A program made the translations under genes and the position numbers. This document shows positions 1 to 32,414 of a stretch of 32,414 bases of DNA, piece by piece. The notes under the pieces were generated by a model. That model was given only the letters and a program-made list of their open reading frames with translations, made no database searches and was not told the DNA's origin. Source of the DNA: a virus (taxonomy: Duplodnaviria; Caudoviricetes); IMG/VR virus record IMGVR_UViG_3300020042_003938, positions 1 to 32,414 of that record; one strand, 5' to 3'. Within the stretch, counting starts at the first letter, position 1, and the number at the start of each line of letters is the position of its first letter.

Positions 1-65
1 ATTACATGAGAGAAGATAATTCGCGTTTTGATTCTGAGAGATTCCGCGAGGCTTGCGGACTCTAA
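1..65 (+). CDS. 3' end of a small phage early protein (partial)
   Basis: Frame 3-65 reads YMREDNSRFDSERFREACGL*, resembling the DNPRFDxxRFxxACG C-terminus common in small phage proteins; truncated by the window start. Confidence 0.7.
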   Translation, partial: YMREDNSRFDSERFREACGL

Positions 66-72
66 AGATATC

Positions 73-115
73 GCCTAGCCTTTAGGGGTAGTCGCGTCAT
101 AGCGACACTAGGCAC
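73..115 (+). ncRNA. Predicted three-way-junction structured element, copy 1
   Basis: GCCTAG(73-78)/CTAGGC(108-113) closes CCT-TTA-GGG and GTCGC-GTCATA-GCGAC hairpins; intergenic; same architecture as 613-654. Confidence 0.55.
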
Positions 116-117
116 AA

Positions 118-129
118 GGTAGCAATACC
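118..129 (+). other. Short GNRA-tetraloop hairpin in the leader of 161..604
   Basis: GGTA-GCAA-TACC directly after the 73-115 element. Confidence 0.4.
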
Positions 130-160
130 GAAGAACATCAACCAATAGATAGGGGCAAGA

Positions 161-604
161 ATGATAGAAGAGCAGAAACTGCTCAACTTTTCAGCCGACG
201 TACTCATCACCGCATACGAGGGTGGATACTGTGGCATGGCTAGTTGGGTGACATCAGAAGACGGGCTCACTTGGGGCTCGGAGAATGGGGACTACGAACT
301 GGGCGAGAAAATTTCATACGCCTCGGCTACGGTCTACCGTTTAGATGAAGATTCAGAGACAGGCTACAGCGAAAACCCGTTGAAAATTGACGGAAAGATT
401 ATCGCCGAATTTGTAGCGAAAGTTGGCAAGGGAGAATTCAGTCAAGAATCGCTACCCGAATACGGAAGAATGAACCCCGAGGTTCTAGCAAAACTGGCAG
501 GGGTTTATCTTGGGGTGATTGACCCGGCCGATTGCGACCTAGACGCGCTCGACGCTGACAGTATCGTGCAGATGGTGCTACTCGGTGAGGTTATCTACGG
601 GTGA
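161..604 (+). CDS. Conserved hypothetical phage early protein (acidic)
   Basis: 147 aa ORF; RBS AGGGG at 151-155; C-terminal DLDALDADSIVQMVLLGEVIYG resembles a motif recurrent in phage early proteins. Confidence 0.85.
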   Translation: MIEEQKLLNFSADVLITAYEGGYCGMASWVTSEDGLTWGSENGDYELGEKISYASATVYRLDEDSETGYSENPLKIDGKIIAEFVAKVGKGEFSQESLPEYGRMNPEVLAKLAGVYLGVIDPADCDLDALDADSIVQMVLLGEVIYG

Positions 605-612
605 ACCATCCC

Positions 613-654
613 CCCGTGCGCCTTGGGCGTGCCGATTCAATTCGGACACGGGAC
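613..654 (+). ncRNA. Predicted three-way-junction structured element, copy 2
   Basis: CCCGTG(613-618)/CACGGG(647-652) closes CGCC-TTG-GGCG and CCGA-TTCAAT-TCGG hairpins; lies between the stop at 604 and the CAA-rich leader. Confidence 0.6.
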
Positions 655-690
655 GAAAGACAACAACAACAAAAGAAAGAAGGGCAAGCA

Positions 691-903
691 ATGAGCAATC
701 TATATGCAATAGAAACCGAGACGCACAGCGACTCAACTATCACTCACCTAATCGCCTACGGGCGACAGTTAGAGGGGCGGTATGGCAGATGGCAGGCGTT
801 ATGCGGGCGACATATTGAAGGCGAGGTATGGGGTGCGGGTAGCGTCGAGGGTGGGCGTTGCAAGCATTGTGTGAAAACATATGTTCGGGCGGGCTTGAGA
901 TGA
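691..903 (+). CDS. Small putative Zn-binding protein (H..ALCG..CxxC)
   Basis: Start moved from 601 to ATG 691, which follows the (CAA)n-GAAGGGCAAGCA leader; 70 aa. Confidence 0.75.
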   Translation: MSNLYAIETETHSDSTITHLIAYGRQLEGRYGRWQALCGRHIEGEVWGAGSVEGGRCKHCVKTYVRAGLR

Positions 904-1025
904 TAGTAGATGACAATTTCGTAGGAATAATAATGTTCTTGATTATCGGGGCACTATATTCAGCCTACAAAGTGGGCGAGTATGCAGGCGAGACAAAACA
1001 ACAACAACAAAGGGGCAAGCAATGA
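900..1025 (+). CDS. Small membrane protein (41 aa, not in ORF track)
   Basis: MIVDDNFVGIIMFLIIGALYSAYKVGEYAGETKQQQQRGKQ*; ATGA overlaps at both ends; one hydrophobic helix. Confidence 0.7.
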   Translation: MIVDDNFVGIIMFLIIGALYSAYKVGEYAGETKQQQQRGKQ

Positions 1026-1231
1026 CTAGCGCAGAAGAACTCAAGCAAAACATCGGCAAAACTGGCACGCTGACAGTATCGGGCTCGCCGTTGAGATTTT
1101 CGGTCTTAATACTTGACGCACGGTCACGCTATGGACACCTCGACTACAAGGTCACGCCTGTATCGGGTGACGGTGAGACTTGGCACGCTGGCTCTAATAT
1201 CACGGTACTTGACAACGATTCAAAAGTGTAA
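1022..1231 (+). CDS. Hypothetical phage early protein
   Basis: 69 aa; RBS AGGGG 1011-1015; ATGA-coupled. Confidence 0.8.
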   Translation: MTSAEELKQNIGKTGTLTVSGSPLRFSVLILDARSRYGHLDYKVTPVSGDGETWHAGSNITVLDNDSKV

Positions 1232-1237
1232 TACAAT
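1209..1237 (+). promoter_or_regulatory. Sigma70/SigA-type promoter
   Basis: TTGACA(1209-1214)-17 nt-TACAAT(1232-1237), ahead of the leader of 1267..1554. Confidence 0.8.
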
Positions 1238-1266
1238 AACATAACAACAACAAAAGGGGAATAGCA

Positions 1267-1554
1267 ATGGAAAGAACAACAGAGAAACAACTAGAGCAAC
1301 TGGCAAAGATGATTAGCGAAGAATTAAAGTGGGCTAATTTGTTGCCGAACGAAACAAAGGTAGTGTTAGACAAAGGGAGCAAGACATACGGCAGGGCGTA
1401 CCGTATCTATACGACAGGCTACGAAGGCAACTCAGGCTATTCGGATAAGCCGTTGCACCTTGGCGACGGGTATCTAGGCATCACCAAACGAGAAGCCTAC
1501 CTTTCATTGAGGGCTATCTTGCGAACGCTCGAAGCAGTAAGGGGGGCAAAATGA
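1267..1554 (+). CDS. Hypothetical phage early protein
   Basis: 95 aa; RBS AAGGGGA 1254-1260. Confidence 0.85.
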   Translation: MERTTEKQLEQLAKMISEELKWANLLPNETKVVLDKGSKTYGRAYRIYTTGYEGNSGYSDKPLHLGDGYLGITKREAYLSLRAILRTLEAVRGAK

Positions 1555-1760
1555 GCGAGACATATATTGACAACGCCGAAGAAGCATATATTGCTTATTG
1601 GGTTGAAGCAAACGAAAACAACACAGAGCAGATGAGTTGGGAAGAAATGGCAAAACTCACACACTCAACACAAGTAGGGATATTTGGGTATTGCTTTTGT
1701 GAAGACAACGACGGCAATGAGAACCCATATTCGGACTGTCCTAAACAGGAGACAGCATAA
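1551..1760 (+). CDS. Small acidic Cys-containing protein
   Basis: 69 aa; ATGA overlap; H..FGYCFCED..PYSDC. Confidence 0.75.
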   Translation: MSETYIDNAEEAYIAYWVEANENNTEQMSWEEMAKLTHSTQVGIFGYCFCEDNDGNENPYSDCPKQETA

Positions 1761-1939
1761 TGCCACGCACAAAACAACTAAATATAAAAGCAATACTAAA
1801 AGCCTACGAAGCGGAAGCAAAACGCGCAGAGCGTAACGCAAAAGCGTACAGGGGCGACAGCCTCGAAGCGTACTGGCTAGAGCATGCTTGCAAGGTTAGA
1901 AAATGCAAACAATTAGCAGAAGAGCAAACAGCACAATGA
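1760..1939 (+). CDS. Hypothetical protein (59 aa, not in ORF track)
   Basis: MPRTKQLNIKAILKAYEAEAKRAERNAKAYRGDSLEAYWLEHACKVRKCKQLAEEQTAQ*; TAATG and ATGA overlaps; AGGAG RBS. Confidence 0.75.
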   Translation: MPRTKQLNIKAILKAYEAEAKRAERNAKAYRGDSLEAYWLEHACKVRKCKQLAEEQTAQ

Positions 1940-2091
1940 AACTATCCACGATGAATGTCTTACGACAGTGTTTTGATTGCGCCCAATACCGTTACGAAGT
2001 TTATTGTGACCCGATAGACGGCGCATACTTTTGTCAGCGATGCCATGATGAACGAGTAAGAGAGCAGGAGGGGGTGAGTTATGGAGAGTGA
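1936..2091 (+). CDS. Small Zn-finger protein (CxxC...CxxC)
   Basis: ATG 1936 overlaps the previous stop; CFDC and CQRC. Confidence 0.7.
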   Translation: MKLSTMNVLRQCFDCAQYRYEVYCDPIDGAYFCQRCHDERVREQEGVSYGE

Positions 2092-2218
2092 GACAGCGAG
2101 AGCGTTTATTTTCGTCGCAGTTTGTTTGCTTTGGGTTGCCCCGTTTGCGGTGAACAGTTGGAGAGAAGCGCAGAGGGAGCGAAGCAAAGCAAAACATCCG
2201 ACAGCACGAATGAAATAA
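2081..2218 (+). CDS. Small membrane protein (45 aa, not in ORF track)
   Basis: MESETARAFIFVAVCLLWVAPFAVNSWREAQRERSKAKHPTARMK*; strong RBS GGAGGGGG; hydrophobic helix then basic tail. Confidence 0.7.
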   Translation: MESETARAFIFVAVCLLWVAPFAVNSWREAQRERSKAKHPTARMK

Positions 2219-2261
2219 CAAACAATAAAAAACAAACAACACAACAACAGGAGAAAATTAA

Positions 2262-2477
2262 ATGAACGAATACGGGATAAAAGATAGAGACTTACCAAAG
2301 GTAAGTATGAAGGGAACGCCAAGAAGCGTTGTAACAAATAGCAATATCGTAGAAATCTGGTGCTCAAGTCCTACGGGCGACGCCTCAGATGTTTCAATCC
2401 TTACTCTTATTTGCGCTACAAGTTCGCAGGCAGATATAATCGCTGAGACTTGGCTTAAAGTTTGGGGACTTGCATAA
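2262..2477 (+). CDS. Hypothetical phage protein
   Basis: 71 aa; A/C-rich leader and AGGAG RBS. Confidence 0.8.
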   Translation: MNEYGIKDRDLPKVSMKGTPRSVVTNSNIVEIWCSSPTGDASDVSILTLICATSSQADIIAETWLKVWGLA

Positions 2478-2650
2478 TGAAAGCATTAGAGACAGTCAAA
2501 CTAATAGAGGTCACACTCGTACTATCCATAGAAACCTACGGCACACAACAAATGTTCTGTGGCATGGACTACATCGTGGTGCAAGACGAAGCACAGGTGC
2601 TCGGCTGGTCAGAGCGTGAACTGCAAGTCACACCAAAAGAAGGCGAGTGA
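2477..2650 (+). CDS. Hypothetical phage protein
   Basis: Start at the TAATG overlap (2477); 57 aa. Confidence 0.7.
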   Translation: MKALETVKLIEVTLVLSIETYGTQQMFCGMDYIVVQDEAQVLGWSERELQVTPKEGE

Positions 2651-2841
2651 CAATGACCTCACCAACTCAAAGCGTATGGAATGTTGAGTTTACTGGTGAC
2701 TATTTTGCACTGACCTCAACAGTCATGGCAGACAACGAAGATGAGGCAGTAGTAAATGCTACGCACCTACTCTTGAAACACTATGGAATCAACATAGATG
2801 CTATTAGCAATGAGATAAATGTATGGGAGATAGCGCAATGA
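2647..2841 (+). CDS. Hypothetical phage protein
   Basis: 64 aa; GTGA overlap; V.A.NEDEA motif. Confidence 0.7.
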   Translation: MTMTSPTQSVWNVEFTGDYFALTSTVMADNEDEAVVNATHLLLKHYGINIDAISNEINVWEIAQ

Positions 2842-2969
2842 AATTGAAGCAACGCACAATGTCTTTCGAAACTTGGTGCAGGTTCAATGACCTAGACCCA
2901 GCAGACCTAGACACAAACTACATTACATACCTAAACTGGAAAGAGGAGCAATGCAAGACACAGCAATAA
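2838..2969 (+). CDS. Hypothetical protein (43 aa, not in ORF track)
   Basis: MKLKQRTMSFETWCRFNDLDPADLDTNYITYLNWKEEQCKTQQ*; ATGA overlap; fills the gap. Confidence 0.65.
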   Translation: MKLKQRTMSFETWCRFNDLDPADLDTNYITYLNWKEEQCKTQQ

Positions 2970-3259
2970 TGGCAATAGCAGACAGCGAACTATCGCTACT
3001 GCAAGCCTTCACACAAGGCTACATCAATGCGCTCGTCGCACACGACAAAGCGTACGAAGGGATGGATGAGTTCTATTGTTTCAATGACAAGTGGGACATC
3101 AACATTCATTCAGTTGGGCAGAAGCCGAGAACTATATACGCAGTTGCGTATCCGCAGACGCTCGACAAGGACGGGTATCTGTCCACCGATACATCTCATT
3201 GGGTTGAGGTAGGTCAGTACGACATGAACGGGACAGCCAAACGAAAGGTAACACAATGA
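2951..3259 (+). CDS. Hypothetical phage protein
   Basis: 102 aa; RBS GAGGAG. Confidence 0.8.
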   Translation: MQDTAIMAIADSELSLLQAFTQGYINALVAHDKAYEGMDEFYCFNDKWDINIHSVGQKPRTIYAVAYPQTLDKDGYLSTDTSHWVEVGQYDMNGTAKRKVTQ

Positions 3260-3429
3260 AAACATTTAAGATACTTGTAAGAGAGAGCAACTATGTCGCC
3301 TACTTTGTTGAAGGCGCAGACAAATATGACGCCCAAGAAAACTGGGCAAACAATGGTTACGACAGCGAAAACCAAAAGATAGTAGACAGCGAGAACGACA
3401 TCTTGGGATGCGAAGAGGTGACACAATGA
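3256..3429 (+). CDS. Hypothetical protein (57 aa, not in ORF track)
   Basis: MKTFKILVRESNYVAYFVEGADKYDAQENWANNGYDSENQKIVDSENDILGCEEVTQ*; ATGA overlaps at both ends. Confidence 0.75.
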   Translation: MKTFKILVRESNYVAYFVEGADKYDAQENWANNGYDSENQKIVDSENDILGCEEVTQ

Positions 3430-3572
3430 AAGACCGTGAAAATATACAGATAGCAGATTTGGTTAAAGCAATGGTGGAAGCAGAACCGTGTTTGTTTGGC
3501 AACTCTACAGCCAACCTCATGCCCGTCATCGTAAAACAATTTGAACCATTATCGGAGACATCTAATGATTAA
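3426..3572 (+). CDS. Hypothetical protein (48 aa, not in ORF track)
   Basis: MKDRENIQIADLVKAMVEAEPCLFGNSTANLMPVIVKQFEPLSETSND*; RBS GAGGTG, ATGA overlap. Confidence 0.6.
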   Translation: MKDRENIQIADLVKAMVEAEPCLFGNSTANLMPVIVKQFEPLSETSND

Positions 3573-3894
3573 GCAACCAACAGTACACCACTACATCCTG
3601 ACCTACGACAGCGACAACGAACTGTGGTATCACGACGTAGAAACCGAACGAGAGAAGTTCCCTGATGGTGCAACGATGAACCTAGACACAGGCAAAACCT
3701 CTTGGGGTTATCTAGGTGACGGCGAGTACGCACCGAACGAATCAGAATTGAACGAGCAAATAGTCCGAACAGTCCGACAACTTAATCAAAATAGTCGTGA
3801 AGTACCATTCACGGTAGAAGACTTTGAAGACTACAAAATTGCCGAACTAGAGGACGAAGTGTCGCGCACCCACATACCATACCCACCGTTTTGA
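3565..3894 (+). CDS. Acidic hypothetical phage protein
   Basis: ATG 3565 follows GGAGA; 109 aa. Confidence 0.8.
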   Translation: MIKQPTVHHYILTYDSDNELWYHDVETEREKFPDGATMNLDTGKTSWGYLGDGEYAPNESELNEQIVRTVRQLNQNSREVPFTVEDFEDYKIAELEDEVSRTHIPYPPF

Positions 3895-3942
3895 AACGCT
3901 CTAATGCGCTCCTAATGCGTACTATTTTACCGAAAGACCGCG

Positions 3943-4242
3943 ATGTTAAACAAAACCCACCGCTACTACCTGCGCTACAAAATCTACAAACAAGAAAAGA
4001 AAATTAAAAAACTGTGGAAGTATCAACCACCAAACAAACTATTTATAGTCGTTCGGTACAGAGGTATTGCGCCCATCGGATATTGGAAAGGGAGACACTA
4101 TCGAAACGGGCAGATGTTCACCGCACACCCACACAAAAGTTGTATGTTCAACAACGAGCAAAGCGCACAATGGGCTTTAAAAAACAGCGAACTGGTGTAC
4201 GAATCAAGCCCGCTAAAATACAAGGTAGTACGAATCAAATAG
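3943..4242 (+). CDS. Basic hypothetical protein
   Basis: 99 aa, Lys/Arg/Tyr rich; last + strand gene; weak RBS. Confidence 0.65.
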   Translation: MLNKTHRYYLRYKIYKQEKKIKKLWKYQPPNKLFIVVRYRGIAPIGYWKGRHYRNGQMFTAHPHKSCMFNNEQSAQWALKNSELVYESSPLKYKVVRIK

Positions 4243-4247
4243 TTTTG

Positions 4248-4256
4248 TGCTAGCAT
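4248..4256 (+). promoter_or_regulatory. Candidate extended -10 promoter for the 4263 hairpin RNA
   Basis: TG-C-TAGCAT, 6 nt upstream of the hairpin's first base. Confidence 0.4.
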
Positions 4257-4262
4257 AAAGTT

Positions 4263-4323
4263 TGGATTTGCCCTGCTCCGCAGGTATCCCCTTCCCTAGC
4301 GTTGTAGCGGGGCAAGTCCATTT
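4263..4323 (+). ncRNA. Long hairpin at the transcription convergence point (candidate sRNA and/or bidirectional terminator)
   Basis: TGGATTTGCCCTGCT(4263-4277) pairs with AGCGGGGCAAGTCCA(4306-4320), with two G-U pairs that form only on the + strand; inner CGC/GCG and AGG/CCT; loop TATCCCCTTC; followed by TTT. Confidence 0.6.
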
Positions 4324-4595
4324 AACTTACCGCCTGTCCCACCATGACGACGGTACTCGCGTTCTCTTGGGGTCTTGCCACCCCACACACCGTACCTTCT
4401 GACATCATTCGTTTCGCATTCCATAGCGTAAGCCAAACATTTATCTGCGACAGGGCAACGCTCACAAATCTTTACCGCTTGGTCATAGATACCAGCGACG
4501 GACACACCGACGGCTGTATCTGGGAAGAAGATATTGGTTCTCATTCCTCGACATAACGCTTTGTTAAACCAATTCAATTGGTTAAACTCAATCAT
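4296..4595 (-). CDS. whiB: WhiB family transcriptional regulator
   Basis: Four Cys (C..FFP..CxxCPV..C) and the YGVWGG turn. Confidence 0.95.
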   Translation of the reverse strand: MIEFNQLNWFNKALCRGMRTNIFFPDTAVGVSVAGIYDQAVKICERCPVADKCLAYAMECETNDVRRYGVWGGKTPREREYRRHGGTGGKLNGLAPLQR

Positions 4596-4716
4596 GTTTG
4601 TATCTTTCCAAATTCGCTGTATGTATTTCAGACTTTAGTTGCTCTATCAACGCATTCAATCGTGCTATCTCATCTAGCAACCCGTTCACCATCTCGTCAG
4701 TCTTCTTCTGAGTCAT
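4588..4716 (-). CDS. Small coiled-coil protein (42 aa, not in ORF track)
   Basis: MTQKKTDEMVNGLLDEIARLNALIEQLKSEIHTANLERYKHD*; GGAG RBS; heptad pattern. Confidence 0.65.
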   Translation of the reverse strand: MTQKKTDEMVNGLLDEIARLNALIEQLKSEIHTANLERYKHD

Positions 4717-4789
4717 CTAACTTTTCTCCACAAACAGGCTTAACTGGCAACAATCGGTCACGCAAACATGAACAGAGTGATGCTTTCAT
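4697..4789 (-). CDS. Small Cys-containing protein (30 aa, not in ORF track)
   Basis: MKASLCSCLRDRLLPVKPVCGEKLDDSEED*; ATGA-coupled to the upstream gene. Confidence 0.5.
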   Translation of the reverse strand: MKASLCSCLRDRLLPVKPVCGEKLDDSEED

Positions 4790-5085
4790 AACTGGTTCTT
4801 AGCGTGACGTACCATAGATAGGCAACCTATGTAGCCTGCTGTGTCTACGATGCTGTCGTGATGCCATCCGCCGTCAGCGATTGCTGTCCTAAGACGTGAC
4901 AGTTTAACTGCAACCATAAACAAGATGGCTTGCTCTACTGTGAGTGACACACCTGTTATGCCTTCAAAGATGTCGCGTGCCTGTGTGTAGTCATCTAATG
5001 GGTGAGCGTACTGTGCCTGTCTTGCACCTGTGATGAGTGAGTGTGCTTCTAATAGTATTTCTGAGCCGTTGCAGTTTTCAATCAT
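4786..5085 (-). CDS. DUF6378-like phage protein (putative nucleotide-metabolism helical protein)
   Basis: ILxEAxxLIxGxRxxxYxHP...MVAVKLSR...DSIVDxAGY pattern. Confidence 0.8.
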   Translation of the reverse strand: MIENCNGSEILLEAHSLITGARQAQYAHPLDDYTQARDIFEGITGVSLTVEQAILFMVAVKLSRLRTAIADGGWHHDSIVDTAGYIGCLSMVRHAKNQL

Positions 5086-5320
5086 GGTTGGGGTCTCTCC
5101 AGATTGCTGGCGAGTAATTGAGTTCTATTGCTTCTTTGTGTGCTTCGCTTTCGTAACAGCGCATGATGTGAAGGCATGGGTCTGAGCCGTCTTCAAATTC
5201 TGCGTCTTCTGTTATCGAGGTTGGTAGCCCGTCGTGTGTGTAGCAGACAGGTGGTGACACCCATCCGCTACGCATACCGATTTCTTTCCATTGTTCGAAA
5301 TCTAATTCCATTATGTCCAT
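5078..5320 (-). CDS. Conserved hypothetical actinophage protein
   Basis: Start at TAATG overlap 5320; FEQW..G...GW...PVC.THDG.P...DPC.H..R. Confidence 0.8.
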   Translation of the reverse strand: MDIMELDFEQWKEIGMRSGWVSPPVCYTHDGLPTSITEDAEFEDGSDPCLHIMRCYESEAHKEAIELNYSPAIWRDPNHD

Positions 5321-5718
5321 TAGAATGCTTCTTCTTCTTGTAGGAATCCAATCTTGCCGAAATCGTTTTGTGCTTTTGCTACAACTTGTACTGTTTTGTC
5401 TGCCATGACTGGGTTGAATCGGCAAGTTAGTCCGATTTCGTCGGCAAGAATTTTGCTGGATGTTTTCTTCTGCCCGTCTTTCTCGTAGGTGGAGATGTCT
5501 AGTTTGCCTGCAACAATTACTCGGCTACCTTTTTCTATGGATGCTGCAGCGTACTCTGCCATCTGTCCGAAGACGGTGACGTTGTGCCAGACGGTAACTT
5601 TCTTGTCGTCTTTTCCGCTTGTTGTTGCGACTGTGAATGTGCCGACAGCCATTCCGCTTTGCGAGAATTTCAGTTCGACAGGTTTACCTGCGTTCCCTAC
5701 GATTGTTATGTTATTCAT
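5320..5718 (-). CDS. ssb: Single-stranded DNA-binding protein
   Basis: NNITIVGN..ELKF..WHNVTVFG..AE..KGSRVIVAGKL; acidic C-terminus EEEAF. Confidence 0.95.
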   Translation of the reverse strand: MNNITIVGNAGKPVELKFSQSGMAVGTFTVATTSGKDDKKVTVWHNVTVFGQMAEYAAASIEKGSRVIVAGKLDISTYEKDGQKKTSSKILADEIGLTCRFNPVMADKTVQVVAKAQNDFGKIGFLQEEEAF

Positions 5719-5873
5719 TTGGATACCTCTTTCATTGGTTGGATTATTGGTTCTCTTTTGTTAGAGACTTTGTTGTCGCACAGATGCAACGGCGGTTCGG
5801 ACAAGCGAACATAGGTGCTTAACGTCATATCGCAACGGTCACAGAACCATCGTGTTTGTTTACTGCCCTTCAT
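5715..5873 (-). CDS. Small Zn-ribbon protein (52 aa, not in ORF track)
   Basis: MKGSKQTRWFCDRCDMTLSTYVRLSEPPLHLCDNK...; CxxC and HxC; ATGA overlap with ssb. Confidence 0.7.
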   Translation of the reverse strand: MKGSKQTRWFCDRCDMTLSTYVRLSEPPLHLCDNKVSNKREPIIQPMKEVSK

Positions 5874-5879
5874 ACAGTC

Positions 5880-5888
5880 ACTATATCA
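5880..5888 (-). promoter_or_regulatory. Extended -10 promoter, leaderless start
   Basis: TG-A-TATAGT, then 6 nt, then ATG 5873; no SD. Confidence 0.55.
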
Positions 5889-6362
5889 GGGGCGTTTGAT
5901 AGCCCACGGCGACCAGCCAAAACCGTAACGGTCTATACCGTACTGGTAGATGGTTAGCCCTGCCGTAAGACACGTACGAGGGTTGTACAGGTCATCTGCT
6001 TTGGTTAGGACACCTTGGTCGCGTAGCCATCGTGTCCATGACCCGTTGATTTGGATTAGGCAACGGCTACCACCGTTAGGGTCAGACGGGTTGAACGCTT
6101 TGGTTTGTCCTCGTGACTCACGATGTATCACATAGTCGAGGGTCATCATCTGGTCTTCCGCCCATCCGATTTCTCGTGCCAAAGCCCACCATTCTGGATG
6201 TCGGGCGTCGGCTGGTATCGGTGGTTCAGGTATTGTTTCCCTTGCTTGGTAACTGACTGCTTGCATTGCTTGTATCGGTCGGGGTGGTGGGGCTTTCGCT
6301 GTTGAGACAGTCCCTCCAACTAACAGTAACCCTGTCATGGTGGCAAGTATATGTTTAAACAT
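5886..6362 (-). CDS. Secreted lytic transglycosylase (SLT/lysozyme-like fold)
   Basis: N-terminal signal peptide, Pro-rich linker, VIHRES (catalytic Glu), xLIQIN, LYNPxxC, WSPW. Confidence 0.8.
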   Translation of the reverse strand: MFKHILATMTGLLLVGGTVSTAKAPPPRPIQAMQAVSYQARETIPEPPIPADARHPEWWALAREIGWAEDQMMTLDYVIHRESRGQTKAFNPSDPNGGSRCLIQINGSWTRWLRDQGVLTKADDLYNPRTCLTAGLTIYQYGIDRYGFGWSPWAIKRP

Positions 6363-6369
6363 TAATCCT

Positions 6370-6810
6370 CTAATCGTATGTGGATGTGGTCATCAACTCG
6401 TTTACCTCTGTTGGGTATATGAGAAATCCTTTCGCTGGATTGTCGGAGTTGGGTGCGGCGATTTTGATTTGGAGTTTATTTTTGTTTGCTCTCAAATATT
6501 TTTTTAATCTGCCGAGTTCTATTATACAGAAAGCGTTGGGTGCAAACATGTATACCCACCATTTCGCTGTCGTTACTGCTATACCAGATGGCTTCCAGCC
6601 TGCGTTTCGTGGGTTCTGTTCGAACTCTACAAAGATTCTTCCGTTGCGGAACCTGTCGTACTTAACTTCGAATGAACCTTCGCTTAAATCTGCAAGAAAC
6701 TGTTTAACTATTTCTTCGCCTTGATGACCGAACGCTAAATCTTTTGTGAAGTCATGCGGGTTGATGTCATGCGAAGGGACATAGCCTTCGGTGCGTTTGA
6801 TATCAGCCAT
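6370..6810 (-). CDS. PD-(D/E)xK-like phage endonuclease
   Basis: F..DL..G..GE, FEVKYD, GRIFVEF, PSGI..T.A.WW; start ATG 6810 preferred. Confidence 0.7.
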   Translation of the reverse strand: MADIKRTEGYVPSHDINPHDFTKDLAFGHQGEEIVKQFLADLSEGSFEVKYDRFRNGRIFVEFEQNPRNAGWKPSGIAVTTAKWWVYMFAPNAFCIIELGRLKKYLRANKNKLQIKIAAPNSDNPAKGFLIYPTEVNELMTTSTYD

Positions 6811-6958
6811 TCGTTTTGACTGACTCGTAGCCACGATTCAAGAAACCATCCAATGCGGAACGTTCACGTGGTGACGCACCAAGTTTGTGAACAAATTCAT
6901 CTGCACCATAGATACGTTCCATTAAACATTCGTACAGTTCGCGTGCTATGTCTTCCAT
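6803..6958 (-). CDS. Hypothetical protein (51 aa, not in ORF track)
   Basis: MEDIARELYECLMERIYGADEFVHKLGASPRERSALDGFLNRGYESVKTNG*; TGATG coupling. Confidence 0.65.
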   Translation of the reverse strand: MEDIARELYECLMERIYGADEFVHKLGASPRERSALDGFLNRGYESVKTNG

Positions 6959-7293
6959 CAGTAACCTGCTTTCTTTAAAATGGTCATCAAGTCTTCAAGT
7001 CTTAAGACCGCATATTGGTCTGCTGGGTTGCCGTAACTGCGACGCTTAGCCACAACTATTCCAAGTTCGGCGTTAGCGTTGTCACGTTCAACTTGGGCTT
7101 CGTGTAACCATGTTGAGAAGTTGAGAATTTTTTGGTTTTTGCATTCCCAAACAAGTCGCGGGTCTGTGCCAGCGATATCACCTTTGTCGTTTATCCCGTG
7201 TAACGTTCGCCGTTCCACATGAGGATAGAACTGGATGAGATAGTTCACGATGAACGTTTCGAAACTGGTTCCTTTAGCGCGTTCCTTTGACAC
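6958..7293 (-). CDS. Holliday junction resolvase (Hjc-like)
   Basis: KGTSFE..DKGDI..WECKN PD-(D/E)xK signature in a ~110 aa protein. Confidence 0.85.
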   Translation of the reverse strand: MSKERAKGTSFETFIVNYLIQFYPHVERRTLHGINDKGDIAGTDPRLVWECKNQKILNFSTWLHEAQVERDNANAELGIVVAKRRSYGNPADQYAVLRLEDLMTILKKAGY

Positions 7294-7459
7294 GAGCCGA
7301 CTCCTCTGCTAATAGTTGGCGGAACAGAAGGCTTCTGCTGACGTCACGTTTCTTGCATAGTTGTTTGATTGTTTCCATTTGGTCTGTTGTTAAACGCAAA
7401 GCAACTATGGCTGTTGAACGGGTTTTACCTGTCGGGTCTACTGTCCGATAGTTAGCCAT
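7274..7459 (-). CDS. Ribbon-helix-helix (CopG/Arc-like) DNA-binding protein
   Basis: IVALRLT..Q...IKQLC..RDVSRS.LFRQLL. Confidence 0.75.
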   Translation of the reverse strand: MANYRTVDPTGKTRSTAIVALRLTTDQMETIKQLCKKRDVSRSLLFRQLLAEESARVKGTR

Positions 7460-8066
7460 TGGTTACGCCTTTCATTTCTGTGAACGCTGTACGTAATGTT
7501 GATAAGTCTTTTTGTAGGATTTGTCCAGCCCAATCCAGTCCTGCTTTTTGTGCGACTGCGTTAGGTGTTAGCCCTGCTTTTTCGCAGGCATCAACGAACT
7601 GTTTGACCTGTGTTTTGGTTAGTGGTTGCGTGTCGTCAGTCACGGTGGAAGCCACAGCCTTGCCTGCGTGTGGCTTCCCCGCTACTGCTGACTTGTCATC
7701 CCATTCTGATTTAGACCAGAGTGACAAACAGATACCAAAGCGCATAGATGCGTTGCGTAGGAAATCGCCGATGAGTTCTTTATCAAGGTCAGGTTTATCT
7801 GAACGCACCGAGCCGACACCCAACATTGTTTTGTCAAGGATTGTGAGTTTGCCCCACATGACTGCCATGCCGTTCGCTTCGTGGATGGCTGGTCTGCCGT
7901 TATCCCATCCGCATGGTTCCCATGACCACATCGGGTCGATGTCGATGAGGATGCGGTTGATTTCTGCGTGACCTACGAAGTCAAGTTGGATGCCACCTCG
8001 CGGTAGTTTCCCTACGATTGACGGGTCAGGTACAGCATATTTGGTGAGGATGTCTTCTAGTTTCAT
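7452..8066 (-). CDS. Rad52/Sak-like single-strand annealing protein
   Basis: LDFVGHA.I..IL..IDP.WSW..GVGS..KELIGDFLRNASMRFGI; adjacent to the exonuclease. Confidence 0.8.
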   Translation of the reverse strand: MKLEDILTKYAVPDPSIVGKLPRGGIQLDFVGHAEINRILIDIDPMWSWEPCGWDNGRPAIHEANGMAVMWGKLTILDKTMLGVGSVRSDKPDLDKELIGDFLRNASMRFGICLSLWSKSEWDDKSAVAGKPHAGKAVASTVTDDTQPLTKTQVKQFVDACEKAGLTPNAVAQKAGLDWAGQILQKDLSTLRTAFTEMKGVTNG

Positions 8067-9022
8067 ACTTTTTCCCCTTTCAGGAGAAGTGTTCGGTTAG
8101 CTATTTGTTTACTGTATTTTTCTGCTATCGCTGGCTCTAATGCTTTCAACGTTTTGATGTCTAGGCTTGCCCATGTTCTGCCTTTCCATGTGGCGATGAT
8201 TGTGCCGTTCACGGTGGCGTATTCGTTCGCACCTATCATGTCGCACAGTTCTGCTTTCAATCTGTCTTCCATCTCTGTGTACGCTTTCAATTCTTTCTTA
8301 ACGTGTTTCAGTTGCTCTACCAGTTCTGATGCTGTCGGGGGCAGTTCCACAGATGTGCCTGTCGGCTTCTGGTAGCGGGTGCTAATCGTTTCATATGACC
8401 AATGCACACCGTCTGGGGTAATGCCAAGGTCAATAGATGTAAGCCATTTTGCTACAGCGTCACAATGCTCCTGCTTTTCTTCGTCAGATATCTTCTGTTC
8501 ATGGATGTATAGAACCATGGTGGAGTCGAACACAGCCCATGTGATGAGGTCTACGTCGGCGCAGATGGCTTGCTGGATGCCTTGGATGCGCCAATAGTCT
8601 GGCAGTTCGCCACCCCATTCACGGCTCATCGTTTTGATTTCCAACACTTTGCGGTCATCACCGTTCTCGTACAGTCCGTCGAGAGTGGCTATCATCCGTG
8701 AACCTTCAGGTGTTTCTGCAACAAACATTTCTTCTGGTGTGAGATATGCGATACCTGTTTTGTCGCAAGCCCATTGCAACACGAACGGCTCTAGACGGTT
8801 CCCTCGTTCCATTGCAGGGTTCGGTGGTATCGGTGATGGTGGCACGTCACCTAATAGTTCTGCGGCATATTTGTCTGCTGGTACGAATGGGTGTAGCCCG
8901 TAGATTGCGGCGACCGCTGATGCGGATACCCGTTTACGTTTCTTGTCATCCCAGAATCTGAGATTCAACCAGTCTTGTTCCCCGTGTGTAGGTTTAGTGA
9001 TGCGTTGCAATGTGATGTTCAT
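8063..9022 (-). CDS. YqaJ-like viral recombinase / lambda-type exonuclease
   Basis: WL..R..VSAS..AAI.G..P, M.RG..LEP, ATLDG, LEIKT, Y..Q..QQ; start ATG 9022 after GAAGGGA. Confidence 0.92.
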   Translation of the reverse strand: MNITLQRITKPTHGEQDWLNLRFWDDKKRKRVSASAVAAIYGLHPFVPADKYAAELLGDVPPSPIPPNPAMERGNRLEPFVLQWACDKTGIAYLTPEEMFVAETPEGSRMIATLDGLYENGDDRKVLEIKTMSREWGGELPDYWRIQGIQQAICADVDLITWAVFDSTMVLYIHEQKISDEEKQEHCDAVAKWLTSIDLGITPDGVHWSYETISTRYQKPTGTSVELPPTASELVEQLKHVKKELKAYTEMEDRLKAELCDMIGANEYATVNGTIIATWKGRTWASLDIKTLKALEPAIAEKYSKQIANRTLLLKGEKV

Positions 9023-9053
9023 GTGTTCCCTTCTCGTAGTTGATACTTGTAAT

Positions 9054-9082
9054 ACTGTATAGCAGATTGGGGTGGCTGTCAA
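9054..9082 (-). promoter_or_regulatory. Sigma70/SigA-type promoter of the recombination operon
   Basis: TTGACA(9082-9077)-17 nt-TACAGT(9059-9054); a GGGGT/ACCCC inverted repeat overlaps the -35. Confidence 0.75.
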
Positions 9083-9085
9083 CCC

Positions 9086-9331
9086 CTAAGACAGAATTTT
9101 TATTTGCTCAACCATCTTCAACGGGATAGCAAGAATGTGGTCAGACGAATCTTCGATATAAGATTGGGCGATAACAATGTGGTTCGGTTTGGCGTCAGGT
9201 AACAGCCAACCTACGGAGTGTACGACAGCGGGTTCAGGTTCGATGTCTGTTGTTGGCATCCACCCTGTTGACACCGAATGGGCGTCATGCCACACCAGTA
9301 GCACCATCGTATGTTTGTACCCTTCGGTCAT
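9086..9331 (-). CDS. Conserved hypothetical phage protein
   Basis: V.W.DA....GW...SVGWLL...IVIAQS...IP..MV; preceded by TAAACT plus 6 nt (leaderless). Confidence 0.85.
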   Translation of the reverse strand: MTEGYKHTMVLLVWHDAHSVSTGWMPTTDIEPEPAVVHSVGWLLPDAKPNHIVIAQSYIEDSSDHILAIPLKMVEQIKILS

Positions 9332-9335
9332 AGCA

Positions 9336-9494
9336 TCAGTTTACTTGTTGGGTGTAACGGGGTGAGGGTTTAGTTGCGTTGATTAGGTGGTCTAAAGCGT
9401 TGAGTGCTTCAAAGAATTCTTGTTCTTCGGAGTGGTTGGCGACCCTTGCTTTTACCAAGAATTTCCTTATATTGTATAGCGTTTCTTTTGTCAT
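9336..9494 (-). CDS. Hypothetical protein (52 aa, not in ORF track)
   Basis: MTKETLYNIRKFLVKARVANHSEEQEFFEALNALDHLINATKPSPRYTQQVN*. Confidence 0.65.
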   Translation of the reverse strand: MTKETLYNIRKFLVKARVANHSEEQEFFEALNALDHLINATKPSPRYTQQVN

Positions 9495-9526
9495 AGGACT
9501 TGACAAGATATCAGGAAGACGAATTG

Positions 9527-9691
9527 TTAGTCGGTTGTTTCCGAATAATTTGCGTGACTGAAAGCCATTAGTTTTCCGTCAGGTTTGTACGCTATCCAAG
9601 TCGGGGCGTCTGGGTCGCAACGGCATCCAATAGTTTTGTTAGGTTGAAAAGTAACAAGGGTGTTACATTTGTTGCAGAATGCTGTCGGCAT
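9527..9691 (-). CDS. Small Zn-binding protein (54 aa, not in ORF track)
   Basis: MPTAFCNKCNTLVTFQPNKTIGCRCDPDAPTWIAYKPDGKLMAFSHANYSETTD*; CxxC and CxC. Confidence 0.7.
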   Translation of the reverse strand: MPTAFCNKCNTLVTFQPNKTIGCRCDPDAPTWIAYKPDGKLMAFSHANYSETTD

Positions 9692-9692
9692 A

Positions 9693-9911
9693 CTACTTCT
9701 TGTGTTCTTTGACGTGGCTTTCTAAACCATCAGCAACTTTATCAACTTTAATCTCAACCCTACCCATGCTACTAAACATATGTTGCAACATACCAGCAAC
9801 AACAGCATGGTCTTCCTGATTCTCTTTACGAAACAATGCGATGACAGTAACAATAATTCCACCGACCGCTGTGACAACAGCCGACAGTATTAAAGCCCAC
9901 CCGCCATCCAT
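9693..9911 (-). CDS. Putative holin / lysis membrane protein
   Basis: Single N-terminal TM helix plus coiled-coil tail; directly downstream of the endolysin. Confidence 0.65.
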   Translation of the reverse strand: MDGGWALILSAVVTAVGGIIVTVIALFRKENQEDHAVVAGMLQHMFSSMGRVEIKVDKVADGLESHVKEHKK

Positions 9912-10453
9912 TATGCAGGCTTAACTTTCGCCTCAAAATCTAGTACTGCTTGCGGAATATCTTCCCCACATACATAGCGGATATGCCATGGCTCTGATTG
10001 AACTTCCCAACTGAACCCAAACTTTGCACAGTTCTGCAACATCCAATCCAAACGCAAACCGTTAGCAGACCAAACATCAACAGCCAAACCCCACCCATGA
10101 TTACTAGTTCCTGGCGATGCCATCGGAGCCATACCTTTTTTAAGGAACCATTTCTTACCCTGATATGTACGTGTTGTCTTAGTCCCTGTGTCTTTTTGTA
10201 CGAACCGTGACATGAACCCTGCGAGTTGCTGCTCAAAAGAACGGTACGCATCTGCGCTCGATGTCGGCTTGAACGGTTTAGTTCCCTCAGCCTGCATAGC
10301 GGCGTCATGTAACGCTTCCCAAGCACGTGCCGCGAGATGATGCAACTTACCTGACGGGGTGATAGGGCGCATAATGTCGGCAGGTAACTGCCCGTTTTTT
10401 GTTCCCTTTAAATCTTTCGGGAGTTTGACTGTGACGACAGGTAGTTTCATCAT
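9911..10453 (-). CDS. Endolysin, M15 (VanY-like) Zn peptidase
   Basis: NGQLP, AYRS..QQ, PGTSNHGWGLAVD, EPWH motifs. Confidence 0.9.
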   Translation of the reverse strand: MMKLPVVTVKLPKDLKGTKNGQLPADIMRPITPSGKLHHLAARAWEALHDAAMQAEGTKPFKPTSSADAYRSFEQQLAGFMSRFVQKDTGTKTTRTYQGKKWFLKKGMAPMASPGTSNHGWGLAVDVWSANGLRLDWMLQNCAKFGFSWEVQSEPWHIRYVCGEDIPQAVLDFEAKVKPA

Positions 10454-10686
10454 CTGAAGCCTTTTGTTTTTTGTGCAATAGTTTTTGGTTGTTTTACGAA
10501 CTGTTTCCCAGCCTTGTTCCCTTTGGCTTTTGCCCTGTTAGTTGCCGCTTTTTCTGATGGAGATAATGATTTCCAAGCAGCGTCAGGTAAATAGCGTTTC
10601 TTACCTTTTGACGGTTTGCCGTCAGAGGTACGCCACTTTTGTTTCGACCAGTTCTGGAGCGACTGTTGCGGTTTGGCTAACGCCAT
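10450..10686 (-). CDS. Basic protein, resembles the C-terminal half of DUF5872
   Basis: QSL.NWSKQKWRT..RYLP..AW..LS..EK..T..K..GKQFV. Confidence 0.75.
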   Translation of the reverse strand: MALAKPQQSLQNWSKQKWRTSDGKPSKGKKRYLPDAAWKSLSPSEKAATNRAKAKGNKAGKQFVKQPKTIAQKTKGFR

Positions 10687-10871
10687 TACTTGTAGCCCCC
10701 GCCAGCCTTCTTGTATTGGTTAGCAAGTAACTGTGCTTTGCGTGCTGACCATTCGCCAGGGTCGCCACCTTTGGTGCCTGACTTAATTTTATTGAAAAGT
10801 CTTTTACGCATTTCTGGTTTCGTGTAGTTACCAGCGGCGTTAACTTTTGACTTAGGTTTTTTAGCAGCCAT
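10686..10871 (-). CDS. Basic protein, resembles the N-terminal half of DUF5872
   Basis: YTKP..RK..IK.G.KGG.PGEWSARKAQLLA..YK..GGGY. Confidence 0.8.
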   Translation of the reverse strand: MAAKKPKSKVNAAGNYTKPEMRKRLFNKIKSGTKGGDPGEWSARKAQLLANQYKKAGGGYK

Positions 10872-11014
10872 TACTTCTTCTTAGGTTTAGTGTGCTTTAA
10901 GACCTTGCTTGATGAAGTATGTTTTGCGCCAGTATGAACTTGACCGTTCATTTTGTGCGTGGCACCTTTGTATTCTTTACCGCTAGACAAATAATGTTTT
11001 GATGACTTAGCCAT
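10871..11014 (-). CDS. Small His/Lys-rich protein (47 aa, not in ORF track)
   Basis: MAKSSKHYLSSGKEYKGATHKMNGQVHTGAKHTSSSKVLKHTKPKKK*; TAATG overlaps at both ends. Confidence 0.8.
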   Translation of the reverse strand: MAKSSKHYLSSGKEYKGATHKMNGQVHTGAKHTSSSKVLKHTKPKKK

Positions 11015-11259
11015 TACTTTTTCTTTGCTTTGGTGCCGAACGCTGCTGTGATTTCATCTGATGTGAGTTCGCCGTCTACTGATGCGGTGGCAAGTTTCTG
11101 TACAACACCGAACAGGGCTGTGAGTCCAGCAACACCAGCAGATTTAACTACGTCGACACCGAGGATTGCGCCACCTGTGATGATAGGTAGGGCTGATGCG
11201 ATGAACAGCGATATGAGTCTTTGTCCGAGGTCTAAGGCTTTTGCGATTGCTGAGTTCAT
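11014..11259 (-). CDS. Two-TM membrane protein, holin-like
   Basis: Start ATG 11259 (ATGA overlap); two hydrophobic helices, basic C-terminus; 81 aa. Confidence 0.75.
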   Translation of the reverse strand: MNSAIAKALDLGQRLISLFIASALPIITGGAILGVDVVKSAGVAGLTALFGVVQKLATASVDGELTSDEITAAFGTKAKKK

Positions 11260-11423
11260 TCTGGGTCCTTTTGTGTTAGGGATATCAGCGAGTGTAGCAC
11301 TATGCCAATACCTGTTAGGAGTAACGCCTGTCTTAAGGTAGGACCTGACAAGGTAATTAAAACCATGCCCGTACCCACCCAAGTCCAAGTGTTATCCCTC
11401 ACGTAGTTGACGATGTGTTTCAT
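11256..11423 (-). CDS. Small two-TM membrane protein (55 aa, not in ORF track)
   Basis: MKHIVNYVRDNTWTWVGTGMVLITLSGPTLRQALLLTGIGIVLHSLISLTQKDPE*; TAATG-coupled. Confidence 0.75.
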   Translation of the reverse strand: MKHIVNYVRDNTWTWVGTGMVLITLSGPTLRQALLLTGIGIVLHSLISLTQKDPE

Positions 11424-13057
11424 TATCGTCTAATCCTAGTAGGTGGGATTGCTGCGATGAGCGCACCTACAGCGACTAGGGTTCGGCGTTCACCGACGGG
11501 GATGTTTGAGCCTGTCGGTACATAGTTCTCGAATTGTGAACTAAAGATGTCAATAGTTTTTTCGAACGCTTCTTTGATTTCTGTTGGGGCTTCTTGGATG
11601 GCTTCGGTGAAGGCTTCTAGTTGGGTGTCGGATAGTTCTTCTACGACGATTTGTTCAAAGAGTTCTTCAGCCTGAGTTTCGGTGATGGCGGCTAGGACTT
11701 CTGGGCTTGACGCTATCTCGGTTGCCTGGTCCGAGGTGATGTCTGCGGCTAGGACTTGGGTGATGGCTTCGACAATTTGTTCAGGTGCGGCTTCGCTGAG
11801 GGTTTCTAAGATTTGTTCTACTTGTTTATCGGTGACGGGTTCATCTTCGATGACTTCTTTTAATACTTCTGCTACTTGTTCGTCTGTTACAAGTTCGGGT
11901 AGGGTGATTGGTGATGAATCCTGTACTTCTAATAGTGTTGTTTCTGATATATATACCGACGGCTCTTGCAGTTCTATTGGCTGTTGTGTTTCGTCAAGAA
12001 CAGGTTCAACTTCGAAGTCGGGAAAAAATGTCTCAAGAATGGTTGTCTGAACAGGCACAACAGGTTCTTCTAGAGGACCGTCAGGATAGGATATAAATGT
12101 TTCTGGTGCTGTGGTTTCGGGTAAGACAACTATGGTTTCGGGTACGGTTATGGTGGTTATCGGTTGAGTCTCGATGGTGGGAATAGCAATCGTTGTCTGA
12201 GGAGGGGTGTATGGTACAAAAGTTGTGGTCGTTGTTTGAATTGGGATGGTCGTCGTTGACGTTGTTGTTGTCGTTTGCGTGGTTGTTGTTGACTGAACTG
12301 TGGTCGTCGTTATGGGAAGGGTTGTTGTAGATGAAGTCGTGGATGAGGTCGTCGTTGTTATTTCTGGCAGGGTTGTTGTGGTGCTTGTCGTTGTTGTACT
12401 TGTTGTGGTGGTTGTTGTTGTCGTCGGTAAAGTCGTTGTCGTAGATGAAGACGACGTTGAAGTTGTTGTTGTTGTCTCTGGCAACGTGCTTGTGGTTGTC
12501 GTGGTCGTGGTTGTTGTTGTGGTGGTTGGGCTACTACTAGTGGTAAACGCAGAGTCGGGGACTATTGCCCAACCTGTGTTGTTAATGTTCCATGCAAGCA
12601 TTAGACAGGTGTTTCCACCATTCTCGTACATCCACAGTTCTAAAGGTTGACTGCCTGCGTCTAGTTGTAATTCACCCGATGCCATCCAACCGCAATGTCG
12701 GTCATTCCAGTTGCCCCACTCATTGCCATCAATGTTAATTCTTCCGCCATCATCTGTAGCCAACCAAAACGCAATCGTATTGTGTTCAGGGATAGTAATA
12801 AACCCTGTCATGTGGACCATAAACAAATCAACGGTGCAGTCTTCAAACGGTTCACCGTTGTAGGAACGGTTGATGTTGTTCTCGACCTCTGTACCGCAGA
12901 CAGGATATTCGGATGTTGACCGAACTGGTGGTATTGCGTCGATTGTGTAGTAGGTGGTTGCTAAACCTGGTGTCGGTTCAGCGTTGACGGTTTGTGGGAA
13001 AACTGTAAACAGGATTGCTGGTAGCGGTATAAGCCACCTAGTTAAATTGCGACCCAC
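11423..13057 (-). CDS. Secreted/membrane-anchored PA14-like domain protein with Thr-rich stalk
   Basis: Signal peptide; PA14-like core (F.V..TGFI.IP, TDDG, YENGG); ~120 aa poly-Thr; acidic helical repeats; C-terminal hydrophobic segment plus Arg. Confidence 0.8.
   Translation of the reverse strand: MGRNLTRWLIPLPAILFTVFPQTVNAEPTPGLATTYYTIDAIPPVRSTSEYPVCGTEVENNINRSYNGEPFEDCTVDLFMVHMTGFITIPEHNTIAFWLATDDGGRINIDGNEWGNWNDRHCGWMASGELQLDAGSQPLELWMYENGGNTCLMLAWNINNTGWAIVPDSAFTTSSSPTTTTTTTTTTTTSTLPETTTTTSTSSSSTTTTLPTTTTTTTTSTTTTSTTTTLPEITTTTSSTTSSTTTLPITTTTVQSTTTTQTTTTTSTTTIPIQTTTTTFVPYTPPQTTIAIPTIETQPITTITVPETIVVLPETTAPETFISYPDGPLEEPVVPVQTTILETFFPDFEVEPVLDETQQPIELQEPSVYISETTLLEVQDSSPITLPELVTDEQVAEVLKEVIEDEPVTDKQVEQILETLSEAAPEQIVEAITQVLAADITSDQATEIASSPEVLAAITETQAEELFEQIVVEELSDTQLEAFTEAIQEAPTEIKEAFEKTIDIFSSQFENYVPTGSNIPVGERRTLVAVGALIAAIPPTRIRR
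12165..12545 (-). repeat. Low-complexity Thr/Ser (ACN)n coding tract
   Basis: GTT/GTC/GGT repeats on + encode TTTTT..LP units. Confidence 0.9.
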
Positions 13058-13059
13058 AT

Positions 13060-13281
13060 CTACGGCTCTATCGGTTCAGGTATTGGCGGTGCTATAAAAT
13101 CTTGTGTGTCATAATCGTATGTCCACCCAAGACCAGCATAAAATTTGTTTGGGTTGTTATAAAATGTTTCTACCCAAACGCCTGTGTAGCGGTCAGGGTT
13201 TGCGTCAATAAATTCTTGTGTTACAACGTGAACGTCAATGACAATGTTTTGGTCGTTTAGTTGTGCAAAGTAAGTTCTCAT
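13060..13281 (-). CDS. Small tail-fibre-associated protein
   Basis: FAQL...NIV..V.V...W.ET.Y...YAG.G.TYD...D.FI.P; follows the Gly-rich gene. Confidence 0.7.
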   Translation of the reverse strand: MRTYFAQLNDQNIVIDVHVVTQEFIDANPDRYTGVWVETFYNNPNKFYAGLGWTYDYDTQDFIAPPIPEPIEP

Positions 13282-14141
13282 ACTTTGAACCTGACATAAA
13301 CTGCGCCTGCTGCACCTGCGCCGCCATCAAAAACGCCTGCCGTGCCGCCCCCACCTGCGCCATAATTTACGCCGTTATTGCCTGTGCCAGTAGTTTTGCC
13401 TGCAACACCACCGTTACCTGCTGCACCGCCTGCGCCTGTGCCACCGCCACCGCCACCTGCGCCTGCGTAATAAGTTGCACCACTAATAAAACCGCTAATA
13501 TCAAGCCCGTTTCCGCCCGCTCCGCCCGTAGTTGTTACGGCGTTACCGCCAACCGACGACGCACCACCGCCCCCACCACCGCCCGCAGCACTAACAAAAT
13601 TGCCGTTGCCACCATTATTCCCAACAGACGGCTGAACAGTTTTTCCGCCATTATTGCCACCAACCGCCCCACCGCCGCTTGACCCGTTGTTTCCTGTGCC
13701 GTCGTTTGGGTTTGAACTAGTTGCCCCTGCACTAACACTAATTACATTTCCAATTGCGCTTTCAAAACCATTAGTGCCATATGCCCCACCTGTGCCAGCC
13801 GTGCCACCTGCACCAACATCTACCGCATAAGTTGCAGCCGCTAAATAAACAGTTGTAACCGCAGACATTTCTAAAACGCCCCCGCCCCCTGCCCCGCCCG
13901 ACGCAAGACTAGCAATTGACGCAGCCGACCCACCGCCACCGCCGATAAGCAACACATCAAACAAACCTGCAGAAGAAACAACAAGGTTTGCATCGCTTGT
14001 AAACGACAACAGCGTGTAGTTCTGTGATGACACGGTAATCGAACTTGAAGTGCCACCAGTTGCCGTGCCATAAACTTCTGCGCTTGCTACGACTACAGGG
14101 TAAGCCGAAACATATCCAAGCGATCTGCGTGAACTTGTCAT
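13278..14141 (-). CDS. Glycine-rich tail fibre / receptor-binding protein
   Basis: ATGG..Y.LL.FT..DVLLIGGGGG..GGAGGGG..GAGGGG..GAVYVRF. Confidence 0.75.
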   Translation of the reverse strand: MTSSRRSLGYVSAYPVVVASAEVYGTATGGTSSSITVSSQNYTLLSFTSDANLVVSSAGLFDVLLIGGGGGSAASIASLASGGAGGGGVLEMSAVTTVYLAAATYAVDVGAGGTAGTGGAYGTNGFESAIGNVISVSAGATSSNPNDGTGNNGSSGGGAVGGNNGGKTVQPSVGNNGGNGNFVSAAGGGGGGGASSVGGNAVTTTGGAGGNGLDISGFISGATYYAGAGGGGGGTGAGGAAGNGGVAGKTTGTGNNGVNYGAGGGGTAGVFDGGAGAAGAVYVRFKV

Positions 14142-14144
14142 CGT

Positions 14145-14393
14145 CTAGCCCAGTAACGCTTGTGCTTCGTCTGCTGTCAAACCAAGTTTATCCAACACCG
14201 CTTGACGGGCAGCCTGCTTTGCTGGTGTTTCGTTAGCGATTTCTGTTTGCACAGAAGCCCACAAACCATCAAGAGTTGCTTTGCTTGGCTTTGCAGAATC
14301 TGATAGCCAAGTCAAACCGTCATAGTTCTCGCCGTCAAGTGTCCATTCTTTGCCTGCATAACGGCGTGTCAAAATTACTGCGTAGTCGGTCAT
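14145..14393 (-). CDS. Small tail fibre chaperone-like protein
   Basis: W.L.GE.Y.GL.W...KP, C-terminal L.KLGLT.DEA..L. Confidence 0.7.
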   Translation of the reverse strand: MTDYAVILTRRYAGKEWTLDGENYDGLTWLSDSAKPSKATLDGLWASVQTEIANETPAKQAARQAVLDKLGLTADEAQALLG

Positions 14394-14893
14394 ACGATTA
14401 CTTCCATAACTGTGATGCTTGAAGATGTCCTAGATATTGAAGTTATATCGCTGTCAAGTTTTGAACGATTTATATAGAAAGTTCCTGCGGCTGTATTCAT
14501 TGCTTGCAGTTTGTAAGTTGTTGCCGATGTCGTTGCAGGACTGTCTAAAAAACTTGCGTTGCCAACAACTGACTCGGCTTGGATTGTGTTGCTAAAACCA
14601 AATGTTGCCCGTATTCGGGTGCTTGCGGCATCACCAATATTTATTGCGGTTGAATCTCTCATCATTCTAAAAAACAATGACGCAACCGAAGTATCCATAG
14701 AACCCGAAACTTGCACAATGACTAAGATTTTGCTAGTGGCTGATTTTGGCGTAATGCTGACACTAAGCCCTGTAATGTCCACATAACTTGTGCTTGTTGA
14801 TGTAAAAGTATCAGTTTTTGATGTGCTAACGACTTGAATAACTCCGCTAGGAATCGGAACTGCTTGAACAATTTGGCTAGAAGTATAAGCCAT
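14390..14893 (-). CDS. Tail fibre / beta-sandwich virion protein
   Basis: VIQVV..K..FT.TSTSYVDITGLSVSITPKS.TSKILV..LDSPATTSATTYKLQ..SSITVMEV; start ATG 14893. Confidence 0.75.
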   Translation of the reverse strand: MAYTSSQIVQAVPIPSGVIQVVSTSKTDTFTSTSTSYVDITGLSVSITPKSATSKILVIVQVSGSMDTSVASLFFRMMRDSTAINIGDAASTRIRATFGFSNTIQAESVVGNASFLDSPATTSATTYKLQAMNTAAGTFYINRSKLDSDITSISRTSSSITVMEVIV

Positions 14894-14895
14894 AA

Positions 14896-15258
14896 CTAAA
14901 CCGTAATCTGATTCACATAACCATGAAGACAAATAACATTCGCAGTCCCAGCAAACGCCTTAACCACAAGCGCAGTCGCATTACCCTTCAACAACAACCC
15001 TGGAATAACTGTAACCAAACCAGCCTCAGGCAACACAGTCACCTCGATATTGCCATCAGGTGCAGTAGCCTCGCCCCACTCAATCGTCAATTTGACTGAC
15101 GATGCTGAACTGTTTACCGCATAAATCCAAACCTCATCAAGCGTCGTAGCCGTAGCCGAACCAGTATGAATAGTTGTACCAGCAGTAGCAGTAGCAGCAA
15201 CCTTGACGGCTTTACCGTCTGTGCTACCTGAAAGAATCTTCTTAGTGAATGTTGCCAT
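14896..15258 (-). CDS. Virion structural protein (tail-associated)
   Basis: 120 aa, AGGAG RBS, within the tail cluster. Confidence 0.75.
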   Translation of the reverse strand: MATFTKKILSGSTDGKAVKVAATATAGTTIHTGSATATTLDEVWIYAVNSSASSVKLTIEWGEATAPDGNIEVTVLPEAGLVTVIPGLLLKGNATALVVKAFAGTANVICLHGYVNQITV

Positions 15259-15270
15259 GTTTCTCCTATA

Positions 15271-15777
15271 TTAAGCGAATACTTGCGAACCTAAAACCAA
15301 CTGGTCACTATCACCAGCAACACTTGCAGGTAAAGCAGCCCAAGCAGCATCAGTACCGTTAGAAGTTAGCACATACGTTGAAGCACCAATAGCGATACGA
15401 CCAACCGTAGGACCAGCACCCATTGTCAACAAATCGCCACGAGTAGTCATCGTCGACGCAAAAGTGTTCGCCTCATCAGCATCACTCGCTGTAAAGACAG
15501 GGTAACAAGTAGCGCCAGCAGAATGCGAAGCAGCAGTAGTGCCGTCTACACCACGGGTCATAACCGAAAGTGATGAACCTGTTCGTGTACCAACCAAAAC
15601 TTTTTCTTCAGTAACCAAACCTGGGTCAATCACCATGAAGAACGGACCAGTCGCAGTACTATTCCAAGCCGTAACAGTACCCGTCAAAAGTGCTGTGGTG
15701 TCACCAGCCGTAATCGAGTTCGTGAGCGTACACGCTGGAGCCGCACCCGCATAAGACCGTCTAGTTACTGCTGCCAT
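15271..15777 (-). CDS. Tail protein
   Basis: EKVLV..R....L...RG.DGT.A..H..GA; TTRGDLL..RIAIG...VLTSNGT. Confidence 0.75.
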   Translation of the reverse strand: MAAVTRRSYAGAAPACTLTNSITAGDTTALLTGTVTAWNSTATGPFFMVIDPGLVTEEKVLVGTRTGSSLSVMTRGVDGTTAASHSAGATCYPVFTASDADEANTFASTMTTRGDLLTMGAGPTVGRIAIGASTYVLTSNGTDAAWAALPASVAGDSDQLVLGSQVFA

Positions 15778-15785
15778 CTATACTC

Positions 15786-17639
15786 CTAATCTTGAACCGA
15801 ACGCATTGTAACAGTACAAGTTCCTTCCAAATCCCAGTCTTGCTGGTATCCGTCTATCACCTGAAATTCTAAATCTTCAACTACCACAGAATACGTTTCC
15901 ATGTTCTCTTGATAGTTTACCACTATCGGGTCTGTTACCAAATCCCGTAATGCTTGTAGTTCTGATTCTACATCAAAATAGTATTCGGTGTCATGTACCC
16001 TCAAATGGTGGTGCATGAAGATTGGGACACGAAAAACTTGGCTTCGGGCTGGGGATGCGTAAGCCCTAGCCATCCAACGGGTGAGGGTAGGTGCTGTGGT
16101 TGCTGACCCTCTGGCTAATACCAGTTTGAATTTGGCTTCAATAAATTTGGCTTGCGGACCTGTCGATACTGCTTCTGTTGACAACGCTTTTTCGTGAGGT
16201 GTCATCGAGGTGTATTCGCCTGAGTCTGACGAAATGTATGGGGTAACTGTGCCAAATAGTGGGGTGGTTCGGATATCAAATTTGGCTACAAACTTGCGGT
16301 CTGGGATACCCCAACGGTAGATGCCTGTAACGATTTCTCCTTCGGTTACAAGGTTCGCTGTGTCTTCAACATAGACACCTGCGCCTGATACTGCGAACAC
16401 CCGTTTGTTATCGTACGTGGCACACGATAGGACATTGGCGGTCGATGTGTGCATCAAATCTGTTGCGTGCGCTGGGGTGTTTGTTGCGATGAATGTTGAT
16501 AAATCTAATTTTCCTAAACCTGTGGATGTGCTGTCGTATTGTGACCATGTGAACCAAACAAATTTGTCTTCGGCTGTGAACGATGCAACTTCGCCTGTCG
16601 TTGGGATTAGTGCGCCAGCGGTGAGGTTCCCTGCGCTGTCCGCTGTCGAGTATCGGACACCTTTGTTTGTTCCGACGATGATTGCACCCAAATATCCGTA
16701 TATACATTTAGGTATTTCACCTGTTGGTAGTTCTAATGCGACAACTGGTTGGTCTAGAACACCTGCCGAGGTGATAGTGATTTTGTAGATTGCCCCACGG
16801 TCGCCCGAATATCCTGCGGCGTAGATGGCGCTTTGACCTGAAGCAAAACTTATCCAATTCCATGTTGATATCGGATGAGCGTAATCGTTGGCTGCGACGT
16901 TACCTGTCGGGTCATAAAATAGTTTTGTTGCGTAAGATGAACCGTTGCCTGACACCATGAGGTGTCCTTTGACAAAATCAACATAATAGAATTCTTGCCC
17001 GTAAGCAACGTTTGATGCGGTGTGGGATGCGTTAACTTTCCAAAGTCCAAAACTGTTTGTTAAACCAGCGTATGTGAGATATACGTTTGTGCCGTCTGAT
17101 GCGATGTCTCTGGCGGTGAGTGCAGGTAAACCTGTTACCGATGCCCATGTTGGTGACGCTGCGAACGGGTCAGAAGAATAGCGGACAGCGGAACCATCTA
17201 ACATATATAGTTCACCGTTTGCTACAACCACCTGTAGGTTTGTGTTTGCTGACGAACGGGATTGTTTTGTAGCGTTCAACAAAGTTAACTGTCCCTTAGT
17301 CCAAGGGTTCACACCTTTGCTTGACAGGTAACGGTAATCTTGTGCTTCGGCTGTGTCAGCATACTTTTGACCTGCACCGTAATGCCATGACGCTTCACCA
17401 CGCCGCCACAAACCTTGCGGGTTGATGGCTGCTTCGCCTGGGCTTGTTGACTGGTCAACCGAATCACGGACACGTGGTTCAAAACCTCTAGTGAACGTTC
17501 CTGCTTTCAAGTCAATCAGATATGGTCTGCCGTTAATAGCAATCGGGAAAATATCTGGTACTAGTGTTGTTGTTGTTCCGCCCGCAAAAAATCTTGGTGC
17601 TGGATAGAACGCATCGGTGAAACGTAGAAGCGTTGTCAC
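15786..17639 (-). CDS. Tail tubular / stabilization protein (beta-propeller nozzle-like)
   Basis: 617 aa, beta-rich, follows the adaptor-like gene as in podovirus tail A/B order. Confidence 0.6.
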   Translation of the reverse strand: MTTLLRFTDAFYPAPRFFAGGTTTTLVPDIFPIAINGRPYLIDLKAGTFTRGFEPRVRDSVDQSTSPGEAAINPQGLWRRGEASWHYGAGQKYADTAEAQDYRYLSSKGVNPWTKGQLTLLNATKQSRSSANTNLQVVVANGELYMLDGSAVRYSSDPFAASPTWASVTGLPALTARDIASDGTNVYLTYAGLTNSFGLWKVNASHTASNVAYGQEFYYVDFVKGHLMVSGNGSSYATKLFYDPTGNVAANDYAHPISTWNWISFASGQSAIYAAGYSGDRGAIYKITITSAGVLDQPVVALELPTGEIPKCIYGYLGAIIVGTNKGVRYSTADSAGNLTAGALIPTTGEVASFTAEDKFVWFTWSQYDSTSTGLGKLDLSTFIATNTPAHATDLMHTSTANVLSCATYDNKRVFAVSGAGVYVEDTANLVTEGEIVTGIYRWGIPDRKFVAKFDIRTTPLFGTVTPYISSDSGEYTSMTPHEKALSTEAVSTGPQAKFIEAKFKLVLARGSATTAPTLTRWMARAYASPARSQVFRVPIFMHHHLRVHDTEYYFDVESELQALRDLVTDPIVVNYQENMETYSVVVEDLEFQVIDGYQQDWDLEGTCTVTMRSVQD

Positions 17640-17642
17640 CGT

Positions 17643-18530
17643 TTAATCCTTAGATAGGAACGTTGGGTATGCTCTTGCTAGGCGTGCTGCTTCTGCTTGG
17701 ATTCTGTCACGACGCAACCTGATAAGACTTGTTGTGCTGTTAGCAACAGCACCCATTGTTACTTCGTCTGCACGTCGAGTGTCGCCCTGAGATTCTGTGA
17801 AGTTGCGTTTAATTTCTCGTGGTGACATCAACCGTATCTGTGCGCCCAAAGCCACAATGTCTGTTACCGTTTCCTGAACACCGCAAACACTATTGATATC
17901 TGTTGCTTCTGTAGACGATGCCGTATATGCGGCTTTGTAGACGACACGTAAACGCCCTGGGAATACTGCTTGGTCAAAACGTAAGGCAAACCCTGAAGCG
18001 AAGTCGTCGGTTGGTAGGTCACGGATAAGACGGATTTTGCGGGCAATAGGATAATCGTCTGTCATATATCTGACCGACACAGTTAACAAATCTATGATAC
18101 TTGTCACACTTGTTAGGTTTATCATCGGGTCCGAACCGTTGTAATCGATGTTTAGCGACTTCACTTGGAACAGTCCGTGCATCGGCGATGACAAGTCTGA
18201 TAGTTCGTCGTTAATGGATTCAAATACTTGCGCCCGAGGGAACCTTGGATTGACTGTAATTACAGCACCAGAGGTGTGTGCCGCAGCAGTTGTGTTATTA
18301 AATCCTCTTTGTACCGTCAACGTTTTTGTTGGTACATCTGTCGCCCAAATGTACATCAGTTCTGAATCTATTTCTAAAACTTGTCCAGTACGCAAACCTT
18401 CTAGGGGGTAGTCAACTACAACACTCGTACCGTTTGAGGTGAGTGTTGTAGTTAGTTTATTGCGGGCTTCTACCGTTCCTGATAAAAGTTGTCGCAATGT
18501 CCTATCAATGACTACTGCTGTTGTTGTCAT
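17643..18530 (-). CDS. Head-tail adaptor / tail tubular protein A-like
   Basis: 295 aa; inserted IDSELM..LTVQRG...T.AA.H domain; position in the module. Confidence 0.6.
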   Translation of the reverse strand: MTTTAVVIDRTLRQLLSGTVEARNKLTTTLTSNGTSVVVDYPLEGLRTGQVLEIDSELMYIWATDVPTKTLTVQRGFNNTTAAAHTSGAVITVNPRFPRAQVFESINDELSDLSSPMHGLFQVKSLNIDYNGSDPMINLTSVTSIIDLLTVSVRYMTDDYPIARKIRLIRDLPTDDFASGFALRFDQAVFPGRLRVVYKAAYTASSTEATDINSVCGVQETVTDIVALGAQIRLMSPREIKRNFTESQGDTRRADEVTMGAVANSTTSLIRLRRDRIQAEAARLARAYPTFLSKD

Positions 18531-18629
18531 TTACTTCTTTTTCTTAGCCTTCATTTTCATCGGTTTGCCAGTTTTCTTCGCTGCTTTTTTAGCGGTTTTC
18601 ATTCCTGGTTTTTGTCCATACATCATCAT
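18531..18629 (-). CDS. Tiny Lys-rich protein (32 aa)
   Basis: MMMYGQKPGMKTAKKAAKKTGKPMKMKAKKKK*; the longer track ORF overlaps the upstream gene. Confidence 0.6.
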   Translation of the reverse strand: MMMYGQKPGMKTAKKAAKKTGKPMKMKAKKKK

Positions 18630-18633
18630 TTGT

Positions 18634-18927
18634 TTACTTGCCTTTCTTGTTACGTGTGGATATTGCTTTAGCCTTAGAACGTGCATCGGTTTTCGACGAC
18701 GCACCCCAAGCCTGCAATGATAATAGCAGTCTTGTTGGCTTTCCTTTGCTATCTCTTTCAGGTCCTGGCATATTCCCCATGCGTGCAAGGAACGATGCAC
18801 GTCGAGGGTTGTCGCCTGATTTAACTGGCGCTTTCAATGTGCCGCCCTTATATGAAGCGCGACCTTTAGCGTTTAACCCACCTTGCGGGTTTTTACCTTC
18901 TTTGCGTTGCCATGCTGGTGATTTCAT
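18634..18927 (-). CDS. DUF6321-like basic phage protein
   Basis: AWQRKEGKNP.GGLNAKGRAS..LK.P..RRASFLARM..PTRL..SL.AW; start ATG 18927. Confidence 0.75.
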   Translation of the reverse strand: MKSPAWQRKEGKNPQGGLNAKGRASYKGGTLKAPVKSGDNPRRASFLARMGNMPGPERDSKGKPTRLLLSLQAWGASSKTDARSKAKAISTRNKKGK

Positions 18928-19196
18928 TTGATACCTATTCCTGTTTCGACTTGCCATTTGTGTTCTGCTTTTTTTTCTATTTCGGCTGCACCATCAATTT
19001 GTTTTGGTTGCAAACCTTCTTTCCTTAAACGTTTGTAGGCTGGCATATCTTTTTGCCAATTGCGTTCCGTAGTGTTTACTTCAGCAACCCTTGTTCCTCT
19101 GGATGTGGTGCTATTTGTTCCTGTTCTGATTCCTGCGACCTTACAACCGAAACATCCTTCGATATCTAAGTTGGGATGTGTTTCCCTATGTTTCAT
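18924..19196 (-). CDS. Hypothetical protein with H..H..CxxC
   Basis: 90 aa; GCFGCK; ATGA-coupled. Confidence 0.8.
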   Translation of the reverse strand: MKHRETHPNLDIEGCFGCKVAGIRTGTNSTTSRGTRVAEVNTTERNWQKDMPAYKRLRKEGLQPKQIDGAAEIEKKAEHKWQVETGIGIK

Positions 19197-19489
19197 GTAA
19201 TGTAACTCCCGTATCCTGCGGCTGTTAACGCTGTAACTTCTTCTGCTGTGACTTCGTTGTTGTGTCCACCATAATATGTTTTTGTAACAGTTGTCATATC
19301 TGACGGCTGTTTTTCTACATACGAATTATTGGATAGTAGATACACGTTTTTGCCTCGGGGTGATGCCACGATATGTGTACCTAGCCTGTTTGCTAAACGT
19401 TGTTCTTTTGGTAGATATTGTCCGTTCATGTGTTCGCCAACAATTACTGGTACAACTAGGTCTTCTGTGGGTGGGCTGAATGTGGACAT
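19193..19489 (-). CDS. Virion protein, paralogous to the C-terminus of 19489..20451
   Basis: Shares N.Y.L.N..Y, YYGGH and EV..LTAAGYG..IT. Confidence 0.8.
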   Translation of the reverse strand: MSTFSPPTEDLVVPVIVGEHMNGQYLPKEQRLANRLGTHIVASPRGKNVYLLSNNSYVEKQPSDMTTVTKTYYGGHNNEVTAEEVTALTAAGYGSYIT

Positions 19490-20451
19490 TATGTGATGCT
19501 CGCTCCGTATCCTGCTGCTGTTAGTTCTGCTACTTCTGTGTCGTCTAAGAAAATGTCATGTCCACCGTAATACACTTTTGATATAAGTTCTGGTCTGCGT
19601 GGGTCTGTTATCTGATATGTGCTGTTTGTTAGTTTATACAGGTTGTATGCCCTGATTCCTTGAGGTGCGAAAGCAAACAATCTGTCACTGCCTTCAGCAA
19701 ACTTTGGTGCGAAAGAATATGTTGATGTGTTTGGTACACGGAAGATATGTGACTTGACCCATCCGCTATCTGTTTCTGTTCCTGTTCCTGAACCTGTGGC
19801 GGTGCGTCGATTGATTCTTGCGCCAACACTTTCCGATGTTCCTGTTCCTGAACCTGTGGCGGTGCGGATAGATACCAGTAGCCAGTTGGCTGTGCCTGTG
19901 CCGTCACCCTGACCTGTGGCGGTGCGGACATTGACGACTATGTGGACGCTTGTACTTGACCCGACACCTGAACCTGTTGCGGTACGGACTGGTATCAAAA
20001 CACCCGTTGTTGATGATGTCCCTAAGCCTGAACCTGTCGCTGTTCGTGGTGCGATGTGTAACCCTGTGGTGGTTTGTGTACCTGTACCTGAACCTGTAGC
20101 AGTTTTTATTATTGTCAACAAACCTGTAGCAGTCTGAGTGCCTGTACCTGAACCCGTAGCGGTGCGTTGTCTTAAGACAGATGCACTACTTGATGCTGTA
20201 CCTAAACCTGAACCTGTTGCTGTGATGGTGAACACGGCACGCACACCAAGATAGAAACGACCGCCCGTAAGATACGGAAAACTGAAGTCTGTTAGTTGAC
20301 CTAAACGTGTTTGCGATGCGCCATGCACCGCAGAGTCTGTACCTATCCCCGTTCCTGTTGCTGTGCGTTGTACTACCTGAAAATATGTTCCCCGATAAAA
20401 CGGGCGTGTATCAACAAACGGTTCTTTAAAACCTGTAACTGCTGTAGTCAT
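19489..20451 (-). CDS. Repeat-containing virion fibre/decoration protein
   Basis: Nine (R)TATGSGxG repeats. Confidence 0.8.
   Translation of the reverse strand: MTTAVTGFKEPFVDTRPFYRGTYFQVVQRTATGTGIGTDSAVHGASQTRLGQLTDFSFPYLTGGRFYLGVRAVFTITATGSGLGTASSSASVLRQRTATGSGTGTQTATGLLTIIKTATGSGTGTQTTTGLHIAPRTATGSGLGTSSTTGVLIPVRTATGSGVGSSTSVHIVVNVRTATGQGDGTGTANWLLVSIRTATGSGTGTSESVGARINRRTATGSGTGTETDSGWVKSHIFRVPNTSTYSFAPKFAEGSDRLFAFAPQGIRAYNLYKLTNSTYQITDPRRPELISKVYYGGHDIFLDDTEVAELTAAGYGASIT
19778..20226 (-). repeat. Eight in-frame 60-nt tandem repeats (20-aa period)
   Basis: CCTG.ACCTGT.GC core at 19781, 19841 and so on to 20201, exactly 60 nt apart. Confidence 0.9.
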
Positions 20452-20470
20452 AAGGGGTTATCCCCTATGT

Positions 20471-20839
20471 TTAATCTAGGGACAGGGTTAGTGTAGTGAT
20501 TTGAAAAGTGTCACCAGCAGTAACCGCCGCAGACGAAGACAACGCACCAGTCCACAAAGCATTACCCGCAGTTAAATTATCCCACAAAGACCAATGCGTA
20601 AGTGTTTCTGTTGAAGCAACGTTAGTCCATTCAAGAGTTGCAGATGTCGCAATAGAACCAGATGCTGCTGAAGCCCAAGCAGCGGATTTACGTGTTGTTT
20701 CTCCAGCAGCGTTAGATGTCGCCGCTTCACCAGGGTCGCCCGTGTGCAATTTGACATACACAGTTGTCGGCATGGTCCAAGCAGTCTTGCCTGTTGTGTG
20801 CTCCAAGATTTTTAATTCGGCATAATTAGAGATAGACAT
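20471..20839 (-). CDS. Virion structural protein
   Basis: ISNYAE.KIL.H..VYVKLHTGDPG..THW.LWD..TAGN.L..G.L..V..GDTF. Confidence 0.8.
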   Translation of the reverse strand: MSISNYAELKILEHTTGKTAWTMPTTVYVKLHTGDPGEAATSNAAGETTRKSAAWASAASGSIATSATLEWTNVASTETLTHWSLWDNLTAGNALWTGALSSSAAVTAGDTFQITTLTLSLD

Positions 20840-20859
20840 ATAAACCTTTCAACGTGACG

Positions 20860-20868
20860 AGTATAGCA
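20860..20868 (-). promoter_or_regulatory. Candidate extended -10 promoter overlapping the terminator tail
   Basis: TG-C-TATACT, 20 nt upstream of ATG 20839. Confidence 0.45.
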
Positions 20869-20898
20869 AAAGCAAAAGCCCCCTGCCGAAGCAGGGGG
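20868..20898 (-). terminator. Intrinsic terminator after the major capsid gene
   Basis: CCCCCTGC-TTCG-GCAGGGGG (UUCG loop) followed by CTTTTGCTTTT. Confidence 0.9.
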
Positions 20899-20926
20899 TA
20901 GTTGCCTATAAAACTATTGCTAGTTA

Positions 20927-21898
20927 TTAAACTGAGTTTGCACCAATGCTTGATGCTGACTCAATTCGACGAAGCGAAGCCTCGCGGAAGCGACCGTAGC
21001 CACCAAGCCAGTACCAACCGATTGGTTGCAAGCGCATCAAAACGTCGGTCACGTTACCGCGAACGATTTTTGGTACAGCGCCGTTACCGTCTTGGGTGCT
21101 GTACGCCTTAGCAAGAGCCTGACGACCCATGATAAGAGTTGCGTATGAGTCTCCTGTACCAGGAGCACCTGCACCGTTGAACACGTTGGTGAATACTTTG
21201 GCTCGTGCGGTTTCAATGAATCGTACTGATTCAAACAAGCCGATTTCGCCATTGTAGATACCCTCTGGGTTGACATAGTTTGCTGGGGTACGCCATGAGG
21301 CTACGTCAACCGCTGAACGGAAGTCGTACGACACGTCTGGGTGGATGAAGCCAATGTATGAACCATTGAAGGTTGCTACGTTTGCACCACGCAGAGCCGC
21401 TACCTGCTTGCGGATGTCGTTTGCTACCAATAGGTCATCTACAGCCATACCAACACGTGTGGTTGGGACCGATGCGCCACCAGTCGCAAAAGCCACGTTG
21501 GTTCCTGCGGCAATAACGTCACGGACAACTTGGTCGATTGAATCGCCTGCGTTGTATCCGATGATGTTCGCTGCTGCTGAATCAACATCTGTGAATGCTG
21601 TTCCACGGAGTTTTGCTGTTGTAACAACTGCGTTGCCGTATTCAGCCAAGGTAACTGTTACCTGACTGTCTGAAAGCGCTACTGGAGTTACGTCAGTTAC
21701 TTCGTTCAGCGCTGTTGTCGCTGCCGAAATGTCTGCGAAGATGGTGAATGTGACACCAGTTCCAGGCATTGCCTGTTGTACTGGTTGTACGTCTGCTGCC
21801 TGGTCGAACAAGAGTTCTGAACGCAATGCGAAATACGCAAGACGGTCAAATGCTACCTGGTCTACTGACAGAGACGAGAGTTGGGTTTCGCCTGCCAT
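20927..21898 (-). CDS. Major capsid protein (N4-gp56-like)
   Basis: MP...V.F..F..L.E..D..V.L.EYGN..YIGFIHPDV..D..GEIG.FE.VRFIET..D.L.R...GW; followed by a terminator. Confidence 0.9.
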   Translation of the reverse strand: MAGETQLSSLSVDQVAFDRLAYFALRSELLFDQAADVQPVQQAMPGTGVTFTIFADISAATTALNEVTDVTPVALSDSQVTVTLAEYGNAVVTTAKLRGTAFTDVDSAAANIIGYNAGDSIDQVVRDVIAAGTNVAFATGGASVPTTRVGMAVDDLLVANDIRKQVAALRGANVATFNGSYIGFIHPDVSYDFRSAVDVASWRTPANYVNPEGIYNGEIGLFESVRFIETARAKVFTNVFNGAGAPGTGDSYATLIMGRQALAKAYSTQDGNGAVPKIVRGNVTDVLMRLQPIGWYWLGGYGRFREASLRRIESASSIGANSV

Positions 21899-21927
21899 GA
21901 TTATTTATTCCTTTTGTTTTGAGGGGG

Positions 21928-22380
21928 TTATTGTAATTGTGATGCCCGTGCCTCAGACAAAATTTGGTCTACTTCTTGCGGCGACCTTGCTTCGTTTAAC
22001 CTTCGATTCCAGTCAACTGGCGGTTGTGCTGTTTGGCTACCTGCCGCAAGTTTTGCGGTTCGTTGCCAAGCCTGCGTTTCGCTCGGTGTTGGTTGTGAAT
22101 CTGGGGGACTAATCAATTGCGCCTCTACAGCAGCCTGACGAATCGCATCTGGGGTTAGGTCGCCGTCGTATGCTTTAACGAAATATTTTGACATCGGTTG
22201 AAGCGGGTCAATGCCTGCTTTAACAAATGCTAATTCTCGTTTCGCTGACTCGGCTTCCGCTACCTGCTTTCGTAGGTCTGCGGTTTCCTTTTCCAATTGC
22301 TTCATCCTTGCCCTAACTGGGTTTCGGGTTTCGGATTCTTCTATCTGGTCTTCGCTGTCGTAGTTGTCAAACTCTGACAT
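21928..22380 (-). CDS. Capsid scaffolding protein
   Basis: Acidic N-terminus, coiled coil, directly upstream of the MCP; start ATG 22380 after AGGAG. Confidence 0.8.
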   Translation of the reverse strand: MSEFDNYDSEDQIEESETRNPVRARMKQLEKETADLRKQVAEAESAKRELAFVKAGIDPLQPMSKYFVKAYDGDLTPDAIRQAAVEAQLISPPDSQPTPSETQAWQRTAKLAAGSQTAQPPVDWNRRLNEARSPQEVDQILSEARASQLQ

Positions 22381-22487
22381 ATGGCACGCTCCTGTTTCTG
22401 CCCACATCGCAACGGAGGGTTGTGATGGCTGCTGTTGATTTGTCACCCCGAATTGCGCCGCACAGACTGGGGGATTCCTGTGAAGGT
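22381..22487 (-). promoter_or_regulatory. Structured 5' leader of the scaffold-capsid operon
   Basis: CACAG/CTGTG hairpin with C-rich loop; CATCACAAC-CCTCC-GTTGCGATG hairpin with anti-SD loop. Confidence 0.55.
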
Positions 22488-22493
22488 AATGAA

Positions 22494-22522
22494 ACTATAT
22501 ACGGTCTTAAGACCGTTGTCAA
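22494..22522 (-). promoter_or_regulatory. Sigma70/SigA-type promoter with palindromic spacer
   Basis: TTGACA(22522-22517)-17 nt-TATAGT(22499-22494); spacer contains ACGGTCTTAAGACCGT. Confidence 0.85.
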
Positions 22523-23686
22523 CTATTCTCCGACTGTGGTTAGTCCGATGTTGCGGTTGCCTGTTCCGACGAATCCGCCGCCTGCTTCGAATCCTGCTTG
22601 TCGGCGTCGTCGGCGACGGGCAATACGTTGCTGTGCCGCTTGTTCGTTTGTGAAAGTACCTGCCAAGATGTCTTCTTGGGTGATTGTTTCCTCACCTTGT
22701 AGCGGTCTGAATAGCCCTGCTGATTGACCAAGTTGGGTGAAACCTTGTTGTGCCATCTCGGTGGTCACACCTTGCTGGGCAAGGGATTCTGCTTGGGTTG
22801 CTGTTAGTTGCATCCCGCCTTGACCTTTGCCTGCTGCGGCGATACCTGCCGCACGCACTTTGCGTTCGATTTCTTGACCAGAACGTACTGGGTCTAAAAC
22901 GTATGCGGCTAAGTCTGCATCTTGTAAATCTGGGACAAGCATTTTAAGTTGGTTCAATACTTCGGGCGCCGAATTTTTTACAACGTTGTAACCTTGTTGT
23001 ATACGGTTGCTATATTCAACTGCCGATATGTCGTTGGCTATAAATTGGGCGAAGTCGTCTTGGGTGTCATAGAATCCGCGAGGCAAACCAAGGTTTTTAT
23101 TTACGGTGCGATATGACTGTTCTTGGCTAATGTATTCCGCTTCGGATAATAGTGGCAGATTCTTTTTGGCACGGTCAATGTTGCCTTTGAATCTTATTTG
23201 ATATTCGGGTGTTTCGCGGACAGCACCGAAAAGTGCGTCTGTGTTTTTGATTAAAGATGGGTCGTTTATGAGTGCACCCGATAATGAACCGTACAATGAT
23301 TCTAAGCCGTATCGTCGAAGGATTGCTTTGAGTTCGTTGCCTGCCGACCCAGCCAATGTTGTTGTGCCTGGGGGTGTGGCGTATTGTGTGTTGTCTTGGC
23401 TGTCAGTATCTGCGGCGGTTTGTTGTTGCTTATCTTTGCCTTGCTGAATAAGAATATTTAAAGCATTCTGTCTTTGCGCTAATGTTCCTGCACCAACATC
23501 AGTATTATTTACAAGTTGATTGATATAAGATTCATCGCCGTAATAGCCCCGTGCTTCATAAACAAGTTTTGGGTCTAAATCCATTTCTTCTTGGTCAAAT
23601 CCTGAATCAATCGGACCATCTGGTATTGTTGCCAAATCTTCAGGGCTTAAACCTGCCAAACGGGGGTCATCTCGTCTTATTGACAT
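22523..23686 (-). CDS. Putative internal virion (ejection) protein
   Basis: 387 aa, helical, Q/A/G-rich; in the structural operon. Confidence 0.55.
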   Translation of the reverse strand: MSIRRDDPRLAGLSPEDLATIPDGPIDSGFDQEEMDLDPKLVYEARGYYGDESYINQLVNNTDVGAGTLAQRQNALNILIQQGKDKQQQTAADTDSQDNTQYATPPGTTTLAGSAGNELKAILRRYGLESLYGSLSGALINDPSLIKNTDALFGAVRETPEYQIRFKGNIDRAKKNLPLLSEAEYISQEQSYRTVNKNLGLPRGFYDTQDDFAQFIANDISAVEYSNRIQQGYNVVKNSAPEVLNQLKMLVPDLQDADLAAYVLDPVRSGQEIERKVRAAGIAAAGKGQGGMQLTATQAESLAQQGVTTEMAQQGFTQLGQSAGLFRPLQGEETITQEDILAGTFTNEQAAQQRIARRRRRRQAGFEAGGGFVGTGNRNIGLTTVGE

Positions 23687-24726
23687 TAGCCGAGCACCTT
23701 TCCAAAGCCACGAACAATCATCGAACCAGCATCACGAAACAGACTCTTAGCCTCATCGGTTTCCATAAACTCTGGTTGACTACGCACAAAACGACTCCAC
23801 TCAGTCCCAGTCATCAAACGTGCCTCATTAGTGTTCGGGTCAACATAAGACAACAATTTACCCCATTTATTAGAATCAGAAAAATCTATCGTCTCAGGGT
23901 CAACACCCAAAGTCGCAGCAGCAAGAGCCCTGTAGGTTGCTGTAGCCTGCGTGATAGTTCGACCAGCCGCTAACTGTTTAGCCAAAGACGGATACAAGTT
24001 CTCTGCGTCCATCCTCATGTTTTCCTTAATCTGCTCAATAGTCATCGTCTTACCAATTAGCCCCTGAGTATAAGCATTGACGTCACTATCAGACAGTTTC
24101 AACCCGTAATCGTTGGCGAGCGAACGGATACTTCTAGCATCCATACCGCCTGTGATTGCCGCTGATGGTGTTGCTGATGTCCCTGCTGCACCTGTTTTAA
24201 GAATTTCTGCGCCAACATAACGCCCAATTTCGTCGGTGTTCCAACCATATTTGTAGGCTTGTGTAGCAAGATTTGCTACGGCTGCTTCAGGTAATTTGTA
24301 GCCTTGTTTGCCAACATAGTTACTTATCTCTATGCGTTTAGCCTCAATGTTTGTTTTCTGTGTTGCAGGGTCGGATGCTGTTTCTTCAACAAATGCACGT
24401 TCTTTGGCTTCAGTTGTTTTCCACCATGCGGTTGATTTAACAGCGTTAAGAAATCTGGCTTGAGGATACTTAAGTCGAACTGCTTCGTCGACAATCTTTT
24501 TTAAATCTGGGATAGCGTCATAAAGGTCAACAATCCAACCGTATTGGCTTTTAGCGTATTCTTTCCAAGAATCATCAGGTGATGCTTTGGCTTTGGCAAT
24601 CATGTTTTTGTAAAGTTTTGGATATTTTTTGATTGCTTCTTCAAGTTTTCCGCGCACAGTACTGTCTGGATAGCGGCGTGCTACTTCGTCTAAGAATTGT
24701 TGGTCGGCGGCGTCTTGTGAAAACAT
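23686..24726 (-). CDS. Putative internal virion protein
   Basis: 346 aa, helical; TAATG-coupled. Confidence 0.55.
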   Translation of the reverse strand: MFSQDAADQQFLDEVARRYPDSTVRGKLEEAIKKYPKLYKNMIAKAKASPDDSWKEYAKSQYGWIVDLYDAIPDLKKIVDEAVRLKYPQARFLNAVKSTAWWKTTEAKERAFVEETASDPATQKTNIEAKRIEISNYVGKQGYKLPEAAVANLATQAYKYGWNTDEIGRYVGAEILKTGAAGTSATPSAAITGGMDARSIRSLANDYGLKLSDSDVNAYTQGLIGKTMTIEQIKENMRMDAENLYPSLAKQLAAGRTITQATATYRALAAATLGVDPETIDFSDSNKWGKLLSYVDPNTNEARLMTGTEWSRFVRSQPEFMETDEAKSLFRDAGSMIVRGFGKVLG

Positions 24727-24728
24727 GA

Positions 24729-25496
24729 TTAGCCTTGTAGTAGTTGTGACAGAATGCCCATATAGTCACTATATTCTGTGGCTTTGGCTGCGGTTGGTTG
24801 TAGTTTGCGTGCTTGTTCCTCGGCGAAAGCAGTTGGGTCTGGTGGTTGGATAACTGTGCCACCAGCACCAGTAGCCGCACCTCTCTGATATTGGGTTTCC
24901 ATTTGAGCAAATTCTGTTTCCATTTTTTTGGTTTGTTGTGGAGAAAACACTTCACCAATGGCGGCTTGTGCGCCGCGTTCAAACGGTTTGCGCAAATCGA
25001 TAGGGTTTGTTAAACGGACAGCCGCTTTCTGTGATGCTGCTTGAACTTCTAAAGGATTTTTGGCATAATACTCTAACGCTGTCTGAATATCGGCGCCCTT
25101 AATTGTGTCGTCACTATTAATGTAGCCGAGTAAATCTTTGACTTTGGCAATCGTTTTGTCGTCGTTAATTCTGCCAAGTACACCTGGTTTCCACCCAGGG
25201 AACGCTTGCGAAAGTTTAGTTTGCAAAGCAACAACTTGGTCTTTCGGGGTTTTTAATATTATTTGCCAATCATTCGAGAAGTACAAATAAGGGTTGCTCT
25301 TGTTGTTAAATACGCTTTGGTCTGGGGCTTTCCACTCTGGGTCTATACCGCCAGCGTAAGAAGGTTTTGTTTCAGCGCTAGGAAGTTTTGGTGTATTGTC
25401 TTCTTCAGGTTTAGATGGCGGAACTGTCGTAGGCATAGTTGTGGAAGTGGTCGATGACGAACCAGAACCATCTTGGGGCATTCTTCCAATGACCAT
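24729..25496 (-). CDS. Putative internal virion protein, possible degenerate peptidoglycan-binding motif
   Basis: 255 aa; V.ALQ.KL...G.....G.....T. Confidence 0.5.
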   Translation of the reverse strand: MVIGRMPQDGSGSSSTTSTTMPTTVPPSKPEEDNTPKLPSAETKPSYAGGIDPEWKAPDQSVFNNKSNPYLYFSNDWQIILKTPKDQVVALQTKLSQAFPGWKPGVLGRINDDKTIAKVKDLLGYINSDDTIKGADIQTALEYYAKNPLEVQAASQKAAVRLTNPIDLRKPFERGAQAAIGEVFSPQQTKKMETEFAQMETQYQRGAATGAGGTVIQPPDPTAFAEEQARKLQPTAAKATEYSDYMGILSQLLQG

Positions 25497-28400
25497 TTAT
25501 TCTCCTACTGTTTCTTCTTCTGGCGGCAAAAACTCTTGTGACAGAACATTTTCCCACAAGTTCTTAAATTCTGGATAAGTATACACTAAGTAAACGCCCA
25601 TCTGATTTAGGTCAAAACGCATCGGCTCGTTACGTGGATTCTGTCTCCACTTGTTTTGCAAATAAGCGGTATTGTCTACAGTTTTTAACTGAGCCAGTTT
25701 TGTTTCACGGAAATCCCAATACTCCAACAAAGCCTTACCAACAGGCGTTTTCGTAATATTTGGGTCTTTAACCATTTCGCCTATTTCAATCATCTCAAAC
25801 TTGACGCTTGCTTCGCTTTCACCAATTCTTTCTTTAACCGACTTATACATCGGGAACTCGCGTTGAACCTCATCAATTTTTTGTGACATCGCCAAACGAT
25901 ATTCGTCGCTTTTAACTATCTGCTCCTCGGTGTACCCAGCGTCCATATATGTTTTCAAAAATTTTCGTGATTCTTGTTTAACGATAGATTGAGCCAACTT
26001 ATTTAAAGCAGCGTCTTGTCGTTTCTTAACATCGGCAGGACTACGCTGCCCTTCTATGCGTTGCATAGTGAACGCTTTCGGGTCGTACTCGCCTGTTTGC
26101 GGACCAAGATAACCGCCTGCTAACGGATACTCGTCTAACACGTACCTGTTTTTTGTTTGCCACTCAGCGTATTCTTTTGTTGGGATAACACCAGGTTGTG
26201 ATGTGGTTGACCCAGCCAAAAACGCCCAAGCACTATCACCATATTTATCTAGGAACGTTGTGACACCCTCATAATATGATGGTGCTTCGTCAGTGATTTT
26301 TCTAAAATCATCCATAACGTATGCGGAAGCCAAATTTTCTTCACCGATTTCTGTGTAATAAGTAGTCATCGATGAGGTTGGCAAAACAATTCTGAACAAA
26401 CCTTTAAGGAACATAAGCAAATCTGCTTTTGTGTGTGCTTCTTCAAGTAACGCTTTTTGTTCAGCGGCAGTTCTTGGTACGTCACCTGAGTTGGATGCGA
26501 TGTTGGTTAATACGGCGTTTAATGTTGATGCTCTTAGTTGGTCGTTTTGTTCTGAGCCGATTAATCCTGCAAGGTTGTCTGCTAAGTCAAGGTTGGTTAA
26601 TTTGCCTGCACCAGCAACTAAACCGACGCCGACACCTTGCGCCCATGCTGGCACTAAATAATCTGCTATACGACTTTTCATGTTTGGGTCACCAATAGGA
26701 AATAACAGGTCACGGAAAGCCTGCGCGGATTCTGTTTTTGGAATAACCGAATCGAATACAAAGCCGCCGACACCAAAAAGCCCAGGTACTCCTGTGCCAA
26801 CAATGCTTAAACCTTTAGCGCTCATACTTTCTGATGCGTTTAATCCGAACATGTTTAATACTGGTTTGCTTAAAGGTAGTGCTACTGCTTGCTTGCCATT
26901 TGCATCTGTGTAAAGAATGCCTTGACCTTCATTTAGTCCAGCCCATTCAGGTAGTTCAACATCGGTTAAACCTTCTTTTAATAGTCTGCCTTTTTCGATG
27001 TTTGCTGGGTTGTTGGCGATTGCTCGTCCCCATACTTGCCATTGTTCTTTCCATGCATCGAAGAATGCGAACATAAGATTGTGTTTGTAGCCAGCGTAAG
27101 TTCGGTTTTCAAAGTTGTAAAGAATGTCGTCAACTTTTTGATGTCCGTACATTTCGCCTAATAATTCAACTTCTTTAAGAGTTGCTGTGCCTTGTGCGCG
27201 CGGAAGTTCTAAACGTGCGGATTGTTTAACCCATTGGTCAATGTCTGTTTTTTCTAATGCCGCAATCATCTTTGCGGCTTCTTTTGGGTCCATCGCTGGG
27301 ATGAGTTCAATGACGCGCTGCCACTTAGAATATTGTTGCAATGGTGTCCGAGTAACTTTTTGTGAAGTATCACGGTAAAGACTAAATGCTTTTGTTAAAA
27401 GTTTGGTGTTGTTTTGTACGGTTTCCGTGCCAACTGAACGCGAGAATGGTGCGACTATAGGGGAGTCAGGGTTTCGTAAAAGTTCCCGTGCAACAAAATC
27501 TTTAAACTCTGTTGAAGCCTCATAAACGTTGAATGCTTCAAATCGTGTATTTGGTGTCCATCGCGGCGTAACAGAAATTGCTTTGCCGCTTACTTGACCT
27601 GATGCAACTGCGCCAATCGCTACAGGGTCAAGTGCTGTTCGTGTAGCGATATCGTTAAGAATTGTATTAACCCAAATAGAAGCACCTTCGATGGTGTTGA
27701 TTGGTGTCGGGGCAAGACGCATTGCTTGAGAGCCTTGTGTTTGAACCATTCTGTCATAAATTTTGTCAAAAACTTTTTTGAGGTCGCCCGTCAAAAATCT
27801 TTCAGGCAAAATAGCAACTGCTGTTCTCCCACCAGCAAGCATTGCTTTGGCAACTTCAACGTATTCTGGGGTTTGAGACATATGAACAATATCTCTTGCT
27901 GTGCCAGTAACCCAATTTTCGTTTGCTTTGCCAAGAACTTCTACCATCTCGCCGTCAGCATTTCTTTCCATGCGTGTAATTACGCGCCCAAATTCATCTA
28001 CTTCTTTTCGGGCGTGTTCCATAACACGGCTTCTTTCATAAACCAATACACGCGGGTCTAGTCGTTCTTGTCCCATTAAGCCTTGTGCTGTTTCTGCAAC
28101 ATTGCGTGACATACCTGGAACCAATGTTTCGGCTCGTTGGTTGTAGGTGCTTAACAGTTTTTTGATTTCTGTTCGAGTTCCGTAATCATTTTCTGCGCTA
28201 TCAATAAGTTTTAGATATTCGTCAGCAAGACGAGTTTCTCCAGCGTCTACCGCGTCTTCAAACTTTTTATAAAACCCATTTAATTCATCTAGTTTTACAA
28301 CTAGTTTTTCCATTTCTTTTGCTGTCACAATCAATTTGCCAGCAGTTGTATAGTTGAGCGCACCATTTGACATCCCAGCAAAAATAGTTGCCAAACTCAT

Positions 28401-31061
28401 ATCGCCAGCAGCAGCAAGGCGCAACATTTCGTCTGGGATAATACGTGTTACCATTCTGATAGGCAAAGGCGCACCAAGCGCAATTGGCTTTAAATATTCA
28501 ACTTGTATTTTTTCTAAATTTCTAACAAGTTGGTTATAGACACTTTTTTCGTTAATTAATGTGCCTCTAAATGGTTGATAAAGTTTCCACAAGTTGCTTG
28601 TTTCGCGTATAACTTGTTTTAAATGTTTAGGGTTAACCATCATAAACCCTTTAGCCATAAGGTCTGTTGAACGCAATACTTGTCCAGTACCGTCATCGAA
28701 CCAGGTAATCGGGTATCCGTCACCAAGTGCATCCATCGACCATTGGTATATGCCGTCGGTTGCTCCTTCAAATTTTGCTACATTCGCAATCCATTCATCG
28801 GGCACACCGTTTGCTTTTAATTTTGGGGTAATGATTGTTTGATGAAATTGTTTGGCTAAATCAAATCTTTTACCTACATCGCCTGTTGCTGCGGCTTTGA
28901 TTACATCTGAAAGCATGACGTGTTTGTCTGCTTTGGGAACATTCATAATTTCCATTAAACGTTTCATATCGTTAATGGAACTGATTGGGTCTTCGAATGA
29001 AAAGAAAGTTGCTTTTGGCATCATTGAAAATTGTCGTGTGTGACCAGACGCCCAGTAAGCGGTTTGTCTACCTGTTTGATTAATGACTTGTTTTAAAAGT
29101 CCTGGAACTTGACGGATGTTGTATAGCGGGTCGCCAGATAAAACACCTTCACGCAAAATGGCATGAATTTCTTTGGTTGTTACTGCGCGACCTGCGGTTT
29201 TTGCTACATCAACCGCTTCTTGTATTTTGTAAGCCAAACCAATTGGGATATTTCCAAGAAACGCATCATACATTTCGCCAACGTTTGTAAATTCACCAAG
29301 TTTTGTTAATGTTCGTCTGCCATCAAAAGTGTATGGCATTTCATCAATTTTCATTGGGTCAAAAAGTTTTGCGCCATCATCCAAATCGATAACTCCGTGC
29401 AACCGACGAAGACGTGTTGCTTCGTCAACAATTTCTGGGAGCATTAAACTTGGTGGACTATCTACCGCCGATAAGGAATTGCCCGCACCTTTCCATTTTT
29501 CTATTTCGGTGTTAGCAATTGCTTTAATTGCGTCATCTACTTCTTGTGGAAGTACCGTTCCTGGCGGCAAATAGCCGCCTAAACGTGCTTGTTCCGCTAA
29601 AGCAACTCGACCTTCAATAATTGGATATTTAGGTGTAGGCGATAGTCCTGCTGCTCGACGGTCAACAGCCCAAGTATCTTCAATTATTTCTGCAAAACGC
29701 GCATCGCGTACTGCTGTTGCCGCAACATCACTTAAACCGAAAAGAGATTTAATGTTTTTGACAGGGTTGTAGTAGACACCTGGGTCGGTTCCTACTGTCC
29801 AAACAGCATCAACGATGCCTGACATGATTGAAGCCGAATACGAATTTCTATCGATGTATCCTTCTTGGATAAGAGGTTCGATTATTGCTTTTCCAATTGT
29901 AAAAGATTGTCCGCCGATTTGCGGTAATGAAGCATCGCGGTTTTTTCTGGCTTCAGTTAAAGCAATACCTTCAGGGAAATATCCGCCGCCTAAATCAACT
30001 TCTTGGTTAGGATTGATTGCCCGTCGAGCAATTTGGGTAAGAATGTTTCCTTCGATGACACCTTGTTGAACTTTTTCCCAAGGAACCATTGGTGCAGTCG
30101 CTATTCCTAGTCCGCTTCTTTCCGCTGTTAAACCAAGTTCTAATGCTGTTTTTGTAAATTGGGCTGCACCTAAAAATGCTGCGCCAGCGGTTTTTGTTGC
30201 ACCTCTTAGGGCGCTCGCGGCGGGCTCTGTTATGTCTTTGATGTTGAGTCCCATGCTTTGCGTGCCAATTCTGTCTGGGACAATGAACGACATAAGTTTG
30301 AATGGGCTTTGAACAACAGGTAATGCGCCGCTTATTACAGCACCAGGAATACCTTGTAGGTTTGCTGCAAGAATGTCGCCACGCGACAAATTTTTTGATT
30401 CTATTCTTGCATCTAACATTTGTTTTAGATACGGGAATTTTGTTCCTAAATCTTCGTAAGGTACAAAAGAACCAGGGTTTCGTACAAGTTTTCCGTCAAC
30501 AGATGTGTAAGCACCTTTCGATGCGGACATGTTAGGGATGGCTGCCCACTGTTCTTCTGGCAACGAAATAAACAATTTTAATACTTGTGGTTCTGTCAAG
30601 TTTAAAAGTTGTTTAGCGTCAGTGATTTTTGGTACTTCAAGGTTGCGCCACAAACCGCCAGGGTCAACTTCGTCCCACCAAGAAGGTTGCGATTGTCGAC
30701 GAATGTTGAAATCAAGATTTGGTGTTTGCAACAAATCTACAAGAGTCCATTGTTTTGCTGTTGGTGTTGGGCGCATCGCACGGTTACGTGGTTTAACAAG
30801 ATTTTCTCTGTTGTTGCTTGCGTTGCCTGTTTCTAGTGCGCGACGTGCTGTATGTTCGTGAACTAACCGTGCGTCGATAGGGACATCTGATAGTCCGACT
30901 GATGCGGTGATTTCTGGGTTTGTGTATGTGCTGCCGTAAACTGCTGACTCTAAACGTTCAACCCTGTCTGGGGTCATTTCTGTTTCTAAACGTCGACGTT
31001 GTTCACGGAAGCGGTTTGCTTCGTTTGCGTCTAGTTCAAGTTGTTCATTCGTTCTTCGCAT
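25497..31061 (-). CDS. Giant putative internal virion / DNA-ejection protein
   Basis: 1854 aa uninterrupted ORF; no recognisable catalytic motif; size and hydrophobic patches resemble podovirus ejection proteins. Confidence 0.6.
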   Translation of the reverse strand: MRRTNEQLELDANEANRFREQRRRLETEMTPDRVERLESAVYGSTYTNPEITASVGLSDVPIDARLVHEHTARRALETGNASNNRENLVKPRNRAMRPTPTAKQWTLVDLLQTPNLDFNIRRQSQPSWWDEVDPGGLWRNLEVPKITDAKQLLNLTEPQVLKLFISLPEEQWAAIPNMSASKGAYTSVDGKLVRNPGSFVPYEDLGTKFPYLKQMLDARIESKNLSRGDILAANLQGIPGAVISGALPVVQSPFKLMSFIVPDRIGTQSMGLNIKDITEPAASALRGATKTAGAAFLGAAQFTKTALELGLTAERSGLGIATAPMVPWEKVQQGVIEGNILTQIARRAINPNQEVDLGGGYFPEGIALTEARKNRDASLPQIGGQSFTIGKAIIEPLIQEGYIDRNSYSASIMSGIVDAVWTVGTDPGVYYNPVKNIKSLFGLSDVAATAVRDARFAEIIEDTWAVDRRAAGLSPTPKYPIIEGRVALAEQARLGGYLPPGTVLPQEVDDAIKAIANTEIEKWKGAGNSLSAVDSPPSLMLPEIVDEATRLRRLHGVIDLDDGAKLFDPMKIDEMPYTFDGRRTLTKLGEFTNVGEMYDAFLGNIPIGLAYKIQEAVDVAKTAGRAVTTKEIHAILREGVLSGDPLYNIRQVPGLLKQVINQTGRQTAYWASGHTRQFSMMPKATFFSFEDPISSINDMKRLMEIMNVPKADKHVMLSDVIKAAATGDVGKRFDLAKQFHQTIITPKLKANGVPDEWIANVAKFEGATDGIYQWSMDALGDGYPITWFDDGTGQVLRSTDLMAKGFMMVNPKHLKQVIRETSNLWKLYQPFRGTLINEKSVYNQLVRNLEKIQVEYLKPIALGAPLPIRMVTRIIPDEMLRLAAAGDMSLATIFAGMSNGALNYTTAGKLIVTAKEMEKLVVKLDELNGFYKKFEDAVDAGETRLADEYLKLIDSAENDYGTRTEIKKLLSTYNQRAETLVPGMSRNVAETAQGLMGQERLDPRVLVYERSRVMEHARKEVDEFGRVITRMERNADGEMVEVLGKANENWVTGTARDIVHMSQTPEYVEVAKAMLAGGRTAVAILPERFLTGDLKKVFDKIYDRMVQTQGSQAMRLAPTPINTIEGASIWVNTILNDIATRTALDPVAIGAVASGQVSGKAISVTPRWTPNTRFEAFNVYEASTEFKDFVARELLRNPDSPIVAPFSRSVGTETVQNNTKLLTKAFSLYRDTSQKVTRTPLQQYSKWQRVIELIPAMDPKEAAKMIAALEKTDIDQWVKQSARLELPRAQGTATLKEVELLGEMYGHQKVDDILYNFENRTYAGYKHNLMFAFFDAWKEQWQVWGRAIANNPANIEKGRLLKEGLTDVELPEWAGLNEGQGILYTDANGKQAVALPLSKPVLNMFGLNASESMSAKGLSIVGTGVPGLFGVGGFVFDSVIPKTESAQAFRDLLFPIGDPNMKSRIADYLVPAWAQGVGVGLVAGAGKLTNLDLADNLAGLIGSEQNDQLRASTLNAVLTNIASNSGDVPRTAAEQKALLEEAHTKADLLMFLKGLFRIVLPTSSMTTYYTEIGEENLASAYVMDDFRKITDEAPSYYEGVTTFLDKYGDSAWAFLAGSTTSQPGVIPTKEYAEWQTKNRYVLDEYPLAGGYLGPQTGEYDPKAFTMQRIEGQRSPADVKKRQDAALNKLAQSIVKQESRKFLKTYMDAGYTEEQIVKSDEYRLAMSQKIDEVQREFPMYKSVKERIGESEASVKFEMIEIGEMVKDPNITKTPVGKALLEYWDFRETKLAQLKTVDNTAYLQNKWRQNPRNEPMRFDLNQMGVYLVYTYPEFKNLWENVLSQEFLPPEEETVGE

Positions 31062-31462
31062 TAAATAGAAACGTTTTCTAGTTCTAAAATGAGTTGTAGT
31101 AGGGCTGTGTTGGGTGTTTTAGAGTAGATGTAACGCACCTGGTTGATGAGGTCTTGGCGTGAACCTGGGGCTGTTCCCATTGGCATTGGTTGTGGAAGGC
31201 TTTCCATTCCTGGACCTGCACCAAGCGGGTTGCCTGCGGTGATTGGTTCGTCTGGTCGTTCTGTTGGTGCGGTTAATGGTGTAACTGGCAACGGTTGACG
31301 TTGCTGTTGTTGTGCTTGTGGTAGTTGTGGTGCGCCCATCGGTACGGCTTGTTGTGCTCGGCGTTGAGCGCCTGCTTTACCATAAGTTTGCCCTGGAACT
31401 GTTGTTACTGCAAGTTTTTTTGCAGGGTTATTTAAATCTGTTCGGTTTGGGTATGTTGCCAT
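31061..31462 (-). CDS. Pro/Gln-rich hypothetical protein downstream of the portal
   Basis: YG......Q..VPM..L..PT.RP.EPITAG...G.G.G. Confidence 0.8.
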   Translation of the reverse strand: MATYPNRTDLNNPAKKLAVTTVPGQTYGKAGAQRRAQQAVPMGAPQLPQAQQQQRQPLPVTPLTAPTERPDEPITAGNPLGAGPGMESLPQPMPMGTAPGSRQDLINQVRYIYSKTPNTALLQLILELENVSI

Positions 31463-32414
31463 TTATAGTCTTTTCCCTAATGTAAGAACCGCTGATGGTG
31501 ATGGGGGAAGTTGTGCTGCGCCTGCTTCACCACCGCCCAGTTGTGATAAAAGTTGTTGAATGTCTGGTGGACCTGCTGGTGCTGTTTGCATTTCTGCGCC
31601 CATTCCTGGCATTGCTAATCCTGGCATTGTTTCTGGTGCGCCTTGTGGAGCCATTGCTGCTTGCCGTTCTTGTGCACGTTTCTGTGTTAGTTGCACGGCT
31701 TCGTATAGGGGTTTGTTTTTTTCAATTGTGAGCATTGAAAGGTACGCAAGGTCGTCAGGTTGATATGGACCATTAGGGTCGGCTGCTTGAGCCTGGATAC
31801 TAGACAAGAGTGCCGCTTCCATGGATTCGGCTGCGATGCGGTCTTTTTCAAGTTCTGGGTCTGTGATGAGTGGGTCTGCTTCTCGTGCCGATTCTTTCGA
31901 CATGAGACCAGTACCAAGACGTTGACCAAGACCAACGATGAGACCATTAACGTCTGTGCCTGAAGAAGGATAGTTAACATAGTGGAAGTCCGTTTCGAAT
32001 ACTTTGTTGGCAACATAGTTTGTCATTCCGCCAGATACTCGACCTGGAATGAAGAACGATTTTTTTTGTGAACCCCAATATGCTTTTTCGATTGCGATAG
32101 CAATTTTGTCTTCTTCGTATAGTGCTTGTTCGAATACTGCTTGTGTTTCTTGTACACGGAAGTCAACTGTTGCTGATAGTACGTTTTCTCCGCGGCGTCC
32201 TGTGCGGATGTTTGAACCTGATTCGCCGCCGAACTCTGCTGGGATTGCGCCTTCTAGTCGTTCTTGTCGTTCTAGTCTGTCTAGTGCTGTGTCGGTTTTG
32301 TAGCCTGGGTTTGTTTGTAGTTGTTGGATGTCTCCGCCTTTGACTACACCTAGTTGTCCTGTTTTGCCGTCAGCCATTTGAATGATTTCTGGGTTTTCGC
32401 CTGCGCGTGCTACT
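31463..32414 (-). CDS. Portal protein (C-terminal part; 5' end outside the window)
   Basis: Frame stays open from 32377 to the window end; helical body with Q/P/M/G-rich tail; heads the morphogenesis operon. Confidence 0.7.
   Translation of the reverse strand, partial: VARAGENPEIIQMADGKTGQLGVVKGGDIQQLQTNPGYKTDTALDRLERQERLEGAIPAEFGGESGSNIRTGRRGENVLSATVDFRVQETQAVFEQALYEEDKIAIAIEKAYWGSQKKSFFIPGRVSGGMTNYVANKVFETDFHYVNYPSSGTDVNGLIVGLGQRLGTGLMSKESAREADPLITDPELEKDRIAAESMEAALLSSIQAQAADPNGPYQPDDLAYLSMLTIEKNKPLYEAVQLTQKRAQERQAAMAPQGAPETMPGLAMPGMGAEMQTAPAGPPDIQQLLSQLGGGEAGAAQLPPSPSAVLTLGKRL

Follow-up and report, generated by a model that had tools for sequence, protein, structure and literature searches.

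At the junction of two convergent gene modules in a 32.4-kb virus record of 46% GC (the whole stretch analysed here, hereafter the window) lies a short hairpin with a promoter box of its own, which, on comparative sequence evidence, is a member of an uncatalogued, strongly covarying RNA family of freshwater phages. That the hairpin is a functional RNA of some kind appears very probable. The specific reading favored here, which we regard as probable but well short of settled, is that it is made late as a stand-alone RNA whose loop blocks the AAGGGG-type ribosome-binding sites (RBSs) that precede early and recombination genes of the phage itself, and that it doubles as the terminator of the early transcript. 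The element has the following parts:

4248-4256, + strand: extended -10 box TG-C-TAGCAT (TGCTAGCAT), with a predicted start at about 4263; the -35 region is without TTGACA (best match 2/6)
4263-4323, + strand: predicted hairpin RNA of about 60 nt, with a 15-bp outer stem, an inner helix and a short U/pyrimidine tail
4285-4294, + strand: loop TATCCCCTTC = UAUCCCCUUC, with predicted seed UCCCCUUC, unpaired in the fold

The outer stem (T4263-T4277 with A4306-A4320) includes two G-U pairs, is followed by TTT at 4321-4323, and is separated from the -10 box by the six nucleotides AAAGTT; thus, everything that a sequence-only reading of the window had described of the hairpin, its 15-bp stem, its upstream box and its end is indeed in the sequence. 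The + strand of 4263-4323 folds at -31.8 kcal/mol (z -6.2, with 0/200 shuffles equally good) and the - strand at -25.0 kcal/mol (z -3.1), the CCCCU of the loop is computed to be about 90% unpaired, and the hairpin is the single strong copy within the window. The G-U pairs in the stem assign the RNA to the + strand. That same reading had further proposed that the 5' arm TTTGCCCT pairs with the RGGGCAAR part of the early leaders; this finds no support, for the arm lies paired inside the stem and is variable across the family. Its fallback, namely that the element is just a bidirectional terminator, also fares poorly: G-U pairs on the + strand occur in all 18 representatives folded, the loop is conserved, and the absence of a - strand U tail (a mean of 2.3 T in 10 nt, as against 4.2 on the + strand) indicates that the hairpin does not terminate in both directions. 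The T count in the 10 nt 3' of the hairpin ranges from 1 to 7 across 19 members, and the tail in the window, TTTAACTT, receives no call from a terminator scan. Rfam searches returned nothing at E <= 5 over the hairpin and nothing at gathering score in 7 relatives. Eight RNA runs came into question, all of them as assembled contigs with small shares; of the 4 that were aligned, one probably-DNA contig spans the hairpin and is uninformative on transcript ends.

Evidence for a functional RNA comes from its relatives. Among 59 whiB loci screened, comprising 50 usable ones with WhiB 50-99% identical, one (L005) that ends inside whiB, and the 8 most distant, the hairpin occupies the same place in 50/50 usable loci, and the 8 most distant have no match to model R1. 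A first pattern scan yielded 119 loci, of which 100 were checked with R1 and 11 matched, the remainder being chance matches or already known contigs, while annealase-based scans reached members whose stems have almost no sequence in common. Each of 15 close sequences forms the full set of 15 consensus pairs, and each one-sided change produces a G-U pair on the + strand. Across 22 sequences two-sided changes occur at 14 of the 15 pairs, 96.5% of the cells pair (37-49% in slid controls), and the covariation score is 0.569 versus 0.216 when shuffled, in an alignment that was fitted to the model and therefore leans towards structure. Folded singly, 18 representatives form 14-25 pairs with G-U pairs in all, and the + strand is the more stable in 17 of them. 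The conserved CCCCTT-type loop on a variable stem that had been anticipated for related phages is thus what is seen: the stem changes with compensation and the loop persists. It is invariant in alignment A1, with CCC..UC invariant in alignment A6; the invariant C-rich loop of the family spans 8-14 nt, and its forms, with 3-7 C and one loop per hairpin, include UUUCCCCUUC, UACCCCCUUC, UUCGUCCCCUUC, UUUCCCCCUCUUUC and UAUUUCCCUUUCUC. The loops of 6C RNAs, considered below, have six or more C.

A box matching TG.TA...T stands directly before the stem, exactly in 15 of 18 representatives and as a near match in 2, with none in L355, and such a box at a fixed distance ahead of a structure, here recognized by sequence match, would be expected of a stand-alone trans-acting sRNA gene. 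The -35 fit in the family is mostly 2-4/6, reaching 5/6 in two members. The end of whiB may read through the hairpin, stop inside it or stop before it, and the loop is kept in every case; hence, coding does not account for the conservation. As regards the idea of a conserved peptide, the stems differ in length and by indels among relatives. The reach of the models is bounded: R2 at E < 1 has no match in G011-G013, G017, G018, G020, L331, L336, L367, L054 or L400, and the L355/G011 and L400 members, at only 15-17 bits with R2, are assigned by position and fold. A GTDB pattern scan for the hairpin gave 0 matches, and R2 in 60 genomes of the candidate host family found no chromosomal copy and nothing beyond a phage contig. 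A long perfect hairpin with a TTTCCCCTTCTC loop on a high-GC, bacterial-looking contig (L278:670-735, + strand) scores 22 bits with R2 and was left out of the family as probably unrelated.

A + strand module of small genes (161-4242) converges on a - strand run coding for WhiB, DUF6378, SSB, SLT, RusA-like, RHH, annealase and YqaJ proteins followed by lysis and structural genes, and two genes flank the hairpin:

3943-4242, + strand: c0, 99 aa, conserved last gene of the early module, of no known family or fold
4296-4595, - strand: whiB (PF02467), last gene of the convergent middle module, overlapping the 3' arm of the hairpin

A c0 homolog lies directly upstream of the hairpin in 18/19 representatives, and in a later set of 47 loci box and hairpin sit right behind c0 in all 17 c0-bearing loci, 14 of which are new contigs and many near-identical. 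The association is nonetheless separable in both directions: c0 is present without the hairpin in G012, G017, G018 and L331, and the unit occurs without c0 in L400, in the sibling hairpins and in the CUCU clade described below. The c0 protein has no Pfam or PHROG match; in fold comparisons (Foldseek E at least 3.2, VIA Z at most 4.3, best Atlas match 0.85 and unnamed) no RNA-binding or nuclease fold was recognizable. Neighbors other than whiB are found in L355, in L400 and beside the sibling hairpins. INPHARED contains only distant matches (whiB 37-47%, capsid 41-44%), and WhiB, together with a capsid closest to those of Streptomyces phages (41-44%), points to an actinobacterial host; a relative's contig (L373) sits in a bin titled uncultured Acidimicrobiaceae, a weak host hint only. 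Between close relatives (L336 versus L350 and L363) the early module is seemingly inverted.

The proposed partners of the loop emerge from how ribosome sites are distributed over gene classes, where 'early' and 'late' are labels inferred from gene content, position and promoter type, and where genes were called with a home-made caller (codon score plus Shine-Dalgarno energy) that misses some genes, notably in G086 and G088. In 14 element-bearing genomes AAGGGG sites precede 32 of 193 early starts, 16 of 41 SSB, annealase or yqaJ starts, 5 of 131 other middle starts and 0 of 431 late starts, which gives comparative support to the claim that one class of RBS is restricted to the early and recombination genes. 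AGGAG or GGAGG is found in the same genomes at 41 early, 2 recombination, 25 other middle and 72 late starts. Counted by protein family, the AAGGGG figures are 21/107 versus 0/88 (p 1.7e-6), and with cruder, distance-only classes the ratio of AAGGGG to AAGGAG is 32:23 early versus 5:24 late (p 4e-4), both p values being too small because the genomes are related. AAGGG occurs at 25/27 early or middle genes behind TTGAC promoters, where the sites cluster with CAA-rich leaders, and only about one-sixth of the called early genes have AAGGGG. Duplication of promoter-leader cassettes could be the source of part of the early enrichment. The sites listed from the sequence of the window, that is AAGGGGA at 1254-1260 and 8073-8079, AAGGGG or GAAGGG before 691, 1022, 1551 and yqaJ, and AGGGGATA before 20451, are all present. 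When the 61 starts of the window are ranked by pairing with the loop, opening costs included, the top six are 1267, 1551, 691, yqaJ, 1022 and 161:

1254-1260, + strand: AAGGGGA as the RBS of gene 1267, a candidate target (rank 1/61, -9.7 kcal/mol)
1539-1545, + strand: AAGGGGG as the RBS of gene 1551, a candidate target (rank 2)
679-684, + strand: GAAGGG as the RBS of gene 691, a candidate target (rank 3)
9028-9033, - strand: GAAGGG as the RBS of yqaJ, whose start is probably at 9022, a candidate target (rank 4)
1010-1015, + strand: AAGGGG as the RBS of gene 1022, a candidate target (rank 5)
151-155, + strand: AGGGG as the RBS of gene 161, a candidate target (rank 6)
8073-8079, - strand: AAGGGGA at the annealase RBS, partly sequestered locally, -4.4 kcal/mol

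Gene 20451, which had also been named as a target, is not supported as one: it is a late gene, its AGGGGATA is buried in a hairpin of its own, and it falls outside the top 16 starts. In that leader the Shine-Dalgarno (SD) sequence of late gene 19489-20451 is closed together with the start codon (20447-20469, - strand), and similar self-complementary leaders are seen in G003, G004 and G006.

The pairings are short (6-9 nt), and AAGGGGA is not over-represented as such, with 3 matches in the window, one of them the hairpin itself, versus 2.4 expected; the departure from chance lies in its placement at starts. The annealase RBS is AAGGGG in 18 of 27 homologs, and the 8-mer GAAGGGGA is confined to the hairpin itself in 7 of 10 records, three complete genomes among them; on these two counts a single conserved phage target gene was rejected. 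Some genomes with a CCC loop have few sites (AAGGGG at 0/48 starts in G089, 1/53 in G003 and 1/67 in G002), early sites that match at 7 or more positions number 0-1 in the group L381/386/407, and G012, G017 and G018, where the junction hairpin is missing, still have AAAGGGG at yqaJ. Covariation of loop variants with the early sites of the same genomes is weak over 7 loop types (permutation p 0.043 and 0.060); the check for loop and early RBS changing together thus succeeds at the level of clades, through one joint switch described below, and only weakly on the finer scale. Two further features of the early regions may be recorded. A CTTAAGAC motif is repeated directly before many early start codons in L381, L386, L407, L379 and L377. 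Three-way-junction elements, one hairpin of which resembles a tRNA T-arm (TTCRA loop), occupy early intergenic positions in the window (613-652, + strand) and likewise the early regions of G002, G004, G006, G081, G082 and G083; the window copy has a z of only -1.45, and they are possibly processing or stability signals.

The predicted timing of the RNA is read from its promoter box. A survey of promoters in 14 genomes, with shuffled controls for TG.TA...T, placed this box upstream of 7/193 early, 11/148 middle and 78/454 late genes (6.9, 6.7 and 25 after shuffling) and TTGAC-type promoters upstream of 17/193 early, 10/148 middle and 3/454 late genes. The early class is represented in the window by:

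1209-1237, + strand: TTGACA-17-TACAAT ahead of gene 1267
9054-9082, - strand: TTGACA-17-TACAGT ahead of yqaJ

Two classes may be discerned, TTGAC-17-TANNNT for the early genes and yqaJ, and TG-N-TANNNT without a -35 for late genes; with boxes of the latter class (e.g., 20860-20868, - strand, in the window) some genes are apparently leaderless, the box lying 6-10 nt from the ATG. WhiB is a candidate activator. Since the -10 box of the hairpin is of the late class, late expression of the hairpin RNA is inferred.

If the loop is to silence early genes and leave late ones in play, it has to discriminate where the ribosome does not, and the computed energies have this property. The 16S tail binds AAGGAG and AAGGGG at -13.4 and -12.5 kcal/mol and the loop at -4.8 and -11.7 kcal/mol; in other words, the loop tells the two apart by about 7 kcal/mol, whereas the 16S tail reads both almost equally. 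AAGGGG would thus act as a G-U wobble tag, one to which the ribosome is indifferent but the loop responds. A variant 16S tail in the host was considered and rejected, the tail being the canonical CACCUCCUUUCU in 18/18 genomes read from the candidate host family (G016 itself is without the 16S end). Accepting these elements, the sequence of events would be as follows: the hairpin RNA would be transcribed from its late-class -10 box with the late genes; its CCCCUU loop would pair with AAGGGG or GAAGGG sites of the phage's own early and recombination mRNAs; pairing over the RBS would, by analogy with RsaE/RoxS and 6C, block initiation without a chaperone; late AAGGAG-type sites would be spared; and the same hairpin would probably also end the early transcript. 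Of the original proposal of one sRNA shutting off the early and recombination genes, the core has gained comparative support in the C-rich loop, the variable stem and the lack of AAGGGG at late starts, while its 5'-arm, whiB and 20451 components are not supported.

A parallel case emerged in a sister clade. Relatives without c0 and without the hairpin element have AGAGAG as their ribosome sites; from this a CUCUCU loop was predicted, and then found, in an intergenic unit of a TATACT box and a hairpin:

L514:13654, L516:16126, L517:12052 and L486:10091, all + strand: -10 box with CUCUCUC-loop hairpin

The loops are GCUCUCUCUC in L514 and L516-518 and UACUCUCUC in L486 (z -4.5 and -3.5). Such a hairpin was found in 5 of 20 loci scanned, other loci being shorter or without clear resolution. 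Three genomes of this clade have 0 AAGGGG and 10 AGAGAG in 138 starts, as against 58 AAGGGG and 4 AGAGAG in 929 starts of 16 CCC-loop genomes; AGAGAG stands at 0/34 late homologs in the clade, and in the complete genome G086 all AGAGAGAG-start matches fall within 24.8-32.0 kb. The CUCU hairpin is located elsewhere than that of the window and has no R2 match, the comparison being one of box, fold and loop only. In an annealase tree (31/32 rows) the AGAGAG/CUCU phages form one clade (support 87/99), and the switch of loop and RBS therefore counts as a single evolutionary event. These observations suggest a more general scheme, a wobble-based translational timer, in which a clade-specific G-U SD tag (AAGGGG or AGAGAG) would be read by the ribosome and silenced by a late anti-tag hairpin, with late genes bearing canonical AGGAG being spared; we consider this scheme about as apt to be right as wrong.

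A second kind of unit with the same loop theme may accompany or replace the junction hairpin, both copies being present in some genomes:

L469:7505, L479:664, L489:7423, L495:7441, L508:7437 and others, - strand: sibling hairpin with its own TG.TA...T box

Its loop is GUCGUU(U/A)CCCC(C)UUUCUCC, and it is intergenic, near lysis genes and opposite to both neighbors, so that it cannot terminate upstream genes. Several look-alikes were also recorded. More distant whiB phages have promoter-plus-hairpin units at L052:1652 (G013) and L054:1682, both on the + strand, with loops UUCCCCUUUGU and ACCCUCCUCCCUUC. In G013, whose hairpin is a CCCCUUUGU look-alike, AAGGGG stands at 0/44 starts, and the ribosome sites of L054 are GGAGG. 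Where the junction element is absent, L336:11557, L350:10442 and L363:13091 (all - strand) have a TG(A/C)TACCAT box and, behind it, a small hairpin centered on ACCCCUUGC, and G012 has a post-capsid stem with a UUUUCCCCU loop (L411:9505-9545, - strand; the window has UUCG there), by which a late 3' end could, from its sequence, provide the same seed. In L394 (9489-9420, - strand) and L395 another long hairpin, its loop being AUCUUCCCCCC, precedes the element by about 200 nt.

One of the closest known systems is RsaE of Staphylococcus aureus, or RoxS of Bacillus subtilis, in which, according to the part of PMC6158497 consulted, single-stranded CCCCUU pairs with an AAGGGG SD-like motif and blocks translation. 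The seed of the phage hairpin is the same, and here too an unpaired CCCCUU complementary to AAGGGG has one copy in a stem-loop (PMC6158497, same part). The phage RNA differs in being phage-encoded, in being a single hairpin of about 60 nt with one motif rather than two, in having no Rfam match and in having the phage's own temporal gene class as predicted targets. The duplicated motif that typifies RsaE/RoxS is lacking, each hairpin having one loop, with a separate second hairpin in some genomes; by this analogy, the phage hairpin would work like RsaE/RoxS and yet not be a member of that family. The 6C sRNA of Actinobacteria, whose C-rich loops need no chaperone to pair with G-rich RBSs (PMC6486639, in the portion available), presents the same pairing logic within the host phylum; it is, however, chromosomal with several C-rich stem-loops (L2 and L3 in that portion), as against the single hairpin here, and the 6C Rfam model matches neither the phage hairpin nor 7 relatives.

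Among phages, the SAS motifs of cluster K mycobacteriophages overlap the RBSs of non-structural genes only and have one inverted copy away from starts, and whether an RNA or a protein reads them is left open by the authors in the available sections of PMC3203893. The arrangement in our phages is a looser, 6-7 nt version of this, with an RBS motif in non-structural genes and a lone inverted copy. SAS, as given in those sections, is a fixed 13-mer with canonical AGGAG, whereas the site in our phages is a wobble variant of 6-7 nt, and its inverse copy forms the loop of a conserved hairpin preceded by a -10 box; the 13-bp SAS consensus GGGATAGGAGCCC does not occur in the upstream regions examined, which have AAGGGG-type sites instead. 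The T4 RegB endoribonuclease, a protein nuclease that cuts GGAG, targets the SD of early phage mRNAs (PMC1702504, as excerpted); it too recognizes early mRNAs through the SD, the difference being that an RNA, and not a protein, would do the reading here. The phage antisense RNAs sar, c4 and OOP are 60-80 nt long and repress phage genes, and each has one main target with long complementarity (table in the accessible part of PMC12197685). None of the phage sRNAs tabulated in that part addresses a whole class of the phage's own RBSs. No description of the hairpin RNA was found in the literature covered; four supplementary files of PMC10690425 are without such motifs, and its alignment archives and large files may contain the family.

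The favored reading has to be weighed against several others. The hairpin might be a genuine sRNA whose main targets are host mRNAs with AAGGGG, in the manner of RsaE-like reprogramming, late phage genes then avoiding the motif and early ones being bystanders. Five genomes of the candidate host family do have AAGGGG-ATG about as enriched as AAGGAG-ATG (252 vs 162 control; 336 vs 244), with GAAGGGGA-ATG at 36 vs 12, so that host mRNAs would be paired too; moreover, the loop stays constant even in genomes with few matches of their own, and this reading explains the late avoidance equally well. We nevertheless think it unlikely, for the 16S tail is canonical in all 18 genomes read and the AGAGAG clade nevertheless shows a joint switch of loop and phage RBS, early starts are enriched for AAGGGG beyond mere tolerance, and the 12 sites read in what is only a candidate host share no common gene or conserved target. 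An improbable variant has the RNA acting with or through a protein, as a c0 complex, by guiding the cleavage of mRNAs or by decoying an RNA-binding factor of the host: the near-constant position of c0 ahead of the hairpin speaks for it, though each occurs without the other, c0 has no recognizable RNA-binding or nuclease fold, and adjacency may just reflect a shared position at the module end.

That the element is a terminator only, with the RBS class arising from duplicated promoter-leader-RBS cassettes and the loop match incidental, would suit its location in most relatives, immediately behind c0 where the early and middle modules converge, the + strand pyrimidine tail, and the clustering of AAGGG sites behind TTGAC promoters. 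It is quite improbable in view of the invariant loop and the fixed-distance -10 box, needless in a terminator, of the copies that lie away from convergences (L400) or opposite both neighbors (siblings), and of the missing - strand U tail and terminator call. Very improbable, too, is a loop working as part of the early mRNA, at the 3' end of that transcript, or one that stabilizes or activates its partners, in place of repression by a separate late RNA; the hairpin is on the early-module strand at the module end and the direction of regulation is unreadable from sequence, but yqaJ and annealase are on the opposite strand, the hairpin's own -10 box is conserved, and SD pairing normally blocks ribosomes, at least in the parts of PMC6158497 and PMC6486639 at hand. 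Finally, a cis-antisense role towards whiB, which the sequence-only reading had hinted at from the overlap with the whiB 3' end, is scarcely credible: the hairpin adjoins whiB in most relatives, yet the overlap may be complete, partial or absent, L355, L400 and the siblings have other neighbors, and the conservation of the loop would be left unexplained.

If the late anti-RBS reading is correct, a lytic phage would need no more than a single 60-nt RNA, and no protein dedicated to the task, to silence an entire temporal class of its genes translationally, and the wobble timer would be an RNA-only counterpart of T4 RegB that could also explain the SAS motifs of cluster K, whose reader, RNA or protein in the available sections of PMC3203893, is now a question reducible to a two-base swap. 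The pairs AAGGGG/CCCCUU and AGAGAG/CUCUCU would then constitute a natural orthogonal tag pair for compact, chaperone-free translational control in Actinobacteria. Even if host mRNAs should prove to be the targets, the hairpin remains an uncatalogued, strongly covarying phage RNA family.
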